IMG/VR virus record: IMGVR_UViG_2563366875_000002
Coordinates: 1 to 40,230 of that record
Strand: one strand, 5' to 3'
DNA from: a virus
Taxonomy: Duplodnaviria; Heunggongvirae; Uroviricota; Caudoviricetes
Length of the DNA stretch: 40,230 nucleotides
Program-made: the position numbers and the translations under genes
Notes under the pieces: generated by a model
Told to the model about the DNA's origin: nothing
The model's database searches: none
Seen by the model: the letters and a program-made list of their open reading frames with translations, nothing else
In this document: positions 1 through 40,230 of the stretch, one piece after another
Numbering within the stretch: the stretch's first letter is position 1
How the letters are laid out: every line of letters begins with the position of its first letter

Positions 1-1254
1 ATGCTGGAACAAATGGGCATTGCCGCGAAGCAAGCCTCGTATAAATTAGCGCAACTCTCCAGCCGCGAAAAAAATCGCGTGCTGGAAAAAATCGCCGATG
101 AACTGGAAGCACAAAGCGAAATCATCCTCAACGCTAACGCCCAGGATGTTGCTGACGCGCGTGCCAATGGCCTTGGCGAAGCGATGCTTGACCGTCTGGC
201 ACTGACGCCCGCACGGCTGAAAGGCATTGCCGATGATGTGCGCCAGGTGTGTAACCTCGCCGATCCGGTGGGGCAGGTAATCGATGGCAGCGTACTGGAC
301 AGCGGCCTGCGTCTTGAGCGTCGTCGCGTACCGCTGGGGGTTATTGGCGTGATTTATGAAGCGCGCCCGAACGTGACGGTTGATGTCGCTTCGCTGTGCC
401 TGAAAACCGGTAATGCGGTGATCCTGCGCGGTGGCAAAGAAACGTGTCGCACTAACGCTGCAACGGTGGCGGTGATTCAGGACGCCCTGAAATCCTGCGG
501 CTTACCGGCGGGTGCCGTGCAGGCGATTGATAATCCTGACCGTGCGCTGGTCAGTGAAATGCTGCGTATGGATAAATACATCGACATGCTGATCCCGCGT
601 GGTGGCGCTGGTTTGCATAAACTGTGCCGTGAACAGTCGACAATCCCGGTGATCACAGGTGGTATAGGCGTATGCCATATTTACGTTGATGAAAGTGTAG
701 AGATCGCTGAAGCATTAAAAGTGATCGTCAACGCGAAAACTCAGCGTCCGAGCACATGTAATACGGTTGAAACGTTGCTGGTGAATAAAAACATCGCCGA
801 TAGCTTCCTGCCCGCATTAAGCAAACAAATGGCGGAAAGCGGCGTGACATTACACGCAGATGCAGCTGCACTGGCGCAGTTGCAGGCAGGCCCTGCGAAG
901 GTGGTTGCTGTTAAAGCCGAAGAGTATGACGATGAGTTTCTGTCATTAGATTTGAACGTCAAAATCGTCAGCGATCTTGACGATGCCATCGCCCATATTC
1001 GTGAACACGGCACACAACACTCCGATGCGATCCTGACCCGCGATATGCGCAACGCCCAGCGTTTTGTTAACGAAGTGGATTCGTCCGCTGTTTACGTTAA
1101 CGCCTCTACGCGTTTTACCGACGGCGGCCAGTTTGGTCTGGGTGCGGAAGTGGCGGTAAGCACACAAAAACTCCACGCGCGTGGCCCAATGGGGCTGGAA
1201 GCACTGACCACTTACAAGTGGATCGGCATTGGTGATTACACCATTCGTGCGTAA
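1..1254 (+). CDS. proA: gamma-glutamyl phosphate reductase (proline biosynthesis)
   Basis: 417 aa ORF; full-length match from memory to enterobacterial ProA (aldehyde dehydrogenase-like fold); ends TAA at 1252-1254. Confidence 0.93.
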
Positions 1255-1368
1255 ATAAAACCGGGTGATGCAAAAGTAGCCATTTGATTCACAAGGCCAT
1301 TGACGCATCGCCCGGTTAGTTTTAACCTTGTCCACCGTGATTCACGTTCGTGAACATGTCCTTTCAGG

Positions 1369-1444
1369 GCCGATATAGCTCAGTTGGTAGAGCAGCGCAT
1401 TCGTAATGCGAAGGTCGTAGGTTCGACTCCTATTATCGGCACCA
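1369..1444 (+). tRNA. thrW: tRNA-Thr (anticodon CGU)
   Basis: 76 nt cloverleaf GCCGATATAGCTCAGTTGGTAGAGCAGCGCATTCGTAATGCG...GGTTCGACTCC...CACCA; anticodon loop TTCGTAA gives CGT; encoded CCA end; sits directly after proA. Confidence 0.9.
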
Positions 1445-1458
1445 TTTAAATCAATAAG

Positions 1459-2622
1459 TTACACATCATTAGTACCTTCCTTATTTTTTGACTGGGACAA
1501 ATTTGGGACCGATGGGTTCAGGATCGAGTCTATTTGCCGTGCGTGTTCGGTAAGGTGATTAGGTGCAAGGTGAGCATATCGACGAACCATTTCGATAGAC
1601 TCCCAGCCTCCCATTTCCTGTAACACTGACAACGGGACTCCGGCTTGAACCAGCCAACTTGCCCAGGTGTGTCTCAAGTCGTGAAATCTGAAATCATCAA
1701 TACCAGCCCGTCTCAGCGCCGCTTTCCAGGCTGTGTTTGCGTCATACCGCATCTTCCTTACTGTTGGCGCTTTCGTTCCGTCTGGTTTGGTACAGCTTTC
1801 CTTGTACACAAATACCCAACGGTGATGATTCCCGATTTGTTTTTTCAATACGCGACATGCAGTATCATTCAGCGCAACGCCAATTGCGCGGTTTGATTTA
1901 CTCTCTTCCGGGTTTATCCATGCCACCCGGCGCTGCATATCTATTTGTTGCCATTCAAGGTTGATGATGTTCGAGCGTCTTAAGCCTGTTGCCAGTGCAA
2001 ATTCAACAACAGACTTTAATGGCTCCGGACATTCATCAATCAGCCTTTGTGCTTCATGGGGCTCCAGCCAGCGGATCCGTTTATTCTTTGGTTGAGGCAC
2101 TTTAATAATTGGTGCCTTATCCAGCATTTTCCATTCACGCTCTGCGGCTCTTAGTAGGGCCTTTATAAATGAAAGATGCGTAGCCTTCGTTGCAACGGAC
2201 GCTGGTTTTGGCGTGTATTCTGGAACAGGTTTCCCTTTTTTTCTGCATGCTTCTGCCCTGAGTTTCCAGTTTTCCTCATGACGTCGGTTCGTCATTTTCT
2301 GCATTGCTGAATAAATTTTTGATTCAGTAATGTCTCTTAGTTGCATTCCTGCGAAATGTTGAAGCCAGAATCCGATCCGGCTTTTGTCATCGTCCAGTGA
2401 TTTTTTATGTGCTTTCTCTTCAAGCCACCTGACACACGCTTCCTCGAACGTTATATCAGGTATTTCACCAAGTTTGCTGACCCGCCATGCTTCAGCCTTT
2501 AGCTTGTCATGGAGTTCTGTCGCCTGCCTTTTGTCCTTTGTTCCAAGAGACTGTTTAAATCTTTTACCGTTCGGCAATGTGAAACTGGCGTACCATATTT
2601 CACCTCTGCGGAAGAGTGACAT
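1459..2622 (-). CDS. tyrosine-type site-specific integrase
   Basis: 387 aa; C-terminal catalytic region [40 protein letters not shown] (HxxR...Y); N-terminal arm-binding-like domain; adjacent to tRNA attachment site. Confidence 0.9.
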
Positions 2623-2849
2623 TTTCTTTCCTCTGTTATGCCATCACCCGCGCTCACCTGGACAGTATGCAGCGGAGACTGAAGAGCCGCAATGCAGGCT
2701 TGTCGTGTTGTGAGGTAAGGAGATTTATTCTTAGTGGGATCTTTGCGTGTTGCCTGAAGACGCCCTGTGCGTATCCAGTTAATGGCAGTCGGTCTGGATA
2801 TCTTGAGAAAATGACAGGCCTCATCGAGTGTGAGGCTGTATGGCTCCAT
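2499..2849 (-). CDS. excisionase-like DNA-binding protein (Xis/AlpA-type HTH)
   Basis: internal Met of the 2499..2933 ORF ([31 protein letters not shown]...); helix-turn-helix signature; directly upstream of and overlapping the integrase start; 3' end uncertain. Confidence 0.55.
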
Positions 2850-3154
2850 TATTTCACCTCTTGCTGTGACATTGTTGAGAAATGGATACCAGCTCGTTGC
2901 TGCCAGACGATCCAACCGAGAGTCATATCCCATGCCATGTATTCGTTATCGCCGTTTTTTGCTCTCCGACGATCTACTAAGTCACCAAAACGCTTTTCCA
3001 TGAATAATTCATAAGCTTCGCGTTCATCTGGTTCTACTTCCAGAGATAGGAGTGCGATTTCATAAGCACGGCGCTCAATATCGTCTCGCACGTCAAGGCT
3101 GCTGATACGCTCTTTAATTTCTTTAATCAGTTCTTTGTCGGTAAAAGTGGTCAT
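2849..3154 (-). CDS. hypothetical phage early protein
   Basis: 101 aa ORF in the leftward operon, stop/start coupled to neighbours; no recognised motif. Confidence 0.5.
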   Translation of the reverse strand: MTTFTDKELIKEIKERISSLDVRDDIERRAYEIALLSLEVEPDEREAYELFMEKRFGDLVDRRRAKNGDNEYMAWDMTLGWIVWQQRAGIHFSTMSQQEVK

Positions 3155-3516
3155 TATGCTCCAGCCTCCGGTGCTTTTGGCATTACTGCCCAGTGAGTGA
3201 TATTGACGTTTTCAAGGTCCCCGACCTGAAATGTCCACTGCCATTCTCCGGTTTCTTTTTGTCCCCAGGTGTACCAGAGAGAACGCCAGCCAATTAGCCA
3301 GCCTTCTCCGTTAGCATCGAATAACAAAACACTTTCATTTGCTGGTGGCAGTTCAGTTGACACTGGTATTACTTTGTTTTCCTGTGCTGCACATTTAGCT
3401 TCAAGCGCATCGAATTTACGCACCAGGTATTCAGCATCCGTTTCATTCACTTTCAGATCTCGCGGTACACATCTCCCACGAAGAAACCCTTCCATTTCGA
3501 AAACATTCATGCGCAT
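3154..3516 (-). CDS. hypothetical phage early protein
   Basis: 120 aa ORF in the leftward operon, overlaps upstream gene end; no recognised catalytic motif. Confidence 0.5.
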   Translation of the reverse strand: MRMNVFEMEGFLRGRCVPRDLKVNETDAEYLVRKFDALEAKCAAQENKVIPVSTELPPANESVLLFDANGEGWLIGWRSLWYTWGQKETGEWQWTFQVGDLENVNITHWAVMPKAPEAGA

Positions 3517-4043
3517 TTGCGTAACTCCGATAATTCGTTAAAGCGTTCCATAAACATCCCGTAGGCATGGCCTGGAGCCAGTGGAATCACGTTGAACATC
3601 TCTGTTGCCGGGATACCTTCCAGCACAGGCCAGAAAGAGCCATCATCAAGCCCGAGATCGCGGCGTTCGGTTGCCAGCATAATGAGATCGGCATATTTCA
3701 CTGGCGTGCTCATAACAGGAGGTAACCCGTATTTCTCACGGATTACGGCGTCTATTTTTTCTTCCATCCGTTTATAGTCAGGAAGAAGTCGTTTCAGTGG
3801 TGCGGGGATGTCCTGGCAATATGCTTCTGTTGCATCATGCATTAAAGCTTCAAAAGCAAATTCCTGCGGCACCAGCTGGCTGCAAAGCACCGCATGTTGG
3901 GCGACACTGTAGAAGTGTGAAAGATGTCCTGCAAAGCGACAGATATTTGAAAGGGAAACCGCGATATCGTTAATAACGATGTCGTCTTTATTTATCCTGT
4001 CATAATAAAAATGCTTCCCGGAAAAAGTTTTAATAAATGACAT
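3507..4043 (-). CDS. HD-domain metal-dependent phosphohydrolase
   Basis: H...HD signature (VAQHAV ... LMHDATEA); start taken at internal ATG 4041-4043 preceded by GGAG (gtggagaacaaaATG) rather than the ORF-track start at 4070. Confidence 0.75.
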   Translation of the reverse strand: MSFIKTFSGKHFYYDRINKDDIVINDIAVSLSNICRFAGHLSHFYSVAQHAVLCSQLVPQEFAFEALMHDATEAYCQDIPAPLKRLLPDYKRMEEKIDAVIREKYGLPPVMSTPVKYADLIMLATERRDLGLDDGSFWPVLEGIPATEMFNVIPLAPGHAYGMFMERFNELSELRKCA

Positions 4044-4140
4044 TTTGTTCTCCACGTATATGCGCTGCACCGCGCTGAATTCGGGTAAAAGGAAGCCCTC
4101 ACCGTCCGGCGATTATTGAGTCAATTACATTTCCATAAAT

Positions 4141-4380
4141 GCCCCCGTAGGGGCGGTTAGTTTCTCCACAAAACAGAGAAGAACACCTGCGGTGGCAGCC
4201 GCCCGGATGGATTGGGTTATGAGCCCGTCGTCCGGTGATGCTCTTCTCTGTTTTGTAAAAAGGACGGTACCAGCCGGAAGCAAGGGTACAAACTGGTACC
4301 GCCAGGACTACACACAGCATAAAGTTGTGGTGCCGGGTGCCTCCCGGTGCCTGGCGAAGGTTGCACACCAGGCGGGTGTG
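4141..4380. other. GC-rich, highly structured non-coding segment (candidate structured RNA or cis-regulatory element); strand unknown
   Basis: hairpin 4141-4154; 15 bp perfect inverted repeat 4168-4182/4242-4256; 8 bp inverted repeat 4266-4273/4293-4300; hairpins 4333-4347 and 4364-4380; only overlapping, low-complexity ORFs in all frames. Confidence 0.35.
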
Positions 4381-4587
4381 TATCCACAGAAGGTCGACTG
4401 TCAGCCTCAACCTTAACCCGCGTGCGCTGAGCCGCATTCACCACAACGCTAAGGATTCTCTCTGGTTGAAAATACTTAGCTGTTATGTGCCTGCTTTTAG
4501 CCACATCAGGCGAGGTGGACCTAGTTATTCCCCAACAACAAGGATTCGGTTAATCTGGTTATCCCCAACAACGCAAAAGGAAAAGAA

Positions 4588-5022
4588 ATGTCCGGTAATA
4601 TCTATACGCTGTACAAATCCCACTGTGAAAATGTTGGAAAGTATCGGGGCATTGAAATCAGTGGGGTAGTGTCATCAGTCGAAATAAGCAAAGTTGAATC
4701 AAGGGCAACATTACTTACTCTTTTGGACCTTGTCTTACATGAGCACCGGAAGAAATTCGGCACTCCCTATAATCAATTGAATGGGAAAAAGGCTCTGGTT
4801 CACCTTATTCTGATGAAGCATCACTGGATGCCAAAACAGATTAATGAGATGAAATTTGATGAACTTCTTCTTTCAATTCAGGATGAACTCACACTTGATA
4901 AAATAAGCGTAACCGCCCAGAAATTTTTAGATTATCGAGACTGGAGATCACAAATTCATCACTTTGATGATTTTGACGAAAATGAATGGGATCCTAATTT
5001 GTCTGCACAATATCTAAAGTAA
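4588..5022 (+). CDS. hypothetical protein (moron-like, antisense to the leftward early operon)
   Basis: 144 aa ORF with RBS aaaaggaaaag before ATG 4588; AT-rich relative to upstream GC-rich segment; no recognised domain. Confidence 0.6.
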   Translation: MSGNIYTLYKSHCENVGKYRGIEISGVVSSVEISKVESRATLLTLLDLVLHEHRKKFGTPYNQLNGKKALVHLILMKHHWMPKQINEMKFDELLLSIQDELTLDKISVTAQKFLDYRDWRSQIHHFDDFDENEWDPNLSAQYLK

Positions 5023-5200
5023 CATCCTGTGATAAAACCGTGATTTCCTGATCCAGTTTTTTTAAGGAGTCTATTGTTTCCTGTCGATAAGACAGCACTT
5101 CACGAAGCTGGTTTATAGCTGCCAGCTTCTTTGTCATCCACTCATAAATTTCCTCATCTGTGTAGCCAGGCGCGACGATTTTGGGTTCTGTTTTGTGCAT
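4994..5200 (-). CDS. small hypothetical protein (68 aa)
   Basis: internal ATG (MHKTEPK...) preceded by GAGGAG at 7 nt spacing; overlaps 3' end of the plus-strand 4588..5022 gene; uncertain. Confidence 0.3.
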   Translation of the reverse strand: MHKTEPKIVAPGYTDEEIYEWMTKKLAAINQLREVLSYRQETIDSLKKLDQEITVLSQDVTLDIVQTN

Positions 5201-5259
5201 TTCACATCTCCTCAAGTTATCAGTTACTTGTTGATGGGGACCAGATTGTTAAAGAGCTA

Positions 5260-5286
5260 AGCGTCCTGTAGGGCGCTTTTTTGTTG
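5260..5286 (+). terminator. putative rho-independent terminator
   Basis: 7 bp stem AGCGTCC/GGGCGCT with TGTA loop followed by TTTTTTGTTG. Confidence 0.45.
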
Positions 5287-5399
5287 CTAACGAATCATCC
5301 TGGACTTCATATGCCCCAGGCGGCTACTTCGTGGGCGTCCTGCCTGTTCGTTGTTTCGCTTGGGTACATTATGTATCTCAAAGGTACATTGTCAAGTAT

Positions 5400-5420
5400 A
5401 AAAAAACCTGCCGAAGCAGG
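5400..5420 (-). terminator. putative rho-independent terminator downstream of the repressor gene
   Basis: hairpin CCTGC-CGAA-GCAGG followed on the minus strand by a T7 run (A-run 5400-5406 on plus). Confidence 0.5.
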
Positions 5421-5434
5421 TTCATAAACATTGA

Positions 5435-6109
5435 TTAGGCTTTGATTTTGTATCTTCTTGGTTTTCCTGAGAAAATCACTGTACCAATTATAGAGCAATT
5501 ACCGTTGATCTTAATGTAAGGCTCAGGCCAGTTTGGGTTTAACGCTTTGAGATAACGCTGTGTCCCATCTTCTATCAACCTTTTGAAGGTGGTTTCGCCT
5601 GTATCGTGCATCAATGCAATAACGTCGTCACCGTGGCAGGCAGGTACTTCAGGATCGACAAAAATCATGTCTCCCGGGCGGTACTCATCAATCATTGAAT
5701 CACCTATCACCCGCAAGATATAAGTCATTTCCCCACAGGGTACAGGGCAGGGATACGTTTCTGCTGTGCTCAAATCAACCTCAGAATATCCAACTTCTTT
5801 CCATGCTCCGGCCTGTACCCATGATATGACAGGGACTAATGTGATTTGTTTATTAGTGATTGAAACATCAGGTTTTTTTGTGATGTTCGTTGTCTGGTGT
5901 TCTTGATCGAGCCATCCGACAGGCAGGTCGAAACATTTTTCGATGTGTCGTGCCATGCTGTCACCGATATTTTTAGTAGCACCATCTCCCATAAACCTGC
6001 TGGTCTGGGTTGGCTCGCGATCAATCATAGTGGCAAAGGAAGAATTCCCGCCAACACCATCTCTCAGTTTTCTGGCGTTAGACCGCCGGATGTCATGGAT
6101 TGTTTTCAT
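5435..6109 (-). CDS. cI-like phage repressor (HTH domain plus LexA/S24-type autocleavage domain)
   Basis: 224 aa; N-terminal HTH region; C-terminal peptidase S24-like region with GDSM serine motif and downstream lysine; divergent from a cro-like gene across palindromic operators. Confidence 0.88.
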   Translation of the reverse strand: MKTIHDIRRSNARKLRDGVGGNSSFATMIDREPTQTSRFMGDGATKNIGDSMARHIEKCFDLPVGWLDQEHQTTNITKKPDVSITNKQITLVPVISWVQAGAWKEVGYSEVDLSTAETYPCPVPCGEMTYILRVIGDSMIDEYRPGDMIFVDPEVPACHGDDVIALMHDTGETTFKRLIEDGTQRYLKALNPNWPEPYIKINGNCSIIGTVIFSGKPRRYKIKA

Positions 6110-6124
6110 AACGAAATTAAAACC

Positions 6125-6145
6125 CTTGTACCGTTAAGGTACAAG
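6125..6145. promoter_or_regulatory. putative operator (perfect palindrome CTTGTACC-GTTAA-GGTACAAG)
   Basis: perfect 8 bp inverted repeat in the cI/cro intergenic region. Confidence 0.5.
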
Positions 6146-6172
6146 TATCTTGAAGGTTCATTTCAATCATGT

Positions 6173-6197
6173 AATATGTACACCGGAGGTACATATT
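6173..6197. promoter_or_regulatory. putative operator (near-palindrome AATATGTACA-N5-GGTACATATT) overlapping the cro RBS
   Basis: inverted repeat sharing the TGTACC/GGTACA half-site with 6125-6145. Confidence 0.45.
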
Positions 6198-6199
6198 GT

Positions 6200-6400
6200 A
6201 TGAAAGCGTATTGGGACTCTTTAACCAAAGAACAGCAGGGCGAGTTGGCCGGAAAAGTTGGCTCAACACCTGGCTACTTACGGCTGGTTTTCAATGGCTA
6301 TAAAAAAGCCAGTTTTGTGCTGGCTAAAAAACTTGAGCAATGCACGTCAGGTGCAATTACGAAATCTGACTTAAGACCGGATATCTATCCGAAAGATTAG
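6200..6400 (+). CDS. Cro-like small DNA-binding regulator
   Basis: 66 aa from internal ATG 6200 with RBS GGAGG; HTH-like GKVGSTPGYLRLVFNG; divergent from repressor. Confidence 0.7.
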   Translation: MKAYWDSLTKEQQGELAGKVGSTPGYLRLVFNGYKKASFVLAKKLEQCTSGAITKSDLRPDIYPKD

Positions 6401-6431
6401 CAGAACACTTTCAATTTTTAACCACAGAACG

Positions 6432-6995
6432 ATGAGGCTAACCGTGGGTAAGCATCACTGGAAAATAGAAAAACAGCCTGAGTGGTACGTGAAAGCTGTC
6501 AGAAAAACTATCGCGGCGTTGCCGGGTGGTTACGCTGAAGCGGCTGACTGGCTCGATGTAACAGAAAACGCTTTATTCAACCGCCTTCGTGCAGATGGCG
6601 ATCAGATTTTCCCGCTGGGATGGGCAATGGTTTTACAGCGTGCTGGTGGCACTCACTTCATTGCTGATGCTGTGGCGCAGTCTGCAAATGGCGTCTTTGT
6701 GTCTCTTCCTGACGTCGAGGATGTGGACAACGCCGATATCAACCAACGCCTGCTGGAAGTCATTGAACAGATCGGCAGTTATTCAAAACAGATTCGTTCA
6801 GCAATTGAAGACGGTGTAGTGGAACCGCATGAGAAGACAGCAATTAACGATGAGCTGTACCTCTCAATTTCGAAGCTGCAGGAGCATGCAGCACTGGTCT
6901 ACAAAATCTTTTGCGTTTCAGAAAGTAGTGACGCCCGCGAGTGTGCAGCTCCGGGCGCCGTGGCGTGTCGTGACTGTGGAGAAACTAACGCATGA
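6432..6995 (+). CDS. putative cII-position regulatory protein (hypothetical)
   Basis: 187 aa ORF directly after cro-like gene in the rightward early operon; assignment by position only. Confidence 0.5.
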
Positions 6996-7330
6996 ACAGT
7001 TTAACAACACACTACCGTCGCTCGCAACTGATTGCGCTTCCTGTACCGGGTGGAAAAGCGAAGGTGGAGTATTGCTATGCAGTAAATGTACTAGGTGACA
7101 GGGAAATTGTAACCCACAGCTTTGCAGAGTGGGCTGTGGGTGATTTCAACCGGCAGAAGGAGACAGTCCTTTGCGACAAGTTAACCGCTGGTTCAAAGAT
7201 CACTACGGAGTGCCCGTCAGAGTCATTCGTTGGGAGCCGGAAACACAACGGGTTATCTACCTCCGTGAAGGCTATGAGCATGAGTGCTTCAGCCCGCTCG
7301 AACAGTTTCGTTGTAAATTCAGGGAAATAG
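6992..7330 (+). CDS. hypothetical protein; C-terminal third looks out of frame (possible frameshift)
   Basis: N-terminal part protein-like; after about 7180 the product becomes Ser-rich low complexity while the -1 frame (7144..7350) reads as a natural protein. Confidence 0.35.
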
Positions 7331-7339
7331 AGGTCGGTC

Positions 7340-8281
7340 ATGAGCACTAAATTAACCGGCTATGTATGGGATGGTTGCGCTGCGTCAGGCATGAAATTAT
7401 CCAGCGTGGCAATTATGGCCCGCCTGGCTGATTTCAGTAATGACGAAGGTGTGTGCTGGCCATCAATTGAAACCATTGCCCGTCAGATTGGCGCGGGGAT
7501 GAGTACCGTCAGAACGGCTATCGCACGGCTGGAAGCAGAAGGCTGGTTAACGCGTAAGGCGCGTCGCCAGGGTAACCGCAATGCGTCGAATGTTTATCAG
7601 CTTAACGTTGCGAAGCTTCAGGCAGCGGCATTTTCTCAACTGTCAGATTCTGACCCGTCAAAATCTGACGCATCAAAATCTGACCCGTCAAAATTTGATG
7701 CGTCGAAATCTGGCAAAAAAGCGGGTTTTCACCCGTCAGAATCTGGCGGGGATCCGTCAGTAAAATCAAAACATGATCCGTCAGATAAAAAAACTTCTCG
7801 TCCGGACGCTTCGCAACCGGACACGCAGACGGCTGAACAGGAGTTTTTAACTCGCCATCCTGATGCGGTTGTATTCAGCCCTAAAAAGCGCCAGTGGGGA
7901 ACGCAGGATGATTTGACCTGCGCACAGTGGCTCTGGAAAAAAATCATCGCCCTGTACGAGCAGGCCGCCGAATGTGACGGCGAGGTGGTTCGTCCCAAAG
8001 AACCGAACTGGACAGCCTGGGCAAACGAAATTCGCCTGATGTGTGTGCAGGATGGTCGTACTCACAAACAAATCTGCGAGATGTACAGCCGCGTCAGCCG
8101 CGATCCGTTCTGGTGCCGTAACGTGCTCAGCCCGTCGAAGCTGCGGGAAAAATGGGATGAGCTTTCCCTGCGCTTATCGCCGTCCGTCAGCACGTACACA
8201 GAAAAACGCGAAGACCCGTACTTCAAAGCCAGTTACGACAACGTGGACTACAGCCAGATCCCGGCAGGATTCAGGGGGTGA
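7340..8281 (+). CDS. phage replication initiation protein (O-like; N-terminal HTH, internal repeat linker)
   Basis: 313 aa; N-terminal HTH-like region (CWPSIETIARQIGAGMSTVRTAIARLEAEGWL); repeated DPSKSDASKSDPSK linker encoded by DNA iterons; position between cII-like gene and RusA/Q. Confidence 0.75.
   Translation: MSTKLTGYVWDGCAASGMKLSSVAIMARLADFSNDEGVCWPSIETIARQIGAGMSTVRTAIARLEAEGWLTRKARRQGNRNASNVYQLNVAKLQAAAFSQLSDSDPSKSDASKSDPSKFDASKSGKKAGFHPSESGGDPSVKSKHDPSDKKTSRPDASQPDTQTAEQEFLTRHPDAVVFSPKKRQWGTQDDLTCAQWLWKKIIALYEQAAECDGEVVRPKEPNWTAWANEIRLMCVQDGRTHKQICEMYSRVSRDPFWCRNVLSPSKLREKWDELSLRLSPSVSTYTEKREDPYFKASYDNVDYSQIPAGFRG
7641..7795. repeat. iteron-like direct repeats (putative origin of replication inside the replication gene) followed by an A-rich tract
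   Basis: at least 4 tandem copies of about 18 bp (CCGTCAAAATCTGAC variants) plus degenerate copies, then ATAAAAAAACTTC. Confidence 0.55.
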
Positions 8282-8283
8282 TC

Positions 8284-8772
8284 ATGAGTCTTTTGAATGA
8301 AGTTCAGAAATACATTGAAGCCCATCCGGGGTGTACTTCCGGAGACATTGCGGATGCTTTTGCAGGTTACTCACGGCAGCGCGTTCTGCAGTCAGCAAGC
8401 AAGTTACGTCAGAGTGGGCGTGTGGCTCACCGTTGTGAAGGGGATACACGCAGACATTTCCCGCGCCTGACTGAGAGAGCGCAGGAGGCGGAACCGCAAC
8501 CAGTTCGTGAAACCAGACCTGTGCGCAATTTCTATGTCAGCACTAACGACCCGCGGGAGATTTTGTGCCTGACCCGCCAGGCTGAAGAACTGGAGTCCAG
8601 GGGCTTATACCGTCGTGCTGCAACGGTGTGGATGGCGGCATTCCGTGAAAGCCACTCCCAGCCAGAACGAAACAATTTTCTGGCGCGTCGTGAGCAGTGT
8701 TTACGGAAAAGCAGCAAGCGCGCTGTATCGAGTGATGAGTGGTATCTGTCAGGGAATTACGTGGGGGCGTAA
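8284..8772 (+). CDS. putative PerC-family-like transcriptional regulator
   Basis: ATG 8284 after GGGGG; C-terminal region AEELESRGLYRRAATVWMAAF resembles the PerC/Pch signature as recalled from memory; family call tentative. Confidence 0.45.
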   Translation: MSLLNEVQKYIEAHPGCTSGDIADAFAGYSRQRVLQSASKLRQSGRVAHRCEGDTRRHFPRLTERAQEAEPQPVRETRPVRNFYVSTNDPREILCLTRQAEELESRGLYRRAATVWMAAFRESHSQPERNNFLARREQCLRKSSKRAVSSDEWYLSGNYVGA

Positions 8773-9098
8773 TGACGACGTTAACTCAATGCCAGCAGCA
8801 GGTGCTGGATATGCTGATTTCTTACCAGAAAGAACGTGGCTTCCCGCCAACCAATCAGGAGGTGGCAACCATGCTGGGATATCGTTCGGTGAATGCAGCG
8901 GTGGAGCATCTTCGCGCACTGGAGAAAAAAGGCGTCATCACGATAAAGCGTGGCGTGGCCCGGGGGATAACGCTTCATACCGCGGTGAAGGACGACGACA
9001 GCGAGGCGGTCGGGATTATCCGCTCACTGCTTGCCGGTGAGGAAAACGCCAGGCTGCGTGCAGCCCACTGGTTACATGAGAGGGGCCTGAAAGTATGA
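8772..9098 (+). CDS. LexA N-terminal DNA-binding-domain homologue (no peptidase domain)
   Basis: 108 aa; LTQCQQQVLDMLISYQKERGFPPTNQEVATMLGYRSVNAAVEHLRALEKKGVITIKRGVARGITL aligns by eye with the LexA winged-HTH domain; no S24 domain follows. Confidence 0.7.
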   Translation: MTTLTQCQQQVLDMLISYQKERGFPPTNQEVATMLGYRSVNAAVEHLRALEKKGVITIKRGVARGITLHTAVKDDDSEAVGIIRSLLAGEENARLRAAHWLHERGLKV

Positions 9099-9484
9099 AG
9101 TTGATCCTTCCTTTCCCGCCCAGCGTGAACACGTACTGGCGACACCCCAACAAAGGGGCATTTGCTGGTAAGAGCCTGATAAGCGCGGCGGGGCGAAAAT
9201 TTCAGAGCGCGGCGTGTGCAGCAATAGTTGAGCAGTTACGTCGTCTGCCAAAACCAACGTCGGCACCTGCTTCAGTGGAGATCGTGTTGTTTCCTCCGGA
9301 TAACCGGATCCGCGATCTGGACAACTATAACAAGGCGCTGTTTGACGCCCTGACCCACGCGGGTGTGTGGGAAGACGACAGTCAGGTGAAAAGAATGCTG
9401 GTGGAGTGGGGACCGGTTATCCCGGAAGGGAAGGTCGAGATCACTATCAGTAAGTACGAGAAAACGGCGGGTGCAGCCGCCTGA
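9095..9484 (+). CDS. rusA: Holliday junction resolvase RusA
   Basis: 129 aa; motifs LPFPPSVNTYWR and RDLDNYNKALFDALTHAGVWEDDSQV typical of RusA. Confidence 0.88.
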   Translation: MKLILPFPPSVNTYWRHPNKGAFAGKSLISAAGRKFQSAACAAIVEQLRRLPKPTSAPASVEIVLFPPDNRIRDLDNYNKALFDALTHAGVWEDDSQVKRMLVEWGPVIPEGKVEITISKYEKTAGAAA

Positions 9485-9503
9485 TTAAGAGGAGAAACGA
9501 AGT

Positions 9504-10301
9504 ATGAATAATCTGATGGTTATTGATGGTATTGAAGTTCGTCGTGATGCTTATGGGCGTTACAGCCTGAACGATCTGCACAGGGCTGCTGGTTCTCTGG
9601 ATAAGCATAAGCCTGCATTCTGGCTCCGCAATGAGCAAACTGAGCGTTTAATAAGCGAGTTGCAGATTTGCAACTCGGTCAATATAGAGCCAGTTAACGT
9701 TATTCGTGGCGGAAATAACCAGGGGACGTATGTCTGCAAAGAACTGGTGTATGCCTATGCAATGTGGATCAGCCCGTCATTCCATCTGAAGGTGATCCGT
9801 ACTTTCGACATGGTAACCAGCGCACCGGAAAAATTATCCGGACAGGCTGCTGACAAGATGCAGGCTGGTGTGATTCTGCTGGACTTTATGCGTCGGGAGT
9901 TAAACCTGTCTAACTCATCTGTGCTTGGTGCCTGTCAGAAACTCCAGGAGGCTGTTGGCTTACCGAATCTGGCACCGCGCTATGCCATTGATGCTCCTGC
10001 TGATGCACACGATGGCTCAAGTCGCCCGACACTGTCACTGAGTGCACTGCTGAAACAGTATGGTATACGCCTGACGGCTAATCAGGCATATCACCAGATG
10101 GTGAAGCTGGGGATCGTCGAGCAGCGCGAACGATACAGCCGTACCGCGATTAACAACATCAAAAAATTCTGGTCGCTGACAGCGAAAGGCTGTATGTTCG
10201 GCAAGAACATCACCAGTCCCGCAAATCCGCGCGAGACGCAGCCGCATTTCTTCGAATCCCGATTCCCTGAGCTGTTAAAGCTGCTCGATACCGTTCATTG
10301 A
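9504..10301 (+). CDS. KilA-N domain protein (antirepressor-like)
   Basis: 265 aa; N-terminal KilA-N-like DNA-binding region (IDGIEVRRDAYGRYSLNDLHRAAG...). Confidence 0.75.
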   Translation: MNNLMVIDGIEVRRDAYGRYSLNDLHRAAGSLDKHKPAFWLRNEQTERLISELQICNSVNIEPVNVIRGGNNQGTYVCKELVYAYAMWISPSFHLKVIRTFDMVTSAPEKLSGQAADKMQAGVILLDFMRRELNLSNSSVLGACQKLQEAVGLPNLAPRYAIDAPADAHDGSSRPTLSLSALLKQYGIRLTANQAYHQMVKLGIVEQRERYSRTAINNIKKFWSLTAKGCMFGKNITSPANPRETQPHFFESRFPELLKLLDTVH

Positions 10302-10302
10302 G

Positions 10303-11298
10303 GTGACCGTGAGAGCACTACTGACCCCTGAAATTGCCCCGCGTATGGGGATCGTATTGTTCAGGCCAGGTTCAGAGCTGATGCCCCTGTTTATGCAGGG
10401 GCGTGTCCTGCTGGAGCCTGAGCCGGAGCGTTATTCATCTTTCGCCAGTGGTGCCGTTCCGGCGGCATCACAACCGCTGGCGGATGATCCTGCCGTTCGG
10501 GCCGTGTTCCGCAATGAGGCAGTGATCCGTCGTGCTGGTGGCGTGGAATGTCTTGAAAGCTGGTTACTTCGTGAAAAAGGCTGCCAGTGGCCTCATTCCA
10601 ACTGGCACAGCGAGAACATGACCACAATGCGACACGCGCCTGGCGCAATCCGTCTGTGCTGGCACTGCGATAACCAACTGCGCGATCAGTTCACGGAACG
10701 GCTGGAATCAATGGCAACGGATAACTGTGCCCGCTGGGTGTTGTCTGTTGTGCGTCGGGATCTCGGTTTTGATGATAGTCACGTTGTGACAATGCCGGAA
10801 CTGTGCTGGTGGCTGGTTCGTAATGATCTGGCGGATGCCTTACCGGAAAGCGCAGCCCGTAAGGCACTGAGATTACCGAAGCCTGTTGTGCCGTCTGTCA
10901 CCCGGGAAAGTGACCTTGTGCCTTCGGTTCCAGCCACCAGCATCATGCAGGATAAAGCGAAAAAGGTGCTGGCGCTGAAAGTGGAGCCGGAGTCGCCGGA
11001 GTCTTTTATGTTACGCCCCAAACGTCGCCGCTGGGTTAATGAAAAGTACACGCGCTGGGTTAAGACACAGCCGTGTGCATGTTGTGGAAAGCCTGCTGAT
11101 GATCCCCACCACCTGATAGGCCACGGTCAGGGGGGAATGAGTACAAAAGCGCATGACCTCTTTGTGTTGCCTTTGTGCAGAAAGCATCACGACGAGCTGC
11201 ATGCGGATACCGTGGCATTTGAAGAGAAGTATGGCTCCCAGCTGGAGCTGATATTTCGTTTTATCGACCGTGTGTTGGCAATTGGTGTGCTAGCCTGA
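10303..11298 (+). CDS. DUF968-like phage protein with C-terminal HNH-like zinc motif
   Basis: GTG start; C-terminal CACCGKPADDPHHLIGHGQGG...CRKHHDELH. Confidence 0.7.
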   Translation: MTVRALLTPEIAPRMGIVLFRPGSELMPLFMQGRVLLEPEPERYSSFASGAVPAASQPLADDPAVRAVFRNEAVIRRAGGVECLESWLLREKGCQWPHSNWHSENMTTMRHAPGAIRLCWHCDNQLRDQFTERLESMATDNCARWVLSVVRRDLGFDDSHVVTMPELCWWLVRNDLADALPESAARKALRLPKPVVPSVTRESDLVPSVPATSIMQDKAKKVLALKVEPESPESFMLRPKRRRWVNEKYTRWVKTQPCACCGKPADDPHHLIGHGQGGMSTKAHDLFVLPLCRKHHDELHADTVAFEEKYGSQLELIFRFIDRVLAIGVLA

Positions 11299-11312
11299 TT
11301 TGGTGGAGAAAG

Positions 11313-11681
11313 TTGATGCGTGATATTCAGATGGTTCTGGAGCGTTGGGGGGCATGGGCGGCGAGTGATAGTTCAGGCGTTGATTATTCACCTATAGCCG
11401 CTGGGTTTAAGGGACTTCTTCCCTATACAAGCAAGAAACGCTTGGCTTGTTCGGATAGTGATGCCTTAATTATTGAAGGTTGTCTTGCTCGTCTAAAGCA
11501 AAAAAGGCCGGACGAACATTCGCTTCTTGTTGCCCATTACCTATACGGTATCTCTAAAAGAAAGCTCGCCAAGGCTCGTAAAAAAGATGAGAAATTGATA
11601 CGTATAGAAATACAGCTAGCCGAAGGATTTATTGATGGCTGCCTTTCCATGCTAGATCTAACATTAGATTTGGACGTTTAA
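11313..11681 (+). CDS. late-gene antitermination protein Q
   Basis: 122 aa; MRDIQMVLERWGAWAA...IAAGFKGL...CLARLK matches Q-family N-terminus from memory; position immediately before the late region. Confidence 0.8.
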   Translation: MMRDIQMVLERWGAWAASDSSGVDYSPIAAGFKGLLPYTSKKRLACSDSDALIIEGCLARLKQKRPDEHSLLVAHYLYGISKRKLAKARKKDEKLIRIEIQLAEGFIDGCLSMLDLTLDLDV

Positions 11682-11682
11682 T

Positions 11683-11707
11683 AATACGCCCCTGCATGGG
11701 GCGTATT
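11683..11707. terminator. bidirectional stem-loop between convergent Q and KAP NTPase genes
   Basis: perfect 10 bp inverted repeat AATACGCCCC-TGCAT-GGGGCGTATT with AT-rich flanks. Confidence 0.5.
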
Positions 11708-11709
11708 AT

Positions 11710-13041
11710 TTACTGGATGAATGACATTTGATTAATATATTTTATCAATAACTCTCTGGGTGTAGTACTCCAAAAATTTATGTGTTCATAATCAGTATAA
11801 ACATTTGTGAATTTTTTAAGTTCTTCATCACTTTTAGGGGCAAATCGCTCATTAAGAGTAATACTGTCTTTAATTATTCCGAAGAATACAATGGATATTT
11901 CAGGGATTTGCGATCTTCTCTCATAAGAATAAGGTATTTCTTTTATGTTAAGCAGGTCTGCTAAATAAGATATAGATTCAGCGGTAATTTCTTGTTTTAG
12001 TTTTTCCTTGTTACCAAAGCAATGTATGAAGGCAGCTACGACAAAGATCATATTTATTAAAGGATCACTGCTTTTGTTCTCATCGTCGTTTAACAGTTGA
12101 AAAATGTTAAGATTGCGTGAAAATGTTTGTGTTTCACGTAATGATAAGTTGGTTCGTTGAATTAAATCACGGATAAAGTAACCTGATAATCTATTGATTT
12201 TATTCAATAACCTTGTTTTTTCTACAAGGTAATCCCAATATATAACAGAGGCTTTACATACGTTGTGACCATTTATTAAACATGTATCTGGAAGCGTGAT
12301 GGTATATTTTATAAACTTGTCAAGATACTTTTGTGAGTTAATGCTATAACCATAAATATGATTTATAGATGCTTTTAATTGTTCTGTGTTTGTAACTAAA
12401 ATAAAAAAGACATTATTGATGTCAAAAATGTGTTTTATTGTTTCAATGACATTTGTTGAAAAACTCGGCTTACATCGGTCTAATTCATCAATTATAATTA
12501 CGATTTTTTGATTTTTTGATATGCTTTCGATGCAGGATTTAAGTGAATTTATGTTTTTCTCTGAGTCCATATGGTCTTCAAGCAAATTTTCAATAGTCCC
12601 ATCTATTGCTGCATTGCTTGCTTTCTTCATCGCATCTTGGAATTCTTCGGCAACTTCACTAGCCTCCTGTCGTAAAAACCAACCTGCACCAGCTTTTAGT
12701 ACCGTTTTTAAACCAAAGCGAATTGCAGGAAGAGATCTCTTAATGAAGTGTTGTTTTTCTTCCTCAGGCAAAATGCTGGCAATTGCAGAGGTTATGAGAA
12801 GTAATGGAGATTCTGCATGATCCCCTTTAAAGGCATCAATATAAACAACTTTAGATTCAGTTTCTTGCTCAATAATGAGATTTTTCAGTTTGATACTAAA
12901 TTCTGTTTTCCCTGTTCCCCATGCGCCGTCTATTACCAGTGGTGAAATGTCTGCCTCTGGTTTTAGCAACTTGATGATATTTTCAGCGATGTTTCTTCGT
13001 TGGAACTCGTCACGTTCAGTGAAAGATAGTGTATCTAACAT
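11710..13041 (-). CDS. KAP-family P-loop NTPase
   Basis: 443 aa; Walker A DGAWGTGKT (res 38-46), Walker B-like VIIIDELDRC; strongly AT-rich compared with flanking phage genes. Confidence 0.85.
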   Translation of the reverse strand: MLDTLSFTERDEFQRRNIAENIIKLLKPEADISPLVIDGAWGTGKTEFSIKLKNLIIEQETESKVVYIDAFKGDHAESPLLLITSAIASILPEEEKQHFIKRSLPAIRFGLKTVLKAGAGWFLRQEASEVAEEFQDAMKKASNAAIDGTIENLLEDHMDSEKNINSLKSCIESISKNQKIVIIIDELDRCKPSFSTNVIETIKHIFDINNVFFILVTNTEQLKASINHIYGYSINSQKYLDKFIKYTITLPDTCLINGHNVCKASVIYWDYLVEKTRLLNKINRLSGYFIRDLIQRTNLSLRETQTFSRNLNIFQLLNDDENKSSDPLINMIFVVAAFIHCFGNKEKLKQEITAESISYLADLLNIKEIPYSYERRSQIPEISIVFFGIIKDSITLNERFAPKSDEELKKFTNVYTDYEHINFWSTTPRELLIKYINQMSFIQ

Positions 13042-13311
13042 AATATAAACCTATTAACTCCTACAGTAAAAAACGAATAATACGACTTTGGGATTAAAAA
13101 TCATTAACGCGGTCCGCAAAAATTCTTGTAATCTGTTAAGAGTGGTTACTTCGCCACACAGCTTAAACCCGCCGTCGAGCGGTTTTTTTGTACCTGTAAA
13201 CCAAGAGCAGTACGGTAAACACGCTGGTGGTCGTGAATACTGACTTTTTATCTTGCTGGCTTTTTAGACAAGAGTTATTGGTATGTCATGTTAACCAGAA
13301 GGGAAAAAGAC

Positions 13312-13506
13312 ATGCTAAAACAGCAAGATATGACAGAAACGGCGAAAGTTGTTTTTAATGAATTAAGCATCGAACCGGCAACAGTCGGGGAGATTGCACA
13401 AAACACATACCTTTCACGCGAACGCTGTCAGTTAATACTGACCCAGCTGGTTATGGCGGGGCTGGCAGATTACCAGTTCGGCTGTTACAGACGCCTTCAG
13501 CAATGA
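13312..13506 (+). CDS. small hypothetical protein, possible HTH
   Basis: 64 aa from ATG 13312 with RBS AAGGGA; ATVGEIAQNTYLSRERCQLIL resembles a recognition helix; upstream of the methyltransferase. Confidence 0.4.
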   Translation: MLKQQDMTETAKVVFNELSIEPATVGEIAQNTYLSRERCQLILTQLVMAGLADYQFGCYRRLQQ

Positions 13507-13655
13507 AGGGCTTTTAATTTGTGAAAATGGGCGGCTGGTGGGTGTTGGTAGCACCTGCCAGCCATTCGCTCATGCCTACTGGTCACAAGCGAACCACGGC
13601 CCACTGCTTTAGCGCAAAAGCAGAGTGAGCCTACCAGAGTTACGCTTACTGATCC

Positions 13656-14708
13656 ATGAAAAATACTGTAAAAATAAACAGTGTTGATTTAATCAACGCT
13701 GATTGCCTGCATTTTATTCAGTCCCTGCCTGATGATTCCATTGACCTGATTGTTACCGATCCGCCTTACTTCAAGGTGAAACCCAACGGTTGGGACAATC
13801 AGTGGAAAGGGGACGAAGATTACCTTAAGTGGCTGGACCACTGTCTGGCCCAGTTCTGGCGGGTGTTGAAACCTGCCGGAAGCCTTTACCTGTTCTGTGG
13901 GCATCGCCTGGCATCTGATATTGAGATCATGATGCGTGAACGTTTCAACGTGCTTAACCATATCATCTGGGCGAAGCCGTCCGGACGTTGGAATGGGTGT
14001 AATAAAGAAAGTCTGCGCGCATATTTTCCTGCCACAGAGCGCGTTCTGTTTGCTGAACATTACCAGGGGCCATATCGCGGCAAAAGTGACGGCTATGCGG
14101 CAAAAGAAAGGGAACTCAAACAGCACATAATGGCACCGCTGATATCGTATTTCAGGGATGCTCGTGCCGAACTGGGTATAACGGCAAAACAAATTGCCGA
14201 AGCCACAGGTAAGAAAAATATGGTTTCCCACTGGTTTGGTGCCAGTCAGTGGCAGTTGCCGAATGAGGCTGACTATCGGAAGTTACAGGCACTGTTTTCC
14301 CGTATAGCGGCAGAGAAGTTTCAGGAACAACAACTGGAACAACCACACCACCAGCTGGTGGCATCTTATGATTCACTGAATCGCAAATATTCTGAATTGC
14401 TGGATGAGTTTAAATCTCTCCGGCGCTTTTTCTCCGTATCAGTCTCCGTGCCTTATACCGATGTCTGGACGCATAAGCCCGTTCAGTTCTACCCGGGTAA
14501 ACATCCGTGCGAGAAACCGGCGGATATGCTCCGGCAAATAATCAATGCCAGTAGTCGACCTGGTGATCTGGTTGCTGATTTCTTTATGGGATCCGGTTCC
14601 ACAATAAAAGCAGCAATGGCGCTGGGGCGTCGGGCGTTAGGTGTTGAACTTGAGTCAGAGCGGTTTAATCAGACGGTGAAAGAGGTAAGTGAACTGGTGG
14701 GGAAATAA
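13656..14708 (+). CDS. DNA N6-adenine methyltransferase (orphan, beta-class amino-MTase)
   Basis: 350 aa; motif IV DPPY (LIVTDPPYF) near N-terminus and motif I FFMGSGST near C-terminus; no adjacent restriction endonuclease. Confidence 0.88.
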   Translation: MKNTVKINSVDLINADCLHFIQSLPDDSIDLIVTDPPYFKVKPNGWDNQWKGDEDYLKWLDHCLAQFWRVLKPAGSLYLFCGHRLASDIEIMMRERFNVLNHIIWAKPSGRWNGCNKESLRAYFPATERVLFAEHYQGPYRGKSDGYAAKERELKQHIMAPLISYFRDARAELGITAKQIAEATGKKNMVSHWFGASQWQLPNEADYRKLQALFSRIAAEKFQEQQLEQPHHQLVASYDSLNRKYSELLDEFKSLRRFFSVSVSVPYTDVWTHKPVQFYPGKHPCEKPADMLRQIINASSRPGDLVADFFMGSGSTIKAAMALGRRALGVELESERFNQTVKEVSELVGK

Positions 14709-14715
14709 TTCTGGT

Positions 14716-14737
14716 GGCCACGTTGCGTGGCCTTTTT
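14716..14737 (+). terminator. rho-independent terminator after the methyltransferase
   Basis: 7 bp stem GGCCACG-TTG-CGTGGCC followed by TTTTTATTT. Confidence 0.55.
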
Positions 14738-14784
14738 ATTTCCAACACAGCACCCGCAAATATCGCGAGGTGAGAGATGACGAA

Positions 14785-15120
14785 ATGCCTCATAACCCAA
14801 ATACCTGGCCGGACTGGCTGGAGTTGTTTCAGAGCTGGTGGCGTGGAGACACACCGCTGGGTGCAGTGATTATGTCGATCGTTATGGCTGGTTTGCGCAT
14901 CGCCTATTTTGGCGGTGGTGGTGGCTGGAAGCGAAAAACGCTCGAGATTTTGCTATGTGGCGCTCTGACGCTGACCTTTGCATCCGCTCTTGAATATGTC
15001 GGATGGCCTAAATCGCTTTCTGTTGCCATTGGTGGTGGCGTGGGGCTGATCGGTGTCGATGCTATTCGTGGGGCTGCAATGCGAGTAATCGGTAACAAAT
15101 TTGGTAGCTCGAAGGAGTAA
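14785..15120 (+). CDS. holin (three predicted TM segments)
   Basis: internal ATG 14785 after GAGGTGAGAG and downstream of the terminator; three hydrophobic segments and charged C-terminus; immediately precedes endolysin. Confidence 0.72.
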   Translation: MPHNPNTWPDWLELFQSWWRGDTPLGAVIMSIVMAGLRIAYFGGGGGWKRKTLEILLCGALTLTFASALEYVGWPKSLSVAIGGGVGLIGVDAIRGAAMRVIGNKFGSSKE

Positions 15121-15123
15121 TTT

Positions 15124-15600
15124 ATGCAGGCACTAAATTCCCAGCGTAAAGCTTTCCTGGATATGGTGGCATGGTCAGAAGGAACGGATAACGGGCGACA
15201 ACCGACACGTAACCACGGTTATGATGTTATTGTTGGTGGCGAACTGTTCACTGATTACTCCGATCACCCTCGCAAACTTGTCACGCTAAACCCCAAACTC
15301 AAATCAACAGCTGCCGGACGTTACCAGCTTCTTTCACGCTGGTGGGATGCTTACCGTAAACAGCTTGGCCTGAAAGATTTTTCTCCAGAAAGCCAGGACG
15401 CTGTAGCTCTGCAGCAGATTAAAGAGCGTGGTGCTTTACCGATGATTGACCGCGGCAGTATTCGTCAGGCAATCGACCGTTGCAGCAATATCTGGGCGTC
15501 GTTACCTGGTGCAGGTTACGGTCAGTATGAACATAAAATCGGTGACCTGATTGCCCGATTTAAAAAAGCTGGTGGGGTAGTAAATGAAGCTGAGATATAA
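15124..15600 (+). CDS. endolysin (lambda R-like lytic transglycosylase)
   Basis: 158 aa; near-identical by memory to lambda R (NSQRKAFLDMVAWSEGTDNGRQ...). Confidence 0.93.
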   Translation: MQALNSQRKAFLDMVAWSEGTDNGRQPTRNHGYDVIVGGELFTDYSDHPRKLVTLNPKLKSTAAGRYQLLSRWWDAYRKQLGLKDFSPESQDAVALQQIKERGALPMIDRGSIRQAIDRCSNIWASLPGAGYGQYEHKIGDLIARFKKAGGVVNEAEI

Positions 15601-15976
15601 GCTGGTTATTGTTGCCTTCGTTGTTAGCGTCATTGGTTCCTTCATCTGGTCTGCTGGACATTACTACAGCAAATATCAGCACGAAAAGGAGCGTGCTGAT
15701 GAGGCTGTACGAAATGCTGAATCAGCAACTGCCATTACCCGTAACGTTCTGCAATCACTGCAAATCATCAATACAGTTATAGAGGCTAACCAGCATGCAA
15801 AACAGCAGATCGCACTGGAGTCACAGAGAACCCAGGAAGATATCAAAGTGGCTGTTGCGGATGATGATTGTGCTTCACGTCATGTGCCTGCTGCCGCTGC
15901 TGACCGGTTGCGGAAGTACGCGAACAGTTTACGTGCCGGTTCCGGCGGTACCGCTGCCAACAAGCCTGACCACTGA
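15584..15976 (+). CDS. i-spanin (Rz-like)
   Basis: N-terminal TM segment then coiled-coil-like region; follows endolysin; contains overlapping o-spanin frame. Confidence 0.72.
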   Translation: MKLRYKLVIVAFVVSVIGSFIWSAGHYYSKYQHEKERADEAVRNAESATAITRNVLQSLQIINTVIEANQHAKQQIALESQRTQEDIKVAVADDDCASRHVPAAAADRLRKYANSLRAGSGGTAANKPDH

Positions 15977-16118
15977 AACGCCCCAGCCAGTCATTCCCGA
16001 CCCGCTGACCTATGGGGCCAGTCTGGATCTGAATGTGAGCCTGCTTTCGGCGCTGGGCCAGTGCAACATCGACAAGGCCAGTATCAGGAAGATAGAAACG
16101 TCACGCAACTCACAGTAG
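15861..16118 (+). CDS. o-spanin (Rz1-like outer-membrane lipoprotein)
   Basis: lipobox LLTGC in signal peptide, proline-rich mature region; overlapped +1 frame relative to Rz. Confidence 0.68.
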   Translation: MMIVLHVMCLLPLLTGCGSTRTVYVPVPAVPLPTSLTTETPQPVIPDPLTYGASLDLNVSLLSALGQCNIDKASIRKIETSRNSQ

Positions 16119-16157
16119 CCATTACAAAGCTCATCTGCGGGTGGGCTTTGTAATGGC
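16118..16157. terminator. bidirectional stem-loop between lysis cassette and a convergent minus-strand gene
   Basis: perfect 13 bp inverted repeat GCCATTACAAAGC/GCTTTGTAATGGC with 14 nt loop, abutting both stop codons. Confidence 0.5.
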
Positions 16158-16463
16158 TTATTCGTAGTTGTCACCAGGGAAGTATTCCTGAAACTTTGAT
16201 TTTGGGAGCTGGGTTTTCGCGAAGTTCGCAAGCCTTCCTCTTGTAAGCATGTAGTCACACCCACCTTCTTGTTTGAGAAGGTCACCAGCTAATGTCCGAT
16301 ACACAACGTCACTTCGCAAAATTTCAATGGTGGAATTCCTGATGAGAAATGTTTCACACATCGGGCATCTAATTAACCAAGCGGTATCACGGTTCTGCCA
16401 GGTCGCATCTGAATTGCAAGCCGGGCAGCATTTCTGATCTTCTTGTCCTATGACCATTGTCAT
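16158..16463 (-). CDS. hypothetical zinc-ribbon protein (CxxC...CxxC)
   Basis: 101 aa; CPAC at res 12-15 and CPMC at res 33-36; opposite orientation to the flanking late genes. Confidence 0.5.
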   Translation of the reverse strand: MTMVIGQEDQKCCPACNSDATWQNRDTAWLIRCPMCETFLIRNSTIEILRSDVVYRTLAGDLLKQEGGCDYMLTRGRLANFAKTQLPKSKFQEYFPGDNYE

Positions 16464-16536
16464 GCTCTCGCATAGTGAAGGAATTTTCAGATTAACTCAT
16501 TTTCAGACGCATCGTAATGGCTTAAGGAAACAATTA

Positions 16537-16887
16537 ATGCCACCACGTACACCAAAAGCCTGCCGCGTTCGCGGTTGCCGCAATACCACTACTGACCCGT
16601 CAGGCTATTGCGAAAGCCACAAAAGCGAAGGCTGGAAGCAATACAAACCAGGCCTGTCACGTCATCAGCGCGGTTACGGTTCGAAGTGGGATACCATCCG
16701 TGAACGTGTGCTGAAGCGTGACAAAGGCCTGTGTCAGTTATGTCTGCGTGCCGGTGTGGTGCGTGAGGCGAAAACCGTTGACCACATTATCCCTAAGGCG
16801 CATGGCGGCACTGACGCTGACAGTAATCTGCAGAGCCTGTGCTGGCCATGTCATAAGGCGAAGACGGCCCGTGAACGGTTGAAGTAA
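16537..16887 (+). CDS. HNH endonuclease (packaging-associated)
   Basis: ATG 16537 after AAGGAAA; cysteine pairs and DHIIPKAHGGTDADSNLQSLCWPCH; immediately upstream of terminase small subunit. Confidence 0.85.
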   Translation: MPPRTPKACRVRGCRNTTTDPSGYCESHKSEGWKQYKPGLSRHQRGYGSKWDTIRERVLKRDKGLCQLCLRAGVVREAKTVDHIIPKAHGGTDADSNLQSLCWPCHKAKTARERLK

Positions 16888-17012
16888 GAACCAGTTCCCA
16901 CAGCCAGAGGGGAGGGGCGGGTCAAATCCCTGTGACCTGACGTCTTCCGGACTGCCCGCCCCATCGTTTTTTTATACCCGCGAAAAATGAAATTTAACCA
17001 GGAGTGCCGCAT

Positions 17013-17507
17013 ATGGCTGGAACGGCGGGGCGTTCCGGGCGTCGCCCCAAGCCAACGGCGCGCAAGGCGCTGGCCGGAAACCCCGGCAAGCGAGCCCTGA
17101 ATAAAGATGAACCTGTTTTTACGCCCATCAAAGGTGTTGAGCCACCGGAGTGGTTCGCTGAAGAAGATCTCCCTCTCGCCACGATCATGTGGCAACTGAC
17201 AACCAAAGAACTCTGCGGTCAGGGCCTGTTGTGCGTGACTGACCTCGCGGTGCTTGAGCGGTGGTGCGTGGCCTACGAGTTCTGGCGGCGTGCCGTGAAA
17301 AATATTGCCAGACAGGGCAACACCATCACCGGTGCAATGGGTGGCATGGTCAAAAATCCGGAGCTGACCGCCAAGAAAGAACAGGAGTCCGAGATGAGCA
17401 GCACGGGGGCAATGCTCGGACTCGACCCCAGCAGCCGCCAGCGTCTGATTGGCCTGGCGGGGCAGAAGAAAGCCACTAACCCGTTTCTGAAAATCATCGA
17501 ATCATGA
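17013..17507 (+). CDS. terminase small subunit
   Basis: about 165 aa basic N-terminus ([30 protein letters not shown]); directly precedes the large terminase with overlapping stop/start. Confidence 0.8.
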
Positions 17508-19237
17508 GCCGGAAATCTTACCCCAACGTAAATGCTGCCAATCAGTATGCCCGTGATGTCGTGCGCGGAAAGATTGTGGCCTGCCAGTTTGTGATTCAGG
17601 CCTGCCAGCGCCATCTTGATGACCTGATGGCGGAAAAAAGTAAGTCGTTTCGTTACCGCTTCGACAAGGACCTGGCTGAACGGGCCGCGAAATTTATTCA
17701 GCTGTTGCCACACACCAAGGGGGAGTGGGCATTCAAGAGGATGCCCATCACGCTGGAACCGTGGCAGCTCTTTGTGATCTGCTGTGCGTTTGGCTGGGTC
17801 AATAAAGGCTCCCGGCTGCGCCGCTTCAGGGAGGTGTATACCGAAATCCCCCGTAAGAACGGCAAATCGGCAATCTCTGCCGGTGTTGCCCTGTATTGTT
17901 TTGCCTGTGATAACGAGTTTGGCGCGGAAGTGTATTCCGGTGCCACGACAGAGAAACAGGCGTGGGAAGTCTTTCGCCCGGCGCGACTGATGTGTAAACG
18001 CACACCCATGCTGACGGAAGCGTTCGGGATTGAGGTTAACGCCTCAAACATGAACCGTCCGGAGGATGGCGCGCGGTTTGAACCGCTGATCGGTAACCCC
18101 GGTGATGGTTCATCACCCCACTGTGCCGTGGTGGATGAATATCACGAGCACGCCACCGATGCGCTTTATACCACGATGCTTACCGGGATGGGCGCGCGAC
18201 GTCAGCCACTGATGTGGGCCATCACCACCGCCGGGTACAACATTGAGGGGCCGTGCTACGACAAGCGGCGGGAAGTTATCGAGATGCTCAACGGTTCGGT
18301 ACCCAACGATGAACTGTTCGGGATCATCTATACCGTTGACGAAGGCGATGACTGGACCGACCCGCAGGTGCTGGAAAAAGCCAATCCAAATATTGGCGTG
18401 TCGGTTTATCGCGAATTTTTGTTAAGTCAGCAGCAGCGTGCGAAAAATAACGCCCGTCTGGCAAACGTCTTTAAAACAAAACACCTCAATATCTGGGTGT
18501 CGGCGCGTTCGGCGTATTTCAACCTGGTGAGCTGGCAGAGCTGCGAGGATAAATCACTGACCCTTGAGCAGTTCGAGGGGCAGCCGTGCATTCTGGCCTT
18601 TGACCTGGCGCGTAAGCTGGATATGAACAGCATGGCGCGACTTTATACCCGCGAGATTGACGGTAAAACGCATTACTACAGTGTGGCTCCGCGCTTCTGG
18701 GTACCGTATGACACGGTGTACAGCGTCGAGAAAAATGAAGATCGCCGGACAGCCGAACGCTTTCAGAAATGGGTGGAAATGGGCGTTCTGACCGTTACCG
18801 ATGGTGCGGAGGTGGATTATCGCTACATCCTCGAGGAGGCCAAAGCGGCGAACAAAATCAGCCCGGTCAGTGAGTCACCCATCGACCCCTTCGGGGCGAC
18901 CGGGTTGTCACATGACCTTGCTGATGAAGACCTGAATCCCGTCACTATCATTCAGAACTACACCAACATGTCCGACCCGATGAAAGAGCTGGAAGCGGCA
19001 ATTGAATCGGGGCGCTTTCATCATGATGGCAATCCCATCATGACCTGGTGTATCGGCAATGTGGTCGGCAAAACCATTCCGGGTAACGATGATGTGGTGA
19101 AACCCGTCAAAGAGCAGGCGGAAAACAAAATTGACGGTGCAGTTGCGCTGATTATGGCGGTTGGCAGAGCCATGCTGTACGAGAAAGAAGACACGCTGTC
19201 TGACCACATTGAGTCCTATGGGATCCGCTCGCTTTAA
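17504..19237 (+). CDS. terminase large subunit
   Basis: 577 aa; ATPase region (EIPRKNGKS Walker A-like, VVDEYHE Walker B-like) and C-terminal nuclease region. Confidence 0.93.
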
Positions 19238-19248
19238 CTGAGGTAATT

Positions 19249-19431
19249 ATGATCATGCTGATTCTCGCGCCTCTGGTGGGCGTGCTGGGGGCGCTTTTGC
19301 TGGCGTATGGTGCCTGGCTGATTTATCCCCCGGCGGGGTTTGTTGTTGCCGGGGCGTTGTGCCTGTTCTGGTCGTGGCTGGTAGCGCGATATCTCGATCG
19401 TACACAGCTGTCTGTTGGTGGAGGTAAATAG
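19249..19431 (+). CDS. small membrane protein (2 predicted TM helices)
   Basis: 60 aa hydrophobic ORF between terminase and portal; may be spurious. Confidence 0.4.
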
Positions 19432-20672
19432 TGTTCTTTTCGGGATTATTTCAACGAAAAAGTGACGCACCGGTGACCACGCCAGCAGAGCTGGCGGATG
19501 CCATCGGGTTGTCCTACGACACCTATACCGGAAAGCAGATCAGCAGTCAGCGGGCCATGCGACTGACGGCGGTTTTTTCCTGCGTCAGAGTGCTGGCAGA
19601 GTCGGTCGGGATGTTGCCCTGCAATCTGTATCACCTGAACGGCAGCCTGAAGCAGAGAGCCACCGGCGAACGTCTGCATAAACTGATCTCCACGCATCCC
19701 AATGGCTATATGACGCCGCAGGAGTTCTGGGAGCTGGTGGTCACCTGTCTGTGCCTGCGGGGAAACTTTTACGCCTACAAAGTGAAAGCATTTGGCGAAG
19801 TGGCTGAACTGCTGCCCGTCGATCCCGGCTGTGTGGTACCGAAGCTTAACAGTAGCTGGGAGCCGGTCTATCAGGTCACATTCCCGGATGGCTCCACGGA
19901 TGTACTGAGCCAGGAGGATATCTGGCATGTGCGCACGCTGACGCTGGACGGACTGGTGGGGCTGAATCCCATCGCCTATGCCCGCGAGGCAATATCGCTG
20001 GCGGCAGCGACCGAAGAGCACGGGGCCAGACTGTTCAGCAATGGCGCGGTGACGTCGGGTGTGTTGCGTACAGAGCAGACGCTGTCAGATCAGGCTTATG
20101 AGCGCCTGAAGAAAGATTTTGAGGAGCGTCACACCGGGCTTGGCAATGCTCACCGCCCGATGATCCTTGAGATGGGGCTGGACTGGAAGTCGATGGCGCT
20201 GAACGCCGAGGACAGCCAGTTCCTGGAAACCCGCAAGTTTCAGCTTGAAGAAATCTGTCGTCTGTTCCGGGTGCCGTTGCACATGGTGCAGAACACCGAT
20301 CGCGCCACCTTCAACAATATCGAAGAGCTGGGGCTGGGATTTATCAACTATTCACTGGTGCCGTATCTGACCCGCATCGAACAGCGGATCAACACCGGAC
20401 TGGTACGAAAAAGTAAGCAGGGCGTTTATTACGCCAAATTTAACGCCGGGGCGTTACTGCGCGGGGATATGAAGTCCCGTTTTGAAGCCTACGCCACCGG
20501 GATCAACTGGGGAATTTACTCTCCCAATGACTGCCGCGACCTGGAAGATATGAATCCGCGTCCCGGTGGTGATGTCTATCTCACACCGATGAACATGACC
20601 ACGAAACCCTCCGATGGCAGTAAAGCCGGTAAGCAGAAGGATAACGCCAATGCAGACGAAACAACGTCTTGA
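19431..20672 (+). CDS. portal protein (HK97 family)
   Basis: 413 aa; GTG start after GGAGG; position terminase-portal-protease-capsid. Confidence 0.88.
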   Translation: MFFSGLFQRKSDAPVTTPAELADAIGLSYDTYTGKQISSQRAMRLTAVFSCVRVLAESVGMLPCNLYHLNGSLKQRATGERLHKLISTHPNGYMTPQEFWELVVTCLCLRGNFYAYKVKAFGEVAELLPVDPGCVVPKLNSSWEPVYQVTFPDGSTDVLSQEDIWHVRTLTLDGLVGLNPIAYAREAISLAAATEEHGARLFSNGAVTSGVLRTEQTLSDQAYERLKKDFEERHTGLGNAHRPMILEMGLDWKSMALNAEDSQFLETRKFQLEEICRLFRVPLHMVQNTDRATFNNIEELGLGFINYSLVPYLTRIEQRINTGLVRKSKQGVYYAKFNAGALLRGDMKSRFEAYATGINWGIYSPNDCRDLEDMNPRPGGDVYLTPMNMTTKPSDGSKAGKQKDNANADETTS

Positions 20673-21300
20673 TGTACCGCTGAGTCTGAAATCTGTCAGT
20701 GACTCCGGTGAGTTTGAAGGGTATGGCTCCGTCTTTGGTGTAAAGGACAGCCACGATGATATGGTGATGTCCGGGGCATTTGCTGCTTCCCTGCGGGCGT
20801 GGAGTGACAGAAAAGCGTTACCTGCGCTGCTCTGGCAGCACCGCATGGATGAACCCATCGGTGTTTACACCGAAATGAAGGAAGACGATGTCGGGCTTTA
20901 CGTCAGGGGACGGTTGCTTATTGATGATGATCCCCTCGCAAAACGCGCACATGCACACATGAAGGCCGGTTCGTTAACCGGCCTTTCTATTGGGTACGTC
21001 CTGAAAGACTGGGAATACGACCGGAGCAAAGAAGCCTTTCTGCTGAAAGAAATCGACCTCTGGGAAGTCAGCCTGGTGACGTTCCCGTCTAACGACGAGG
21101 CGCGGATCAGCGACGTCAAGAACGCACTGGCCCGCGGGGAAATCCCCGAACAGAAAAAAATCGAAAGAGTCCTGCGTGATGTCGGACTCTCCCGTACCCA
21201 GGCCAAAGCATTCATGGCCGGGGGCTATGGCGCACTGTCCCTGCGCGACGCTGAGGATGTGGGCTCTGCACTGAATGCACTGAAAAATCTGAACTTCTAA
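20650..21300 (+). CDS. prohead protease (HK97 family)
   Basis: internal ATG 20650 after AGAAGGA; follows portal, precedes capsid. Confidence 0.82.
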   Translation: MQTKQRLDVPLSLKSVSDSGEFEGYGSVFGVKDSHDDMVMSGAFAASLRAWSDRKALPALLWQHRMDEPIGVYTEMKEDDVGLYVRGRLLIDDDPLAKRAHAHMKAGSLTGLSIGYVLKDWEYDRSKEAFLLKEIDLWEVSLVTFPSNDEARISDVKNALARGEIPEQKKIERVLRDVGLSRTQAKAFMAGGYGALSLRDAEDVGSALNALKNLNF

Positions 21301-21314
21301 TCAGGAGAAATACG

Positions 21315-22520
21315 ATGGCGGTTGATATTAAAGATGTCGAACAGGTCGCGCAGGAGCTGCAGCAGAAGTTTGACGACTTCAAAGCAAAGAACGACAAGCG
21401 CGTGGATGCGATTGAGCAGGAAAAAGGCAAGCTTGCCGGGCAGGTGGAAACCCTGAACGGGAAACTCAGCGAGCTGGAAAATCTCAAAAGCGACCTTGAA
21501 AAAGAGCTGCTTGAGCTGAAACGTCCGGCTGGTGGAGCGCAAAATAAACTGGCCACCGAGCATAAAGAGGCGTTTGTGGGCTTCCTGCGTAAAGGCCGTG
21601 AAGACGGTCTGCGCGATCTGGAGCGTAAGGCATTGCAGGTGGGTACCGATGAAGACGGTGGCTACGCCGTGCCGGAAGAACTGGATCGCAACATTCTTAA
21701 CCTGCTGAAAGATGAAGTGGTGATGCGTCAGGAAGCCACGGTGATCACCGTTGGCGGTTCCGACTACAAAAAACTGGTGAATCTGGGCGGTACGGCTTCC
21801 GGATGGGTGGGGGAAACGGATACGCGATCCCAGACTGCCACCTCCAGACTGGAGCTGATTGAACCTCTCATGGGGGAAATTTACGGCAACCCGCAGGCTA
21901 CCCAGAAAATGCTGGACGATGCCTTCTTCAACGTGGAGGCCTGGATCAACAGCGAGCTGGCAACCGAATTTGCCGAACAGGAAGAAATTGCCTTTACCTC
22001 AGGCGATGGCACCAAGAAGCCGAAAGGGTTCCTGGCGTATGAATCCACTGATGAAACCGACAAGGTCCGGGCGTTCGGCAAACTTCAGCATATTGTATCC
22101 GGCGAAGCGACCGCGGTGACCGCAGACGCCATTATCAAACTGATTTACACGCTGCGTAAGGCACACCGCACTGGCGCGAAGTTCATGATGAACAACAACA
22201 GCCTGTTTGCCATCCGTCTGCTGAAAGACACCGAGGGTAACTATCTGTGGCGTCCTGGGCTGGAACTGGGGCAGCCATCCTCTCTGGCGGGTTACGGTAT
22301 CGCTGAAAACGAGCAGATGCCGGATATTGCCGCGGATGCGAAAGCCATTGCATTTGGTAACTTCAAACGGGGTTACACCATCGTTGACCGTATCGGTACC
22401 CGCATTCTTCGCGATCCGTACACCAATAAACCGTTTGTCGGTTTTTATACCACCAAGCGCACCGGCGGCATGCTGGTCGATTCGCAGGCCATCAAACTGC
22501 TGAAGATTGCTGCGGCGTAA
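21315..22520 (+). CDS. major capsid protein (HK97 fold)
   Basis: 401 aa; N-terminal coiled-coil delta-domain-like region followed by capsid domain; position after protease. Confidence 0.9.
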   Translation: MAVDIKDVEQVAQELQQKFDDFKAKNDKRVDAIEQEKGKLAGQVETLNGKLSELENLKSDLEKELLELKRPAGGAQNKLATEHKEAFVGFLRKGREDGLRDLERKALQVGTDEDGGYAVPEELDRNILNLLKDEVVMRQEATVITVGGSDYKKLVNLGGTASGWVGETDTRSQTATSRLELIEPLMGEIYGNPQATQKMLDDAFFNVEAWINSELATEFAEQEEIAFTSGDGTKKPKGFLAYESTDETDKVRAFGKLQHIVSGEATAVTADAIIKLIYTLRKAHRTGAKFMMNNNSLFAIRLLKDTEGNYLWRPGLELGQPSSLAGYGIAENEQMPDIAADAKAIAFGNFKRGYTIVDRIGTRILRDPYTNKPFVGFYTTKRTGGMLVDSQAIKLLKIAAA

Positions 22521-22569
22521 TCACTCAGGGGCGCGGAACCGCGCCCCCTGTTCTGACGGGTGAAGAATC

Positions 22570-22770
22570 ATGATCCTGAAACAAGATCTGAAATGGTCAC
22601 CGGACGGTATGCGTGTTGAGGTCATTCGGGCCGGTGAGTATGACGACGGGGCGCTTCCTGCCCGGGTGCAGGAGATTGCACTTCAGGCCGGGTTAGCAGA
22701 GCGCGGAACCAGTGCAAAAAGCAGTAAAGCGACAAAAGAGAAAAAAGCCACGACCAGTAAAGAGGGCTGA
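22570..22770 (+). CDS. small hypothetical head-region protein
   Basis: 66 aa ORF with Lys-rich C-terminus, downstream of a strong hairpin (22528-22547) that follows the capsid gene. Confidence 0.4.
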   Translation: MILKQDLKWSPDGMRVEVIRAGEYDDGALPARVQEIALQAGLAERGTSAKSSKATKEKKATTSKEG

Positions 22771-22772
22771 GT

Positions 22773-23096
22773 ATGCTTCTGACAATGGAAGAGATTAAAG
22801 CCCAACTCCGGCTGGATGAGGATTTCGATGCTGATGACCGCCATCTGCAACTGCTGGCCTGTGCGGCGCAAAAGCGGACGGAAACGTATCTGAACCGGAA
22901 GCTCTATGCTCCGGATGAAACCATTCCGGACAGCGATCCGGACGGGCTGCACCTGCCGGATGATATTCGTCTGGGGATGCTGATGCTTATCAGCCATTTT
23001 TACGAAAATCGCTCGTCGGTTACAGACGTTGAGAAAATGGAGTTGCCAATGAGCTTTAACTGGCTTGTCGGCCCGTACAGGTATTTCCCGCAATGA
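22773..23096 (+). CDS. head-tail connector protein (gp6-like)
   Basis: 107 aa; size, position and N-terminal EEIKAQLRLDED motif typical of the family. Confidence 0.75.
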   Translation: MLLTMEEIKAQLRLDEDFDADDRHLQLLACAAQKRTETYLNRKLYAPDETIPDSDPDGLHLPDDIRLGMLMLISHFYENRSSVTDVEKMELPMSFNWLVGPYRYFPQ

Positions 23097-23503
23097 AAAT
23101 TCGTCAGGCGCAGACCAGCGCAACCTACATTCTGCCGGACCCCGGTGAACTGAATAAACGCGTCCTGATCCGCCAGCGGGTGGATATGCCCGCGGATAAC
23201 TTTGGCGTGGAGCCTCAATACCCGGTTGCGTTCCGGACATGGGCGAAGGTTGTCCAGACCAGTGCCACCACCTGGCAGGAAACCGCGCAGACCGGGGACG
23301 CCATCACCCATTACATCACCATTCGTTACCGCCGGGGGATCACCGCTGATTATGAGGTGGTCTGCGGTGACAGTGTGTACCGGGTGAAACGTCAGCGCGA
23401 TCTGAACGGGGCGCGGCGCTTTCTGCTGCTGGAGTGTACGGAGCTGGGCGAATGTGGGCAGAGTCACGGAGGCAACAATGACGACTTCCTTTTTGCACGT
23501 TGA
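23093..23503 (+). CDS. head closure / head-tail adaptor protein
   Basis: 136 aa, translationally coupled to the connector gene. Confidence 0.7.
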   Translation: MKIRQAQTSATYILPDPGELNKRVLIRQRVDMPADNFGVEPQYPVAFRTWAKVVQTSATTWQETAQTGDAITHYITIRYRRGITADYEVVCGDSVYRVKRQRDLNGARRFLLLECTELGECGQSHGGNNDDFLFAR

Positions 23504-23984
23504 TTTTCAGCAGCCCGCGGAGATGCGCTTTAACCGCGCCCGTGTCCGGCGGGCGTTTGTCACGATTGGTCAGCGTCATATGCGTGATGCCCGTCGGCTG
23601 GTGATGTGCCGTGCGCGGTCGGCACCGGGTGAAAACCCCGGTTATCAGACCGGACGCCTGGCTCGTTCGATTGGTTACATGGTACCCAGAGCCAGTAAAC
23701 ATCGCCCTGGTTTTATGGCACGTATAGCCCCTAACCAGCGTAATGGAGAGGGAAACCGCCGTATCACCGGTGATTTTTATCCGGCTTTTTTGTTCTATGG
23801 CGTGAGGCGAGGGGCAAAGCGTCGTCGCAGCCATCATCGTGGTGCATCCGGTGGCAGCGGCTGGCGACTGGCTCCACGTAATAACTTCATGGTGGAAACG
23901 CTTGAAAAGAACCGCAGCTGGACACGCTATTTTCTGGCGCGGGAATTGCGTAAATCACTGAAGCCGGAGCGACGACACAGATGA
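23478..23984 (+). CDS. HK97 gp10-like head-tail joining protein
   Basis: internal start; conserved position between head closure and tail genes. Confidence 0.65.
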   Translation: MTTSFLHVDFQQPAEMRFNRARVRRAFVTIGQRHMRDARRLVMCRARSAPGENPGYQTGRLARSIGYMVPRASKHRPGFMARIAPNQRNGEGNRRITGDFYPAFLFYGVRRGAKRRRSHHRGASGGSGWRLAPRNNFMVETLEKNRSWTRYFLARELRKSLKPERRHR

Positions 23985-24541
23985 AACTGACGCCTGTTAT
24001 TGCTGCACTGTGTGCCCGCTGTCCGTATTTTGAAAACCGGGTTGCAGGCGCGGCACAGTTCAAAAATCTGCCGGAGGTCGGAAAGCTGAGACTCCCGGCG
24101 GCGTATGTGGTACCGGGGGATGATTCTCCGGGAGAAAACAAAAGCCAGACCGACTACTGGCAGGAGCTGAAAGAGGGCTTCTCCGTGGTTGTCATACTGA
24201 GTAACGGGCGTGATGAGCGCGGTCAGTTTGCTTCGTATGATGTGGTGGACGATGTCCGGCAGATGCTCTTTAAGGCCCTGCTGGGCTGGAACCCGGAAGC
24301 GTGCGGTAACCCGATTACCTATGACGGCGGCACGCTGCTGGATCTGAATCGTCATGAGCTGATTTATCAGTTCGATTTTTCGGTCATCAGCGAGCTGACT
24401 GAAGACGATACCCGCCAGCAGGATGATCTGAACAGTCTGGATGAACTGCAAACGCTGGCGATTGATGTTGATTATCTCGATCCCGGTAACGGGCCTGACG
24501 GCGATATCGAACATCACACCGAAATAACCCTTCCTTCCTGA
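23981..24541 (+). CDS. tail completion / terminator-like protein
   Basis: 186 aa, coupled to neighbours, precedes sheath gene. Confidence 0.6.
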   Translation: MKLTPVIAALCARCPYFENRVAGAAQFKNLPEVGKLRLPAAYVVPGDDSPGENKSQTDYWQELKEGFSVVVILSNGRDERGQFASYDVVDDVRQMLFKALLGWNPEACGNPITYDGGTLLDLNRHELIYQFDFSVISELTEDDTRQQDDLNSLDELQTLAIDVDYLDPGNGPDGDIEHHTEITLPS

Positions 24542-24549
24542 GAATCTTC

Positions 24550-24720
24550 ATGTTTGTGAAACCTGTTAAAGGGCGGTCAGTGCCTGACCCTGCCCGCGGT
24601 GACCTTTTGCCCACCGAAGGGCGAAATGTTGACGAGAACAACTACTGGCTGCGCCGTGAAGCAGCAGGTGATATCCGGCGCGTGAATAAAAAGGTGAACA
24701 CCGATGACGATAAGCTTTAA
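24550..24720 (+). CDS. small conserved tail-region protein (56 aa)
   Basis: ATG 24550, stop 24718-24720 overlapping sheath start; below the ORF-track size cutoff. Confidence 0.45.
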   Translation: MFVKPVKGRSVPDPARGDLLPTEGRNVDENNYWLRREAAGDIRRVNKKVNTDDDKL

Positions 24721-26200
24721 CACTATTCCGTCGAATACGCTGGTTCCGTTGTTTTATGCGGAAATGGATAACCAGGCGGCGAATACTGCACAGGACAGCG
24801 GAGCATCGCTGCTGATTGGTCATGCCAATAACGGTGCAGAGATTGTTGCCAACAGTCTGGTACTGATGCCGTCGGCAGACTATGCACGCCAGATTTGTGG
24901 TGCGGGAAGTCAGCTGGCGCGTATGGTCGAGGCTTATCGCCAGACTGACCCGTTTGGCGAGCTGTATGTGATTGCCGTTCCGGAAGCCACAGGCGCGGCG
25001 GCAACGGTTACGCTGACGGTGACCGGGGCGGCAACCGAAACCGGCACGGTGAATGTTTATGTGGGACGTACCCGCGTGCAGGCACCGGTGACCAATGGCG
25101 ATAACGTCGCGACGATTGCCGGCAGTATCCAGGATGCCATCAATGCCGTTCCGGCCCTGCCGTTTACGGCCTCATCTTCGGCTGGCGTGGTCACACTGAC
25201 CGCGCGTCATAAGGGGCTTTGCGGGAATGAAATTCCTGTCAGCCTCAATTACTACGGCTTCGGTGGGGGAGAAGTGCTGCCTGCGGGCGTACAGATTGCC
25301 GTGGCGGCGGGGACCTCCGGAACGGGCGCTCCTGTTCTCACCGGCGCGGTGGCTGCAATGGCGGATGAGCCGTTTGATTATATCGGTCTTCCGTTCAACG
25401 ACACGGCCTCCATTAACACGCTGGTGACCGAGATGAACGATACCAGCGGTCGCTGGAGCTATGCGCGTCAGCTGTATGGTCATGTGTATACGGCAAAGAT
25501 CGGCACGCTGTCAGAACTGGTGACCGCAGGTGACCAGTTTAACCAGCAGCACATTACCCTGGCGGGGTACGAAAAAGAGACCCAGACGCCTGCCGACGAG
25601 CTGGCGGCAAGCCGTGCCGCCCGCGCAGCGGTGTTTATTCGCAACGATCCGGCACGTCCCACGCAGACCGGTGAGCTGGTGGGTATGCTGCCTGCGCCGA
25701 AGGGGAAACGGTTCACGATGACCGAACAACAGACCCTGCTGTCTCATGGCGTGGCAACGGCGTATGTCGAAAGCGGGGTGCTGCGCATTCAGCGTGATGT
25801 CACCACGTACAGGAAAAATGCTTACGGGGTTGCGGATAACAGCTACCTCGACAGCGAGACGCTGCATACCAGTGCGTATGTACTGCGCAAACTGAAATCC
25901 GTCATTACCAGTAAGTACGGGCGTCACAAGCTTGCCAGTGACGGTACCCGCTTTGGTCCCGGTCAGGCGATTGTCACCCCGGCGGTGATCAAAGGGGAAC
26001 TGCTGGCAACCTACCGTCAGCTCGAGCGTGCGGGGATCGTGGAAAACTACGAACTGTTCAAGCAGTACCTGGTTGTAGAGCGTGATGCCAGCGATCCGAA
26101 CCGCCTGAACACGCTGTTCCCGCCTGACTATGTTAACCAGTTGCGTGTCTTTGCCGTGGTTAACCAGTTCCGTCTTCAGTATTCAGAGGAGTCTGCATAA
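24704..26200 (+). CDS. contractile tail sheath protein
   Basis: 498 aa; followed directly by tube and chaperone genes (Mu/P2-like order). Confidence 0.88.
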   Translation: MTISFNTIPSNTLVPLFYAEMDNQAANTAQDSGASLLIGHANNGAEIVANSLVLMPSADYARQICGAGSQLARMVEAYRQTDPFGELYVIAVPEATGAAATVTLTVTGAATETGTVNVYVGRTRVQAPVTNGDNVATIAGSIQDAINAVPALPFTASSSAGVVTLTARHKGLCGNEIPVSLNYYGFGGGEVLPAGVQIAVAAGTSGTGAPVLTGAVAAMADEPFDYIGLPFNDTASINTLVTEMNDTSGRWSYARQLYGHVYTAKIGTLSELVTAGDQFNQQHITLAGYEKETQTPADELAASRAARAAVFIRNDPARPTQTGELVGMLPAPKGKRFTMTEQQTLLSHGVATAYVESGVLRIQRDVTTYRKNAYGVADNSYLDSETLHTSAYVLRKLKSVITSKYGRHKLASDGTRFGPGQAIVTPAVIKGELLATYRQLERAGIVENYELFKQYLVVERDASDPNRLNTLFPPDYVNQLRVFAVVNQFRLQYSEESA

Positions 26201-26556
26201 TGGCCCGTATCGGGGGAACCTGTTATTTCAAAATTGACGGTCAGCAGCTATCGCTGACCGGCGGCATTGAGGTGCCCATGAACAGGACGGTCAATGATGA
26301 CATCATCGGCCTGGACGGCTCAGTGGACCGCAAGGAAACTCACCGTGCGCCTTATGTCAAAGGGACCTTCAAGGTGCCGAAGAATTTTCCGGTGAACAAA
26401 ATCACCTCGTCTGATGAGATGACCATCACTGCCGAGCTGGCGAACGGTCAGGTCTATGTACTGTCGTCTGCCTGGCTGCACGGCGAAGCGAACCATAATG
26501 CCGAAGAAGGCACGGTTGATCTTGAGTTCCACGGTGAAGAAGGGGATTACCAGTAA
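26200..26556 (+). CDS. tail tube protein
   Basis: 118 aa; overlapping stop/start with sheath. Confidence 0.82.
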   Translation: MARIGGTCYFKIDGQQLSLTGGIEVPMNRTVNDDIIGLDGSVDRKETHRAPYVKGTFKVPKNFPVNKITSSDEMTITAELANGQVYVLSSAWLHGEANHNAEEGTVDLEFHGEEGDYQ

Positions 26557-26825
26557 TGAAAGAGCTTGAGTTAAAGAAACCGATTACCGCTCATGGCGAG
26601 ACACTCTCCGTACTGGAGTTTGATGAGCCCACCGGGAAAGATGTCCGCGAGCTGGGATATCCCTACCAGATGAATCAGGATGAGTCCGTCAGACTTCTGG
26701 CGCATGTGGTATCGAAATACATTGTGCGGCTGGCGAAAGTGCCGCAAAGCTCTGTCGACCAGATGTCTCCGGCAGACCTGAATGCAGCGGCGTGGCTTGT
26801 GGCTGGTTTTTTCCTCCAGGCCTGA
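26556..26825 (+). CDS. tail assembly chaperone (G-like); frameshift extension reaches 26974
   Basis: 89 aa ORF; slippery T_TTT_TTC at 26807-26813; -1 frame ORF continues to 26974, overlapping the tape measure start. Confidence 0.75.
   Translation: MKELELKKPITAHGETLSVLEFDEPTGKDVRELGYPYQMNQDESVRLLAHVVSKYIVRLAKVPQSSVDQMSPADLNAAAWLVAGFFLQA
26807..26813 (+). other. programmed -1 ribosomal frameshift slippery heptamer (T TTT TTC)
   Basis: X_XXY_YYZ heptamer in the zero frame of the chaperone, 4 codons before its stop. Confidence 0.7.
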
Positions 26826-26966
26826 CGGCTGAATACCTCACTGATCGCTTCTTTGACTGCGCCAGCTACTGGCGCATTAATCCTTTCGAATTGCTGAATA
26901 TGCCGATCAGTGAAATTCCCTTACTGGTCAGTCAGGCAAACAGGATAGAGCAGGAGAAACGCACAC

Positions 26967-28799
26967 ATGGCTGAATTTGAGCTTAAGGCGTTGATCACCG
27001 GTGTCGACAGGCTTTCTCCCGCGTTGTCGAAAATACAAAAGAAAATCCGGGGATTTAAACGCCAGGCGGAAGAAGCGTCACAGGGTGGGCTGGCGCTTGG
27101 TGGCGGACTGGCAGCGGGTCTGACGCTTTCCCTGAAATCTTATGCCGATCAGGAAAACGCCGCCACCGGGCTGAAAGTCGCCATGATGGATGCGAACGGC
27201 GAGGTTGGAAAGAGCTTTCAGGACATCAATAAACTGGCTATTGGCCTGGGTAACCAGCTACCTGGTACAACGGCTGATTTCCAGAACATGATGCAGATGC
27301 TGGTGCGTCAGGGGATCCCGGCAGAAAACATTCTGGGTGGTGTGGGTAAAGCGACAGCTTATCTTGCGGTACAACTGAAAAAAACACCGGAAGCGGCTGC
27401 TGAGTTTGCTGCAAAGATGCAGGATGCTACCGGAACGGCGTCAGAAGACATGATGGGGCTGTTCGACACTATCCAGAAGGCGTTTTATCTGGGCGTTGAC
27501 GATACCAACATGTTGTCCTTCTTCACTAAAACCAGTTCTGTTCTGAAGATGGTGAACAAGGATGGTCTTCAGGCTGCGCAGAGCCTTGCCCCCATCAGCG
27601 TCATGATGGATCAGATGGGGATGAACGGGGAGTCGGCAGGTAATGCCCTGCGAAAAGTTATCCAGTCCGGATTAAGCGTTAAGAAAATCAGGGACGTTAA
27701 TAAAGTTATGGCCCGCCAGAAACTCGGGGTACAGCTCGATTTTACTGACGGCAAAGGAAGTTTTGGCGGTCTTGATAACATGTTCAGGCAACTGGCAAAG
27801 CTGCGAAAACTGACCGACGTTAAGCGAACAGGTGTACTTAAGGCAATATTTGGTGATGATGCCGAAACCCTTCAGGTGGTCAATGCACTAATCGATAAAG
27901 GAAAGGATGGCTACGATCAGATCCAGCAGAAGATGAATAAACAGGCCAGCCTGAATAAACGTGTTCAGGCACAGCTTGGTACGCTGTCCAACCTGTGGGA
28001 GGCAATGACAGGGACCGCAACTAACGGCCTTGCGGCTATTGGCGGCGCATTTTCTGGTGACGCTAAAAATATCACACAATGGCTTGGGGAGTTGGGGGAG
28101 AAATTCACGAAGTTTGCGGATGAAAATCCCCGGGTTATTCGCGGCGTCGTCGGGCTTGCTGCCGGTCTTGCGATTCTGAAACTGGGATTGATGGGCGTGG
28201 GCAGTGCCATCAGTATTGTCAGCAGGATTATGTCGATGACGCCGATTGGCATGATTGCGACGGCGATTGCTCTGGCTGCGGGATTAATTATCACTAACTG
28301 GGATGTTGTCGGACCTTATTTCAAGAAGCTCTGGGAAACCATTGGTCCTTATTTTGAGGCAGGTTGGGAACTTCTGAAGAAGGTTTTTGCCTGGTCGCCG
28401 CTGGGGATGGTGATCAATAACTGGGGACCGGTTGTTAAGTGGTTTCAGGATATGTGGGACAAGCTGAAGCCAATTATTGAGTGGTTTACCGACAGTTCCG
28501 GTGACACGGTCGATGCCATTAACTCTGCGCAGTGGGGCGCGGGTGCTTATGATGCTTATGGGACGGGAATACCGGCGCGGGGATACACACCTTATCCGGC
28601 GGTGGATCCGGCTCAGTCAAACAACGCCTCCGATGCCATAGGCTCGAATCCCTTCATGATTAACAAAGCTTCTGTGCCAAAAGTTGATGGTGAGATCAAG
28701 GTATCTTTTGTGAATTCGCCTCCGGGTATGCGGGTTATGGAAACGCGATCCAGCGGTTTTGATGTCAGCCATGATGTTGGCTATACGCGGTTCAGGTAG
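26967..28799 (+). CDS. tail tape measure protein
   Basis: 610 aa; Gly/Ala-rich with hydrophobic central segments; position after chaperone. Confidence 0.88.
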   Translation: MAEFELKALITGVDRLSPALSKIQKKIRGFKRQAEEASQGGLALGGGLAAGLTLSLKSYADQENAATGLKVAMMDANGEVGKSFQDINKLAIGLGNQLPGTTADFQNMMQMLVRQGIPAENILGGVGKATAYLAVQLKKTPEAAAEFAAKMQDATGTASEDMMGLFDTIQKAFYLGVDDTNMLSFFTKTSSVLKMVNKDGLQAAQSLAPISVMMDQMGMNGESAGNALRKVIQSGLSVKKIRDVNKVMARQKLGVQLDFTDGKGSFGGLDNMFRQLAKLRKLTDVKRTGVLKAIFGDDAETLQVVNALIDKGKDGYDQIQQKMNKQASLNKRVQAQLGTLSNLWEAMTGTATNGLAAIGGAFSGDAKNITQWLGELGEKFTKFADENPRVIRGVVGLAAGLAILKLGLMGVGSAISIVSRIMSMTPIGMIATAIALAAGLIITNWDVVGPYFKKLWETIGPYFEAGWELLKKVFAWSPLGMVINNWGPVVKWFQDMWDKLKPIIEWFTDSSGDTVDAINSAQWGAGAYDAYGTGIPARGYTPYPAVDPAQSNNASDAIGSNPFMINKASVPKVDGEIKVSFVNSPPGMRVMETRSSGFDVSHDVGYTRFR

Positions 28800-28898
28800 T
28801 GTACAAAATGATTAATGTGTTTTTGTCTGGCATAATTTGGGTTTTCAGCTTTAAGTAGTTAATATAATCATTCCTTACAAATGATTGAAGGGATGATT

Positions 28899-29393
28899 AT
28901 GCGTATCTTTGTTTTTTTTATATCTGCACTTTTATCTTTTAACTTGGCTGCGGAAGAGTGTAAGTTCAGCTTTAATGAGTCAGAATTAATCTCTTCTATA
29001 GGTATTGCACCAGTTAAGCAAGAGATAATAAAGGATGAAGGAATAACTAAGCGGCAATATGAATTCAGAAGAGAATTATCTTCTGAAGAAATGCTTAGTG
29101 ATGACGCTGATGAAAAATATGAGCCGCAGTTTTATATATCTGTTTATAATCCATCATGCCCACAAAAGGTTATTGTTTGGTTTTTCAAAGACAATAAAAA
29201 CACAATGGATTTAAGTAATGAGGTCCTTGCTGGTAGAGCGTTCAAGTATTTAACTGGTGTTAATGAAAGTATTTTTGAAAATAAAATGAAAAAGTTTTTA
29301 AAGGTACAGTCATTTGAATCTTTTGATGAAAGGACAGATTCTAAATTTATAAAGAGTGGTGATATTTATTCCATTGATGTTCAACTCAGATAG
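28899..29393 (+). CDS. secreted hypothetical protein (moron) with Sec-type signal peptide
   Basis: AT-rich ORF; start taken at ATG 28899 after GAAGGGA (ORF track starts 28881); signal peptide MRIFVFFISALLSFNLAAEE; TATAAT at 28863-28868. Confidence 0.6.
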   Translation: MRIFVFFISALLSFNLAAEECKFSFNESELISSIGIAPVKQEIIKDEGITKRQYEFRRELSSEEMLSDDADEKYEPQFYISVYNPSCPQKVIVWFFKDNKNTMDLSNEVLAGRAFKYLTGVNESIFENKMKKFLKVQSFESFDERTDSKFIKSGDIYSIDVQLR

Positions 29394-29412
29394 TAATTAA
29401 AAATATTAGGTT

Positions 29413-29469
29413 CCCGCCACATCTTCTGCGATGTAAATAACTGACAAAGCAGATTTGGCGGGTTTTTTG
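29413..29469 (+). terminator. putative rho-independent terminator after the moron
   Basis: stem CCCGCCA/TGGCGGG enclosing a structured loop, followed by TTTTTTG. Confidence 0.45.
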
Positions 29470-29483
29470 TATCCGGAGTTTAT

Positions 29484-30812
29484 ATGACGTGGAAAGACAG
29501 GCTTCAGGATGCGTCATTTCGCGGCGTACCGTTTAAGGTTGAAGAAGAAAGTGCGGGAACCGGTCGCCGTGTGGAAACACACGAATATCCGAACCGCGAC
29601 AAGCCCTATACCGAAGATCTGGGAAAAGTCACTTTCCGCCCGTCCATCACAGCTTATGTGGTGGGAGATGACTGCTTTGACCAGCGCGATCGCCTGATTG
29701 AAGCGCTGAATAAACCCGGTCCCGGCACGCTTGTCCACCCGACATATGGTGAGCTGAAAGTCTGTGTTGACGGGGAAGTTCGGGTCAGCACATCGAAAAG
29801 TGAAGGGCGTATTGTCCGCTTTGACCTGAAGTTTGTCGAAGCAGGAGAACTCTCTTACCCCACATCAGGTGTGGCGACGGCGCAGACGCTGATGTCATCC
29901 TGTTCTGCACTGGATGACTGCATCAGTGACAGCTTCAGCGGTTTCAGTATCGATGGTGTGGCGGATTTCGTGCAGAACGACGTCGTCGGTAATGCCAGCA
30001 CAATGCTTGGGTATGTTTCTGATGCGATGAAAGTGGTGGATTCTGCCGTATCGGATGCCGCCAGGCTGTTGCAGGGGGATATCTCGGTACTTCTGCCGCC
30101 GCCATCGTCAGGCAAAAATTTCGTTGAGCAGGTGCAGAAAATGTGGCGTACCGGGAAACGCCTTTATGGTAACGCCAGCGACCTGGTCACCATGATCAAA
30201 ACGCTTTCCGGTGTCAGCCTCGGCAGCGATCTGCAACCGCGCGGCGTCTGGAAAACGGACAGTAAAACCACCGCCACGGCTACGCAGCAGCGTAACGTGG
30301 TTGCCAGCACCCTTCGTACGACCGCAATCAGCGAAGCGGCGTATGCCGTCACCCGATTGCCTGCGCCAACAACTTCCGCGGTGATGCAGAATGCCGCAGT
30401 GGGGCAGGCAACAACACCTGCGCAGAGCACTGGCTGGCCTTCCGTCACGCATCCGGCACTGAACAATGCACCGGCGGTGAAAAACACAGTTGACCTGCCG
30501 ACGTGGGAAGAACTGACTGACATTCGCGACACACTGAATACGGCAATTGATAAGGAGTTGTCCCGTACAACCAGTGATGCGCTGTTTCTGGCGCTGCGCC
30601 GGGTGAAAGCAGATCTGAATGCGGATATCAACACGCGCCTTGAACAGTCTGCACGGATCATTCAGCGCACACCGGATGAGGTTTTACCCGCGCTGGTGCT
30701 GGCGGCGACCTGGTTTGATAACGCGGCGCGTGACGCGGACATTATTCGGCGTAATGCCATTACGCATCCCGGCTTTGTGCCGGTGATCCCTCTGAAGGTG
30801 CCAGTGCAATGA
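29484..30812 (+). CDS. DNA circulation protein (Mu gpN-like)
   Basis: 442 aa; position immediately after tape measure in a Mu-like tail module. Confidence 0.8.
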   Translation: MTWKDRLQDASFRGVPFKVEEESAGTGRRVETHEYPNRDKPYTEDLGKVTFRPSITAYVVGDDCFDQRDRLIEALNKPGPGTLVHPTYGELKVCVDGEVRVSTSKSEGRIVRFDLKFVEAGELSYPTSGVATAQTLMSSCSALDDCISDSFSGFSIDGVADFVQNDVVGNASTMLGYVSDAMKVVDSAVSDAARLLQGDISVLLPPPSSGKNFVEQVQKMWRTGKRLYGNASDLVTMIKTLSGVSLGSDLQPRGVWKTDSKTTATATQQRNVVASTLRTTAISEAAYAVTRLPAPTTSAVMQNAAVGQATTPAQSTGWPSVTHPALNNAPAVKNTVDLPTWEELTDIRDTLNTAIDKELSRTTSDALFLALRRVKADLNADINTRLEQSARIIQRTPDEVLPALVLAATWFDNAARDADIIRRNAITHPGFVPVIPLKVPVQ

Positions 30813-31888
30813 ACGACAATGTCACGCTACGGGTAAATGACCGGGAGTGGAATGGCTGGACATCGGTGCGCATCGGTGCCGGTATTGAACGGCTGGCGCG
30901 GGATTTCAGTGTGGAGATCACCCGCCAGTGGCCGGGTGATGAGGGTATCACCACGCTTCAGCCGCGCATTAAAAACGGTTCAAAAGTGGAGGTGCTGATT
31001 GGTGATGAGCTGGTGATCACCGGCTGGGTGGAGGCGACGCCCGTTCGTTACGATGCCCGTTCGGTCAGCACCGGTATTGCCGGACGCAGTCTGACCGCTG
31101 ACCTGATTGACTGTGCAGCCGAACCGACACAGTTTAACGGACGATCGCTGGTACAGATAGCGCAGGCGCTTGCTGCGCCTTTCGGCATTGAGGTGGTGAA
31201 CAACGGTGCGCCGTCGGGTGTTATTCCTGACGTCCAGCCTGATCACGGTGAAACGGTGATCGAGGTGATCAACAAAATACTCGGTCAGCAGCAGGCGCTG
31301 GCTTATGACGACCCGCACGGCAGGCTGGTGATTGGTGGTATTGGCTCAACGCGGGCACATACCGCGCTGGTACTTGGGGAAAACATCCTTTCCTGTGATA
31401 CGGAGAAGAGTATCCGGGAGCGGTTTTCAGTTTACCAGGTGGCGGGGCAGCGTGCCGGAAACGACGATGATTTCGGTGAGGCCACCACCACCGCGCTGCG
31501 GGCCCGCACAGAGGATGCATTTATTGCCCGTTACCGTCCGATGTATATCAGGCAGACAGGGCAGGCTACGGGGGCAGGCTGTATTGCGCGTGCTGACTTT
31601 GAAGCCCGACAACGGGCGGCGCGGACGGATGAAACCACCTATGTGGTGCAGGGCTGGCGACAGGGTAACGGTACGCTGTGGCAGCCCAACCAGCGGGTGA
31701 TTGTCTTCGATCCGGTCTGTGGTTTCGACAATACCGAACTGCTTGTCTCGGAAGTCACGTTTACTCAGGACCAGAATGGCACCCTGACGGAAATCCGTGT
31801 CGGCCCACCTGATGCTTATCTGCCTGAACCCGAAGCCCCCGGCGCGCGGAAAAAGAAAAAAGCCAGAGTACAGGAGGACCCGTTCTGA
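30809..31888 (+). CDS. baseplate hub protein (Mu gpP-like)
   Basis: 359 aa; position and coupling within baseplate cluster. Confidence 0.78.
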   Translation: MNDNVTLRVNDREWNGWTSVRIGAGIERLARDFSVEITRQWPGDEGITTLQPRIKNGSKVEVLIGDELVITGWVEATPVRYDARSVSTGIAGRSLTADLIDCAAEPTQFNGRSLVQIAQALAAPFGIEVVNNGAPSGVIPDVQPDHGETVIEVINKILGQQQALAYDDPHGRLVIGGIGSTRAHTALVLGENILSCDTEKSIRERFSVYQVAGQRAGNDDDFGEATTTALRARTEDAFIARYRPMYIRQTGQATGAGCIARADFEARQRAARTDETTYVVQGWRQGNGTLWQPNQRVIVFDPVCGFDNTELLVSEVTFTQDQNGTLTEIRVGPPDAYLPEPEAPGARKKKKARVQEDPF

Positions 31889-32436
31889 TGAAGGCGATTG
31901 AAACCATACAGCGACAACTCCTCGGCCTGATTGGGCGGGCGGTGGTGAAAAGCATCAGTGCCGCCACGAAATGTCAGACCGTGGATGTGTCCCTGATTGC
32001 CGGTGAACCCAAAGCCGGGGTTGAACATCTTGAACCCTACGGTTTTACCGCAAGGGCAAACAGCGGTGCGGAAGCGGTGGTGTTGTTTCCGGATGGTGAC
32101 CGTTCTCATGCGGTGGTTGTTACGGTGTCGGACCGGCGCTACCGCCTGAAAGGGCTGCAGACGGGTGAGGTTGCTGTCTATGACGATCAGGGGCAGTCCG
32201 TGACGCTGACCCGGGCGGGGATCGTGGTGGACGGTGCAGGTAAAACGATCACGTTTCGCAATGCGCCTAAGGCTCGTTTTGAAATGGACCTGGAAGTGAC
32301 CGGACAGGTGAAAGACCTGTGCGACTCCAGCGGCACCACCATGTCAGCGATGCGGCTTGCCTATAACGGGCATCGTCACAGAGAGAACGGTCAGGGCAGT
32401 AACACCGACAAACCTGATAAAGCGATGGAGGCATGA
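31888..32436 (+). CDS. baseplate spike / assembly protein V
   Basis: 182 aa; position in baseplate cluster. Confidence 0.78.
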   Translation: MKAIETIQRQLLGLIGRAVVKSISAATKCQTVDVSLIAGEPKAGVEHLEPYGFTARANSGAEAVVLFPDGDRSHAVVVTVSDRRYRLKGLQTGEVAVYDDQGQSVTLTRAGIVVDGAGKTITFRNAPKARFEMDLEVTGQVKDLCDSSGTTMSAMRLAYNGHRHRENGQGSNTDKPDKAMEA

Positions 32437-32861
32437 TGGAACTGTGGCTGACGGTGAACGGTAAACGCACCTGCGCCAGCGCACCGCTGGATCCGCTGAC
32501 CCGTGCCGTGGTGATTTCCCTGTTCACCTGGCGGCGGGCTGAACCTGATGACAATGCCGACGTCCCGATGGGATGGTGGGGGGATACCTGGCCTGCGGTA
32601 CAGAATGACCGTTACGGCTCCCGACTTTGGCTGCTTCAGCGCAGCAAACTGACCAATCAGCTGGTGCAGACGGTAAGGGGGTATATCCGCGAATGCCTGC
32701 AATGGATGATTGATGACGGCGTGGTGTCCCGTATTGATCTGGATATCCGCCGCACCGGGATTAATGAACTGGGTAACAGTATCACTCTCTGGCGTCGTGA
32801 CGGACCGGTAATGATTTCTTTTGATGATCTGTGGAGTGCGATAACGCATGGCGGACAGTGA
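32433..32861 (+). CDS. baseplate protein (Mu gp46-like)
   Basis: 142 aa; position in baseplate cluster. Confidence 0.78.
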   Translation: MMELWLTVNGKRTCASAPLDPLTRAVVISLFTWRRAEPDDNADVPMGWWGDTWPAVQNDRYGSRLWLLQRSKLTNQLVQTVRGYIRECLQWMIDDGVVSRIDLDIRRTGINELGNSITLWRRDGPVMISFDDLWSAITHGGQ

Positions 32862-33906
32862 ATTTCAGCGCCCGACGCTGGCAGAAAATATCAGTATGCT
32901 CCGTAACGATTTATTCGCCAGGCTGGACGTCAGCGACACGCTCCGGCGCATGGATGAAGACGTGCGGGCAAAGGTGTATGCGGCGGCGCTGCATACGGTT
33001 TACGGTTACATCGATTATCTGGCAATGAACATGCTGCCTGACCTGTGCGATGAGTCCTGGCTGGCGCGACATGCTGCGATGAAACGGTGTCCGCGCAAGG
33101 GAGCCACGGCTGCCAGTGGGTATATGCGCTGGGAAGGTGTCAGCGATGGCCTGAAGGTGACCGCCGGGAGTGTTATTCAGCGCGATGACCTGGTGCAGTA
33201 CACGACAACTGACGATGCAACCAGCTCCGGTGGTGTCCTGCGCGTGCCGATCGCCTGCTCAAGTGCAGGTGCGGTCGGTAACGCTGACGACGGTACGGCA
33301 TTAATCCTGGTCACGCCGGTGAATGGTCTGCCGTCTTCCGGTGTGGCTGACACCCTGACAGGCGGATTTGATACTGAAGAGCTGGAAACGTGGCGCGCCC
33401 GCGTCATTGAGCGGTATTACTGGACGCCGCAGGGCGGGGCTGACGGGGACTATGTTGTCTGGGCTAAAGAAGTGCCCGGCATTACCCGCGCATGGACATA
33501 CCGTCACTGGATGGGAACGGGAACTGTCGGTGTGATGATTGCCAGCAGTGACCTGATTAATCCCATTCCGGAAGAATCAACGGAAACGGCGGCAAGACAA
33601 CATATCGAGCCACTGGCCCCGGTGGCAGGCTCTGATTTGTATGTGTTCAGGCCGGTGGCACATACGGTGGATTTTCATATCCGTGTGACGCCGGACACAC
33701 CGGAAATACGGGCTGCCATCACCGCGGAGTTGCGTTCGTTCCTGCTGCGTGATGGTTATCCGCAGGGAGAACTGAAGGTATCGCGTATCAGTGAGGCGAT
33801 TTCCGGTGCGAACGGGGAATACAGCCATCAGTTGCTTGCACCGGCAGACAATATCTCCATTGCAAAAAATGAACTGGCGGTACTGGGGACGATTTCATGG
33901 ACGTGA
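32848..33906 (+). CDS. baseplate J-like protein
   Basis: 352 aa; position in baseplate cluster. Confidence 0.82.
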
Positions 33907-34481
33907 CAAACGATGATTACATCCGTCTGTTGTCGGCACTGTTGCCCCCCGGTCCGGCGTGGTCAGCCAGCGATCCGGCGATTGCCGGTGCGGCACCGTC
34001 ATTAACCCGCGTTCATCAGCGTGCGGATGCCCTGATGCGGGAGCTGGATCCGCGCACCACCACTGAACTGATAAACCGCTGGGAGCGTCTGTGCGGTCTG
34101 CCGGATGAATGTATTCCCGCAGGGACACAGACCCTTCGCCAGCGTCAGCAACGGCTGGATGCGAAGGTTAACCTGGCGGGCGGCATCAACGAGAATTTTT
34201 ATCTTGCACAGCTTGCTGCCCTGGGCAGACCAGATGCCACCATCACGCGATACGACAAAAGCACGTTCACCTGCTCATCGGCCTGTACTGACGCTGTGAA
34301 CGCGCCTGAATGGCGGTATTACTGGCAGGTCAACATGCCAGCCGCCACCAACACCACCTGGATGACATGTGGCGATCCCTGTGATTCCGCACTGCGTATC
34401 TGGGGCGACACAGTTGTCGAATGTGTGCTTAACAAACTCTGCCCGTCGCATACCTACGTAATTTTTAAATATCCGGAGTAA
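33897..34481 (+). CDS. tail protein (Mu gp48-like)
   Basis: 194 aa; precedes tail fibre gene. Confidence 0.75.
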
Positions 34482-34484
34482 TCC

Positions 34485-35228
34485 ATGCATCGTATAGACA
34501 CGAAAACCGCGCAGAAGGATAAGTTCGGCGCGGGTAAGAACGGTTTTACCCGTGGTAACCCCCAGACCGGCACGCCTGCCACCGATCTGGATGATGACTA
34601 CTTTGACATGTTGCAGGAGGAGCTTTGCAGCGTTGTGGAGGCGTCCGGTGCCAGCCTGGAGAAGGGGCGGCACGACCAGCTACTTACCGCGCTTCGCGCG
34701 CTGCTGTTAAGCCGCAAGAATCCGTTTGGCGATATCAAATCGGATGGCACGGTGAAAACGGCTCTCGAAAACCTTGGTTTGGGAGAAGCGGCAAAACGGA
34801 ATGTGGGCAACGGGGAAAACCAAATCCCTGATATGTCTTTCTGGACGGTTACTGGTGGCAATGGAAATTTTGTGATTCGTCAACCTGACGGGCTAATCAC
34901 TCAGATGGTTACTGTAAGTATAAGCGGTCCAGTGGCGATGAATGGAATGACTGATAATGCTTATGCCATTACAGGTTCTAATAAGTCTTATATTGCCACA
35001 GCCACATTGCCCTTTGTATTTCCTAATAAGGTGCTGGGCGTTATCCCTCTGGTATCAACAACAGCCTATGGGGGTGTATCCAGTAATATTACAGGTTCAT
35101 ACGCGACGGCGGTTTGTTCTTTTGCCGCTGTCCGGGGGAATAATACGATTGTATTCAAAGTCGACAAACCACTGAATGCAGCCTTTCCTTCAGATACCAG
35201 CGTCTCAGCGTTAATCATTGGACGGTAA
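34485..35228 (+). CDS. tail fibre protein (constant N-terminal part plus currently expressed variable C-terminal part)
   Basis: 247 aa; N-terminus [21 protein letters not shown] typical of Mu S-type fibres; crossover repeat inside the gene at 34774-34788. Confidence 0.8.
34774..34788. repeat. left recombination site of the invertible segment (TTGGTTTGGGAGAAG; core AAAACC-TT-GGTTT)
   Basis: perfect 15 bp inverted repeat with 36727-36741; palindromic core resembles gix/hix crossover sites. Confidence 0.7.
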
Positions 35229-35230
35229 TA

Positions 35231-35674
35231 ATGAACTCAGTATTCTTTTCACCCGGAAGTAAAAGTTTTTATCTACAAGAATTGTTTCCAGAATATGAGG
35301 ATGCGGGAACGCTTCCAGATGATGTTATTGAAATTACCCGAGAAACATATGAGCAATTTCTTGGGCTGCATCCAGAAGGGAAAGAAATTGGCGCTGACAG
35401 TTCAGGACGGCCAATATGGATTAATTCCCCACCGCCTTCAAAAGAGGATGAGGTGTTGATGGCTGAAATGAAAAAAATATCTTTGGTTTCAGAAGCCAAT
35501 ACTTACATCAATACCCATCAGTGGCCTGGCAAAGCTGCTATTGGTCGGCTGAAAGGTAACGAGCTGGCGCAATATAATTTGTGGCTGGATTATCTGGACG
35601 CACTGGAACTGGTTGATCCCTCCAGTGCTCCAGATATTGAATGGCCTACGCCTCCGGCAGTTCAGGCCAGATGA
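35231..35674 (+). CDS. tail fibre assembly protein
   Basis: 147 aa immediately after fibre gene; C-terminal region shared with the convergent minus-strand copy. Confidence 0.8.
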   Translation: MNSVFFSPGSKSFYLQELFPEYEDAGTLPDDVIEITRETYEQFLGLHPEGKEIGADSSGRPIWINSPPPSKEDEVLMAEMKKISLVSEANTYINTHQWPGKAAIGRLKGNELAQYNLWLDYLDALELVDPSSAPDIEWPTPPAVQAR

Positions 35675-36248
35675 CATCCGGTGCGGTGCTGGTATCTGTT
35701 GCCGTCACCGCGTCAATGTAATCCAGCGCAGCGTTAAGTCGGGCGGTTTCTGCCTGCGTCAGGTTCCGTCCGGCCTGTAATTTCAGTTGAATCAGACTGA
35801 TAGAAGCCATTGCTGTATCAATCAGCGACTGGCGCTGTGCTTCTGCTGCATCTACTACGGCGCTATGCTGTGCCTCGGTATCCGTCACCCATTTCTCACC
35901 ATCCCATTTATCGTATGGCGTTAACGGGGCGATAGTGGTTGTATTATCAGGGTAATCACCCGGTGCTGTGATTTCTTTTGATTCTCCTGTTTCGGTGTTA
36001 TAGACGATTTCACCGCGATGGTCTGGTACATATTCCCATGAGTTAAAATCTGCAGAGCGGCAGATTGCATAACCAGCTTTGTAGGTGCCTGGAGCATCTA
36101 AACAGGAATATGCCGGAATGCCGACACCAACAGCAAGATATTCAGTTGAAGCTGAAATATACTCCCGACTCATGACGTCAAAGTTATAAACAGTAATTTC
36201 TCCTGCCATAGTGGCAATTAATTCACTGTTTAATTCTGCGTTATTCAT
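35646..36248 (-). CDS. alternative tail fibre assembly protein
   Basis: 200 aa convergent with the plus-strand copy; conserved C-terminus (DVIWPELPEA versus DIEWPTPPAV). Confidence 0.78.
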   Translation of the reverse strand: MNNAELNSELIATMAGEITVYNFDVMSREYISASTEYLAVGVGIPAYSCLDAPGTYKAGYAICRSADFNSWEYVPDHRGEIVYNTETGESKEITAPGDYPDNTTTIAPLTPYDKWDGEKWVTDTEAQHSAVVDAAEAQRQSLIDTAMASISLIQLKLQAGRNLTQAETARLNAALDYIDAVTATDTSTAPDVIWPELPEA

Positions 36249-36741
36249 TATGCAGCCCTCACAATATAGTTAAAAGCGACATTTCGTGGGCGTGTTTCAT
36301 TCGCACCTGCAGGTTTAGTCGTTGCCGCAACAACACCACCCTCTGTAATAGCCGGGTTAGGAATTGGGTAATTATCGAAGTCAATGGCCGGAGACAGGGG
36401 CGTGATTTGTTTTAAAATCGTGGTGCCTGTAAAACTTTCCAGAGTCTGGTCGTTAGTTCGTGAAGTCCAGATTCCCCAATAGTGGTTATGACTGACAATC
36501 GCACCGTCCTGAAGCGTTAATAATCCCCTTCCGTTATCCACTCCACGTCCGTCATCCCAGCCACGAATAAACTCACCGCGTAAATCAGGCAATTTATTTG
36601 TCGGGTAAGCCTTTGCCAGTTCCGGGTATTCTTCAGCAGAAAAAGCCGCACCATTGCACTTCAGCCAGCCTGTCGGCGGAGTGGCGGAAGGCCACGGAAC
36701 AGGCACACCAACAGGTAATGCAGAGCCTTCTCCCAAACCAA
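36248..36741 (-). CDS. alternative tail fibre variable C-terminal part (no own start; fused to the constant part after inversion)
   Basis: reading frame begins at the crossover repeat with VGLGEGSALPVG; tail-collar-like LPDLRGEFIRGWDDGRG motif. Confidence 0.7.
36727..36741. repeat. right recombination site of the invertible segment (inverted copy)
   Basis: CTTCTCCCAAACCAA is the exact reverse complement of 34774-34788; lies just upstream of the invertase gene. Confidence 0.7.
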
Positions 36742-36807
36742 CGTTTATGAAAATGTAGAAATAACGAGCAAATGGCATCATTCCTGCTTTTGTCAGGGAG
36801 ATCTACC

Positions 36808-37146
36808 ATGCTTATTGGCTATGTACGTGTGTCAACAAATGACCAGAACACAGATCTACAACGTAATGCGCTGAACTGTGCAGGATGCGAGCTGATTTTT
36901 GAAGACAAGATAAGCGGTACAAAGTCCGAAAGGCCTGGACTGAAAAAACTGCTCAGGACATTATCGGCAGGTGATACGCTGGTGGTCTGGAAACTGGACC
37001 GACTGGGGCGCAGTATGCGGCATCTTGTCGTGCTGGTGGACGAAGATTTAGAGCATGAGTTAATTAATGGCGGTTTGTCCCACTATTGTGGTTGGTATCC
37101 CCATAGAACAGGGCAAGATATAGTTGTTCATCATGTTCACTCATAA
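36808..37146 (+). pseudogene. serine DNA invertase (Gin/Pin/Hin family), 3'-truncated
   Basis: N-terminal about 95 residues match the Gin family from memory (MLIGYVRVSTNDQNTDLQRNAL...TLVVWKLDRLGRSM); similarity is lost after about nt 37100; ORF ends at 112 aa versus about 190 aa expected; C-terminal DNA-binding domain absent. Confidence 0.8.

Positions 37147-40230: not shown

Follow-up and report, generated by a model that had tools for sequence, protein, structure and literature searches.

What is the GC-rich, densely structured segment at 4100-4575, in the leftward early operon of this lambdoid prophage? We analyzed it within the window, by which we mean the whole 40,230-nucleotide stretch of DNA. 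The original prediction, made from the letters alone, saw many perfect stems and no credible open reading frame (ORF). It offered a structured regulatory RNA (for example, a put-like cis antiterminator as in phage HK022), a small RNA, or an array of protein-binding sites.

The composition and folding of the segment agreed with that description. The GC content was 0.547 over 4051-4500, compared with 0.41-0.45 in the flanks. Several inverted repeats were present (Table 1), and the 15-bp repeat that had been singled out (ACAAAACAGAGAAGA / TCTTCTCTGTTTTGT) is the perfect portion of the longest of them. The minus strand of 4130-4590 folded at -188.5 kcal/mol, against -151.1 +/- 6.8 for its shuffles (z -5.5; 0/100 as good), and the plus strand at -169.7 kcal/mol (z -3.6). 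The stem density had also been called unusual. The folds do go far beyond shuffles, but the segment is not unique, because it is present in 2784 of 5426 complete E. coli genomes.

The segment is noncoding. It has four overlapping ORFs of 74-114 aa, none of which matched Pfam. When frame conservation was sought in relatives none was found, and the best frame changes among them. ST64B shares 77% nucleotide identity with the segment, yet 50-56% amino acid identity whichever frame is read. Some records label the segment SfII_35, "hypothetical protein," and PGAP calls it a "frameshifted" pseudogene.

An Rfam scan of the whole window, which had been suggested as a check, gave a divided answer. At the gathering threshold it returned thrW only, as did ARAGORN over the window (1369-1444). 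Below the threshold, it returned STnc100 on the minus strand (E 7.5e-8). The window had no match to the C4 or IsrK immunity RNAs (RF01695 / RF01394); in ST64B and Stx2c phages, a C4/IsrK match is located in the right operon. Along the minus strand, the modules are ordered as a cloverleaf (4447-4324), a spacer plus terminator (4323-4257), a stem with a three-way junction (4257-4167), and a small hairpin (4156-4141). Judged by sequence, the segment is a conserved series of structured RNA modules within the prophage's early-left operon.

Table 1. Features of the segment and its surroundings (window positions)
Feature	Position	Strand	Details
yfdQ-yfdR intergenic spacer homologue	4071..4154		Matches K-12 CPS-53 and most related phages
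Small GC hairpin (CCGCCCCUACGGGGGC)	4141..4156	-	Fold -12 kcal/mol; in yfdQ-yfdR spacer of relatives
Long hairpin with three-way junction	4167..4257	-	21-bp stem (25 bp if U-tract pairs with GGAGA)
Inverted repeat	4168-4192 / 4232-4256		25-nt arms, 84% complementary
Intrinsic terminator, DicF-like	4257..4303	-	Stem GGCGGUACCAGCC...GGCUGGUACCGUC (4303-4262), then U5 (4261-4257)
Inverted repeat	4265-4273 / 4293-4301		9/9 complementary
Single-stranded spacer UUUAUGCUGUGUGUAGUCCU	4302..4323	-	Between cloverleaf and terminator; unpaired in MFE fold
Multihelix "cloverleaf" domain	4324..4447	-	STnc100/PasD type; Rfam match, consensus fold
Inverted repeat	4324-4332 / 4439-4447		9/9 complementary
Inverted repeat	4359-4369 / 4375-4385		
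Inverted repeat I2	4448-4460 / 4468-4480		13 nt, 85% complementary
Hairpin GCUAAGUAUUUUC-AACCAGA-GAGAAUCCUUAGC	4448..4480	-	Abuts 5' side of cloverleaf closing helix; within STnc100 match
Conserved anchor GCCTGCTTTTAGCCACATCAGGCGAGGTGG	4489..4518	+	Includes hairpin 4489-4511; boundary between RNA block and plus-strand cargo hot spot
Direct repeats GTTAT(T)CCCCAACAAC	4524-4539, 4558-4572	+	AAGGA after each; leader units of 144-aa gene
rrn-type boxA core GCUCUUUAACAA, exact	5246..5257	-	~105 nt downstream of pL-like promoter; sole exact copy in window

The match to the Rfam STnc100 model (RF02076) covers its full length (1-206), at 4255-4477 (-) and on the minus strand only, and its 43.1 bits fall short of the curated gathering cutoff of 47. 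This is above the score of the validated PasD1 (37.7 bits), and the second cloverleaf of the K-12 Qin prophage scores 34.4 bits. Alignment and folds revealed the STnc100 hallmarks: the closing helix, a GGUGAAU junction, a CCGGGAGGCACCCGG hairpin, and a 3' intrinsic terminator. The closing helix has 9 bp (GUUGUGGUG/CACCACAAC, 4447-4439 paired with 4332-4324). Inside the domain, an AAU junction is accompanied by hairpins P2 (GCGGCUCAGCGCACGC) and P6 (CCGGG-AGGCA-CCCGG) and by two internal hairpins. Compensatory changes are seen in the consensus fold, both in the closing helix and in P6. In relatives, the interior is exchanged for unrelated sequence. The domain is also 62.6% identical over 171 nt to the second Qin cloverleaf, which lies in the dicF-dicB spacer.

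Other members of this family are expressed. STnc100 copies in EDL933 are transcribed and Northern verified, and one of them overlaps the Hfq-bound EcOnc27 (PMC5331693, PMC12711010). PasD1 is a validated Hfq-dependent sRNA (PMC8550237), and RNAs of this family build up as separate sRNAs that end at a terminator (PMC5331693, PMC8550237). However, the genes for STnc100, EcOnc27, PasD1, and PasD2 are in the late region near Q, stx, esterase, and lysis genes (PMC12370729; bioRxiv 10.64898/2026.05.13.724894), whereas the window element is in the early-left leader, between the repressor gene and yfdR. Its internal hairpins and spacer also differ from theirs. Identity with PasB was rejected, as PasB is an 83-nt RNA from a different prophage and its probe sequence does not occur here.

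The terminator behind the cloverleaf resembles that of DicF. It folds at -20.5 kcal/mol (z -3.7), and its stem covaries in relatives (GGCGGUACCAG, GGCGGCGCCAG, GGCGGCAUC, and GGGCGGUAACA), always with U5-U7 after it. Together, the spacer and terminator are ~70% identical to DicF, with UGGCGGUAYCAGUUU in common. The Rfam DicF model (RF00039) gave 76.7 bits on K-12 dicF and 15.7 bits (E 1.7) at 4262-4316 (-) of the window, where the cutoff of 48 was not reached. This score, far below its cutoff, the STnc100 match below its own, and a U-tract of just five U count against an sRNA. A GCUGUGUGUAGUCYU motif beside the terminator is conserved in several genera, and the PasD seed and the DicF 5' end occupy the position equivalent to the spacer. 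By analogy, the spacer is a candidate for both the seed and the RNase E entry site in a short, DicF-like sRNA. Crude RNAduplex energies against the ftsZ start region were no better than those of shuffles, for the window RNA and genuine DicF alike, so this comparison has little power.

DicF is cut from the dicBp polycistronic RNA into a 190-nt form by RNase III and a 53-nt form by RNase E, without an internal promoter (bioRxiv 10.1101/2023.04.14.536235). The 190-nt species matches the predicted long form of the window RNA (~190 nt, 4447 to 4257), and it is 79% identical to a variant in a Stx2c phage that occupies the site of the window element. In both cases, a noncoding block is part of a lambdoid prophage early operon that is under repressor control and transcribed from a pL-equivalent promoter. 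The two loci have in common a cloverleaf, a single-stranded stretch, and a GGCGGUAYCAG... terminator. The DicF hallmark, a structured domain ahead and a GGCGG...CCGCC-U terminator at the end, is also shared. The parts are put together differently, however. In Qin the order is cloverleaf, DicF, cloverleaf, and dicB. The cloverleaf before the terminator in the window is the type found after dicF in Qin, and where Qin has its second cloverleaf after the terminator, the window has the three-way-junction hairpin. The window terminator stem is longer than that of DicF, the 5' seeds are unlike (GCUGUGUGUAGUCC against UUCUGGUGACGUU), and the downstream genes are yfdR-xis-int rather than dicB. These comparisons identify the segment as a putative mosaic variant of the Qin dicF-type locus.

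By itself, the long hairpin folded with a z of -7.7 against shuffles. One arm of its three-way junction bears GGGCUCAUAACCC, which matches the initiator tRNA anticodon stem-loop exactly, and the third arm is variable. The prediction had proposed a search for compensatory changes in homologous prophage regions, and these were found. In one alignment (A1), 97% of cells were paired and 7 pairs were changed on both sides; in another, of ~15 genera (A3), 95.5% were paired and 9 pairs were changed on both sides. In neither were any of 500 shuffles as good. A covariance model of the hairpin scored the minus strand at 100.4 bits and the plus strand at 36.7, and G.U pairs occur on the minus strand only. 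The three-way junction covaries in at least 15 Enterobacterales genera and is not in Rfam, where a search with E values up to 10 returned no credible match (MIR1094 was at chance level, 18.4 bits with a cutoff of 80).

This junction has relatives in phage tRNA arrays, namely, the P1 ban operon and the late regions of Klebsiella phages. There, 70-nt units that share GACGGGCUCAUAAYCCAAUCCA with it stand 6 nt past the last tRNA, with a 7-bp acceptor-like stem and an RCCA end. P1 has two copies of the unit and one cloverleaf between its tRNAs and tciA. In place of the acceptor-like stem, the window has a 21-25 bp duplex without CCA. It also differs from a tRNA in having no D arm, T-loop consensus, or ARAGORN or Rfam tRNA (RF00005) match. 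From the shared sequence, the three-way junction is a relative of the tRNA-like units that end phage tRNA arrays. Overall, the locus is identified by its homologies as a divergent, unannotated member of a known prophage sRNA locus class, with an undescribed conserved RNA motif.

A tRNA origin, to which the anticodon-arm identity and the relatives in tRNA arrays point, might also mean that the stems are evolutionary debris from decayed tRNA genes, or from a degraded protein gene, and persist by chance or recent common descent. The pseudogene call and the loss of neighboring genes fit such decay. In most relatives, the homologue of 4071-4154 lies ~1.3 kb farther along the operon, past yfdP-yfdQ. 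This position and a homology break at 4143 point to a yfdP-yfdQ deletion, common to this prophage and SfII. However, that deletion removed adjoining genes rather than one within the segment, and no frame is conserved. ARAGORN, run in standard, mitochondrial, and relaxed modes, detected no tRNA either here or among the tRNA-like relatives. In relatives, the third arm and the stems vary in sequence but still pair, compensatory changes maintain 95-97% of pairs across ~15 genera, and the element is in about half of E. coli genomes. The covariation largely refutes the debris explanation, which we regard as extremely improbable.

An active role for the tRNA-like arm can be suggested tentatively. The 4167-4257 hairpin could represent an uncatalogued tRNA-derived RNA family of temperate enterobacterial phages, in which the invariant initiator-tRNA-like anticodon arm is active. 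It would be released by RNase III here and by RNase P in the tRNA-array form. Such an RNA might be a tRNA mimic or decoy (e.g., against VapC-type toxins that cleave initiator tRNA, or against anticodon nucleases of other kinds), or it might represent a new kind of regulatory RNA made by processing. We think this proposal is unlikely to be correct.

The position of the block bears on how it would be transcribed. A sigma-70 scan identified a pL-like promoter (TTGACA-16-CATAAT) at 5395-5368. The boxA near it is conserved in 32 related loci, and the hairpin beside this boxA pairs better on the opposite strand. The terminator U-tract region was also considered as a boxA, since many relatives have CGCUCUUUUUACAA there. 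It was rejected, because the window and other genera deviate at this site and the true boxA is near pL. In SfII, SfIV, mEp460, ST64B, and the window alike, the element lies past the repressor gene and less than 1 kb downstream of pL. The scan found no promoter directly upstream of the cloverleaf and none convincing for the plus-strand 144-aa gene. By eye, there is a weak GAGAAT -10 element 7 nt before the closing helix, without a -35 element. Because no convincing promoter lies directly upstream, expression in a lysogen would depend on pL leakage or induction.

This position, early in the pL operon and ahead of a strong terminator, would also suit a put-like element. Such an RNA would be a factor-independent cis antiterminator as in HK022, with polymerase reading through the terminator that follows and others downstream. 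In cis, put RNA lets polymerase read through terminators, which requires the zinc-binding domain of beta prime. As in HK022, the lambdoid phage of the window is N-less and has a structured RNA ahead of terminators in its early operon: a search for a gene like N of the lambda-type nut/N system found none, annotated or otherwise, and Q is present. However, blastn against the HK022 immunity/put region (nun-cI-cro) returned noise only. put is ~72 nt, has two stem-loops, and begins at +3 of the PL transcript (PMC9378689), whereas the window domain is ~125 nt, multibranched, and ~900 nt downstream of the pL-like promoter. The search turned up no ~70-nt RNA with two stem-loops, at or within ~270 nt of the early promoter, that is similar in sequence to put. 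The domain interior is not conserved, and in relatives the terminator sets RNA 3' ends, with family RNAs that stop there accumulating (PMC5331693, PMC8550237; bioRxiv 10.1101/2023.04.14.536235). The boxA near pL offers an alternative route to processivity. Therefore, the put-like antiterminator that the prediction gave as its example is very unlikely. We read the locus as a novel version of an element already described rather than as an antiterminator of a new type.

A purely cis-acting leader has more to recommend it. The terminator would be an attenuator gating yfdR-xis-int, the cloverleaf and three-way junction would be RNase III/RNase P punctuation, and there would be no trans-acting sRNA. 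In an N-less phage, the terminator does precede early-left genes. In P1, the cloverleaf is immediately before tciA without a terminator, and it is likewise before dicB in Qin and before genes in some other relatives. Because of this arrangement, the cloverleaf may serve mostly in cis, for processing or stability, and not as a portion of an sRNA. In addition, the relatives of the three-way junction end tRNA arrays with an RCCA 3' end, like RNase P substrates, and the long perfect stem is RNase III-like. However, the closest relatives with data (DicF, PasD, and EcOnc27/STnc100) are Hfq-associated sRNAs that act in trans or bind targets (PMC8550237, PMC12711010, PMC5069750), and the conserved single-stranded motif beside the terminator is seed-like. 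We consider an exclusively cis-acting leader rather unlikely. Even so, cis action and sRNA production are compatible and not mutually exclusive.

The direct repeats upstream of the 144-aa gene had been noted as part of the segment. CCCCAACAAC does occur in exactly two copies in the window (4530-4539 and 4563-4572; 0.14 expected), before this plus-strand gene of the ECs1072 family (4588-5022). However, the repeats belong to a conserved plus-strand leader rather than to the RNA block. The anchor between them and the block is ~95% conserved even when both neighbors are different, and at least 12 unrelated plus-strand cargo genes come after it in relatives, with CCCCAACAAC..AAGGA units once or twice before different ones. 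Pfam, PHROGs, and PADLOC returned no function for the 144-aa protein or a 73-aa neighbor. For the repeats at 4524-4572, two ways of governing the 144-aa gene might be proposed: they could form an operator array in the DNA, or they could be bound in the RNA by CsrA (ACAAGGAU-type GGA motifs) or another translational regulator. The two copies are 34 nt apart, shortly before the start codon, each with AAGGA after it, and they are conserved before different cargo genes. However, they lack palindromic symmetry, no regulator was identified, and they can be read simply as duplicated CA-rich leaders with Shine-Dalgarno sequences. Regulation of this kind is quite improbable.

We favor a DicF/PasD-like interpretation, in which the segment is an early-left operon noncoding RNA block that gives rise to Hfq-dependent, trans-acting sRNAs. 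We put its probability at roughly 60%. Both a structured RNA and a small RNA had been among the options first proposed, and the STnc100 match, DicF-like sequence, and covariation support RNA-level structure on the strand of the leftward operon. Transcription would start at the pL-like promoter, cross the 144-aa cargo gene leftward in the antisense direction, and enter the RNA block. The first region produced would be the ~125-nt cloverleaf-like domain of STnc100/PasD type, followed by the short single-stranded stretch and the DicF-resembling terminator. Read-through transcripts alone would continue into the 21-25 bp stem with its tRNA-like three-way junction and then into yfdR ... xis and int. 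Because of the analogy with DicF and PasD, two products are expected: a long RNA of ~190 nt (4447 to 4257) with the cloverleaf, seed, and terminator and a short RNA of ~60-70 nt, made by RNase E cleavage in the spacer. With Hfq, both might be base-pairing regulators of host mRNAs, with a target set that would differ from that of DicF or at least have no demonstrated overlap with it. The terminator would limit the transcription that reaches the downstream early-left genes. The geometry of the long perfect stem suggests a likely RNase III site, where cutting would part the RNA block from the downstream mRNA. The analysis itself establishes the noncoding character, the strand, the structure with its covariation, and the homology to the STnc100/PasD and DicF loci; how these putative RNAs are processed, whether they depend on Hfq and act in trans, and what they target are inferred.

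This block is found in about half of complete E. coli genomes, where it is unannotated or misannotated as a hypothetical protein or pseudogene. If it encodes DicF/PasD-like regulators with a different seed, then a common prophage family adds unrecognized posttranscriptional regulators to its host, and these would turn on upon failure of the prophage repressor. DicF, STnc100, PasD, and phage tRNA arrays, which are separate in the literature that we searched, appear as one modular system of tRNA-like RNAs in phage operons. This modular view offers a concrete picture of the way in which the 190-nt DicF precursor is assembled. Furthermore, the three-way junction with its initiator-tRNA-like arm is a candidate new RNA family with strong covariation support.

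The prophage is an SfII/SfIV/SfV-like lambdoid element integrated at thrW. Its leftward operon reads, on the minus strand, repressor, 73-aa gene, the GC-rich segment (about 4100-4575), yfdR, yfdS, yfdT, xis, and int, and the promoter just beyond the repressor's terminator is the pL equivalent. The original prediction described the segment as GC rich, full of perfect stems, and devoid of a credible ORF, and all of this held. Its GC content is 0.547, versus 0.41 to 0.45 in the flanks, and the listed stems are present, including the 15-bp perfect repeat within arms 4168-4192 and 4232-4256. The 461-nt stretch folds with z scores of -5.5 (minus strand) and -3.6 (plus strand). A Pfam search of its ORFs returned no matches, and no reading frame is conserved among homologues. 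In divergent homologues, amino acid identity is similarly low in all overlapping frames (50 to 56% in ST64B, versus 77% nucleotide identity), and the best frame differs between other relatives. Because there is no credible ORF, the existing annotations (SfII_35 "hypothetical protein" and a PGAP "frameshifted" pseudogene) are artefacts.

Features of the early-left region and a related tRNA-like unit (window positions unless a locus is named)
Feature	Position	Strand	Remark
tRNA-Thr(CGU) gene thrW	1369-1444		
yfdR	3507-4070	minus	HD 5'-deoxynucleotidase
Module	4071-4154		yfdQ-yfdR spacer of relatives
RNA module	4143-4304		recombines independently of the other RNA module
RNA module	4305-4480		recombines independently of the other RNA module
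Three-way-junction hairpin	4257-4167	minus	
Intrinsic terminator	4303-4262 + U5	minus	stable, z -3.7
Cloverleaf domain	4447-4324	minus	closing helix GUUGUGGUG/CACCACAAC
Module	4481-4572		separate unit at plus-strand gene start
144-aa gene, ECs1072 family	4588-5022	plus	antisense inside leftward operon
73-aa gene	4994-5215	minus	
boxA core, exact rrn type, GCUCUUUAACAA	5257-5246	minus	about 105 nt downstream of pL
Strong sigma-70-like promoter	5395-5368	minus	TTGACA-16-CATAAT
LexA-like repressor gene	5435-6109	minus	
70-nt tRNA-like unit	L010 (related locus) 1977-2044	minus	likewise in L015, L020, L022, L040, L047, and others

An Rfam scan, which the prediction had proposed, gave at relaxed threshold a full-length but subcutoff STnc100 match on the minus strand (4255-4477; 43.1 bits, cutoff 47; E = 7.5e-8). 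Within the cloverleaf lie a GGUGAAU junction and the hairpins P2 and P6 (P6 being CCGGGAGGCACCCGG), and compensatory changes in the closing helix and P6 are seen in P1, phiES15, Qin, and PasD1. Relatives retain the scaffold and exchange the interior for unrelated structured sequence, of which there are about 15 types. STnc100-family RNAs are transcribed in EDL933, as verified by Northern blotting (PMC5331693), the Hfq-bound EcOnc27 overlaps one STnc100 copy (PMC12711010), and the family has been related to the Hfq-dependent PasD small RNAs (PMC8550237; bioRxiv 10.64898/2026.05.13.724894). PasD1 scores 37.7 bits against the STnc100 model, starts at the closing helix, and has its seed in the spacer ahead of the terminator.

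The spacer and terminator (4323-4257) are about 70% identical to K-12 DicF and share UGGCGGUAYCAGUUU, although the DicF covariance model scores only 15.7 bits on the window. The K-12 Qin locus has the same architecture, there in the order first cloverleaf, DicF, second cloverleaf, dicB. Qin's first cloverleaf, within the 190-nt form of DicF, is 79% identical to the Stx2c-phage variant that sits at the window's position. The second scores 34.4 bits with the STnc100 model, shares 62.6% identity with the window's cloverleaf, and is closed by a 20-bp helix. These domains (1752-1870 and 1953-2083 of the Qin locus) flank dicF, and the K-12 record annotates neither of them. Ragunathan et al. showed that DicF comes from the dicBp polycistronic transcript, found no internal promoter for it, and traced the 5' ends of its 190-nt and 53-nt forms to RNase III and RNase E, respectively (bioRxiv 10.1101/2023.04.14.536235). 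By arithmetic, the 190-nt form would start from the base of the first cloverleaf; the corresponding stretch of the window runs from 4447 to the U-tract and measures about 190 nt. The literature searched contained no link of DicF to STnc100 or PasD.

The terminator stem covaries in other genera, always followed by U5 to U7. Directly after it, in every case, comes a three-part hairpin in which the stem has 21 bp, one arm carries GGGCUCAUAACCC, and the third arm varies. On two alignments, 97% and 95.5% of cells were paired in this fold, and both partners had changed in 7 and 9 of the pairs, respectively; none of 500 shuffles did as well, and slid controls reached 33 to 52%. The hairpin belongs to the minus-strand RNA, judging by its G.U pairs and by covariance-model scores of 100.4 bits on the minus strand and 36.7 on the plus strand. 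Genome scans found it in Citrobacter, Enterobacter, Kosakonia, Mixta, Buttiauxella, Leclercia, Phytobacter, Pseudescherichia, Pseudocitrobacter, Erwinia, and Pantoea. Rfam, at E up to 10, returned nothing for it beyond a chance-level MIR1094 match (18.4 bits).

The 13-nt loop-stem of the hairpin arm has the same sequence as the anticodon stem-loop in the initiator tRNA of E. coli. The hairpin's upper part is homologous to a 70-nt tRNA-like unit (about 40 bits, E of about 1e-8), which in Klebsiella-type phages lies 6 nt past the last tRNA of the array in 14 of 16 loci examined. This unit lacks a D arm and is the last member of the late-region tRNA array; its acceptor-like stem has 7 bp, its anticodon arm resembles that of the initiator, its third arm covaries, and its 3' end is RCCA. 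ARAGORN called no tRNA for the hairpin or any tRNA-like unit, and Rfam had no match to the unit in the single locus scanned (L010). Besides two copies homologous to the hairpin's upper part, the P1 ban operon contains tRNAs, a dicF-like region, and, immediately ahead of tciA, a cloverleaf. The P1 copies are tandem three-way-junction units (2523-2606 and 2784-2883 of the P1 locus, minus strand) that flank upl and precede the STnc100-like cloverleaf and tciA. SJ46 has one hybrid unit (2621-2702 of its locus) whose parts meet at the conserved anticodon-like motif, as would be expected if the copies had recombined.

The segment matched 2,784 of 5,426 complete E. coli genomes and 74 to 90 phage records, including SfII, SfIV, SfV, mEp460, Stx2c phages, and ST64B. 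Module boundaries were drawn by comparison with about 130 related loci. Since module 4071-4154, compared with L003, L004, L008, and others, is the relatives' yfdQ-yfdR spacer, yfdP-yfdQ has been lost here, as in SfII. The junction lies at a short GC hairpin that relatives have ahead of yfdP as well as in the yfdQ-yfdR spacer, an arrangement suggestive of a deletion between short repeats. ST64B (5732-5920 of its locus) and the Stx2c phage (5562-5750 of its locus) share the left-operon RNA block and carry IsrK and C4 antisense-RNA modules (Rfam, 60 to 80 bits) in the right operon; IsrK and C4 are both absent from the window.

The predicted direct repeats are present (4524-4539 and 4558-4572), and their core CCCCAACAAC occurs just twice in the window. 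In relatives, at least 12 unrelated plus-strand genes follow an anchor (4489-4518), and one or two CCCCAACAAC..AAGGA units precede the start codon. Therefore, the repeats belong to the leader of a hot spot for cargo (moron) genes, which runs antisense to the pL operon, and not to the RNA element; they may serve as a translation leader, an operator, or a CsrA-type site. The anchor sequence is the conserved GCCTGCTTTTAGCCACATCAGGCGAGGTGG; the hot spot is seen in the window (4489-4587, plus) and in relatives (e.g., L046, L093, L019, L009, and L143), some with an extended -10-like TGGTATACT right after the anchor. The 144-aa and 73-aa genes overlap convergently by 29 nt (4994-5022). Two plus-strand terminator-like hairpins for the former (5104-5129 and 5259-5278) lie inside and just upstream of the latter, so pL and cargo-gene transcription collide.

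The original prediction offered a put-like antiterminator, a small RNA, or a protein-binding site array. The put-like role is unlikely: there is no similarity to the put region, the architecture differs (PMC9378689), the cloverleaf interior is not conserved, and terminated RNAs accumulate in relatives. The prophage has a Q-family antiterminator and no recognizable N gene. The window has no other exact copy of the boxA core, which is kept in 32 related loci as (C/A/U)GCUCUUUAA(C/A)AA; pL lies about 1.3 kb from yfdR, and its transcript is mostly untranslated there. In place of put-like antitermination, Nus factors at boxA might plausibly protect this N-less leader against Rho.

The prediction was right in part about what the segment is, and a dicF-type RNA block is the best-supported reading. 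By homology and geometry, pL transcription would yield an RNA of about 190 nt comprising cloverleaf, seed, and terminator, and a short DicF-like RNA would be released by RNase E cleavage in the spacer. The two RNAs would presumably be regulators that associate with Hfq, and their seed would be unlike that of DicF. The terminator would attenuate transcription entering yfdR-xis-int, and in read-through RNA the 21- to 25-bp stem is probably where RNase III cuts, parting RNA block from mRNA. The same anatomy would also fit the main rival, a role in processing or attenuation that acts purely in cis. The segment belongs to the DicF/STnc100/PasD class of prophage small RNA loci as a divergent, unannotated member, and it is joined to a conserved three-way-junction motif that derives from tRNA and appears to be uncatalogued.

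Follow-up and report, generated by a model that had tools for sequence, protein, structure and literature searches.

A convergent two-gene accessory cassette in a swappable cargo slot downstream of the PL-like promoter of an SfIV/SfV-like prophage

Two genes that converge and overlap at their 3' ends, one of 144 aa transcribed rightwards and one of 68 aa transcribed leftwards, form an accessory cassette that occupies a swappable slot just downstream of the PL-like promoter of an SfIV/SfV-like prophage, and both the conserved upstream element and the plus-strand intrinsic terminator come from the slot itself. The prophage is integrated at thrW within a window of 40,230 nucleotides (the whole stretch of DNA analysed here). 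The stretch tested (4000-5450) matches Shigella phage SfIV at 98% identity, and the prophage is also closely related to SfV, SfII and several induced E. coli phages. A preliminary description of this region implied a lone gene and overlooked the partner at 5200-4994 on the minus strand; because this convergent partner is conserved and the terminator is shared, the lone gene becomes a two-gene, switch-like cassette. We are highly confident of the anatomy of the locus, the features of which are as follows.

1-1254: proA
1369-1441: tRNA-Thr, with the minus-strand integrase gene next to it
4487-4587, plus strand: conserved upstream element, GTGCCTG..CCACATCAGGCGAGGTGG followed by the duplicated 5'-UTR segment
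4525-4539 and 4559-4572, plus strand: the duplicated 5'-UTR segment, TTATTCCCCAACAAC and TTATCCCCAACAAC respectively, followed by AAGGA
4528-4533 and 4551-4556, plus strand: best promoter candidate, TTCCCC and TAATCT separated by 17 nt
4577-4581, plus strand: ribosome-binding site AAGGA of the 144-aa gene, 6 nt ahead of the ATG
4588-5022, plus strand: 144-aa ECs1072-family gene (SfIVp36), ATG start
5104-5129, plus strand: hairpin within the partner gene followed by TTTGTC, 82 nt past the stop codon of the 144-aa gene
5200-4994, minus strand: partner gene of 68 aa (MHKTEPKIVAPGYTDEEIYEWM...), phrog_1744, the first gene downstream of PL
5213-5208, minus strand: ribosome-binding site GAGGAG of the partner gene
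5259-5286, plus strand: intrinsic terminator for rightward transcripts, with a stem at 5259-5278 (8 bp, loop TGTA) followed by TTTTTTGTTG up to 5286
5395-5368, minus strand: PL-like promoter TTGACA-16-CATAAT, directly after the cI terminator
5423-5404, minus strand: cI terminator, which ends the repressor transcript
5435-6109, minus strand: repressor gene cI (Peptidase_S24)

The 144-aa gene and its family

The 144-aa protein matches the NCBIfam model NF033230 ("ECs1072 family phage-associated protein") with 157.8 bits (E=1.7e-46), well above the curated cutoff of 70 bits over the full model, and the alignment pairs residues 4-144 with model positions 2-142 of 142. It is likewise a full-length member of phrog_5286, a family of unknown function (E=1.5e-90, residues 1-144 against model positions 1-144). 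The Sakai protein that gave the family its name is a distant member (hhalign probability 96.9%, 22% identity). A profile search covering 1.8 billion representatives returned 76 clusters at 50% identity, nearly all of 145-155 aa and single-domain, with the start methionine conserved, and relatives are present in prophages of Shigella, Salmonella, Klebsiella, Yersinia, Serratia, Citrobacter, Erwinia and Pectobacterium. Of 5426 complete E. coli genomes, 408 (~7.5%) contain the gene along with the stretch next to it, and 41 distinct E. coli alleles from IMG/VR prophages differ by 21 synonymous and only 3 non-synonymous changes.

These family matches, the number of clusters, the ratio of changes and a confidently predicted fold (pLDDT 93.4) identify 4588-5022 as a real gene under purifying selection, and both the plus-strand gene and the decent ribosome-binding site ascribed to it beforehand are borne out. 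A chance ORF or a decaying pseudogene, to which the weak candidate promoter and the lack of an assigned function might point, is effectively refuted by the same evidence together with the conserved length and start.

The family is thus already annotated, as uncharacterised. Literature searches with ECs1072, the WP accessions and the PHROG identifier found no functional paper and a single microarray table, in which ECs1072 is among the genes with a significant growth-phase change of expression in the Sakai lysogen (PMC2241611); the gene on that array is the 22%-identical homologue in another context, and the array signal is unassigned to strand. No earlier description appears to exist of the conserved pair set out below, of its rule of orientation in three operon contexts or of the slot as a cassette.

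A few database members (such as P0004 and P0008) are chimeras or truncations. One joins the N-terminal 110 residues to a tail-fibre-assembly C-terminus (PF02413), and another is 126 aa long and labelled "outer membrane pore protein"; these probably reflect rearrangement or mis-annotation.

A conserved convergent partner

The partner gene occupies the 237 nt between the stop codon of the 144-aa gene and the terminator, and the two genes share 29 nt at their 3' ends. The alleles of the partner differ by 10 synonymous and 14 non-synonymous changes. The plus-strand hairpin that lies within it (-15.6 kcal/mol, z=-3.6) could act as a partial terminator or as a stabiliser of a rightward mRNA.

Among 13 lineages in which the large gene was sampled, a convergent, 3'-overlapping pair is present in 11, namely Escherichia (two), Yersinia (two), Pectobacterium, Erwinia, Klebsiella, the IMG/VR locus L141, Serratia, Citrobacter and Salmonella, with overlaps of ~30-320 nt. 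Searches in both directions recover it. Starting from the large gene, a related small ORF is found on the opposite strand in Serratia, Yersinia (two), Pectobacterium, Erwinia, Klebsiella, one IMG/VR phage and Sakai Sp4; when the search begins with the partner, a convergent, overlapping member of the ECs1072 family turns up in Klebsiella, Erwinia, Citrobacter and Salmonella, four of the five lineages, and in Arsenophonus the partner stands alone. Conversely, two lineages (L133 and L135) have the large gene and no partner. The partners share an N-terminal motif, EP(K/Y)I.A...(T/S/N).EEL..W(M/L), followed by a helix, and the phrog_1744 partner is related to that of Serratia (BLASTP E=2e-5).

The pair occurs in three genomic contexts: beside cI and PL, in Sakai Sp4 with a cII-like gene on one side and O on the other, and in the interval from the Q antiterminator gene to the holin gene. 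The same rule of orientation holds in all three, with the partner promoter-proximal and transcribed along the lytic operon, and the large gene directed against it. The Sp4 partner is an unannotated plus-strand ORF (44167-44676 in NC_002695, our locus L137) carrying the partner motif as SPHIWRGGLSDVELAEWL; it lies between the cII-like ECs_1071 and O (ECs_1073), and overlaps the opposite-strand ECs_5703 (the former ECs1072) by ~300 nt.

The late-region copies in Citrobacter (L145) and Salmonella (L147) have in addition a GC-rich hairpin and T-run ~45 nt upstream of the partner start, on the partner's own strand and directly after a Q-type antiterminator gene. This looks like a tR'-type terminator and, if it is one, the partner would be made only after Q has acted.

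A swappable cargo slot with a shared terminator

The preliminary description noted a plus-strand hairpin and T-run, which are indeed present at 5259-5286, and took them to be the terminator of the 144-aa gene itself. An independent plus-strand unit does end there, but the terminator is common to other cargo genes and so belongs to the slot rather than being private to this gene. The sequence around it is found in 1052 of the 5426 E. coli genomes, compared with the 408 that contain the 144-aa gene. On the minus strand the structure is weaker, with a plus-strand G.U pair becoming a C.A mismatch and no U-run, and we therefore expect rightward transcripts to be halted and those from PL to pass.

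Sister prophages with near-identical flanks share the upstream element and the terminator but have unrelated plus-strand genes between them, and it is this exchange that marks the region as a swappable cargo slot. The alternative cargo genes are as follows.

Plus strand: phrog_1244, a 163-171-aa coiled-coil protein with two CxxC pairs
Plus strand: phrog_3983, a 167-aa acidic protein

They are carried by strain 190 and by IMG/VR relatives, at L004 2480-2995 and at IMG/VR loci such as L012 and L042, and neither has a match in Pfam or PADLOC; for the pair and the alternative cargo together, Pfam, PADLOC, NCBIfam and PHROGs yield only families of "unknown function". Cargo types B and C have no partner gene. 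SfV lacks the terminator and keeps the upstream element, and has a fourth cargo (L002, U82619), an unannotated 81-aa ORF at 2907-3152 on the plus strand that follows the promoter-like element and has an AAGGA ribosome-binding site. This ORF converges on orf33 (3366-3070, minus strand) with an 83-nt overlap, and is thus a second, unrelated convergent pair in the slot.

The GC content is 35-42% in the 144-aa gene compared with 46-57% in the left flank. The locus has a terminator, and its cargo is present or absent between conserved flanks and differs from them in base composition, as is characteristic of morons. With at least three other uncharacterised cargo genes, the slot is a ready place to seek more genes of this sort.

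Predicted promoters facing the pair

The PL-like promoter scores 13.3, and is flanked and overlapped by operator-like GGTACAT repeats at 5363-5369 and 5383-5389; the same GGTACA motifs are present in the cI/cro intergenic region. From its sequence and position, this promoter is predicted to drive the partner gene and then antisense transcription through the 144-aa gene. The preliminary description was thus right that the 144-aa gene opposes the leftward operon, but placed it in a gap between the repressor terminator and that operon; the gene lies inside the operon, antisense to it.

Promoter scoring of the window reveals no evident strong sigma-70 promoter upstream of the 144-aa gene, and the best candidate scores 6.4, compared with 13.3 for PL. 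Across the lineages the best candidate is nevertheless at the same place, ~55-62 nt before the start and within GTGCCTG..TTCnCCACCTCAGGCGGCGGTGGTATCTT. In six other lineages, including the Serratia late-region copy, the element reads TTCnCC-16/17-TGGTATCTT and has an extended -10 (at ~-60); in the E. coli and Klebsiella versions the extended -10 has degenerated and the 5'-UTR segment occurs twice, and it is this duplication that gives rise to the two TTATyCCCCAACAAC repeats. The same upstream element precedes cargo types B, C and D. Independent rightward transcription of the 144-aa gene is therefore plausible from these sequence features.

The direct repeats at 4525-4572 were also considered as a cargo-specific, aba-like immunity element. 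They are common to three unrelated cargo genes and resemble a 5'-UTR duplication, and this interpretation was rejected.

Properties of the 144-aa protein

The AlphaFold model of the 144-aa protein is all-helical. The protein is predicted to be soluble (pI 6.4, GRAVY -0.47) and mildly acidic, with an acidic C-terminal segment, and sequence analysis identifies neither a hydrophobic segment nor a signal peptide. The net charge is only ~-2, which argues that it is not a DNA mimic.

Sensitive profile and structure searches matched uncharacterised families and found no fold relative. Pfam contains no match at E<=0.1, including the SieB domain PF14163; PADLOC-DB v2, which includes RexAB and the Abi families, has no component matching either protein of the pair at E<=1; a sequence-profile search of the PDB gave no match to the 144-aa protein at E<=10; and a fold search with the model found no relative in the PDB or BFVD (the best Foldseek hit in BFVD has E ~1). 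The protein is unrelated to SieB and RexAB, and neither a HEPN motif nor a domain pointing to a host target was found in it. The pair does not have the character of a type II toxin–antitoxin system, as the genes are convergent rather than co-directional and match no toxin or antitoxin family. With no matches in PADLOC, Pfam, the PDB or BFVD, a link to defence through the protein itself is absent. Across Pfam, PHROGs, PADLOC, NCBIfam, PDB and fold searches there is equally no homology to a conserved early phage function, the outcome that the preliminary description named as counting against its reading.

The sole invariant histidine and the near-invariant arginine of the family are not retained in the distant Sakai member, and for this reason the 144-aa protein is more likely to act by binding than by catalysis.

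Comparison with known systems

The kind of system represented here is known, as a moron or as a prophage defence gene with an antisense off-switch, and it is the proteins that are new. Lambdoid morons, as described by Juhala et al. 2000 and by Hendrix and colleagues, are extra genes located between conserved neighbours and equipped with their own terminator. The cassette resembles them in its variable presence among close relatives, lower GC content and terminator, but differs in that the upstream element and terminator are shared, making the slot a conserved expression cassette in its own right, and in that the cargo is a convergent gene pair.

The neighbourhood, from cI to the early-left genes, is that of sieB in lambda and P22 and of rexAB in lambda. 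Of these, SieB resides in the membrane, and RexAB combines two proteins, a sensor and a channel. Unlike SieB, the 144-aa protein is hydrophilic, with no hydrophobic segment and no Pfam SieB match. The suggestion that this is a position for exclusion genes is upheld by a Yersinia locus (L128) in which a SieB-family gene (PF14163; 5806-6321) lies directly between the pair and cI, on the same strand, and by the other cargo in sister phages; the sister Yersinia loci L129 and L130 lack the SieB-family gene.

The closest parallel in design is with Tha and Ith of the Staphylococcus aureus phages 80alpha and phiNM2, in which a small overlapping antisense gene (~67 aa) encodes an inhibitor of the large protein, and this inhibition spares the induced prophage from self-inhibition or autoimmunity (Rostol et al. 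2024, PMC11087260). Both are accessory genes at the boundary of lysogeny and early functions with a small overlapping antisense gene, conserved here in 11 lineages. There are several differences. Tha, a HEPN RNase, is larger and its gene is expressed with the cI operon, whereas the protein here is of 144 aa and shows neither a HEPN motif nor any detectable relative, and its gene is opposed to both cI and PL and has a candidate promoter and a terminator; the partner lies behind the main lytic promoter, whereas the Ith side has a private constitutive promoter. The activity of Tha and Ith is experimentally established, and that of the present pair is a proposal from sequence.

The gene for BstA in Salmonella phage BTP1 likewise follows cI and ends at a Rho-independent terminator of its own; lysogens express it, and a dedicated element, aba, confers self-immunity (bioRxiv 10.1101/2020.07.13.199331). 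The two systems have in common a gene near cI with a terminator, and an established or, here, a candidate self-immunity element. However, aba is a 63-bp DNA element and the candidate here is a protein-coding gene, and BstA and the 144-aa protein have no sequence similarity.

A possible role and its alternatives

By analogy with these systems, our preferred reading, held with a little less than even confidence, is that the 144-aa protein is a prophage-expressed cytoplasmic anti-phage effector that is silenced at induction by lytic read-through and by the partner protein. In the lysogen, PL would be repressed and the 144-aa gene transcribed rightwards from its own weak candidate promoter to the terminator, and the resulting mRNA, being antisense to the entire partner gene, would keep the partner silent. 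Upon induction or infection, active PL (or PR or PR' in the other contexts) would make the partner first, and lytic transcription would then run head-on and antisense through the 144-aa gene, shutting it down, while the partner protein may also neutralise the 144-aa protein already made. The 144-aa protein would be a soluble cytoplasmic effector or sensor acting against superinfecting phages, by exclusion or abortive infection, and the partner would be the phage's own off-switch against self-inhibition. The SieB gene adjacent to the pair in Yersinia, the positional conservation of the promoter-like element and the greater strength of the terminator on the plus strand count in favour, as, weakly, does the growth-phase change of ECs1072 expression in the Sakai lysogen; the weakness of the candidate promoter, the absence of the partner in L133 and L135 and from cargo types B and C, and its solitary presence in Arsenophonus count against. 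The defence role specifically is more doubtful than the reading as a whole, and we consider it possible though rather unlikely that the ECs1072-family protein, with a new all-helical fold, and its partner make up a prophage immunity module that is widespread in enterobacteria but has so far gone unrecognised, wired convergently to PL, PR or PR'.

The roles could instead be exchanged. The partner would then be the effector, a lytic-cycle protein (for example, for host take-over or inhibition of division) that is harmful if it leaks from PL, and the 144-aa gene and its antisense mRNA would be the lysogen-phase antidote, in an arrangement resembling an addiction or toxin–antitoxin system. The partner is always promoter-proximal in the lytic operon, the rightward mRNA would span its whole gene in antisense, and Arsenophonus has the partner alone, all of which are as this would predict. 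Against this, the 144-aa gene (21 synonymous and 3 non-synonymous changes) is under far stronger constraint than the partner (10 and 14), the large gene is found with no partner in two lineages, near-identical phages lack the partner entirely, and the convergent layout is atypical of protein toxin–antitoxin pairs. We judge a reversal to be improbable. A somewhat smaller likelihood attaches to a lysogenic-conversion gene that serves host physiology (fitness, stress or virulence) and merely happens to be overlapped by an unrelated early gene. Its moron-like anatomy and low GC content, its wide distribution in E. coli and Shigella (the 408 of 5426 complete genomes) and the growth-phase change of ECs1072 expression in Sakai would fit, but the protein has no signal peptide and no domain for a host target, and in three contexts the two genes stay closely associated and keep the same relative orientation, which argues for a joint function.

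A role in the lytic cycle or in counter-defence, with expression upon infection rather than from the prophage, in the manner of Ocr and the Ard proteins, seems very improbable: a small, soluble, mildly acidic protein with an acidic C-terminal segment, encoded in the early region, would suit such a role, but wherever it was found the gene runs opposite to the early-left, early-right or late operon, its terminator faces PL, and a net charge of ~-2 does not make a DNA mimic.

If the preferred reading of a defence gene with its self-inhibitor is correct, then the principle of the overlapping antisense off-switch would extend from staphylococcal to enterobacterial lambdoid phages, and a new protein fold would join those of defence proteins. 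Whatever the role, this is a widespread family with no assigned function, and the conserved convergent pair offers a concrete and cheap experiment.

The PL leader and other non-coding sequences

The segment transcribed directly after PL (5288-5342, minus strand) contains a leader, GCGAACAGGCAGGACGCCCACGAAGTAGCCGCCnGGGGCATAnGAA..CCGGGATGATTCGC, that is kept in diverged phages of Yersinia, Klebsiella and Pectobacterium. RNAalifold predicts a closed multi-stem structure with compensatory changes in two pairs, based on five sequences only. Put-like RNA antiterminators are known from HK022. Because the SfIV paper looked for cII, cIII and N and appears to report all three as absent, the PL leader could be a put-like antiterminator by analogy.

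Just past the slot-terminator hairpin on the PL transcript there is an exact GCTCTTTAACAA (5246-5257, minus strand), which we take to be an rrn-type boxA core. This is its single occurrence in the window, where shuffled sequences average 0.18 matches with one mismatch allowed, and the window was searched for a second boxA (a nutR-like site) and has none. A Klebsiella prophage (L142) has the same 12-mer at the equivalent site, and Arsenophonus (L149) has it upstream of the partner.

At the gathering threshold, an Rfam scan of the window has the tRNA as its sole match. The svsR/co293 sRNA paper was dropped as a lead since it concerns another phage (NC-SV at icd). Further along the PL operon there is a ~380-nt non-coding block (~4155-4530) that is nearly identical in SfV, SfIV and strain 190 and has ~80% identity in Salmonella ST64B; PGAP annotates it as a frameshifted hypothetical protein. 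Within it, 4255-4477 on the minus strand matches Rfam STnc100 just under threshold (43.1 bits compared with a gathering score of 47, E=1.2e-7), and STnc100 has been tied to the prophage PasD sRNA family in a 2026 preprint.

Follow-up and report, generated by a model that had tools for sequence, protein, structure and literature searches.

A LexA-Type Winged Helix-Turn-Helix Protein without the Autocleavage Domain, Encoded Upstream of rusA in an SfV-like Prophage: A Possible LexA Surrogate

Introduction

What does a phage do with the DNA-binding half of LexA when the half that allows cleavage is absent? The question is raised by a short gene in a 40,230-nucleotide stretch of DNA (IMG/VR record IMGVR_UViG_2563366875_000002, positions 1–40,230), which is here called the window. 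An earlier interpretation of this gene, made from the letters alone (hereafter the sequence-only reading), proposed that its product could occupy SOS boxes without being cleavable, and could alter the control of host SOS or of prophage induction. The only phage protein of a comparable build known to be characterised is GIL01 gp6, a truncated LexA homologue of 66 aa. It binds a palindrome of its own, which overlaps the −35 of P3, and is an activator of late genes (PMC6182141).

Results

The LexA-like Gene and Its Neighbours

The window consists of a prophage resembling SfV and CPS-53, which has thrW, next to proA, as its insertion site. The gene is phage-encoded, as the sequence-only reading had stated. 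The order of the early right operon is CI-like repressor, Cro-like, CII-like, replication protein, PerC-like, LexA-like, RusA, KilA-N, DUF968, and Q. The gene and its two neighbours are:

8278–8772, plus strand: PerC-family (yfdN-like) gene, the upstream neighbour (Pfam PerC, E = 7e-10; RefSeq annotation of the identical locus)
8772–9098, plus strand: LexA-like gene, a complete ORF of 108 aa plus stop (ORF list and sequence)
9095–9484, plus strand: rusA, Holliday-junction resolvase gene, the downstream neighbour (Pfam RusA, E = 6e-15; conserved synteny)

The limits given for the gene by the sequence-only reading, 8772–9098, are exact. Its ATG at 8772 begins on the last base of the PerC-family stop TAA (TAATG), and its TGA at 9096–9098 overlaps the start of rusA (ATGA). 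The arrangement TAATG indicates translational coupling of the PerC-family and LexA-like genes in one operon. The ATG at 8772 is preferred over an in-frame upstream GTG at 8739, because the alignment with LexA starts at residue 2. An identical RefSeq copy is called from the same start (WP_000210164.1, "LexA family transcriptional regulator"), and a nucleotide match 100% identical to 8772–9098 carries the same annotation.

From the replication genes to Q, successive plus-strand genes overlap or are closely spaced, and the LexA-like gene is one of them. This run corresponds to the lambdoid nin region. No sigma-70-like promoter match is seen on the plus strand between ~6300 and 9485, and none lies directly upstream of the LexA-like gene. 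This lack of a promoter, together with the run of overlapping genes, points to delayed-early expression from pR. Based on this gene order, the LexA-like protein is expected to be a delayed-early product after induction or infection, and not a product of the quiescent lysogen.

A LexA Winged Helix-Turn-Helix without the S24 Peptidase Domain

The protein matches the Pfam profile PF01726 (LexA_DNA_bind) over its full length (positions 1–65 of 65), with E = 2.9e-19 and 69 bits against a cutoff of 23.7. In the PDB, phmmer finds the N-terminal domain of E. coli LexA (1lea, E = 7e-16), and the two sequences align one to one from position 2 onward. For the structure, the single-sequence AlphaFold2 model was poor (pLDDT 60.9), and the model obtained with a family alignment as input (mean pLDDT 83.7) was taken instead.

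8772–8981, plus strand: winged helix-turn-helix, residues 1–70 (AlphaFold2 secondary structure; Foldseek matches to 3JSO and 1LEA)

In this model, helices at residues 6–22, 28–35, and 40–52 are followed by a beta-wing at residues 56–68. Comparison with DNA-bound LexA (3JSO) gives an rmsd of 0.9 Å over 68 columns with 50% identity, and Foldseek places the model at 0.9–1.2 Å from 3JSO and 1LEA, also with 50% identity. The resemblance to E. coli LexA in fold and sequence extends over residues 1–70, and the domain match is far beyond chance.

The peptidase half is missing. The protein has no match to the S24 peptidase (PF00717) in Pfam, and the ORF ends at residue 108. The NCBIfam equivalog for lexA, TIGR00498, aligns only at positions 1–91 of 203, and its score of 70.8 bits is below the cutoff of 110.95. 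In contrast, the CI-like repressor of the same prophage (5435–6109, minus strand) does match Peptidase_S24. Compared with E. coli LexA, the 108-aa protein contains neither an equivalent of Ser119 and Lys156 nor the S24/dimerisation domain. The LexA-like protein is therefore the LexA N-terminal winged helix-turn-helix minus the S24 autocleavage domain. Both halves of this description, the alignment with the LexA N-terminal domain and the missing peptidase, had been proposed in the sequence-only reading and stand.

The DNA-Reading Surface

8886–8927, plus strand: recognition helix, residues 39–52, SVNAAVEHLRALEK in the LexA-like protein and SPNAAEEHLKALAR in LexA (alignments)

Helix III of E. 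coli LexA contacts DNA through Ser39, Asn41, Ala42, Glu44, and Glu45 (PMC3091678, a secondary source), and Asn41 has been described as touching operator position 15 (PMC5999292). Four of these five residues (S39, N41, A42, and E45) are identical in the LexA-like protein, while E44 is replaced by V. The segment reads S39-V40-N41-A42-A43-V44-E45-H46, against S-P-N-A-A-E-E-H in LexA. H46 and the wing residues R64-G65-I66 are also identical to those of LexA. The alignment that the sequence-only reading had suggested as a check of residue conservation thus gives no loss of the key contact residues, since S39, N41, A42, and E45 are retained together with the wing R64-G65-I66. The side chain lost with Glu44 is acidic and lies close to the DNA, and its removal would be more likely to help binding than to hinder it.

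The same surface was followed through the family, in which 113 full-length members were reduced to 14 non-redundant sequences at 80% identity. S39 is found in 14/14, N41 in 13/14, A42 in 11/14, E45 in 10/14 (with Asp in two others), and H46 in 12/14. K53, G54, G61, R64, G65, and I66 are each present in all 14. Glu at position 44 is seen in none of the 14, and a hydrophobic residue replaces it family-wide, which distinguishes the family from E. coli LexA. Overall identity to the window protein drops to ~40% within this set. Judging from these alignments, the DNA-reading surface stays LexA-like while the rest of the family drifts.

All family members with a named organism come from Enterobacterales (Escherichia, Salmonella, Citrobacter, Cronobacter, Enterobacter, Leclercia, Kosakonia, and Hafnia). 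As far as is known, Enterobacterales share the LexA box CTGT-N8-ACAG. The conservation of contact residues across this order is consistent with selection for LexA-type specificity, and the family-wide LexA-like surface is the strongest indirect argument that the protein may recognise CTGT-type half-sites.

Comparison with GIL01/Bam35 gp6 is instructive at this point. [quoted passage not shown] However, gp6 is derived from Bacillus LexA and consists of 66 aa with no tail, whereas the LexA-like protein has 108 aa with a tail. A homologous relationship between them was considered and rejected, as BLASTP gave no alignment at E ≤ 100. Because there is no such similarity, gp6 and the LexA-like family appear to be independent derivations. 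The function of gp6 has been demonstrated, while the role of the LexA-like protein is predicted from sequence.

The precedent of gp6, with its activation of late transcription from P3 (PMC6182141), suggests an alternative in which the LexA-like protein is a phage-specific regulator. It would bind a phage operator, such as a variant or respaced CTGT palindrome, and would activate or time a phage promoter and not repress host SOS genes. Stand-alone LexA-domain proteins are indeed widespread in many phage groups, as seen by Foldseek against BFVD, and this agrees with such a role. However, gp6 acts at an operator of its own and its recognition helix has changed, while the LexA-like family keeps the base-contacting residues of host LexA throughout. 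This alternative is considered rather unlikely, and the evidence from the tail and from candidate operators also bears on it.

The C-Terminal Two-Helix Tail

In LexA, the C-terminal domain is required for dimerisation and DNA binding, and cleavage abolishes binding (PMC3091678). A bare LexA N-terminal domain is thus expected to be a poor occupant of SOS boxes. The LexA-like protein is more than the bare domain.

8994–9080, plus strand: two-helix hairpin, residues 75–103 (AlphaFold2 model, family conservation, and dN/dS)

In the model, two helices at residues 75–88 and 93–103 (pLDDT ~87–89) come after a low-confidence linker (71–75). This tail occupies the place of the linker and the S24 domain of LexA, and is a further feature by which the family differs from the E. 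coli protein. Among the 14 non-redundant members, A97 and L101 are conserved in all, G105 in 13, and A79, R84, and L86 in 11 each. The conserved residues form a hydrophobic pattern of A79, I/L82–83, L86–87, A93, A97, W/Y/F100, L101, and G105. The dN/dS of the tail against the Salmonella salamae homologue is 0.29, which indicates purifying selection.

Based on the predicted structure and its conservation, the tail is probably a replacement dimer interface, that is, a module for dimerisation or interaction. Whole-length Foldseek matches are weak (ranks 13–26), and all of them are dimeric winged helix-turn-helix repressors whose dimers are held together by additional helices: MepR/MarR, MntR, and a BlaI-like protein. 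Like MarR/MepR and MntR/DtxR, the LexA-like protein combines a winged helix-turn-helix with short helices. However, the rmsd values are high (6–12 Å) and there is no sequence relationship, and the comparison serves only as an analogy for the tail as a dimer interface. BlaI and MecI also dimerise through extra helices outside the winged helix-turn-helix.

A new dimer interface could alter the spacing of the operator. If the half-sites had to lie at another distance from each other, the protein might act at sites other than canonical SOS boxes. A new spacing set by the tail would also suit the phage-specific regulator modelled on gp6. The sequence-only reading had overlooked the problem of dimerisation, the conserved tail, and the precedent of GIL01 gp6.

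The tail might also retain a trace of its origin. L86-L87-A88-G89-E90 is aligned by HMMER with the cleavage-site motif V82-A83-A84-G85-E86 (VAAGE) of LexA. This alignment points to an origin by truncation of lexA, and the LexA-like gene is probably descended from a gammaproteobacterial lexA of which the 5′ part was kept. The LLAGE segment is predicted to be helical, and no catalytic domain is present in cis. It is tentatively not read as a functional cleavage site, because the Gly (G89) is kept in just 6/14 family members.

LexA-Type Boxes in the Window

Candidate operators were scored with an approximate position weight matrix (PWM), for which 20 E. coli SOS boxes were used. The maximum over 50 shuffles was 18.9 bits, and two sites in the window exceed it:

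13664–13683, no strand assigned: candidate LexA-type operator TACTGTAAAAATAAACAGTG (PWM 22.4 bits, which falls among the scores of true E. coli sites)
38844–38863, no strand assigned: second strong LexA-type box CACTGTGTTTGTATACAGTA (PWM 21.1 bits, with a weaker neighbour of 14.2 bits at 38870–38889)

The first box corresponds to codons 3–9 of a DNA methylase gene in the late region. Eight diverged phages (of E. coli, Citrobacter, Hafnia, and Morganella) all carry its CTGT and CAG(T) cores unchanged, and differ in the AT-rich spacer. The invariance extends to synonymous positions: Thr is always encoded by ACT, Asn or Ser always by xxC, and Ser always by AGT. This pattern suggests that the site is a functional LexA box. 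The box is also found in phages without the LexA-like gene (phiP27, phiNP, Flotzy, and LLS), and on this ground it was rejected as the specific partner site of the LexA-like protein. Host LexA is sufficient to explain it, given its occurrence in these phages. The methylase-gene box is a possible target of host LexA, and it can be speculated that the LexA-like protein binds it as well.

The second box falls at the right end of the window, in AT-rich intergenic sequence for which the identical genome has no annotated gene.

A dedicated operator was sought as CTGT-Nx-ACAG (x = 0–20) in the window and five related loci, and by a PWM scan of all loci, and no consistent gene-linked site was seen. 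No LexA-type box of at least 12 bits is present near the gene in three related loci (L012, L013, and L014), and related loci with the LexA-like gene often have no strong box at all. Before the Q or lysis genes, no candidate operator conserved across related loci was found. The palindrome, PWM, and promoter scans also gave no candidate for a late-promoter site overlapping the −35 in the style of gp6.

For a phage-specific regulator of the gp6 kind, the conserved LexA-type box at the start of a late-region methylase gene would be a natural site of action. However, the presence of this box in phages lacking the LexA-like gene weakens the connection, and the same applies to the absence of a conserved candidate operator near the gene, Q, or the lysis genes in related loci. 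In addition, late transcription is already under Q or another antiterminator gene.

Linkage to rusA

The LexA-like gene is located directly upstream of rusA in 11/11 loci examined, usually with overlap of stop and start. Two of these loci depart from the tight spacing, one with a small intervening ORF and the other with a reverse ORF. Downstream, an optional Ant or KilA-N gene is followed by DUF968 and an antiterminator. The upstream genes vary (Dam, MT-A70, PerC, or cytosine methylase), and the replication modules differ as well. The adjacency to rusA persists in relatives of 42–50% identity, from Cronobacter, Enterobacter, Salmonella, and one further genome.

Such linkage hints at a possible role in recombination or replication rather than in SOS control. 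The protein might be a DNA-binding accessory of nin-region recombination or replication, for example a partner or targeting factor of RusA or DUF968, with the winged helix-turn-helix acting as a general DNA binder and not as a transcription factor. The order of LexA-like gene, rusA, DUF968, and antiterminator in all 11 loci, maintained down to 42% identity and downstream of several unrelated replication modules, is what this role would predict. However, the conservation of residues for sequence-specific recognition by LexA is unexpected for a non-specific binder, and the synteny may merely reflect the inheritance of the nin region as one block. Presumably rusA is also widespread without the LexA-like gene, as in DLP12 and phage 82, which counts against a dedicated partnership. 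An accessory of this kind is considered quite improbable.

A place in a defence system was rejected, as a scan with PADLOC gave a negligible match only.

Family, Distribution, and Selection

In RefSeq the window protein corresponds exactly to WP_000210164.1, and its homologue in SfV is orf42, which was deposited as "unknown". It matches PHROG_362 ("transcriptional repressor") over the full length (residues 1–108 against profile positions 1–106 of 106, E = 1.4e-59). Copies at ≥95% nucleotide identity are found in 2233 of 5426 complete E. coli genomes. Phage carriers include SfV, SfII, SfIV, mEp460, cdtI, Stx2a_1447/WGPS2, fifteen Stx2c phages, phiSTEC1575-Stx2k, and others. The homologues from SfV, SfII, SfIV, mEp460, cdtI, and the Stx2 phages are 97–100% identical to the window protein, and occupy the same slot before rusA. 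Protein length in the family is 105–112 aa.

In comparison with the homologue from Salmonella salamae, dN/dS is 0.126 for the whole gene and 0.034 for the N-terminal domain. The LexA-like gene is under purifying selection. The resemblance to a truncated lexA, and the alignment of LLAGE with the VAAGE cleavage motif, could be taken to mean that the gene is a decaying, functionless remnant of a captured lexA. This is hardly credible in view of the dN/dS values, of the length and the tail conserved across Enterobacterales prophages, and of the intact copies carried by so many E. coli genomes. The dN/dS together with the conservation effectively refutes the pseudogene interpretation.

Discussion

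The reading preferred here, tentatively and with a probability of roughly 0.4, is that the LexA-like protein is a RecA-insensitive LexA surrogate dimerised through its tail, which occupies operators of LexA type in the lytic phase and represses promoters under LexA control. The tail would make the protein dimeric, and the dimer would bind operators of LexA type, that is, those containing CTGT. RecA* would be unable to inactivate the protein, which could then act as a LexA stand-in during lytic growth. Promoters controlled by LexA, both those of host SOS genes and those of genes on co-resident mobile elements, would be silenced again just when host LexA is destroyed. We infer that the tail dimerises the protein, that CTGT half-sites are bound, that SOS promoters are repressed, and that expression has the timing given above, whereas the identity of the domain, the missing protease domain, the conserved contact residues and tail, the position in the operon, and purifying selection are shown. 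The occurrence of LexA-type operators in this prophage (13664–13683 and 38844–38863) supports the proposal. By analogy, the fact that the characterised gp6 is an activator (PMC6182141) may speak against it.

It can also be speculated, although this is doubtful, that the protein serves the phage as an "anti-SOS" factor. As a RecA-proof LexA surrogate in lytic growth, it would repress again not only the host SOS regulon but also the LexA-gated functions of competitors. The latter would include colicin or lysis operons and the antirepressors of other prophages in the same cell. If this is true, such a factor is carried by more than 40% of sequenced E. coli, including lysogens of Stx2 phages. It would then shape SOS dynamics and competition in polylysogens, and possibly the induction of toxin phages.

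Even the simpler supposition that the protein binds SOS boxes would have consequences. An uncleavable LexA mimic would be present in very common prophages of E. coli, Shigella, and Salmonella, including phages converting for Stx2a, Stx2c, and Stx2k, and the SOS response could be shut off again after induction. Mutagenesis and persister toxins would be concerned, as would the cross-induction of other prophages and the release of Shiga toxin. It would also be the second independent re-use of the host LexA DNA-binding domain by a phage, after GIL01 gp6.

The gene is already catalogued and very common; it is an annotated nin-region gene and not an unusual feature of the window. The sequence-only reading was a correct reading of such a gene, and the interest lies in its role in a large share of E. 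coli prophages, including Stx-converting ones. The literature searched offers only catalogue mentions of this E. coli phage family and the work on GIL01 gp6. No study of the family's function was found there, nor were DNA binding, dimerisation, or an SOS effect reported from experiments on any member. Among the catalogue mentions is pham 237 (pfam01726), which is listed for 15 Stx phages (PMC8136144). The names of family members, "transcriptional repressor" included, have been transferred by annotation, and some of those deposited are over-annotations, among them "SOS-response repressor and protease LexA" and "RecA-mediated autopeptidase(s)". As the protein lacks a protease domain, any name that refers to a protease is incorrect.

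LexA-type boxes in the prophage

Codons 3–9 of the N6/N4 DNA methylase gene in the late region contain a strong palindrome, TACTGTAAAAATAAACAGTG, that resembles a LexA box. Directly 5' of this gene is a non-coding leader.

13560–13655: non-coding leader
13656–14708: N6/N4 DNA methylase gene, late region
13664–13683: LexA-box-like palindrome TACTGTAAAAATAAACAGTG

The palindrome is also present in loci L003–L009. In eight diverged phages, including those of E. coli, Citrobacter (phiNP), Hafnia (yong2) and Morganella (IME1369_02), as well as phiP27 and Stx2a_1447, its CTGT/CAGT cores show no variation, even at synonymous codon positions. Such invariance points to LexA control or roadblocking at the candidate box, which heads the late operon. 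In some Stx phages, the stx genes lie downstream of this position. Our literature search found no paper on this LexA-type box. The leader is highly conserved in the same eight phages; GGCCCAC, AAAGC and GAGCCTA are examples of its conserved blocks. Its role may be that of a structured RNA, a qut or terminator element, or some other element that regulates the late transcript.

Two further boxes are seen at the right end of the window, scored here, as below, with an approximate matrix from 20 E. coli SOS boxes.

Within 38844–38889: second strong LexA-type box CACTGTGTTTGTATACAGTA, 21.1 bits
Within 38844–38889, 26 bp downstream of CACTGTGTTTGTATACAGTA: weaker LexA-type box TACTGTGCAAATAAGCAGCA, 14.2 bits

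Both are in an AT-rich stretch flanked by hypothetical genes (37547–38644 and 39589–40230), where the RefSeq annotation has no gene. This could be a small SOS-regulated gene, or a toxin, that has escaped annotation.

L011, a related E. coli prophage whose own LexA-like gene is 50% identical, carries a near-perfect box inside its CI-like repressor gene.

L011 2069–2088: LexA box TACTGTTTATACATACAGTA, 27.3 bits

Tandem LexA DNA-binding domains

Several database proteins of 140–350 aa (P0132, P0133, P0148, P0152, P0153 and others) contain two tandem LexA_DNA_bind stretches. Such proteins would be a covalent "dimer" answer to the same loss of the LexA dimerisation domain.

Variable segments

The antiterminator gene Q and the late region are separated by an insertion on the opposite strand.

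11710–13041 (−): KAP-family P-loop NTPase gene

Its match to PDC-S20, a candidate defence family in PADLOC, is almost full length (E = 4.5e-177). In another strain (L001), an NYN-domain gene occupies the equivalent slot. Judged by this difference in gene content, the slot is a variable hotspot for morons or defence genes.

Positions 34485–36781 were compared with 2377–4579 of L002, from a genome that matches the right end of the window at 100% identity. In that genome, the genes for the tail fibre and its assembly adjoin a truncated pinE-like recombinase gene. They make up an invertible host-range segment, which looks disabled.

Follow-up and report, generated by a model that had tools for sequence, protein, structure and literature searches.

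The window analysed here is the whole 40,230-nt stretch of IMG/VR record IMGVR_UViG_2563366875_000002, and the locus under study begins at a Q antiterminator gene (11313..11681, + strand; 122 aa, TTG start, PF06530 type). Near-identical genomes annotate this gene as 'antiterminator Q family protein', PF06530 is recorded on its homologues, and its stop codon forms the left edge of what is described below as a cargo slot. Convergent with Q, and separated from it by an intergenic gap of 28 nt, is an ORF on the - strand (11710..13041; ATG start, 443 aa) that encodes a KAP-family P-loop NTPase. On the other side of this ORF lie a short cassette-specific 5' region (13042..13097, - strand), a conserved block presumed to be the Q-cognate late promoter and qut site (13098..13167, + strand) and a tR'-like hairpin followed by seven Ts (13168..13189, + strand); the neighbouring genes on that side are a small ORF and a DNA methyltransferase. 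An Rfam scan returned nothing in the KAP region, and its only match in the window was a tRNA at 1369-1441.

The identification as a 443-aa KAP-family NTPase, made in an earlier sequence-only reading of this DNA, is borne out by the Pfam KAP_NTPase profile (PF07693), which matches the protein with E 9.4e-71 and 238.9 bits (cut-off 20), residues 15-317 spanning profile positions 1-292 of 293. The motifs named in that reading are likewise confirmed: Walker A, DGAWGTGKT, occupies residues 38-46 (12904..12930, - strand), with K45 as its lysine, and the Walker B region, VIIIDELDRC, occupies residues 181-190 (12472..12501, - strand). Both agree with the motif patterns, GxxGxGK[ST] for Walker A (GAWGTGKT) and hhhhDE for Walker B (IIIDELD). 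Across 55 homologues, G39, W41, G42, T43, G44 and K45 are invariant in the former, and D185, E186, L187, D188, R189 and C190 in the latter.

The sequence-only reading held that no named system could be assigned, and on this point it has been superseded. The PADLOC model PDLC04956, for the candidate family PDC-S20, matches the protein over its full length: residues 3-442 align with profile positions 4-449 of 450, at 588 bits and E 4.5e-177. Three sister PDC-S20 models match it too, and the protein is also a member of PHROG 8614. The single-gene arrangement of PDC-S20 is present, as the surrounding cassette holds a single ORF of 60 aa or more. By these profile matches the gene is assignable to PDC-S20, a catalogued candidate family; PDC families are computational guilt-by-association defence candidates. 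An identical protein is already public on 784 contigs under generic names ('NTPase', 'P-loop NTPase fold protein'). A limited literature search for 'PDC-S20' found no paper naming or testing the family and none on this protein, and KAP proteins are unmentioned in Rousset 2022, Vassallo 2022, DefensePredictor 2026 and a 2026 domain-centric screen.

Between the two Walker motifs, the protein contains an insert (residues 101-160; 12562..12741, - strand) that is well conserved and not hydrophobic, with a column entropy of 0.94-1.26 bits vs 2.4-2.9 in the C-terminus. AlphaFold models residues 113-157 of this insert mostly at low confidence (pLDDT <50 at 113-130, 132-134 and 140-157). A Tmn-type transmembrane insertion was considered for this position and is ruled out by hydropathy: no 19-residue Kyte-Doolittle window in the protein reaches 1.6, the maximum being 1.53 at residue 325, and no transmembrane helix is detected by this measure in the insert or elsewhere. 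Transmembrane helices are typical of many KAP NTPases but not universal, and PifA is the founding KAP member without them. Because hydropathy shows no transmembrane segment, the protein is placed among the PifA-like members that lack such helices; on its sequence, membership in the family is unaffected by their absence.

The C-terminal 126 residues (318-443; 11713..12090, - strand) are hypervariable. Mean identity to 54 homologues is 23% in this region vs 53-62% in the NTPase part, and in a Salmonella pair dN/dS is 0.43 vs 0.11. AlphaFold models the region as helices, with pLDDT values of 70-93 over 10-residue blocks. When it alone was used as a query against 1.84 billion proteins, only five representatives were returned, which include one 446-aa KAP homologue and short proteins and give no hint of a binding target. 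The region is a lineage-specific helical domain, for which a role in specificity or sensing is proposed. The search for a fused effector or sensor domain that the sequence-only reading had recommended, by profile and by structure, yielded no fused effector: no recognisable nuclease, TIR or pore domain occurs in the protein. A sequence search of all PDB chains gave nothing at E <= 1. Foldseek comparison with RdrA gave modest TM-scores (0.37-0.50), with only the ATPase core in common, and a Foldseek search of the BFVD viral structures was uninformative, returning one giant-virus KAP protein and generic clamp-loader/AAA proteins.

The ORF is part of a cargo (moron) cassette of about 1.42 kb (11682..13097, - strand), which comprises a terminator hairpin, the ORF itself and a 5' region common only to KAP-bearing loci. 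Similarity to prophages with other cargos is lost at the Q stop codon at the left border and close to 13098 at the right border, and the gap between Q and the conserved block is 1417 bp in every full-length E. coli-type KAP locus. The gene is, as first noted, far more AT-rich than its flanks, at about 33% vs about 52% GC (ORF 32.8% and cassette 32.9%, vs 52.6% and 51.4% in the left and right 5-kb flanks). With this composition it could be subject to H-NS silencing in E. coli.

A perfect hairpin (11680..11710) with a 13-bp stem and a 5-nt loop, AATAATACGCCCC / tgcat / GGGGCGTATTATT, lies between the convergent Q and KAP genes and extends over both stop codons. A perfect stem-loop shared with Q had been recognised before, although its stem was given as 10 bp. 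Predicted folding energies on the two strands are -22.1 and -20.8 kcal/mol (z -5.9 and -6.6), and 0 of 200 shuffles fold as well. The hairpin is probably a bidirectional intrinsic terminator, with imperfect U-tracts. Each alternative cargo has its own, different hairpin at the same site after Q.

At the other end of the cassette, a consensus promoter scan found no convincing promoter for the KAP gene. The sole match on the - strand (13070..13042) is incompatible with the start codon and was rejected, since transcription would start downstream of the ATG, inside the ORF. On our own reading, TATTAT at 13082-13077 is a weak -10-like element, and a TAGG stands 8 nt upstream of the ATG. A + strand match (13054..13081) was considered as a shared late promoter and was also rejected, because it lies in cassette-specific DNA that is missing from relatives.

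The conserved block to the right of the cassette is shared by every prophage that has this Q, irrespective of cargo. As defined from alignments and a 34-sequence consensus, it consists of CGCGGTCCGCAAAAA, then, after about 10 nt, a conserved TA dinucleotide, and finally TGTTAAGAGTGGTTACTTCG; at empty sites it starts 8-10 bp past the Q stop. The consensus promoter scan called no sigma-70 promoter inside it. Judging from position and conservation, the region 13098-13190 most likely carries Q's late promoter (pR'/qut). The tR'-like hairpin at its end (terminator-like match at 13171-13183) is weak in the window, where one G is missing; in SfV, the homologous element carries the annotation of a putative rho-independent terminator. 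This is also a mosaic breakpoint to alternative downstream modules, as 42 genomes match the query only to about 13187 and then run directly into the holin. The KAP gene thus lies upstream of the putative late promoter, converging on the Q/early-right transcript and diverging from the late transcript. It had been described as transcribed against the late operon, and that description is not borne out, as the gene lies outside that operon; late transcription running antisense through it is rejected because the conserved block is to the right of the gene.

Occupancy of the slot between Q and the conserved block was surveyed in 80 related viral contigs, 79 of which were scorable. Five sites are empty, 13 hold a KAP gene (one of them, L050, frameshifted) and 61 hold another cargo; cargo is present in 74 of the 79 loci and is antisense in 72 of those 74. 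The expectation in the sequence-only reading that such a site normally contains only a late promoter and terminator finds no support in this survey. Its suggestion that the gene is acquired cargo is upheld by the empty sites, which are the related prophages lacking the insert with which it had proposed a comparison, and also by the alternative cargos, the drop in GC, the private terminator and the existence of near-isogenic prophages with a different gene. The closest whole-prophage relative (97.9% identity) has an unrelated 339-aa gene in the slot. Absence from otherwise similar phages, together with deviant base composition, is what is expected of a moron. It is also not a universal core gene at this position, the possibility that would have spoken against acquisition, being found in 50 of 5426 E. 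coli genomes vs 420 with this Q.

About 24 alternative cargo protein clusters are found in the slot among the 79 scorable loci. Defence-type cargos include a TIR-TM protein (1.4e-57), a NucC-like PD-DExK nuclease, an HNH/PDC-M68A protein, an NYN protein, PDC-S42, PDC-S49 (4e-132) and an AbiC-like protein. Around half of the clusters have no defence annotation, and the unannotated cassettes include a DUF6731 plus 2-TM protein pair, a 339-aa protein and two distinct sets of three genes. A limited literature search for a described hotspot at Q and the late promoter found nothing relevant. It is possible, and we suggest it tentatively and as one combined reading, that the short gap between the Q stop and the late promoter/qut is a defence hotspot of lambdoid prophages in enterobacteria that has so far gone undescribed. 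Cargo there may be locked between an antiterminator and its recognition site and may hitch-hike with the Q specificity module, and the unannotated cassettes may be new defence systems. Under the same tentative reading, PDC-S20 may be a minimal KAP immune receptor without a dedicated effector domain, in which the hypervariable 126-residue C-terminus may read out phage proteins and the conserved, non-hydrophobic Walker A-B insert may replace the transmembrane hairpin of Tmn-type relatives.

All of the sampled homologues (6/6) are in prophages, and they occur in two kinds of position. Homologues that follow Q are found in Salmonella (92% identity), Citrobacter (65%) and Cronobacter (44%), and in these genera, as in E. 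coli, the gene is tightly linked to Q and the conserved block. Q alleles next to KAP genes are nearly identical, and Q proteins beside different cargos are 79-93% identical. Gifsy-1 has known anti-Q functions, and a gene wedged between Q and the target site of Q could be a regulator in the service of its own prophage, an ATPase acting on Q-dependent late transcription, on induction or on the timing of lysis. However, in P2/186-like prophages, which have no Q, homologues of the same family sit in the interval from the cI repressor to int and share the orientation of the two (E. coli 44%, Serratia 45%, Yersinia 47%), and prophages with the same Q are functional when the slot is empty or holds unrelated cargo. 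A simpler account of the linkage is that whatever is inserted between Q and its cognate site travels with both, and a regulatory role is considered quite unlikely. The homologues hold lysogen-expressed positions in these two unrelated prophage types. Among sequenced isolated phages there is no close homologue; the best match, at 44.6% identity, is from a Salmonella genome record.

The KAP gene is under purifying selection, with dN/dS values of 0.10-0.23 against orthologues, out to the Citrobacter and P2-type homologues. It is no chance ORF, because a 1.3-kb open frame in 33%-GC DNA is combined with these values. That it is a decaying, non-functional remnant tolerated in the slot might be argued from the one frameshifted copy among the 13 on viral contigs and from the truncated 'partial' entries that exist in databases. 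This is extremely improbable and essentially refuted by the selection analysis, given also the invariant Walker motifs and an ORF that 50 E. coli genomes carry intact, with 96.8-99.9% identity.

Retention of the gene might also reflect lysogenic conversion, in which it would aid the host outside any phage context, for example in stress tolerance or fitness in an animal host. Many Salmonella serovars keep the 92%-identical copy; 2139 members fall in the 90% cluster, and one of them occurs on at least 1000 contigs. On one Salmonella Typhimurium contig, the copy is in a decayed prophage beside an acyltransferase gene and an LRR+NEL effector gene, a layout that we tentatively take to resemble SPI-12 (STM2238/STM2239). 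The Q gene of SPI-12, STM2239, is said to promote fitness (PMC4480994). However, the KAP protein bears no sign of secretion, membrane location or metabolic role, the other cargos of the slot are mostly of defence type, and a hypervariable C-terminus suits an arms race better than housekeeping. A benefit of this kind is therefore an unlikely explanation.

Plasmids provide a further perspective. NTPase cores of about 25% identity (residues 11-251) are common on Klebsiella and E. coli plasmids, the relative PifA is plasmid-borne, and a single gene on a mobile element would fit a device for competition between elements or for addiction, directed against plasmids, satellites or prophage loss. The family itself is almost never on plasmids, however (three records reach 80% coverage or more, the best of them at 49% identity), and the lone ORF of the cassette has no antitoxin-like partner, which makes such a device rather improbable.

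The explanation that we favour, with moderate confidence, is that the KAP protein is a lysogen-expressed, single-protein anti-phage ATPase of PifA-like type, carried in a moron cassette at a cargo hotspot of an SfV-like lambdoid prophage of E. coli. The protein would be made in the lysogen and remain on guard until the hypervariable helical domain at its C-terminus senses a component of an invading phage. Recognition would lead to NTP-dependent oligomerisation of the conserved NTPase core; RdrA, the nearest solved relative, forms heptameric rings. Oligomerisation would in turn cause the infection to be aborted. Since the protein has none of the effector domains sought above, the killing step would probably be a collapse of energy or membrane integrity as reported for PifA, or would proceed via a host partner. 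The antisense orientation and the private terminator may serve to keep constitutive transcription of the cargo off Q and the lysis genes. An exclusion or abortive-infection function had been suggested from the sequence, and the circumstantial evidence assembled here (membership in PDC-S20, largely defence-type slot-mates and homologues in lysogen-expressed positions) is consistent with it, in a family for which no experiment was found. Weighing against it are the missing effector domain, the lack of a convincing promoter in a gene that H-NS might silence, the share of slot cargos with no defence annotation, the modest structural similarity to RdrA, the minor part of QatA in qatABCD defence and the want of close homologues in isolated phages.

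If the KAP protein does protect lysogens, it would provide an experimental anchor for a catalogued candidate family that about 1% of complete E. coli genomes carry and that occurs in numerous prophages of Salmonella, Citrobacter, Cronobacter, Serratia and Yersinia. The protein is one of the smallest KAP-type candidates, a soluble one of 443 aa that lacks any recognisable effector, and for these reasons it may be a tractable model for phage sensing and infection arrest by KAP/PifA-like NTPases. The slot between Q and the late promoter also offers a cheap, position-based harvest of candidate defence genes, as about half of its approximately 24 clusters are unannotated. Practical relevance is modest: cargo of this kind influences the range of phages able to infect clinical E. 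coli and Salmonella.

Among known systems, the closest correspondence is with PDC-S20, of which the protein is simply a member, with no sequence difference to set it apart from this candidate family. PifA of the F plasmid, which excludes T7, has the KAP NTPase core in common with it (PADLOC PifA model, E 6.3e-18 over residues 7-252), and both are single proteins without transmembrane helices on mobile elements. However, the match covers only positions 13-255 of the 720-position profile, short of a full-length PifA, the C-terminus is unrelated to that of PifA, and the 443-aa protein is borne by a prophage rather than a plasmid. As reviewed (PMC13001434), PifA has no transmembrane helices, yet brings about T7 exclusion via membrane depolarisation and nucleotide leakage. 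RdrA of RADAR has about 800 aa and 12-15% sequence identity, and acts with a partner deaminase, RdrB; no RdrB-like adenosine deaminase gene is found in the cassette, and RADAR is defined by both proteins.

The Enterococcus EF_KAP proteins resemble the KAP protein in having a KAP NTPase followed by a C-terminal region of no known domain. Those NTPases give up to six logs of protection in a Walker-B-dependent manner, and the study suggests that the NTPase governs an uncharacterised effector fused to it (PMC12632615, bioRxiv 2025). EF_KAP has two N-terminal transmembrane helices and a 322-aa C-terminal region, whereas the protein described here has neither such helices nor a long tail; the Enterococcus genes also adjoin serine recombinases and come from taxa other than that of the E. 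coli prophage gene. QatA is likewise a P-loop defence NTPase, and its models align with the Walker B region (PADLOC 7.8e-12; NCBIfam 34.4 bits), but the NCBIfam cut-off is 600 and there is no qatB, qatC or qatD nearby. In qatABCD, deletion of QatA, a KAP protein, had little effect on defence (PMC12424860), and a KAP domain alone is therefore no proof of a defence engine. Tmn (YobI-type) proteins have two transmembrane helices within the P-loop domain (PMC13001434), whereas the insert at that position in the KAP protein is not hydrophobic, and no Tmn model matched in the PADLOC search.

Finally, the cassette resembles prophage morons and defence hotspots in having its own terminator, deviant GC content, presence/absence polymorphism and a fixed slot with alternative defence-type cargos. 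Unlike the P2/P4 hotspots (Rousset et al. 2022), the slot lies between Q and the late-promoter block, upstream of the late operon. It differs in position from that of stx as well, which is a late-operon cargo downstream of Q and under the control of pR' (PMC6266700).

The gene described in the sequence-only reading, with both of its quoted motifs, was recovered as an ORF of 443 aa on the minus strand (11710..13041, ATG start), in which the Walker A motif DGAWGTGKT lies at 12904-12930 and the Walker B motif VIIIDELDRC at 12472-12501, both on that strand. Its AT-richness relative to the flanking genes was likewise borne out, with a GC content of 32.8% in the KAP ORF versus 52.6% and 51.4% in the left and right 5-kb flanks. 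The gene is convergent on the Q antiterminator gene (11313..11681, plus strand, 122 aa), and the 28 nt separating the two stop codons form a hairpin (11680-11710) that is perfect, as had been noted, with a 5-nt loop and a stem that was counted here as 13 bp rather than 10 bp. Its folding stability greatly exceeds that of shuffled sequence on either strand (z -5.9 and -6.6). The 13-bp stem is unchanged in the window, strains XH988 and PapRG-04-4, and Salmonella. The loop (11693-11697) reads TGCAT in the window and XH988 and its reverse complement, ATGCA, in PapRG-04-4 and Salmonella; this alignment suggests an inversion restricted to the loop.

The prophage that makes up the window is lambdoid and SfV-like and is integrated at a tRNA-Thr gene adjoining proA. 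The borders of the KAP cassette were taken from an alignment of prophages with the same Q but different genes after it. On the left, the Q stop codon is the exact point where homology ends; on the right it restarts at about 13098, in a block that is kept whatever the cargo: CGCGGTCCGCAAAAA, a conserved TA dinucleotide about 10 nt on, and then TGTTAAGAGTGGTTACTTCG. Directly after this block is a hairpin with a T-tract (13168-13189), whose SfV counterpart is annotated as a putative terminator. A consensus promoter scan called no promoter in the block; judging by position and conservation, block and hairpin are presumably the Q-cognate late promoter/qut site plus tR'. The KAP gene would therefore lie outside the late operon, between Q and the late promoter, and the earlier reading that it is transcribed against that operon is not supported.

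The tR'-like hairpin lacks one G in the window and in MEI008 (GCGG plus T7), where the other aligned relatives have GCGGG plus a T-tract, and the window's version folds no better than shuffled sequence (z 0.0). Given the lost G and this folding, this prophage might terminate transcription less tightly ahead of its late genes. Between the conserved block and the holin, the window (13288-14708) holds two ORFs, one of 72 aa that matches no family and one for a 350-aa N6/N4 DNA methyltransferase, which matches PADLOC MTase_II (E 4.8e-152) and has no restriction partner nearby. Q was found in 420 of 5426 complete E. coli genomes and the KAP gene in 50, eight of which have this methyltransferase module; in the other 42 the holin follows the terminator directly, the breakpoint being the T-tract. 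Among genomes, E. coli CUVET18-1475 (locus 7536-9337) has the most similar Q-KAP-methyltransferase region; its prophage has IS100 (IS21 family) inserted in the early region and a truncated terminase. This copy of the prophage is therefore defective, yet its KAP gene is intact.

The sequence-only reading had suspected acquired cargo, and related prophages lacking the insert do exist. In 80 viral contigs encoding this Q, the distance between Q stop and block was measured, and 79 loci were scored, one being left out since it ends at the Q stop. The slot is empty in five loci (8-10 bp from Q stop to block), holds the KAP gene in 13, with one copy frameshifted, and holds other cargo in 61. The closest whole-prophage relative of the window (97.9% identity over 92% of 25 kb) has an unrelated 339-aa gene there. 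About 24 cargo protein clusters were distinguished, roughly half of them without annotation, in cassettes of one, two or three genes that are antisense to Q in 72 of 74 occupied slots; each cargo type has its own hairpin directly after Q (four hairpin variants aligned). Matches include TIR-TM (E 1.4e-57), a NucC-like PD-DExK nuclease, an HNH/PDC-M68A protein, NYN, an AbiC-like protein, a ClpP-like SDH protease and the PADLOC phage defence candidates PDC-S42 and PDC-S49 (E 4e-132), the latter also a P-loop protein and KAP-like at its N-terminus. The KAP cassette is a moron in every respect except a demonstrated promoter. No description of a hotspot between Q and the late promoter was found in a limited literature search, and this use of the slot may be novel.

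The frameshifted KAP gene (IMGVR_UViG_2645727905_000013), in pieces of 113 aa and 280 aa, is the sole disrupted copy among the 13. Recurrent cargo without defence annotation in these contigs includes DUF6731 (313 aa) with a multi-TM protein of about 150 aa (18-19 loci) and a 339-aa protein (8 loci). Two three-gene sets were also seen, one of 140, 89 and 289 aa, whose largest member matches PDC-S42, and one of 203, 142 and 379 aa without defence annotation. A second AT-rich island (36772-40230, GC 33-40%) is found at the right end of the prophage. It is preceded by a short ORF of 124 aa (36772..37146) for a serine recombinase/invertase with a Resolvase N-terminal domain, and by tail-fibre and tail-fibre-assembly genes that are oppositely oriented. 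Its ORFs at 37547..38644 (365 aa) and 39589..40230, which runs off the window, have no Pfam match; the second matches PDC-S50 weakly (E 6e-4). Possibly this island is another locus for cargo or defence; serine recombinases have been reported as markers of defence genes (2025 preprint, PMC12632615).

All six homologues with retrieved genomic context are in prophages. The Salmonella (92% identity), Citrobacter (65%) and Cronobacter (44%) copies are right after, and convergent on, a PF06530 Q gene; the E. coli (44%), Serratia (45%) and Yersinia (47%) copies are in P2/186-like prophages between the cI repressor and integrase genes, on the same strand as both. In phage 186 the cI-int position belongs to the transcription unit of the lysogenic state, and for the family this location is the best available hint of lysogen expression. 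Regulation of the phage's own late transcription is an improbable role, contradicted both by these P2-type contexts and by slots that are empty or differently filled. Isolated phage genomes contain no close homologues, and plasmids almost none. In the Serratia and Yersinia prophages, cI and the KAP homologue are separated by an ORF of 160-169 aa that has the same orientation and no annotation; it is missing in the E. coli P2-type and lambdoid contexts and could encode a partner protein or separate cargo.

The 92% identical gene in Salmonella Typhimurium (AAYVPS010000009.1) follows the same Q in a decayed prophage, near an Acyl_transf_3+SGNH acyltransferase, an LRR+NEL effector gene and PagL, a layout that we take to resemble SPI-12 (oafA, sspH2, Q = STM2239). 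The 90% cluster of this protein has 2139 members. That the decayed prophage has retained the gene, next to one for an effector, would suit a host-fitness factor, which we consider unlikely, if slightly less so than late regulation.

Residues 15-317 match Pfam KAP_NTPase (E 9.4e-71) and the full length matches the single-gene candidate family PDC-S20 (PADLOC, E 4.5e-177), and by these profiles the protein is assigned to both. PHROGs places it in family 8614, annotated as function unknown; searches of NCBIfam and of PDB chain sequences returned no family and no match, respectively. Residues 101-160, located between the two Walker motifs, are strongly conserved; the predicted structure has low confidence for most of them (113-157). 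The last 126 residues are hypervariable, with a mean identity to homologues of 23% versus 53-62% elsewhere; as sole query they retrieved only five representatives among 1.84 billion proteins. Overall dN/dS is 0.10-0.23, so the gene is functional, and a relic was rejected on this value as scarcely credible. In the Salmonella pair, dN/dS is 0.43 in the C-terminus versus 0.11.

The best fit is probably a single-protein anti-phage sensor-ATPase, given the conserved NTPase engine, the fast-evolving C-terminus, the lack of a recognisable effector, prophage carriage at lysogen-expressed or insulated positions, and defence-type neighbours. An anti-plasmid or addiction device, for which a partner gene is absent, seems about as improbable as late regulation. 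If the sensor-ATPase is expressed, its C-terminus would serve to detect a component of the phage, upon which the NTPase would oligomerise like the RADAR ATPase RdrA; infection would then be aborted, either through a host partner or by the kind of energy or membrane collapse that is reported for PifA, the F-plasmid T7-exclusion protein (PMC13001434). There is precedent in Enterococcus, where KAP NTPases with uncharacterised C-terminal regions give strong, Walker-B-dependent protection (PMC12632615); no experiments on PDC-S20 were found in the literature searched. As caveats, QatA, the KAP protein of qatABCD, is largely dispensable (PMC12424860), and the AT-rich KAP DNA may be silenced.

The family is already catalogued, a defensive role for KAP proteins is an established idea, and the exact protein is widely deposited (784 contigs, named merely 'NTPase' or 'P-loop NTPase fold protein'); what may be new is the view of PDC-S20 as a minimal TM-less KAP plus a hypervariable read-out domain. 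PifA and QatA profiles match weakly, in the NTPase core. Since no transmembrane segment was found, the protein resembles PifA, a KAP member without TM helices (PMC13001434), rather than the YobI-type transmembrane NTPase Tmn. In architecture it differs from each of PifA, QatA, RdrA and Tmn, and is none of them.

Follow-up and report, generated by a model that had tools for sequence, protein, structure and literature searches.

A widespread M.EcoGII-type adenine methyltransferase cassette among the late genes of an SfV-like lambdoid prophage, with a conserved leader as candidate translational gate

Organization and distribution of the cassette

The window, the whole stretch of 40,230 nucleotides of viral DNA that was analysed, contains a Q gene, a conserved pR'-like block, a tR' hairpin, a small ORF, a spacer, a methyltransferase gene, a terminator and a holin gene in that order (Table 1). 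The cassette, consisting of the small ORF and the methyltransferase, is located between a divergent KAP NTPase gene (11710-13041, minus strand) and a lambda-family holin gene, as in the original prediction, and the Pfam scan of the window ORFs confirms that the methyltransferase is located in a prophage.

Table 1. Features of the cassette and its surroundings in the window
Feature	Position	Strand	Basis
Late-gene antiterminator Q, PF06530 type; regulation, outside the cassette	11313..11681	+	PF06530, E 1.8e-52
Conserved block, putative pR' with Q-loading and pause site	13096..13166	+	Conservation beside PF06530-type Q
tR'-like intrinsic terminator hairpin with T7 run; left cassette boundary	13167..13190	+	Weak here; SfV annotation
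Chi site GCTGGTGG in conserved untranslated stretch before the small ORF	13223..13230	+	Kept in alignment with relatives
64-aa stand-alone winged-helix protein (phrog_331; SfV orf47)	13312..13506	+	phrog_331, E 5.9e-35; AlphaFold2
Hairpin over the stop codon of the small ORF, then U-rich tract; second terminator-like element	13494..13519	+	Folding, compensatory changes
Conserved structured leader RNA, directly 5' of the methyltransferase start codon	13520..13655	+	Conservation, covariation, covariance model
M.EcoGII-family beta-class N6-adenine DNA methyltransferase (SfV orf48)	13656..14708	+	PF01555
Strong intrinsic terminator between methyltransferase and holin, near the right cassette boundary	14716..14741	+	Folding; SfV annotation
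Lambda-family holin, first gene of the lysis cassette; late operon continues	14785..15120	+	PF05106, E 5.9e-27; start from SfV S and alignment

The M.EcoGII-type adenine methyltransferase together with the small ORF is a common unit of lambdoid prophages. Of 5426 complete E. coli genomes, 2166 contain it. The gene itself is ordinary and already known. Seven annotated relatives (SfV, MEI008, Stx2a_1447, 1720a-02, and those from Pantoea, Cedecea and Klebsiella aerogenes) have the same order of Q, a short conserved block, the hairpin, the small ORF, a spacer of about 148 nt, the methyltransferase and then lysis genes or tRNA-stx, and the layout recurs beside four different Q types across Enterobacterales. 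Among near-identical loci, 76 of 77 have Q upstream in the same orientation as the cassette, and 63 of 63 are followed by lysis genes.

The DNA is about 98% identical to SfV from the tR' hairpin to the holin, and the homology with SfV starts exactly at this hairpin. The cassette had been described as a self-contained module. This holds in the sense of a discrete mosaic unit, because in relatives such as XH988 the tR' hairpin leads directly to the holin, but not in the sense of an autonomous transcription unit. The expected lack of a partner endonuclease was also borne out. None adjoins the cassette, and the only nucleases in a Pfam scan of the 28 larger ORFs of the window, which among the structural ORFs at 20.6-35.6 kb covered the tail sheath, were phage-type HNH, RusA and terminase. 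A restriction endonuclease was absent from all annotated relatives examined.

The methyltransferase

The methyltransferase ORF encodes 350 amino acids and matches PF01555 (N6_N4_Mtase, E 1.4e-42) over residues 29-341. DPPY at residues 35-38 is followed by FxGxG (FMGSG) at 310-314, in line with the earlier assignment to the beta-class orphan adenine methyltransferases. The enzyme belongs to the M.EcoGII family, with 282 of 349 residues (81%) identical over the full length and no internal gaps, a figure that like the other identities to M.EcoGII is approximate because the M.EcoGII sequence was machine-read, with transcription errors, from the supplementary PDF of the SUPREM paper; two single-residue alignment gaps coincide with visible errors in that copy. 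Within the central recognition domain, with limits at residues ~160-237 (PMC11551740), the helix-turn-helix segment GITAKQIAEATGKKNMVSHWF is aligned with GITAKQIADATGKKNMVPHWF of M.EcoGII.

The identity to the enzyme of phage 1720a-02 is likewise 81%. That enzyme was described as very similar to M.EcoGII by Murray et al. 2018 (PMC5778455), and is 93.4% identical to the M.EcoGII sequence used here. The identity rises to 89% for Anc291, an ancestor in the M.EcoGII clade for which rates of DNA and RNA methylation have been measured (SUPREM paper). The search for a solved structure of a close relative gave the M.BceJIV-like and M.RsrI cores as best matches (E ~1e-24), and the central domain was unmatched. 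Annotation pipelines name the methyltransferase "site-specific DNA-methyltransferase", a label given here to a member of a non-specific family.

M.EcoGII methylates adenine in any context (PMC5778455), is silent in its lysogen and is harmful if expressed constitutively (PMC5778455; PMC12707154). Judging from the sequence similarity, the orthologue described here most probably methylates adenine at N6 in essentially any sequence context. A discrete motif is unlikely because the enzyme belongs to this non-specific family. Some sequence preference could in principle have returned with the divergence from M.EcoGII, which is 19% overall and about 25% within the recognition domain. The original prediction had suggested that the motif be defined from the methylome of a lysogen, but the premise of such a search appears doubtful. 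With a non-specific family, a search for motifs in the methylomes of lysogens will probably yield none, and because M.EcoGII is silent in lysogens the finding of no new motif there is the expected outcome.

Placement in the late operon

The cassette is part of the Q-antiterminated late operon and is not autonomous. It is located downstream of Q and a putative promoter and terminator, on the same strand as the lysis genes. In lambdoid and Stx phages, transcription from pR' is constitutive, is stopped at tR' and is relieved by Q (PMC7547250). The conserved block in front of the tR' hairpin accompanies every PF06530-type Q, irrespective of the cargo (KAP, NYN or none) and of the presence of the methyltransferase, and is replaced in SfV, which has a different Q type. 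The block thus tracks the Q type and not the cargo. A -10-like hexamer (13129-13134) and a TGnTTACTT element (13144-13152) were read by eye; a good -35 element is absent, and the putative promoter is about 45 nt from the terminator. The block is taken as the putative pR'. A structure search with Q for a Q-binding element gave only a weak match to Q21 (E 0.005), and a simple consensus scan found no sigma-70-like promoter between 13190 and 13656.

Terminator-like hairpins are present on both flanks, as predicted. The downstream hairpin (14716-14732 with a T-run) is strong, with -12.5 kcal/mol, z -2.8 and 0 of 200 shuffles reaching it, and Cedecea has a hairpin and T-run of different sequence at the same place after the methyltransferase. 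The upstream hairpin (13171-13183 with T7) is weak in the window (-6.2 kcal/mol, z -0.57), but its homologues in relatives are stronger and its counterpart in SfV is annotated as a terminator. The view that the two hairpins enclose a self-contained unit was not upheld, because the upstream one is at the tR' position of the late operon, immediately after the block that co-varies with the Q type. A further hairpin, which the original prediction did not list, is found at 13494-13509 with a U-rich tail (-8.1 kcal/mol, z -2.1). Its stem is retained by compensatory changes (CCTTCA/TGAAGG, CCTCCA/TGGAGG and CCTCCC/GGGAGG), and several relatives have a long U-run at this hairpin.

A conserved structured leader

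The spacer ahead of the methyltransferase is 149 nt long and more conserved than the flanking genes. The leader has 85-92% nucleotide identity where the methyltransferase has 73-82% amino acid identity, and its fold has a z-score of -4.56. A covariance model matches 13507-13661 with 170.8 bits, which is the sole significant copy in the window; the only other match (13 bits, E 0.43) is on the reverse strand over the same hairpin. In all of 100 loci the model gave one match per locus, always on the methyltransferase strand. A 21-mer from the leader was followed by the methyltransferase 128-132 nt downstream in 109 of its 110 occurrences in metagenomes. Double changes occur at 12-13 pairs compared with about 6 in shuffled alignments, and 0 of 500 shuffles reach the observed value.

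Searches in Rfam 15 across 11600-15200 gave no match at E <= 1, save a chance match on the hairpin at 14716, and a search of 13480-13680 gave only noise at E > 5. A structured leader was not found in the literature searched, in which M.EcoGII was not linked to leaders or to antitermination, and the methyltransferase is likewise absent from a paper dealing with the Stx phage pR' region (PMC6266700). ARAGORN reported only a tRNA-Thr at 1369-1444 and no tRNA or tRNA remnant in the spacer. The spacer was also considered as a protein-coding gene, which was rejected because there are stops in the frames and the frames shift between indel classes.

The start region of the methyltransferase lacks a Shine-Dalgarno sequence and is predicted to be buried in conserved RNA structure. 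The covariation is explained to a similar degree by two alternative leader structures, both of which retain the helices that span -2 to -17 relative to the AUG. In these models P3 joins 13568-13573 with 13589-13594, and the helix near the start codon joins 13582-13592 with 13641-13653. The leader is a candidate translational gate of the methyltransferase. More tentatively, the leader of 135-150 nt upstream of M.EcoGII-family genes may represent an undescribed class of cis-regulatory RNA that would switch between two folds and gate the translation of a toxic, promiscuous methyltransferase. One fold would be the multi-branch P1-P5 and the other would pair GGUCA..AAGCG with CGCUU..UGAUC beside the start codon. 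The switch might be triggered by the 64 amino acid winged-helix protein in a Com/Mom-like logic, by the methyltransferase itself as autoregulation, or by a metabolite such as SAM or SAH.

Constraint on the spacer as DNA, through Chi and a Dam site, or through a short ORF in front of the methyltransferase, seems unlikely. The leader does contain a Chi site (13534-13541) and a GATC (13651-13654), and Chi is 11-fold enriched and strand-biased across the prophage. No enrichment of GATC was found. Since Chi constitutes the invariant 5' arm of hairpin P2, part of the leader conservation may be a constraint at the DNA level. However, an 8-mer cannot account for about 135 conserved nucleotides, and in Proteus and Xenorhabdus Chi is lost while the hairpin is retained via compensatory changes. 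In addition, the P3 pair 66-90 varies between CG, UA, AU and UG, and the G-U pairs suit the methyltransferase strand, which is the only strand that the covariance model matches. In one indel class, a short ORF that opens at a conserved CTCATG overlaps the methyltransferase start by ATGA, but its frame and length vary by indel class and it is absent in Morganellaceae.

Proposed role of the cassette

The anti-restriction role suggested earlier is the best reading of the orphan methyltransferase. Within the late operon of this SfV-like lambdoid prophage, the cassette probably serves against restriction, with a probably non-specific enzyme of the M.EcoGII family that is most likely made only in lytic growth. 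Late-promoter transcripts in a lysogen should end at the tR' hairpin, and any read-through RNA would meet two more hairpins, one where the small ORF ends and one behind the methyltransferase gene. These hairpins together with the buried start, where a Shine-Dalgarno sequence is lacking, should keep a presumably toxic enzyme off. Upon induction, Q-modified RNA polymerase would pass all three hairpins and the methyltransferase would be made with the lysis and packaging proteins, so that progeny phage DNA would enter the next host heavily methylated and shielded from many restriction systems of types I, II and III.

The second option of the original prediction, a sequence-specific orphan methyltransferase that is expressed in the lysogen and has an epigenetic effect on host or prophage genes, is improbable. 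Orphan phage methyltransferases with regulatory roles exist (reviewed in PMC12707154), and there is a conserved GATC as well as two Chi sites in the untranslated parts of the cassette. However, the closest characterized relative, M.EcoGII, is neither specific nor expressed in lysogens, no promoter-like site was found 3' of the tR' hairpin in the consensus scan, and the terminator-like hairpins, up to three in number, and the buried start point to silencing.

The small winged-helix protein

The small ORF was predicted as an HTH-like ORF of 64 amino acids, in a module whose range begins at 13288. The size is correct and the fold is a winged helix, but the true start is at 13312. The longest ORF, 13288-13506, would encode 72 amino acids, whereas the homologues all begin with MLKQQD or MLNQQD, corresponding to the ATG at 13312, and the ATG at 13288 reads ACG in phage 1720a-02. 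The AlphaFold2 model has an H1-H2-H3-beta-beta winged helix (mean pLDDT 91.5). The Pfam search gave sub-threshold matches to DprA_WH and TrmB only and no match to Xre/HTH_3. All structural neighbours are generic winged helices (O-methyltransferase dimerization domains, MarR/IclR and SelB), and binding to DNA, RNA or protein is therefore possible.

Homologues occur in 318 clusters, and the names listed for them are all from Enterobacterales. The 84 representative clusters found in 1.84 billion proteins consist almost entirely of stand-alone proteins of 45-114 amino acids; none is a fusion to a methyltransferase-sized protein, and the few long matches are due to short repeated stretches. The ORF is missing in about 12 of 75 species-level loci that retain the methyltransferase and in 9 of 112 metagenomic loci with both leader and methyltransferase. 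Judging from this distribution, the small ORF is dispensable in some lineages.

The proposal of a C-protein-like controller, and with it a remnant or variant restriction-modification system, is already largely refuted and highly improbable. A small ORF with a DNA-binding fold is indeed located upstream of the methyltransferase on the same strand, but it is a winged helix and not an Xre-type HTH, it is missing in part of the loci, and there is no endonuclease here or in the annotated relatives.

The KAP NTPase

The KAP NTPase matches PADLOC PDC-S20 (E 4.5e-177), a stand-alone defence candidate, and is an unrelated AT-rich moron with a GC content of 28-35% compared with about 48-51%. The speculated link, in which the methyltransferase and the divergent KAP NTPase would form one functional system, for example of self-protection and effector, can hardly be maintained. 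The window and 8 complete E. coli genomes have the two side by side. However, KAP accompanies 1 of 77 near-identical cassette loci and is found without the cassette in other genomes, its slot in relatives is empty or filled by an NYN protein or by two hypothetical proteins, and the presumed late promoter and terminator separate it from the methyltransferase. Of the earlier interpretation, the orphan beta-class enzyme, the anti-restriction role and the mosaic unit are thus retained, and the motif premise, the autonomous transcription, the controller and the KAP link are not.

Implications

The methyltransferase gene adds nothing new in itself, being a widespread orthologue of a known enzyme. 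Its Q-dependent placement in the late operon, behind up to three hairpins and a structured leader, would explain the silence in lysogens. It also predicts that DNA with heavy m6A modification may be packaged in the virions of prophages from about 40% of complete E. coli genomes, which bears on restriction barriers, m6A-dependent type IV systems and phage host range. The leader, if it is a true regulatory RNA, would be a new and very common enterobacterial RNA element and a handle for controlled expression of M.EcoGII-type enzymes. M.EcoGII is already sold as a reagent and is used in chromatin footprinting.

Comparison with known systems

M.EcoGII and M.EcoGI from prophages of E. coli O104:H4 C227-11 (PMC5778455) have the same order of DPPY, recognition domain and FxGxG, a similar length (349-350 amino acids) and a helix-turn-helix segment in the central domain, and are also prophage-borne in Enterobacteria. 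With M.EcoGII the alignment is free of internal indels; the difference lies in the divergence given above, which is higher in the recognition domain. Neither the position in the late operon nor the winged-helix ORF and conserved leader ahead of the gene are described in the published work on M.EcoGII (PMC5778455). The orf47-orf48 region of SfV (NC_003444), almost identical in DNA, shares both genes and both terminators, which are annotated there, but has a different Q type and no KAP gene, and its genes are labelled just "hypothetical protein" and "DNA methyltransferase".

Type II restriction-modification systems controlled by C-proteins also have a small ORF with a DNA-binding fold upstream of the methyltransferase. 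On the other hand, the cassette lacks an endonuclease and an Xre-type HTH, and C-box operators are not in evidence.

The cargo of lambdoid pR'-tR' regions, such as stx and StxS (PMC7547250, PMC6266700), occupies the same slot between Q and the lysis genes, and Stx2a, Stx2c and Stx2e phages carry the same cassette between Q and the tRNA-stx genes. The Q type and the promoter block differ from the 933W type, and the predicted transcript from pR' to tR' is about 45 nt compared with 258 nt for StxS. With regard to the features of morons, a downstream terminator is present, a sigma-70-like promoter is absent in the simple consensus scan, and the GC content of the cassette is like that of the phage backbone.

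Com of phage Mu is a zinc-finger RNA-binding protein, and control of the com-mom type involves a small upstream protein that binds the leader and opens a hairpin over the translation start of the enzyme. Like the cassette, com-mom encodes an enzyme against restriction that modifies DNA, is toxic and stays silent in lysogens (PMC12707154), with a small ORF immediately 5' and a translation start that is predicted to be sequestered in RNA structure. The small protein described here differs in being a winged helix and not a zinc finger and in its apparent dispensability in some lineages, and transcription would depend on Q antitermination, whereas in Mu it depends on C and Dam/OxyR. The analogy with com-mom lies in the possible way of working of the cassette rather than in membership of the same system.

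The cassette of small ORF and adenine methyltransferase is ordinary and already annotated, and its enzyme family has been characterised. The only part of it with real potential for novelty is a conserved leader RNA between the two genes.

Features of the cassette and its surroundings
Feature	Position	Size or strand	Remarks
Host aldehyde-dehydrogenase-family gene	1-1254		window edge
tRNA-Thr	1369-1444		prophage integrated beside it
Integrase	1459-2622	(-)	adjoins tRNA-Thr
Q	11313-11681		after DUF968/HNH, before lysis genes
Q-associated block	13096-13166	~70 bp	ends in hairpin 13167-13190; alignment of relatives
-10-like hexamer	13129-13134		TAATCT in window; TATCAT, TATCGT, CAGTAT in relatives; by eye
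TGnTTACTT element	13144-13152		invariant; by eye
Upstream tR'-like hairpin	13167-13190		stem 13171-13183 + T7
Small ORF	ATG at 13312	64 aa	start common to all homologues
Third terminator-like hairpin	13494-13509		overlaps small ORF stop codon
Spacer	13507-13655	149 nt, nearly fixed length	small ORF to methyltransferase
Leader RNA element	13507-13661	core 13520-13655	covariation and conservation
Methyltransferase	13656-14708	350 aa	PF01555, E 1.4e-42
Downstream hairpin	14716-14732 + T-run		strong

Prophage setting

The window holds a lambdoid prophage of the SfV-like kind, and its integrase beside tRNA-Thr and a host gene is an arrangement known from SfV-type phages, which integrate at thrW. 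The integrase is followed by an S24-type repressor, CII, replication genes, RusA, KilA-N and DUF968/HNH, and 3' of the antiterminator gene Q come lysis genes, HNH, terminase subunits, portal, contractile-tail sheath and tail-fibre genes. The cassette lies between Q and the lysis genes, and the ORFs, motif order, hairpins and neighbours of the original prediction are all present.

Another small cargo gene may lie at 16158-16463 (minus strand), where a 101-aa ORF with CCPAC...CPMC motifs and without a Pfam match is flanked by the Rz region and the HNH/terminase genes. The whole window contains 18 copies of Chi (GCTGGTGG; 1.6 +/- 1.15 expected), 16 of these on the plus strand, with 11 sites clustered at 9397-15575 within 6 kb upstream of the terminase region. 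This orientation would meet RecBCD coming in from the presumed cos end. Two sites lie in untranslated parts of the cassette (13223 and 13534).

The KAP NTPase gene (11710-13041, minus strand) is unrelated cargo. The speculated link to the methyltransferase was abandoned because the two occur together in only 1 of 77 close relatives, KAP is found without the cassette in several genomes, its GC content is 28-35% compared with ~48-51% in the cassette, and its whole length matches PDC-S20, a stand-alone defence candidate in PADLOC (E 4.5e-177), with more distant matches to PifA and QatA. This AT-rich insert separates Q from the presumed late promoter, at what looks like a variable cargo slot: relatives carry there an NYN-domain gene, a pair of hypothetical genes or no gene at all.

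The methyltransferase

The enzyme is, as predicted, an orphan beta-class methyltransferase, with DPPY before FxGxG, a PF01555 match and no adjoining restriction endonuclease. DNA searches show that the cassette shares ~98% identity with SfV orf47/orf48, for which terminators on both sides are already annotated, and phages cdtI, mEp460 and Ayreon are similarly close. Stx2a, Stx2c and Stx2e phages, including 1720a-02, carry a ~80% identical cassette between Q and the tRNA-stx genes. According to Murray et al. (PMC5778455), the 1720a-02 enzyme closely resembles M.EcoGII. M.EcoGII, a beta-class protein of 349 aa, methylates adenine whatever the surrounding DNA sequence and acts on RNA as well; it is silent in its own lysogen, and growth slows when it is expressed constitutively.

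The M.EcoGII sequence was machine-read from a supplementary table of the SUPREM paper with a few evident errors, and a cross-check gave 93.4% identity to the 1720a-02 gene product. Compared with this machine-read sequence, the window methyltransferase is 81% identical over its full length without internal indels; identity is 81% to the 1720a-02 enzyme and 89% to Anc291, an ancestral M.EcoGII-clade enzyme with measured DNA and RNA methylation rates (SUPREM paper). These identities, and a helix-turn-helix segment of the central recognition domain that is nearly unchanged from the one described for M.EcoGII, place the protein by sequence in the M.EcoGII family. It would thus lack sequence specificity, and the motif assumed in the original prediction does not suit a family that methylates adenine in any context. 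The proposed anti-restriction role is a reasonable guess.

Of 5426 complete E. coli genomes, 2166 carry the cassette, counted at a coverage of at least 80% of the query, and a single genome can have as many as 8 copies. More than 3000 clusters make up the protein family, and all named members among the best 120 matches are from Enterobacterales.

Transcription

When the region 5' of the small ORF was aligned across relatives, the Q-associated block was present with every PF06530-type Q. It is there whether the minus-strand cargo is KAP (window, XH988), an NYN protein (MEI008), a pair of hypothetical genes (Stx2a_1447) or absent (1720a-02), and is found with or without the methyltransferase cassette 3' of it. 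SfV, with a different Q, has nothing in common 5' of the hairpin and everything in common 3' of it. Because the block tracks Q type and not cargo, the pattern is what one would expect if a late promoter and loading site specific to each Q stood here, with the terminator tR' after them. The TGnTTACTT element could be a sigma-dependent pause element.

The arrangement from Q through hairpin, small ORF, a spacer of 147-150 nt and methyltransferase to the lysis genes recurs in Pantoea, Cedecea and Klebsiella aerogenes, where Q belongs to two other families, and near-identical viral contigs have Q upstream in 76/77 and lysis genes downstream in 63/63. A consensus scan of the stretch from the hairpin to the methyltransferase turned up no promoter-like site. 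Constitutive pR'/tR' with Q read-through is established for lambdoid phages (PMC7547250), and in the simplest model, based on these observations, the methyltransferase would be expressed as a late gene; that M.EcoGII is silent in lysogens agrees with this.

Both predicted flanking hairpins exist, but the upstream one is weak in this copy, and homologous hairpins are stronger elsewhere. Its stem has four G-C pairs compared with CCCGC/GCGGG in relatives, which might give more read-through into the cassette. Comparison with XH988, which lacks the cassette, sets its extent at ~13190 to 14765. The "self-contained module" therefore stands as a discrete mosaic unit but probably not as an autonomous transcription unit.

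The small upstream ORF

The small ORF is real (phrog_331, E 5.9e-35) and has 318 homologous clusters, the names shown being all Enterobacterales; an ATG at 13288 is not conserved among relatives. Its AlphaFold2 model is a winged helix of three helices and two strands (mean pLDDT 91.5). Structure searches gave generic winged-helix neighbours alone (E ~2e-3): dimerisation domains of small-molecule O-methyltransferases, MarR/IclR DNA-binding domains and the mRNA-binding domain of SelB. Among 1.84 billion representative proteins, a profile search picked out 84 clusters, nearly all small and stand-alone and none fused to a methyltransferase-sized protein. The suggested controller role finds no footing, as the protein is not an Xre-type C-protein and no restriction endonuclease adjoins the cassette.

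Unrelated genes replace the small ORF, with leader and methyltransferase retained, in ~12 of the 75 species-level loci and in 9 of the 112 metagenomic ones; it is not obligatory for the cassette. The replacement is a 79-aa CxxC...CPEC...CPAC protein, zinc-ribbon-like in motif pattern, in two loci (L105:2558-2797, L107:2558-2797) and a membrane-like protein of ~220-230 aa in three others (L097, L101, L138). We give little weight to the idea that a terminating ribosome blocks the stop-codon hairpin and so couples small ORF translation to read-through.

The probable leader RNA

Nucleotide identity in the spacer is 85-92%, above both flanking genes; amino-acid identity at the same loci is 73-82% for the methyltransferase and 39-90% for the small ORF. 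The spacer was found to be non-coding, contains no tRNA and has no match in Rfam. Searches with a covariance model give a single copy at each locus, in every case on the strand of the methyltransferase, and a 21-mer from the leader is followed by the methyltransferase 128-132 nt further on in 109 of 110 metagenomic contigs. Photorhabdus and Xenorhabdus have a shorter leader that keeps the first hairpin via compensatory changes. The spacer appears to be a new leader RNA associated with genes of the M.EcoGII family.

A Klebsiella aerogenes prophage (L091:5196-5883) has retained the small ORF and, at a full score of 176 bits, the leader, with no methyltransferase gene called after them; the gene has probably been deleted. 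A short ORF within the leader alignment (A3; 13574-13630) begins at a conserved CTCATG and has 18 codons in the window. In another indel class it runs for 28 codons and overlaps the start of the methyltransferase as ATGA. The short ORF is missing in Morganellaceae and could provide translational coupling in some lineages.

The predicted fold of the spacer is much more stable than that of shuffled sequence (z -4.56). A five-helix model, with a junction stem UGGGC/GCCCA around two hairpins and then two more hairpins, was tested on a MAFFT alignment of 50 distinct sequences. It pairs 84% of cells and has 12 double-change pairs, compared with 5.9 +/- 1.5 in shuffles (0/500 reach 12) and at most 8 in slid controls, although shuffle tests overstate significance because the leader sequences are related. 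One pair in helix P3 is CG in 32, UA in 22, AU in 16 and UG in 6 sequences of a 100-sequence model-based alignment. In the first hairpin, the invariant 5' arm coincides with a Chi site. An alternative fold joins AUGGGCG with CGCUCAU, and GGUCA..AAGCG with CGCUU..UGAUC directly before the AUG; 93% of cells are paired in this fold, with 7 double-change pairs compared with 3.5 +/- 1.0 in shuffles. Both folds are supported about equally.

No recognisable Shine-Dalgarno sequence was found 5' of the methyltransferase start, and the Shine-Dalgarno region is buried in both predicted folds. The spacer may be a cis-acting leader that restrains, or conditionally permits, translation of a dangerous methyltransferase. 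This proposed logic recalls com-mom of phage Mu, a likeness in logic and not membership.

What the first reader, a model, noticed from the sequence alone, without database searches (positions are those of the whole stretch)
16118..16536. Oppositely oriented zinc-ribbon gene between lysis cassette and HNH/terminase
A 101 aa CxxC...CxxC protein is transcribed against the late operon and shares a 13 bp perfect hairpin with the end of the o-spanin gene. Its position and orientation mark it as cargo rather than a packaging component.
Basis: partly seen in the sequence, partly recalled or inferred. Interest (0 to 1): 0.4.

Follow-up and report, generated by a model that had tools for sequence, protein, structure and literature searches.

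The report
Reverse-oriented zinc-ribbon moron gene in prophage
A small, real but uncharacterised zinc-binding protein gene sits backwards between the lysis and DNA-packaging genes of an E. coli prophage; it is ordinary phage "cargo" of unknown function, placed next to a hairpin that marks a common gene-swapping point in lambda-like phages.

Summary
The 418 bp between the Rz1/LysC stop (16118) and the HNH start (16537) contain a perfect 13-bp-arm hairpin (16118-16157) and a minus-strand ORF (16158-16463). Its likely start is ATG 16457, giving 99 aa with CPAC...CPMC.

The ORF is a real gene. Relatives of 96-104 aa occur in E. coli, Shigella, Salmonella and Enterobacter prophages, and dN/dS is 0.08-0.14.

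It is cargo:
- SfV has only 26 nt at this junction.
- Only 32 of 5,426 complete E. coli genomes carry the gene, although about 1,057 match the query spanning this junction, many through the HNH flank alone.
- Its GC content is 44%, against 56% in the flanks.
- About nine different packaging modules carry it, always antiparallel and always in the lysis-to-packaging interval. This is the slot that bor occupies in lambda.

The protein is an orphan. It has a Lar-like zinc ribbon that scores below the Pfam threshold, plus a helical domain found only in this family. No fold match was found.

The hairpin is not specific to this gene. It occurs in about 25% of E. coli genomes and in HK97, and it marks a sharp mosaic boundary.

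Function is inferred only. The most likely reading is an independently expressed accessory (moron) protein acting in phage-host or phage-phage conflict. No promoter could be shown. Verdict: new member of a known kind, of modest interest.

The parts
15795..16118 (+). Rz1/LysC o-spanin gene, the last gene of the lysis cassette. Its stop codon TAG (16116-16118) overlaps the first base of the hairpin.
   Evidence: Pfam LysC E 3.6e-18 and PHROG Rz-like spanin. PGAP annotates lysC at the same coordinates in identical E. coli loci.
16118..16157 (.). Hairpin with perfect 13-bp arms (16118-16130 and 16145-16157) and a 14-nt loop, wedged exactly between two convergent stop codons. It is a copy of a widespread lambdoid boundary hairpin.
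   Evidence: Fold z-scores of -6.7 and -9.2. Flanking sequence diverges on both sides at the stem base. Orientation is fixed relative to the main coding strand, 98 to 5. The inner stem covaries among loci that carry the gene.
16158..16457 (-). Coding sequence of the 99-aa zinc-ribbon protein (11.4 kDa, pI 5.4, no membrane segment). An alternative in-frame ATG at 16463 gives 101 aa. The stop codon is at 16158-16160.
   Evidence: ORF list. 16 family representatives of 96-104 aa. dN/dS 0.075-0.14. AlphaFold2 pLDDT 85.3, showing a four-strand ribbon followed by four helices. Protein properties.
16458..16524 (-). 5' leader and putative promoter region of the cassette. It holds a GAGAG Shine-Dalgarno sequence (16465-16469), a weak -10-like TAATCT (16489-16494) and a -35-like TTACGA (16512-16517) with a 17-nt spacer. 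GC content is 36%.
   Evidence: About 65 nt are conserved upstream of the ATG in the window, L007, L010 and L024, although the neighbouring genes are unrelated. The hexamers match only 6 of 12 consensus positions and the scan tool did not call a promoter, so promoter function is inferred.
16150..16160 (+). First copy of the 11-bp direct repeat GTAATGGCTTA. It comprises the end of the hairpin's right arm plus the reverse-strand stop codon.
   Evidence: Exact match positions; an 11-bp repeat arose in 19 of 1,000 shuffles of the region.
16514..16524 (+). Second copy of GTAATGGCTTA, at the far (5') boundary of the cassette. Together with the first copy it brackets a 364-bp unit.
   Evidence: The same arrangement is seen in L007, L010 and L024. 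Right-arm copies are enriched downstream of hairpins in general: 26 downstream against 2 upstream in 58 dereplicated loci.
16537..16887 (+). HNH endonuclease gene, the first gene of the packaging module. It is head-to-head with the zinc-ribbon gene, with 79 nt between the two start codons.
   Evidence: Pfam HNH E 3.6e-16. Its start is as in SfV orf53 and in PGAP annotation.

Best explanation
The Rz1-HNH spacer holds two things.

(1) A copy of a widespread lambdoid 'boundary hairpin'. It sits directly after the last lysis-region gene and marks the point where cargo is exchanged between phages.

(2) Immediately behind it, a self-contained, horizontally mobile moron cassette of about 365 bp (16158-16524) on the reverse strand. 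It encodes a 99-aa cytoplasmic protein with an N-terminal C4 zinc ribbon of the Lar type and a C-terminal four-helix domain unique to this family.

Shown:
- The gene is real and under purifying selection.
- It is absent from most sister phages.
- It differs in base composition from its flanks.
- It has moved between at least about nine non-homologous packaging backbones while always keeping the same slot (lysis-to-packaging interval) and the same antiparallel orientation. This is the arrangement of bor in lambda.

Inferred:
- It is transcribed from its own weak promoter in the conserved AT-rich 5' region, independently of the Q-dependent late operon. That would mean expression in the lysogen and/or right after DNA entry, with the transcript ending at or stabilised by the hairpin.
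- The protein works by binding a macromolecular partner through the invariant ribbon face (CPxC-S-A-W-N ... CxxCE).
- This serves a phage-host or phage-phage conflict function, such as exclusion of or defence against other phages, or modulation of a host nuclease or restriction function. It does not serve virion assembly.

My confidence that it is a genuine accessory (moron) gene is about 0.9. My confidence in the conflict-related binding mechanism is about 0.35. The figure given is for the whole statement.
For: - Real gene: the ORF has conserved length and motifs in 16 representatives, and dN/dS is 0.075-0.14.
- Present or absent at one junction: SfV and 720R4 are empty, and other relatives hold different cargo. 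Only 32 of 5,426 E. coli genomes hold the cassette, against about 1,057 that match the query spanning the junction, many through the HNH flank alone.
- Composition: GC is 44% in the cassette against 56% in the flanks.
- Conserved position and orientation: the gene is antiparallel and lies between the lysis and packaging genes in every context seen. These are P27-TerS/HNH (window), 200-aa TerS with Mu-F, Terminase_2, ParB_N, and lambda-type Nu1/GpA.
- Lambda bor occupies the same slot in the same orientation.
- About 65 nt of 5' non-coding sequence and the 3' hairpin travel with the gene.
- The zinc ribbon is Lar-like: all 16 members have PF14354 as their most consistent hit, with best E 1.4e-5, and hhalign against Rac RalR gives E 4e-4.
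- The model is confident: pLDDT 85.3.
- The family is restricted to prophages. It is absent from 50,697 isolated phage genomes, and from plasmids apart from one hit on a 1.3-Mb record that I read as a misassigned chromosome.
- The same prophage carries another reverse-oriented defence-type cargo gene, PDC-S20.
Against: - No sigma-70 promoter near consensus was found upstream of the gene in the window or in three other loci. Expression is therefore unproven.
- The hairpin lacks a U-tract on the gene's strand, so it is not a canonical terminator.
- There is no match to any defence-system model (PADLOC) or NCBIfam model.
- The Lar similarity is below threshold and limited to the ribbon.
- RefSeq/PGAP does not call the gene.
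- Nothing identifies the binding partner.
Confidence: 0.55

Rival explanations
1. It is a functional Lar/RalR-type protein. It would be either a restriction-alleviation factor made early from a constitutive promoter to protect incoming phage DNA, or a RalR-like DNA-damaging toxin used for abortive infection or addiction.
For: - PF14354 (Lar_restr_allev) is the most consistent Pfam hit for all 16 family members.
- hhalign against Rac RalR aligns KpCPxC...CxxCE[ST] with E 4e-4.
- Some members carry a precomputed PF14354 label.
- In cos-type members the gene lies within about 0.1-0.5 kb of the genome's right end. From prior knowledge of lambda, that end is packaged last and injected first.
- Neighbours include a DndB-like gene in L034, and the window prophage carries an orphan-type methyltransferase.
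Against: - The window protein scores 17.6 bits against a gathering score of 28.6, and only profile positions 4-33 of 58 align.
- The Lar C-terminal helix (ALERWNKR in RalR) has no counterpart.
- hhalign probability is only 35%.
- The family is absent from virulent phages, and from plasmids apart from one hit on a 1.3-Mb record that I read as a misassigned chromosome. Anti-restriction genes are common in both.
- No antitoxin partner or antisense small RNA is evident.
- A constitutively made DNase would be toxic to the lysogen.
Confidence: 0.18
2. It serves the phage's own late or packaging region. The protein, or simply the convergent transcription plus the hairpin, would insulate the terminase and HNH genes from leaky late transcription in the lysogen, or would tune the expression ratio of lysis and packaging genes.
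For: - In every locus the gene's 5' end faces the first packaging gene at 80-430 bp (one small ORF intervenes in L007, L017 and L026), even though the packaging modules are non-homologous. Variable extra cargo accumulates only on its 3' (hairpin) side.
- The hairpin folds better on the late-operon strand, -31.6 against -22.7 kcal/mol.
- The hairpin has a fixed orientation relative to the late genes.
- Precedent: the P22 ant moron influences read-through into the tailspike gene (PMC2629481).
Against: - About 97% of related junctions lack the gene and those phages are viable; examples are SfV and HK97.
- An insulator would not need a protein under strong purifying selection.
- The partner packaging proteins are unrelated to one another, which argues against a specific protein-protein interaction.
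Confidence: 0.12
3. It is a chance or decaying ORF in a non-coding spacer, which would explain why RefSeq/PGAP does not call a gene there.
For: PGAP leaves the region unannotated in identical E. coli loci. No curated family exists. Frameshifted and truncated copies are found, namely P0006, P0017, P0018 and P0020.
Against: dN/dS is 0.075-0.14 at dS up to 1.6. Length is conserved at 96-104 aa and 18 columns are invariant down to 40% identity. One exact 99-aa variant (P0010) is recorded on at least 1,000 contigs, the counting cap. The AlphaFold2 model is confident.
Confidence: 0.03

Closest known systems
Lambda bor (and borD of DLP12): a lysogen-expressed moron between Rz/Rz1 and cos/terminase
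   Same: It has the same slot and the same reverse orientation. Lambda bor starts its reverse-strand ORF 31 nt after Rz, and here the ORF ends 39 nt after Rz1. It is similar in size (97 aa against 99 aa). It is dispensable for lytic growth and is present or absent among relatives.
   Different: Bor is an outer-membrane lipoprotein with a signal peptide. This protein has no hydrophobic segment and no Bor or any other Pfam match above threshold, and it is built on a zinc ribbon. The two share no sequence or fold relationship.
Lar/RalR of the Rac prophage (Pfam PF14354). It has been described as a restriction-alleviation protein and as the DNase toxin of the RalR/RalA type I toxin-antitoxin pair (PMC4041452).
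   Same: Both are small prophage proteins with an N-terminal C4 zinc ribbon of closely similar knuckle pattern (K-x-CPxC ... C-x-x-CE[ST]). PF14354 is the most consistent hit for all 16 family members.
   Different: The match is below the gathering score and covers only the ribbon. The Lar C-terminal W-N-x-R helix is absent. A 60-aa helical domain found nowhere else is added. The genomic position differs (early recET region in Rac), and no antisense small-RNA partner is evident.
Morons as defined for HK97/HK022 and P22-like phages, for example HK97 gp15 and the P22 'ant moron' (PMC2629481)
   Same: It is an independently organised gene inserted into the late operon when related phages are compared. 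It has atypical base composition and is flanked by a hairpin. The locus shows high genetic flux.
   Different: No convincing sigma-70 promoter could be identified, and the 'terminator' is a pre-existing backbone element. The function is unknown, whereas gp15 and SieA are membrane-associated exclusion proteins.
Boundary or linker sequences at module joints of lambdoid phages (a concept from HK620 and lambdoid comparative genomics; recalled from prior knowledge, not retrieved here)
   Same: The 40-nt hairpin is a short conserved island with unrelated sequence on both sides. It recurs at one type of joint in many lambdoid phages.
   Different: It is a specific structured palindrome that abuts stop codons. 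Inserts behind it are often bracketed by direct repeats of its right arm. To my knowledge this has not been described, and no paper containing its sequence was found.

Membership tests
Moron (accessory gene inserted in a phage operon) | Present in some and absent from other otherwise syntenic, related phages at the same junction | tested here: met
   SfV and 720R4 have 26 nt between Rz1 and HNH, and other relatives hold different genes. 32 genomes hold the cassette, against about 1,057 that match the query spanning the junction.
Moron (accessory gene inserted in a phage operon) | Own promoter upstream and terminator downstream, giving expression independent of the host operon | tested here: inconclusive
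   A conserved 5' non-coding block travels with the gene, but only weak hexamers are present (TTACGA-17-TAATCT) and no promoter was called. A stable hairpin follows the stop codon but has no U-tract on that strand.
Moron (accessory gene inserted in a phage operon) | Base composition different from the surrounding genes | tested here: met
   GC is 0.44 for the cassette (0.36 in its leader), against 0.56 for Rz1 and 0.56 for HNH.
Moron (accessory gene inserted in a phage operon) | Expressed from the repressed prophage | not testable with these tools
   This needs transcript mapping in a lysogen.
Lar/RalR family (Pfam PF14354 Lar_restr_allev) | Score at or above the Pfam gathering threshold (28.6 bits) | tested here: not met
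   The window protein scores 17.6 bits (E 0.0046). The best family member has E 1.4e-5. All 16 match below or near the threshold. RalR itself scores 53.5 bits.
Lar/RalR family (Pfam PF14354 Lar_restr_allev) | C4 zinc ribbon with CPxC ... CxxCE[ST] knuckles | tested here: met
   hhalign of alignment A4 against RalR aligns 30 columns across both knuckles, with E 4e-4 and probability 35%.
Lar/RalR family (Pfam PF14354 Lar_restr_allev) | C-terminal helix of the domain (profile positions about 34-58; ...EALERWNKR in RalR) | tested here: not met
   Only profile positions 4-33 of 58 align. No W-N-x-R motif follows the ribbon.
Lar/RalR family (Pfam PF14354 Lar_restr_allev) | Restriction alleviation or DNase activity | not testable with these tools
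   This needs plating assays and biochemistry.
Bor lipoprotein family | Signal peptide or lipobox and Bor domain | tested here: not met
   There is no Pfam Bor hit. The maximum 19-residue hydropathy is 0.63, so there is no membrane or signal segment. Only the slot and orientation are shared.
IS1 InsA-like (zinc ribbon plus helix-turn-helix repressor that binds terminal inverted repeats) | Sequence or profile similarity to InsA | tested here: not met
Intrinsic (Rho-independent) terminator, for the hairpin | GC-rich stem followed by a U-tract | tested here: not met
   The stem is present and very stable. However, the scan calls no terminator at 16118-16157 on either strand. The tails are UACUGUGA on the gene strand and UUAUUCGU on the late strand.
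Known anti-phage defence systems (PADLOC-DB) | Match to a defence-protein model | tested here: not met
   The only hit is LmuB at E 0.054 over a short stretch.

The most novel reading that the evidence does not exclude
The conserved 40-nt hairpin may be the recognition or exchange site of a previously undescribed cassette-swapping mechanism in lambdoid phages. Cargo units such as this zinc-ribbon gene would be inserted precisely at the end of the hairpin's right arm and become bracketed by direct repeats of that arm (here GTAATGGCTTA twice, 364 bp apart). That would make the lysis-packaging junction an integron-like moron acquisition site, not merely a tolerated gap. The zinc-ribbon protein would then be one of many exchangeable conflict effectors.
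Probability: 0.1. Interest if true: 0.7.

Novelty: new member of a known kind. Interest (0 to 1): 0.3.

Why it matters
- The gene is real and conserved, and one exact 99-aa variant alone is recorded on at least 1,000 public contigs. Yet RefSeq annotation omits it and no curated family covers it, so adding it would correct a systematic annotation gap.
- Its fixed slot and orientation across unrelated packaging modules make it a clean candidate for functional screens of prophage-encoded exclusion, defence or anti-restriction factors.
- The hairpin next to it is present in a quarter of E. coli genomes and in model phages such as HK97. It gives a nucleotide-precise landmark for where lambdoid phages exchange cargo. 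This is useful for finding morons and for understanding mosaicism.
- None of this is surprising in kind. Reverse-oriented morons at this junction have been known since lambda bor.

Tried and rejected
Function and family searches:
- Known function by sequence. Pfam, PHROGs, NCBIfam and PADLOC gave only sub-threshold zinc-ribbon hits.
- Remote homologues. An exhaustive HMMER search of 1.84 billion representatives found only the family itself plus one 869-aa repeat protein, P0009, that shares a C-terminal motif. With the deeper profile that link is weak (hhalign probability 11%). P0009's HTH_32 hit is below threshold.
- C-terminal domain alone. This search found no other domain architectures.
- IS1 InsA-like idea (zinc ribbon plus helix-turn-helix, with terminal inverted repeats GCCATTAC...GTAATGGC). 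Rejected by hhalign.
- PDB profile search. The only hit was the LysW ribbon at E 0.27.

RNA and hairpin checks:
- Known RNA family for the hairpin. Rfam gave no credible hit.
- Integron attC analogy. The GTTRRRY core is not conserved across loci and there is no integrase nearby, so this was rejected as membership.
- Literature search for the hairpin sequence. Only unrelated primer matches were found.

Insertion-site and distribution checks:
- Target-site-duplication test. A synthetic 'empty site' (hairpin joined directly to the HNH leader) found only the 32 occupied sites in E. coli genomes. A precise insertion event could therefore not be demonstrated.
- GTDB genome scan for relatives. No confirmed locus was returned.
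- Plasmid and isolated-phage searches for the protein. There were no genuine hits.
Full report
**Context**

The window is an SfV/HK97-like lambdoid prophage of E. coli. Around the finding the plus-strand late region reads:
- holin, 14689-15120
- endolysin, 15124-15600
- Rz, 15584-15976
- Rz1/LysC, 15795-16118
- HNH endonuclease, 16537-16887
- P27-type small terminase, ending at 17507
- large terminase, 17504-19237

These assignments come, and PGAP annotates identical E. coli loci the same way. The finding's coordinates (16118-16536) are exactly the 418-bp spacer between the Rz1 stop and the HNH start.

**Check of the observation**

- The minus-strand ORF 16158-16463 exists (101 aa).
- Every homologue starts MVIGQ and is 96-104 aa long. 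A GAGAG Shine-Dalgarno sequence lies 7 nt before the second ATG. The likely start is therefore 16457, giving 99 aa.
- The two CxxC knuckles are CPAC and CPMCE.
- The hairpin has perfect 13-bp arms (16118-16130 and 16145-16157) and a 14-nt loop. It is wedged between the two convergent stop codons and shares one base with the Rz1 TAG.
- As RNA it is much more stable than shuffled sequence: z = -6.7 on the gene strand and -9.2 on the late strand, where G-U pairs extend the stem to 19 bp.

**The ORF is a gene**

- Searches of 5.8 billion clustered proteins and of 1.84 billion representatives recovered a small closed family of 16 representatives, 40-91% identical, all 96-104 aa.
- The family occurs in E. 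coli, Shigella, Salmonella and several Enterobacter species. One exact 99-aa variant is recorded on at least 1,000 contigs, the counting cap.
- Pairwise dN/dS is 0.075-0.14 at dS of 0.6-1.6.
- Eighteen columns are invariant, including both knuckles and S16, A18, W20, N22 and E35.
- AlphaFold2 with the 16-sequence alignment gives pLDDT 85.3 and pTM 0.69. The model is a four-stranded ribbon (residues 6-40) followed by four helices (41-92).
- The protein is 11.4 kDa, has pI 5.4 and has no hydrophobic segment.
- RefSeq/PGAP leaves the locus unannotated, although GenBank submissions call it a hypothetical protein.

**The gene is cargo**

- SfV and vB_EcoM-720R4 have only 26 nt between Rz1 and HNH.
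- Other relatives carry unrelated genes at this junction. 689R6 has a 507-nt plus-strand gene, 118970_sal3 has three small genes, and ETEC strains have a GrlR-family regulator.
- Of 5,426 complete E. coli genomes, about 1,057 match the query spanning this junction, many through the HNH flank alone. Only 32 carry the cassette, all at 99% identity or more.
- The cassette is AT-richer (GC 0.44, and 0.36 in its leader) than Rz1 and HNH (0.56 each).
- Homologues sit in phages with non-homologous packaging modules. These include a 200-aa TerS with a Mu-F-type head, Terminase_2, ParB_N-led modules and lambda-type Nu1/GpA.
- In every case the gene is antiparallel to the late genes and lies between the lysis and packaging genes. 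Its 5' end faces the first packaging gene at 80-430 bp, with one small ORF intervening in three loci. Extra cargo such as Rha, DndB-like genes and small ORFs accumulates on its 3' side.
- Lambda bor has the same slot and orientation.
- The family was not found in 50,697 isolated phage genomes, nor in plasmids apart from one hit on a 1.3-Mb record that I read as a misassigned chromosome.

**What travels with the gene**

- About 65 nt of 5' non-coding sequence is conserved between the window, L007, L010 and L024, although the neighbouring genes are unrelated. The Enterobacter clade has its own conserved block, CCAATAACTACACTT.
- The best hexamers in the window clade are TTACGA-17 nt-TAATCT, which match only 6 of 12 consensus positions.
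- The scan tool called no promoter upstream of the gene in four loci. An own promoter is therefore plausible but not shown.
- Downstream, a hairpin follows the stop codon in nearly all loci. Its outer stem (CATTA/TAATG) is conserved. Its inner stem covaries: AAAGC/GCTTT, GAAGCYC/GRGCTTC and CAGGCA/TGCCTG.

**The hairpin is a general lambdoid element**

- A 51-nt query centred on the hairpin matches 1,356 of 5,426 E. coli genomes, with up to six places per genome.
- A related query, the common hairpin version plus its downstream conserved block, matches 176 isolated phages. These include HK97, epsilon34, Sf101, Stx phages and P22-like phages.
- In HK97 the hairpin lies between a KilA-N-associated gene and the HNH gene gp74, next to a gap of about 400 nt with no annotation.
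- In 119 IMG/VR instances the flanks diverge exactly at the stem base on both sides. There are more than 45 different right-hand continuations and 52 different left-hand 24-mers. Often a plus-strand stop codon directly abuts the stem.
- Its orientation relative to the main coding strand is fixed, 98 to 5.
- Only 3 of 110 instances with enough downstream sequence have the zinc-ribbon gene behind them.
- The hairpin is therefore a sharp mosaic boundary of the lysis-packaging interval. The zinc-ribbon cassette is one of many things found behind it.
- It is not a canonical intrinsic terminator on either strand and matches no Rfam family.
- No paper containing its sequence was found.

**Direct repeats around the cassette**

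- In the window the cassette is bracketed by an 11-bp direct repeat, GTAATGGCTTA (16150-16160 and 16514-16524). The first copy is the end of the hairpin's right arm plus the stop codon. A repeat this long arose in 19 of 1,000 shuffles.
- Across 58 dereplicated hairpin loci, copies of the right-arm 12-mer with up to 2 mismatches occur 26 times in 122 kb downstream. They occur twice in 109 kb upstream and three times on the reverse strand on each side.
- These include a family of 196-610-bp inserts joined as GATAATG|AAACCG...GA(C/T)AATGGCTTA|TACCCTACACGGG.
- The simplest reading is repeated homologous or microhomology-mediated exchange at the hairpin.
- A dedicated site-specific mechanism is not excluded, but no recombinase is associated.
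- An exact empty site for the window's junction was not found.

**What the protein does**

- Curated libraries give only sub-threshold zinc-ribbon matches. The most consistent is PF14354 (Lar_restr_allev). All 16 members match it, with best E 1.4e-5. The window protein scores 17.6 bits against a threshold of 28.6, and only profile positions 4-33 of 58 align.
- hhalign against Rac RalR/Lar aligns both knuckles (E 4e-4, probability 35%). RalR's C-terminal helix has no counterpart.
- RalR has been described both as a restriction-alleviation factor and as the DNase toxin of a type I toxin-antitoxin pair (PMC4041452). Neither activity can be transferred on this evidence.
- The C-terminal helical domain occurs only in this family. 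A weak motif resemblance to repeats of one 869-aa protein did not hold with the deeper profile.
- PADLOC and NCBIfam gave nothing.
- An InsA-like architecture was tested and rejected.

**Most likely mechanism**

The gene is an autonomous accessory (moron) gene. I infer that it is expressed independently of the Q-dependent late operon, in the lysogen and/or immediately after DNA entry. I also infer that its product binds a macromolecular partner through the invariant ribbon face and serves phage-phage or phage-host conflict rather than virion assembly.

- Identity as a genuine mobile accessory gene is well supported (about 0.9).
- The conflict-related binding mechanism is inference (about 0.35).

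The rivals are:
- a true Lar/RalR-like anti-restriction or toxin function (about 0.18);
- an insulating or regulatory role for the adjacent packaging genes, suggested by the invariant head-to-head arrangement (about 0.12);
- a non-functional ORF (about 0.03), which is effectively refuted.

**Verdict**

- The 'cargo' interpretation is supported.
- The hairpin is reinterpreted as a widespread boundary element.
- Novelty: new member of a known kind, namely a bor-position moron encoding an orphan zinc-ribbon protein. Interest is modest.
- The more interesting by-product is the hairpin as a nucleotide-precise cargo-exchange landmark in lambdoid phages.

Noticed in passing
window 11710-13041 (-): A 443-aa KAP/PifA-like NTPase matches the PADLOC candidate defence gene PDC-S20 (E 4.5e-177). 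GC is only 0.33 and the gene is reverse-oriented relative to the late region. This is a second cargo island in the same prophage.
   Followed up: no
window 13656-14708 (+): A 350-aa type II-like N6/N4 DNA methyltransferase lies just upstream of the holin, with no partner restriction gene seen nearby. It is probably an orphan, phage-protective methylase. A homologous methyltransferase sits at the same place in locus L033.
   Followed up: no
window 16118-16157; loci L027, L028, L030, L031, L037-L155, L157: The hairpin is a widespread lambdoid element, present in 1,356 of 5,426 E. coli genomes, in HK97, in Stx phages and in P22-like phages. Unrelated sequence lies on both sides exactly at the stem base, the orientation is fixed, and a plus-strand stop codon often abuts it.
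   Followed up: yes
L027 2780-3010 and about 34 IMG/VR loci (e.g. L045, L087, L049); HK97 38659-38954: The commonest alternative occupant behind the hairpin is an insert of about 200-600 bp. It starts GATAATG|AAACCGG and ends at a second copy of AATGGCTTA. It carries a conserved reverse-strand 47-aa ORF (MSFHQSATTKNLFCHKAGGSSFSGCQCYFPTYWLGLFRGTAVTGCPE). Whether this is a gene was not tested.
   Followed up: no
L001 3019-3438 and L002 1519-1938 (RefSeq E. coli loci identical to window 16118-16537): RefSeq/PGAP annotates no gene in this spacer, although GenBank submissions of the same strains list a 99/101-aa hypothetical protein. This is a systematic annotation gap for the family.
   Followed up: partly
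P0009 (869 aa, metagenomic): This protein has at least six tandem repeats of about 48 aa (…LxEIAExxxxETGIxVSxSKVxxxAKEKLxxEEYQxRFP…). The repeats resemble the C-terminal 40 residues of the zinc-ribbon family and score just under the Pfam HTH_32 threshold. The link weakened with a deeper profile.
   Followed up: partly
L029 1174-1494 (E. coli ETEC L5_E1779) and H63: A GrlR-family regulatory protein gene occupies the same Rz1-HNH slot in the plus orientation in some ETEC strains. A virulence-regulator homologue is thus carried as phage cargo.
   Followed up: no
window 15731, 16118, 16150(-), 16514(-), 30756, 34965: The octamer GCCATTAC occurs 6 times in the window against 1.5 expected, and no shuffle out of 100 reached 6. 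Three of the copies belong to the hairpin and cassette boundary and one lies inside Rz.
   Followed up: partly
L034 5383-6522 (-): In one relative the zinc-ribbon gene is followed by a 379-aa DndB-family gene inside the lysis-packaging interval. This is a possible phage-borne modulator of DNA phosphorothioation systems.
   Followed up: no
L001 2485-2754 (E. coli CFSAN061770): The Rz (DUF2570) gene of the otherwise identical prophage is flagged by PGAP as a truncated pseudogene in this strain, so some carriers of the cassette may be lysis-defective.
   Followed up: no

Follow-up and report, generated by a model that had tools for sequence, protein, structure and literature searches.

On its gene order, the stretch of DNA analysed here (40,230 nucleotides, referred to as the window) is an SfV-type prophage, Mu-tailed and lambdoid-regulated. 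A proA-like gene and a tRNA-Thr(CGU) gene are followed by genes for an integrase, a CI-type repressor, RusA, the Q antiterminator (whose mechanism in SfV-like phages is described in PMC3851460), a holin and the head, and the 3' part of the window holds a Mu-type contractile tail module and then an invertible fibre segment. Between the tape measure and DNA circulation genes of the tail module lies a small gene, here called X, in a region that matches Escherichia phage SKA5 at 98.8% identity and the best-matching E. coli chromosomes at 99.5-99.8%. Over the insert itself, E. coli strains M8 and SK6988 show 100% identity to the window. An earlier note, made from the letters of the window, had pointed to a gene for a secreted protein at this place, and the observation is confirmed: X is a real gene, AT-rich relative to its flanks (Table 1).

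Orthologues of the left-hand flanking gene in related loci match PF10145 (PhageMin_Tail), and the gene is annotated as tape measure in SKA5 and in E. coli; orthologues of the right-hand gene match PF07157 (DNA_circ_N). Everywhere else between the sheath (24704) and fibre (34485) genes, neighbouring tail genes overlap or lie at most 4 nt apart, so that the X site is the only break in the packing of the operon, and the earlier description of X as interrupting a tightly coupled tail operon is accurate. When the window is aligned to SfII, homology ends at 28789 and restarts at 29457, which defines a window-specific segment of 28790-29456; the interval of 28800-29470 previously given for the insert agrees with it.

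The longest open reading frame for X, 28881-29393 (+), codes for 170 aa, and its start at 28881 is the one annotated in the database. Since the PHROG profile and all homologues begin at the ATG at 28899, NCBI calls the 164-aa form, and a GAAGGG lies 6 nt upstream of this ATG (ribosome-binding site at 28887-28892), 28899 is probably the true start and the 170-aa annotation six codons too long. X has a GC content of 0.31 (GC3 0.26), well below that of the tape measure (0.51) and circulation (0.56) genes, in line with the AT-rich composition that had been remarked on. By our estimate, an open frame of 170 codons would arise by chance at such a composition with a probability of about 1e-6. Relative to the KE51 allele of E. 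coli (96% identical), X shows 12.7 synonymous and 11.3 non-synonymous changes, a dN/dS of 0.20 which marks it, on the pattern of its substitutions, as a gene under purifying selection; this value and the existence of homologues in several genera argue that X is no chance ORF. A scan of the insert against Rfam matched no RNA family.

Table 1. Features of the window around gene X and the cargo genes found in the equivalent slot of related loci (positions are those of the locus named)
Feature	Locus	Position	Strand	Remark
Late-gene antiterminator Q	window	11313..11681	+	PF06530, E = 1.8e-52
Tail tape measure gene (Mu gp42-like), left flank of slot	window	26967..28799	+	610-aa ORF
AT-rich spacer 5' of X	window	28800..28898	+	two candidate -10-like elements and ribosome-binding site
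Cargo gene X (phrog_8976)	window	28899..29393	+	likely true start; 164-aa precursor, signal peptide residues 1-18
Intrinsic-terminator-like hairpin and TTTTTT	window	29414..29469	+	fold; CCCGCCA ... TGGCGGG
DNA circulation / baseplate hub gene (Mu gp43-like), right flank	window	29484..30812	+	442-aa ORF
Slot cargo	L004	1881-2369
Slot cargo	L019	2996-3448
Slot cargo	L045	892-1422
Slot cargo	L046	833-1279	-
Slot cargo	L047	831-1508
Slot cargo	L023	3060-3437
Slot cargo	L028	2858-3295
Slot cargo	L022	2969-3406	-
Slot cargo	L027	2932-3440
Slot cargo	L031	2553-3032	-

The X precursor shows, by its sequence pattern, a canonical Sec/SPase I signal peptide, consisting of the n-region MR, the 12-residue h-region IFVFFISALLSF and the cleavage region NLAA/EE, in which the Ala at -1 is at least 90% conserved. 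We called it by a heuristic check of the n-region, the h-region and the -1 residue, and X has the positive n-region, the h-region of 10-15 residues, the small -1 residue and the lack of a further TM segment that this check looks for. The n-h-c pattern recurs in 14 homologues though the sequence differs, and so far as this heuristic reaches, the Sec signal peptide read into X by the earlier note is upheld. The lipobox [LVI][ASTVI][GAS]C is not present, the first Cys standing at +3 of the mature form, after AEE or AEQ. Cleavage after Ala18 would release a soluble, acidic 17-kDa periplasmic alpha/beta protein (predicted mature form 146 aa, 17.1 kDa, pI 4.9), probably with a Cys21-Cys87 disulfide; the family has two invariant cysteines and the strongly conserved motifs YEPQFY, KDNxNT and AGRAFKYLTG.

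Structure prediction, one of the checks proposed for X, gave a confident alpha/beta fold. The AlphaFold2 model, built from a 13-sequence alignment, has a pLDDT of 88 and a pTM of 0.80, with low confidence only for residues 1-20, and places a seven-stranded antiparallel sheet against helices. Foldseek returned nothing for this model in the PDB at E <= 0.001, and in BFVD one metagenomic phage protein, whose automatic name we judged untrustworthy. A profile search of PDB sequences gave noise only (best E = 0.004 over 48 residues), scans of Pfam and NCBIfam found no family, and PADLOC-DB yielded no defence family at E <= 1. X matched neither the family profiles nor the folds of the periplasmic lysozyme inhibitors (Ivy, MliC/PliC, PliG), and we found no similarity to known exclusion proteins. 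Across Pfam, NCBIfam, PADLOC, the PDB and BFVD, then, no sequence or fold relative that bears a function was found.

X matches phrog_8976 over its full length (E = 3.2e-107, residues 7-170 against profile positions 1-164), which is annotated only as 'unknown function', so that membership is uninformative on mechanism. The family is small, with only 16 clusters among 5.8 billion proteins, and a profile (HMM) search of 1.84 billion representatives yielded no more than 12 proteins, which all belong to one narrow family. Every phage-borne member that could be placed is flanked by a PhageMin_Tail gene and a DNA_circ_N gene, in the same orientation. Identity to the window, in the order X, tape measure and circulation, is 0.61, 0.77 and 0.75 in L005; 0.59, 0.78 and 0.74 in L009; 0.57, 0.70 and 0.64 in L011; 0.36, 0.60 and 0.56 in L040; 0.33, 0.60 and 0.57 in L043; and 0.27, 0.58 and 0.43 in L037. 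The identity of X therefore drops in step with that of its flanks, but faster, and in every homologous locus examined its GC content (0.31-0.40) is below theirs (0.47-0.57). Homologues with as little as 27% identity are found in this slot too, having diverged together with the tail module, so the insertion of X is not recent, contrary to what the earlier reading implied. As judged from these alignments, X has travelled with the tail module for a long time and has been repeatedly lost or replaced.

A non-phage homologue of X (P0023) lies on the chromosome at 5001-5471 of L035, with E = 2e-16 to the family profile. It sits 60 nt 3' of the gene for a 1079-aa pertactin-type autotransporter, and it has neither the signal peptide nor the first conserved cysteine.

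The presence and absence of X can be compared among close relatives. In SfV, SfII and SfI the flanks are 96% identical, about 45 nt separate the two genes and X is absent; it is also absent from SfIV, and from Mu, which has a 4-nt junction at the equivalent site. (The Mu gene 42/43 border was considered as an operon border with the late promoter Pp and rejected, the Mu record having the 4-nt junction and Pp lying inside gene 43.) The junction is present in 1094 of 5426 complete E. coli genomes, and 85 of the 1094 carry X, in every case on the chromosome and in the slot between the tape measure and circulation genes. The absence of X from all of these phages and from about 92% of the junction-bearing E. 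coli bears out its description as accessory cargo, and the comparison with related Mu-like tail modules, which the earlier note had itself named as a check, showed that X is no conserved structural component. The exact X protein is nevertheless common: at least 1000 contigs, from E. coli, Salmonella and Shigella, encode it. Among the complete E. coli genomes, two copies of X occur in only one.

The notion of a cargo site held as well, since related phages carry other cargo there, some of it on the opposite strand. In E. coli the slot is taken in 101 genomes by the phrog_5586 cargo, an unrelated secreted protein of 162 aa that was first met in phage vB_EcoM-720R4, and in 18 genomes by a bPH_1 PH-domain protein. 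(APEC strain E18005 combines a chromosomal X with the phrog_5586 cargo on a plasmid record of 205 kb.) Also found between the same flank alleles are genes for an N-terminally anchored protein of 176 aa, for a lipoprotein of 225 aa (lipobox LLGGC) and, on the opposite strand, for a membrane-anchored tRNA_anti-like OB-fold protein. In a wider survey, which took one genome per species and found the slot via the DNA circulation protein, Serratia carries yet another secreted protein there, Citrobacter a two-TM protein encoded on the minus strand, Symbiopectobacterium two small ORFs for cytoplasmic proteins and Arsenophonus a RepL-like wHTH protein. The survey also turned up empty sites, 37-60 nt wide, and a betaproteobacterium in which the two genes are 2 nt apart. 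In all, the slot in relatives holds at least 10 unrelated AT-rich cargos (GC 0.29-0.44), two families of which sit on the opposite strand, and simple criteria of hydrophobicity and lipobox mark 7 or 8 of about 11 cargo types as envelope-targeted, whether by signal peptide, N-terminal anchor or lipobox. Pfam matches among the other slot cargos were limited to the tRNA_anti-like OB, bPH_1 and RepL-like wHTH proteins, a PADLOC scan of them gave no convincing match, and profile comparison of X with the phrog_5586 (720R4) and Serratia L028 cargos found no homology (probability <2%). The junction of the tape measure and gp43 genes is a long-lived cargo slot of SfV-type prophages of Enterobacteriaceae; a search of the literature for the X gene or the slot found no description.

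How X is transcribed bears on what it might do, and here the earlier proposal of an insulated promoter-gene-terminator unit is not supported: the terminator is borne by the site, the promoter does not score above chance and distant members of the family lack the spacer. The TATAAT element reported upstream does exist, at 28863-28868, but it is without a usable -35 and as a promoter it scores at chance: the best site by PWM in the upstream 150 nt is TTTTCA-15-TATAAT, with a score that 22% of composition-preserving shuffles reach. A consensus sigma-70 scan found no + strand promoter 5' of X, in the window or in four homologous loci. The spacer further holds the candidate extended -10 TGgCATAAT at 28828-28836, with aTGAtt 17 nt upstream (28808-28836 in all). 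Between the window and the KE51 allele the 99-nt spacer differs by 2 substitutions, with both hexamers intact, but the density of substitutions is patchy along the whole region, so this conservation is only suggestive of a promoter. AT-rich spacers of 72-134 nt lie 5' of X in the Escherichia-like subgroup. In the distant loci L037, L040 and L043, X starts 15-17 nt after the tape measure stop or overlaps it, with a strong ribosome-binding site.

In these three distant loci the best -10-like hexamer (TATAAT, TATAGT or TACAAT) lies 36-41 nt 5' of X, at about 4960 in L040, 5012 in L043 and 2137 in L037, where the tape measure gene encodes its conserved C-terminal Gly-Tyr-Asn/Ser-Arg. The hexamer scores above shuffles only in L040 (3%).

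The hairpin and T-run described downstream of X are likewise present, but they belong to the site. In the window the hairpin has a 7-bp GC-rich stem (29414-29420 / 29457-29463), a branched loop that is unusually long at 36 nt, and six T's (z = -2.3), and in relatives a hairpin CCCGC-TTCG-GCGGG followed by T7 is found at all homologous X loci. A hairpin with a T-run also occurs at the empty sites of Symbiopectobacterium, MGYG-HGUT-00110 and SfII, whose record annotates it as a terminator, and at junctions that hold other cargo, which makes the terminator-like hairpin a feature of the site and not of X. The long-loop form of the window is identical in the diverged KE51 allele, and L005, L009, L011 and L014 (~6512-6545) have a UUCG tetraloop. 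With Q encoded in the prophage, late transcription should include X and pass the hairpin, regardless of the situation in the lysogen. In lytic growth X would thus be transcribed within the Q-antiterminated late operon, the hairpin being ignored. In a lysogen, any expression of X would depend on the weak candidate promoter in the 99-nt AT-rich spacer, and the site terminator would then shield the downstream baseplate genes.

X consists of extra DNA between genes that are adjacent in close relatives and has a deviating base composition, and by both of these marks of the Juhala/Hendrix definition it is of the moron type. Prophage morons are a main source of superinfection-exclusion and lysogenic-conversion functions; to our knowledge, few soluble periplasmic ones have been worked out. 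In HK97, gp15 is a moron of the late operon, adjoining the tape measure gene, that serves prophage defence by acting on the DNA-entry step in a manner dependent on the tail of the incoming phage (Juhala et al. 2000; Cumby et al. 2012; reviewed in PMC3594210), and in JBD26 the moron Tab, inside the late operon, is likewise a prophage defence (PMC10884400). Both are specified by the tape measure protein of the invader (PMC3594210; PMC10884400). X resembles gp15 in being a small, envelope-targeted, AT-shifted gene in a tail operon beside the tape measure gene and dispensable for the virion. The two differ in that gp15 is an inner-membrane, YebO-like protein encoded 5' of the tape measure gene of a siphovirus, with proven expression from the prophage, whereas X is predicted to be a soluble periplasmic alpha/beta protein encoded 3' of the tape measure gene in a Mu-type myovirus tail module; there is no sequence relation between them, and X is known here from sequence and a model. 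Tab, of 83 residues and paired with an anti-Tab, blocks tail assembly of the invading phage. If X is exported it cannot, unlike Tab, act on tail assembly in the cytoplasm.

Exported proteins encoded in or beside tail genes are familiar from lambda (lom and bor), phi80 and N15 (Cor) and T5 (Llp), phages that are temperate except for T5, and they modify the envelope so as to confer serum resistance, adhesion or a receptor block. These are outer-membrane proteins or lipoproteins, whereas X has no lipobox and no beta-barrel prediction, and our sequence, profile and structure searches detected no homology of X to lambda lom or bor, phi80/N15 Cor or T5 Llp. For the slot itself a parallel is offered by P2-like and P4-like elements, in which Rousset and colleagues (2022, cited in PMC10884400) reportedly described hot spots of defence genes and other cargo. 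As in those hot spots, a fixed intergenic slot in a conserved module holds unrelated cassettes in close relatives; unlike them, the X slot lies inside a tail operon and takes single, small and mostly envelope-targeted cargos, none of which matches known defence models.

It is highly likely that X is an exported accessory cargo residing in a cargo slot. As to its function, we lean towards a joint reading in which X is a moron-type exported cargo with an envelope role in phage competition, the more specific suggestion of an action in phage exclusion being tentative and made by analogy. From its context, X would act in the cell envelope, most likely in competition between phages, where it might interfere with the periplasmic stage of an incoming infection or mask an envelope component that incoming phages need. 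An envelope role in competition is favoured because most occupants of the slot are envelope-targeted and the best-studied late-operon morons are prophage defences. Set against exclusion are the unsupported promoter, the operon-like packing in L037, L040 and L043 and the lack of any PADLOC match. A second SfV-type junction is present in 12 of the best 30 X-carrying genomes (overall in at most 13%, from 1241 places in 1102 records, the genomes being non-independent), so X does not obviously bar co-resident phages with the same tail type. The interpretation in the earlier note, of lysogen-expressed cargo such as a periplasmic exclusion or host-interaction factor, is partly supported.

The alternative that survives best, though we consider it unlikely, is that X has a late, phage-serving function in the periplasm, being made only with the tail genes in lytic growth and then exported. 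Like T5 Llp, it might close off receptors or sites on the envelope and so keep progeny from being lost to debris or to the dying cell, or it might exclude competitors during the lytic cycle or tune lysis. X does lie inside the late operon on the same strand, with transcription through the hairpin guaranteed by Q and promoter scores that are not above chance, and the distant relatives in which X overlaps or closely follows the tape measure stop behind a good ribosome-binding site look like ordinary operon members. The long co-divergence of X with the tail module would also fit such a function. However, X is dispensable, most close relatives having no X or something else in its place, and the replacements include cytoplasmic proteins and opposite-strand genes, which cannot be members of the late operon. 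The persistent foreign composition and the AT-rich spacers of the Escherichia-like subgroup are, moreover, typical of independently expressed morons.

Less probable again is a lysogenic-conversion factor that helps the bacterium in an animal host by protecting or modifying the envelope from the periplasm, as lambda Bor and Lom or periplasmic inhibitor and immunity proteins do; lysozyme, bile, serum and competitor toxins are examples of what it might counter. A small predicted exported protein with a probable disulfide would suit this role, X is found widely in E. coli, Salmonella and Shigella sonnei isolated from the gut and from animals, and the one chromosomal homologue adjoins a pertactin-type autotransporter. 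A structural or assembly role for X in the tail, which its unvarying place beside the tape measure and baseplate hub genes and its constant orientation over deep divergence might suggest, is scarcely credible and already largely refuted, because Mu, SfV, SfII, SfI and SfIV have this tail module without X, unrelated genes replace X in other phages, and a Sec signal peptide would take the protein out of the cytoplasm, where tails assemble. We conclude firmly that X is no structural tail component, gene content across these relatives showing it to be dispensable for the tail.

The reading of X as exported cargo with a role in phage competition can be carried further. The slot might be a dedicated, terminator-marked cassette site for the exchange of small envelope-acting anti-phage proteins, with X representing a new family of soluble periplasmic exclusion proteins, of a fold absent from solved structures, that intercepts tail-tip or tape measure proteins of incoming phages. 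In this full form the proposal is rather unlikely, but if true, the 10 or more unrelated slot cargos would be a ready-made catalogue of exclusion proteins. Taken alone, X is a fairly ordinary moron-type accessory gene of an uncharacterised family, of interest for being common and for having a confident predicted fold without a close relative among solved structures. The slot is the more useful result, as a single recognisable site in a widespread tail module that offers many alternative envelope-targeted genes, and its cargos could be mined and screened together.

Several further features of the prophage were observed. Its first part (1-2622) comprises a proA-like aldehyde dehydrogenase ORF, tRNA-Thr(CGU) at 1369-1444 and a tyrosine integrase at 1459-2622 (-), the thrW-type attachment arrangement of SfV-like phages. 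A KAP-family P-loop NTPase of 443 aa (11710-13041, minus strand; PF07693, E = 9e-71) sits on the opposite strand between Q and the genes for a methylase (13656-14708) and the holin (14689-15120), and its site appears to be a second cargo or defence-like slot of the prophage, adjoining the N6/N4 DNA methylase. Upstream of the tape measure gene, a Phage_TAC_7-type chaperone ORF (26556-26825, 89 aa) is overlapped by a 60-aa ORF (26792-26974) that ends at the tape measure start, and the pair (26556-26974) has the layout expected for a frameshift-extended tail assembly chaperone. In the Atlantibacter prophage L011 the same tail operon has a second interruption, at 7980-9778, where two extra ORFs (506 and 93 aa), with no Pfam matches, lie between the circulation gene and the gp44-like hub gene. 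At the far end of the tail module (34485-37146), a fibre gene stands with a gene for fibre assembly; next come an inverted second assembly gene and, on the minus strand, a collar-domain fibre end, and then a 124-aa resolvase-type ORF, which may be truncated or mis-started. The arrangement looks like a Gin/Cin-type invertible host-range segment.
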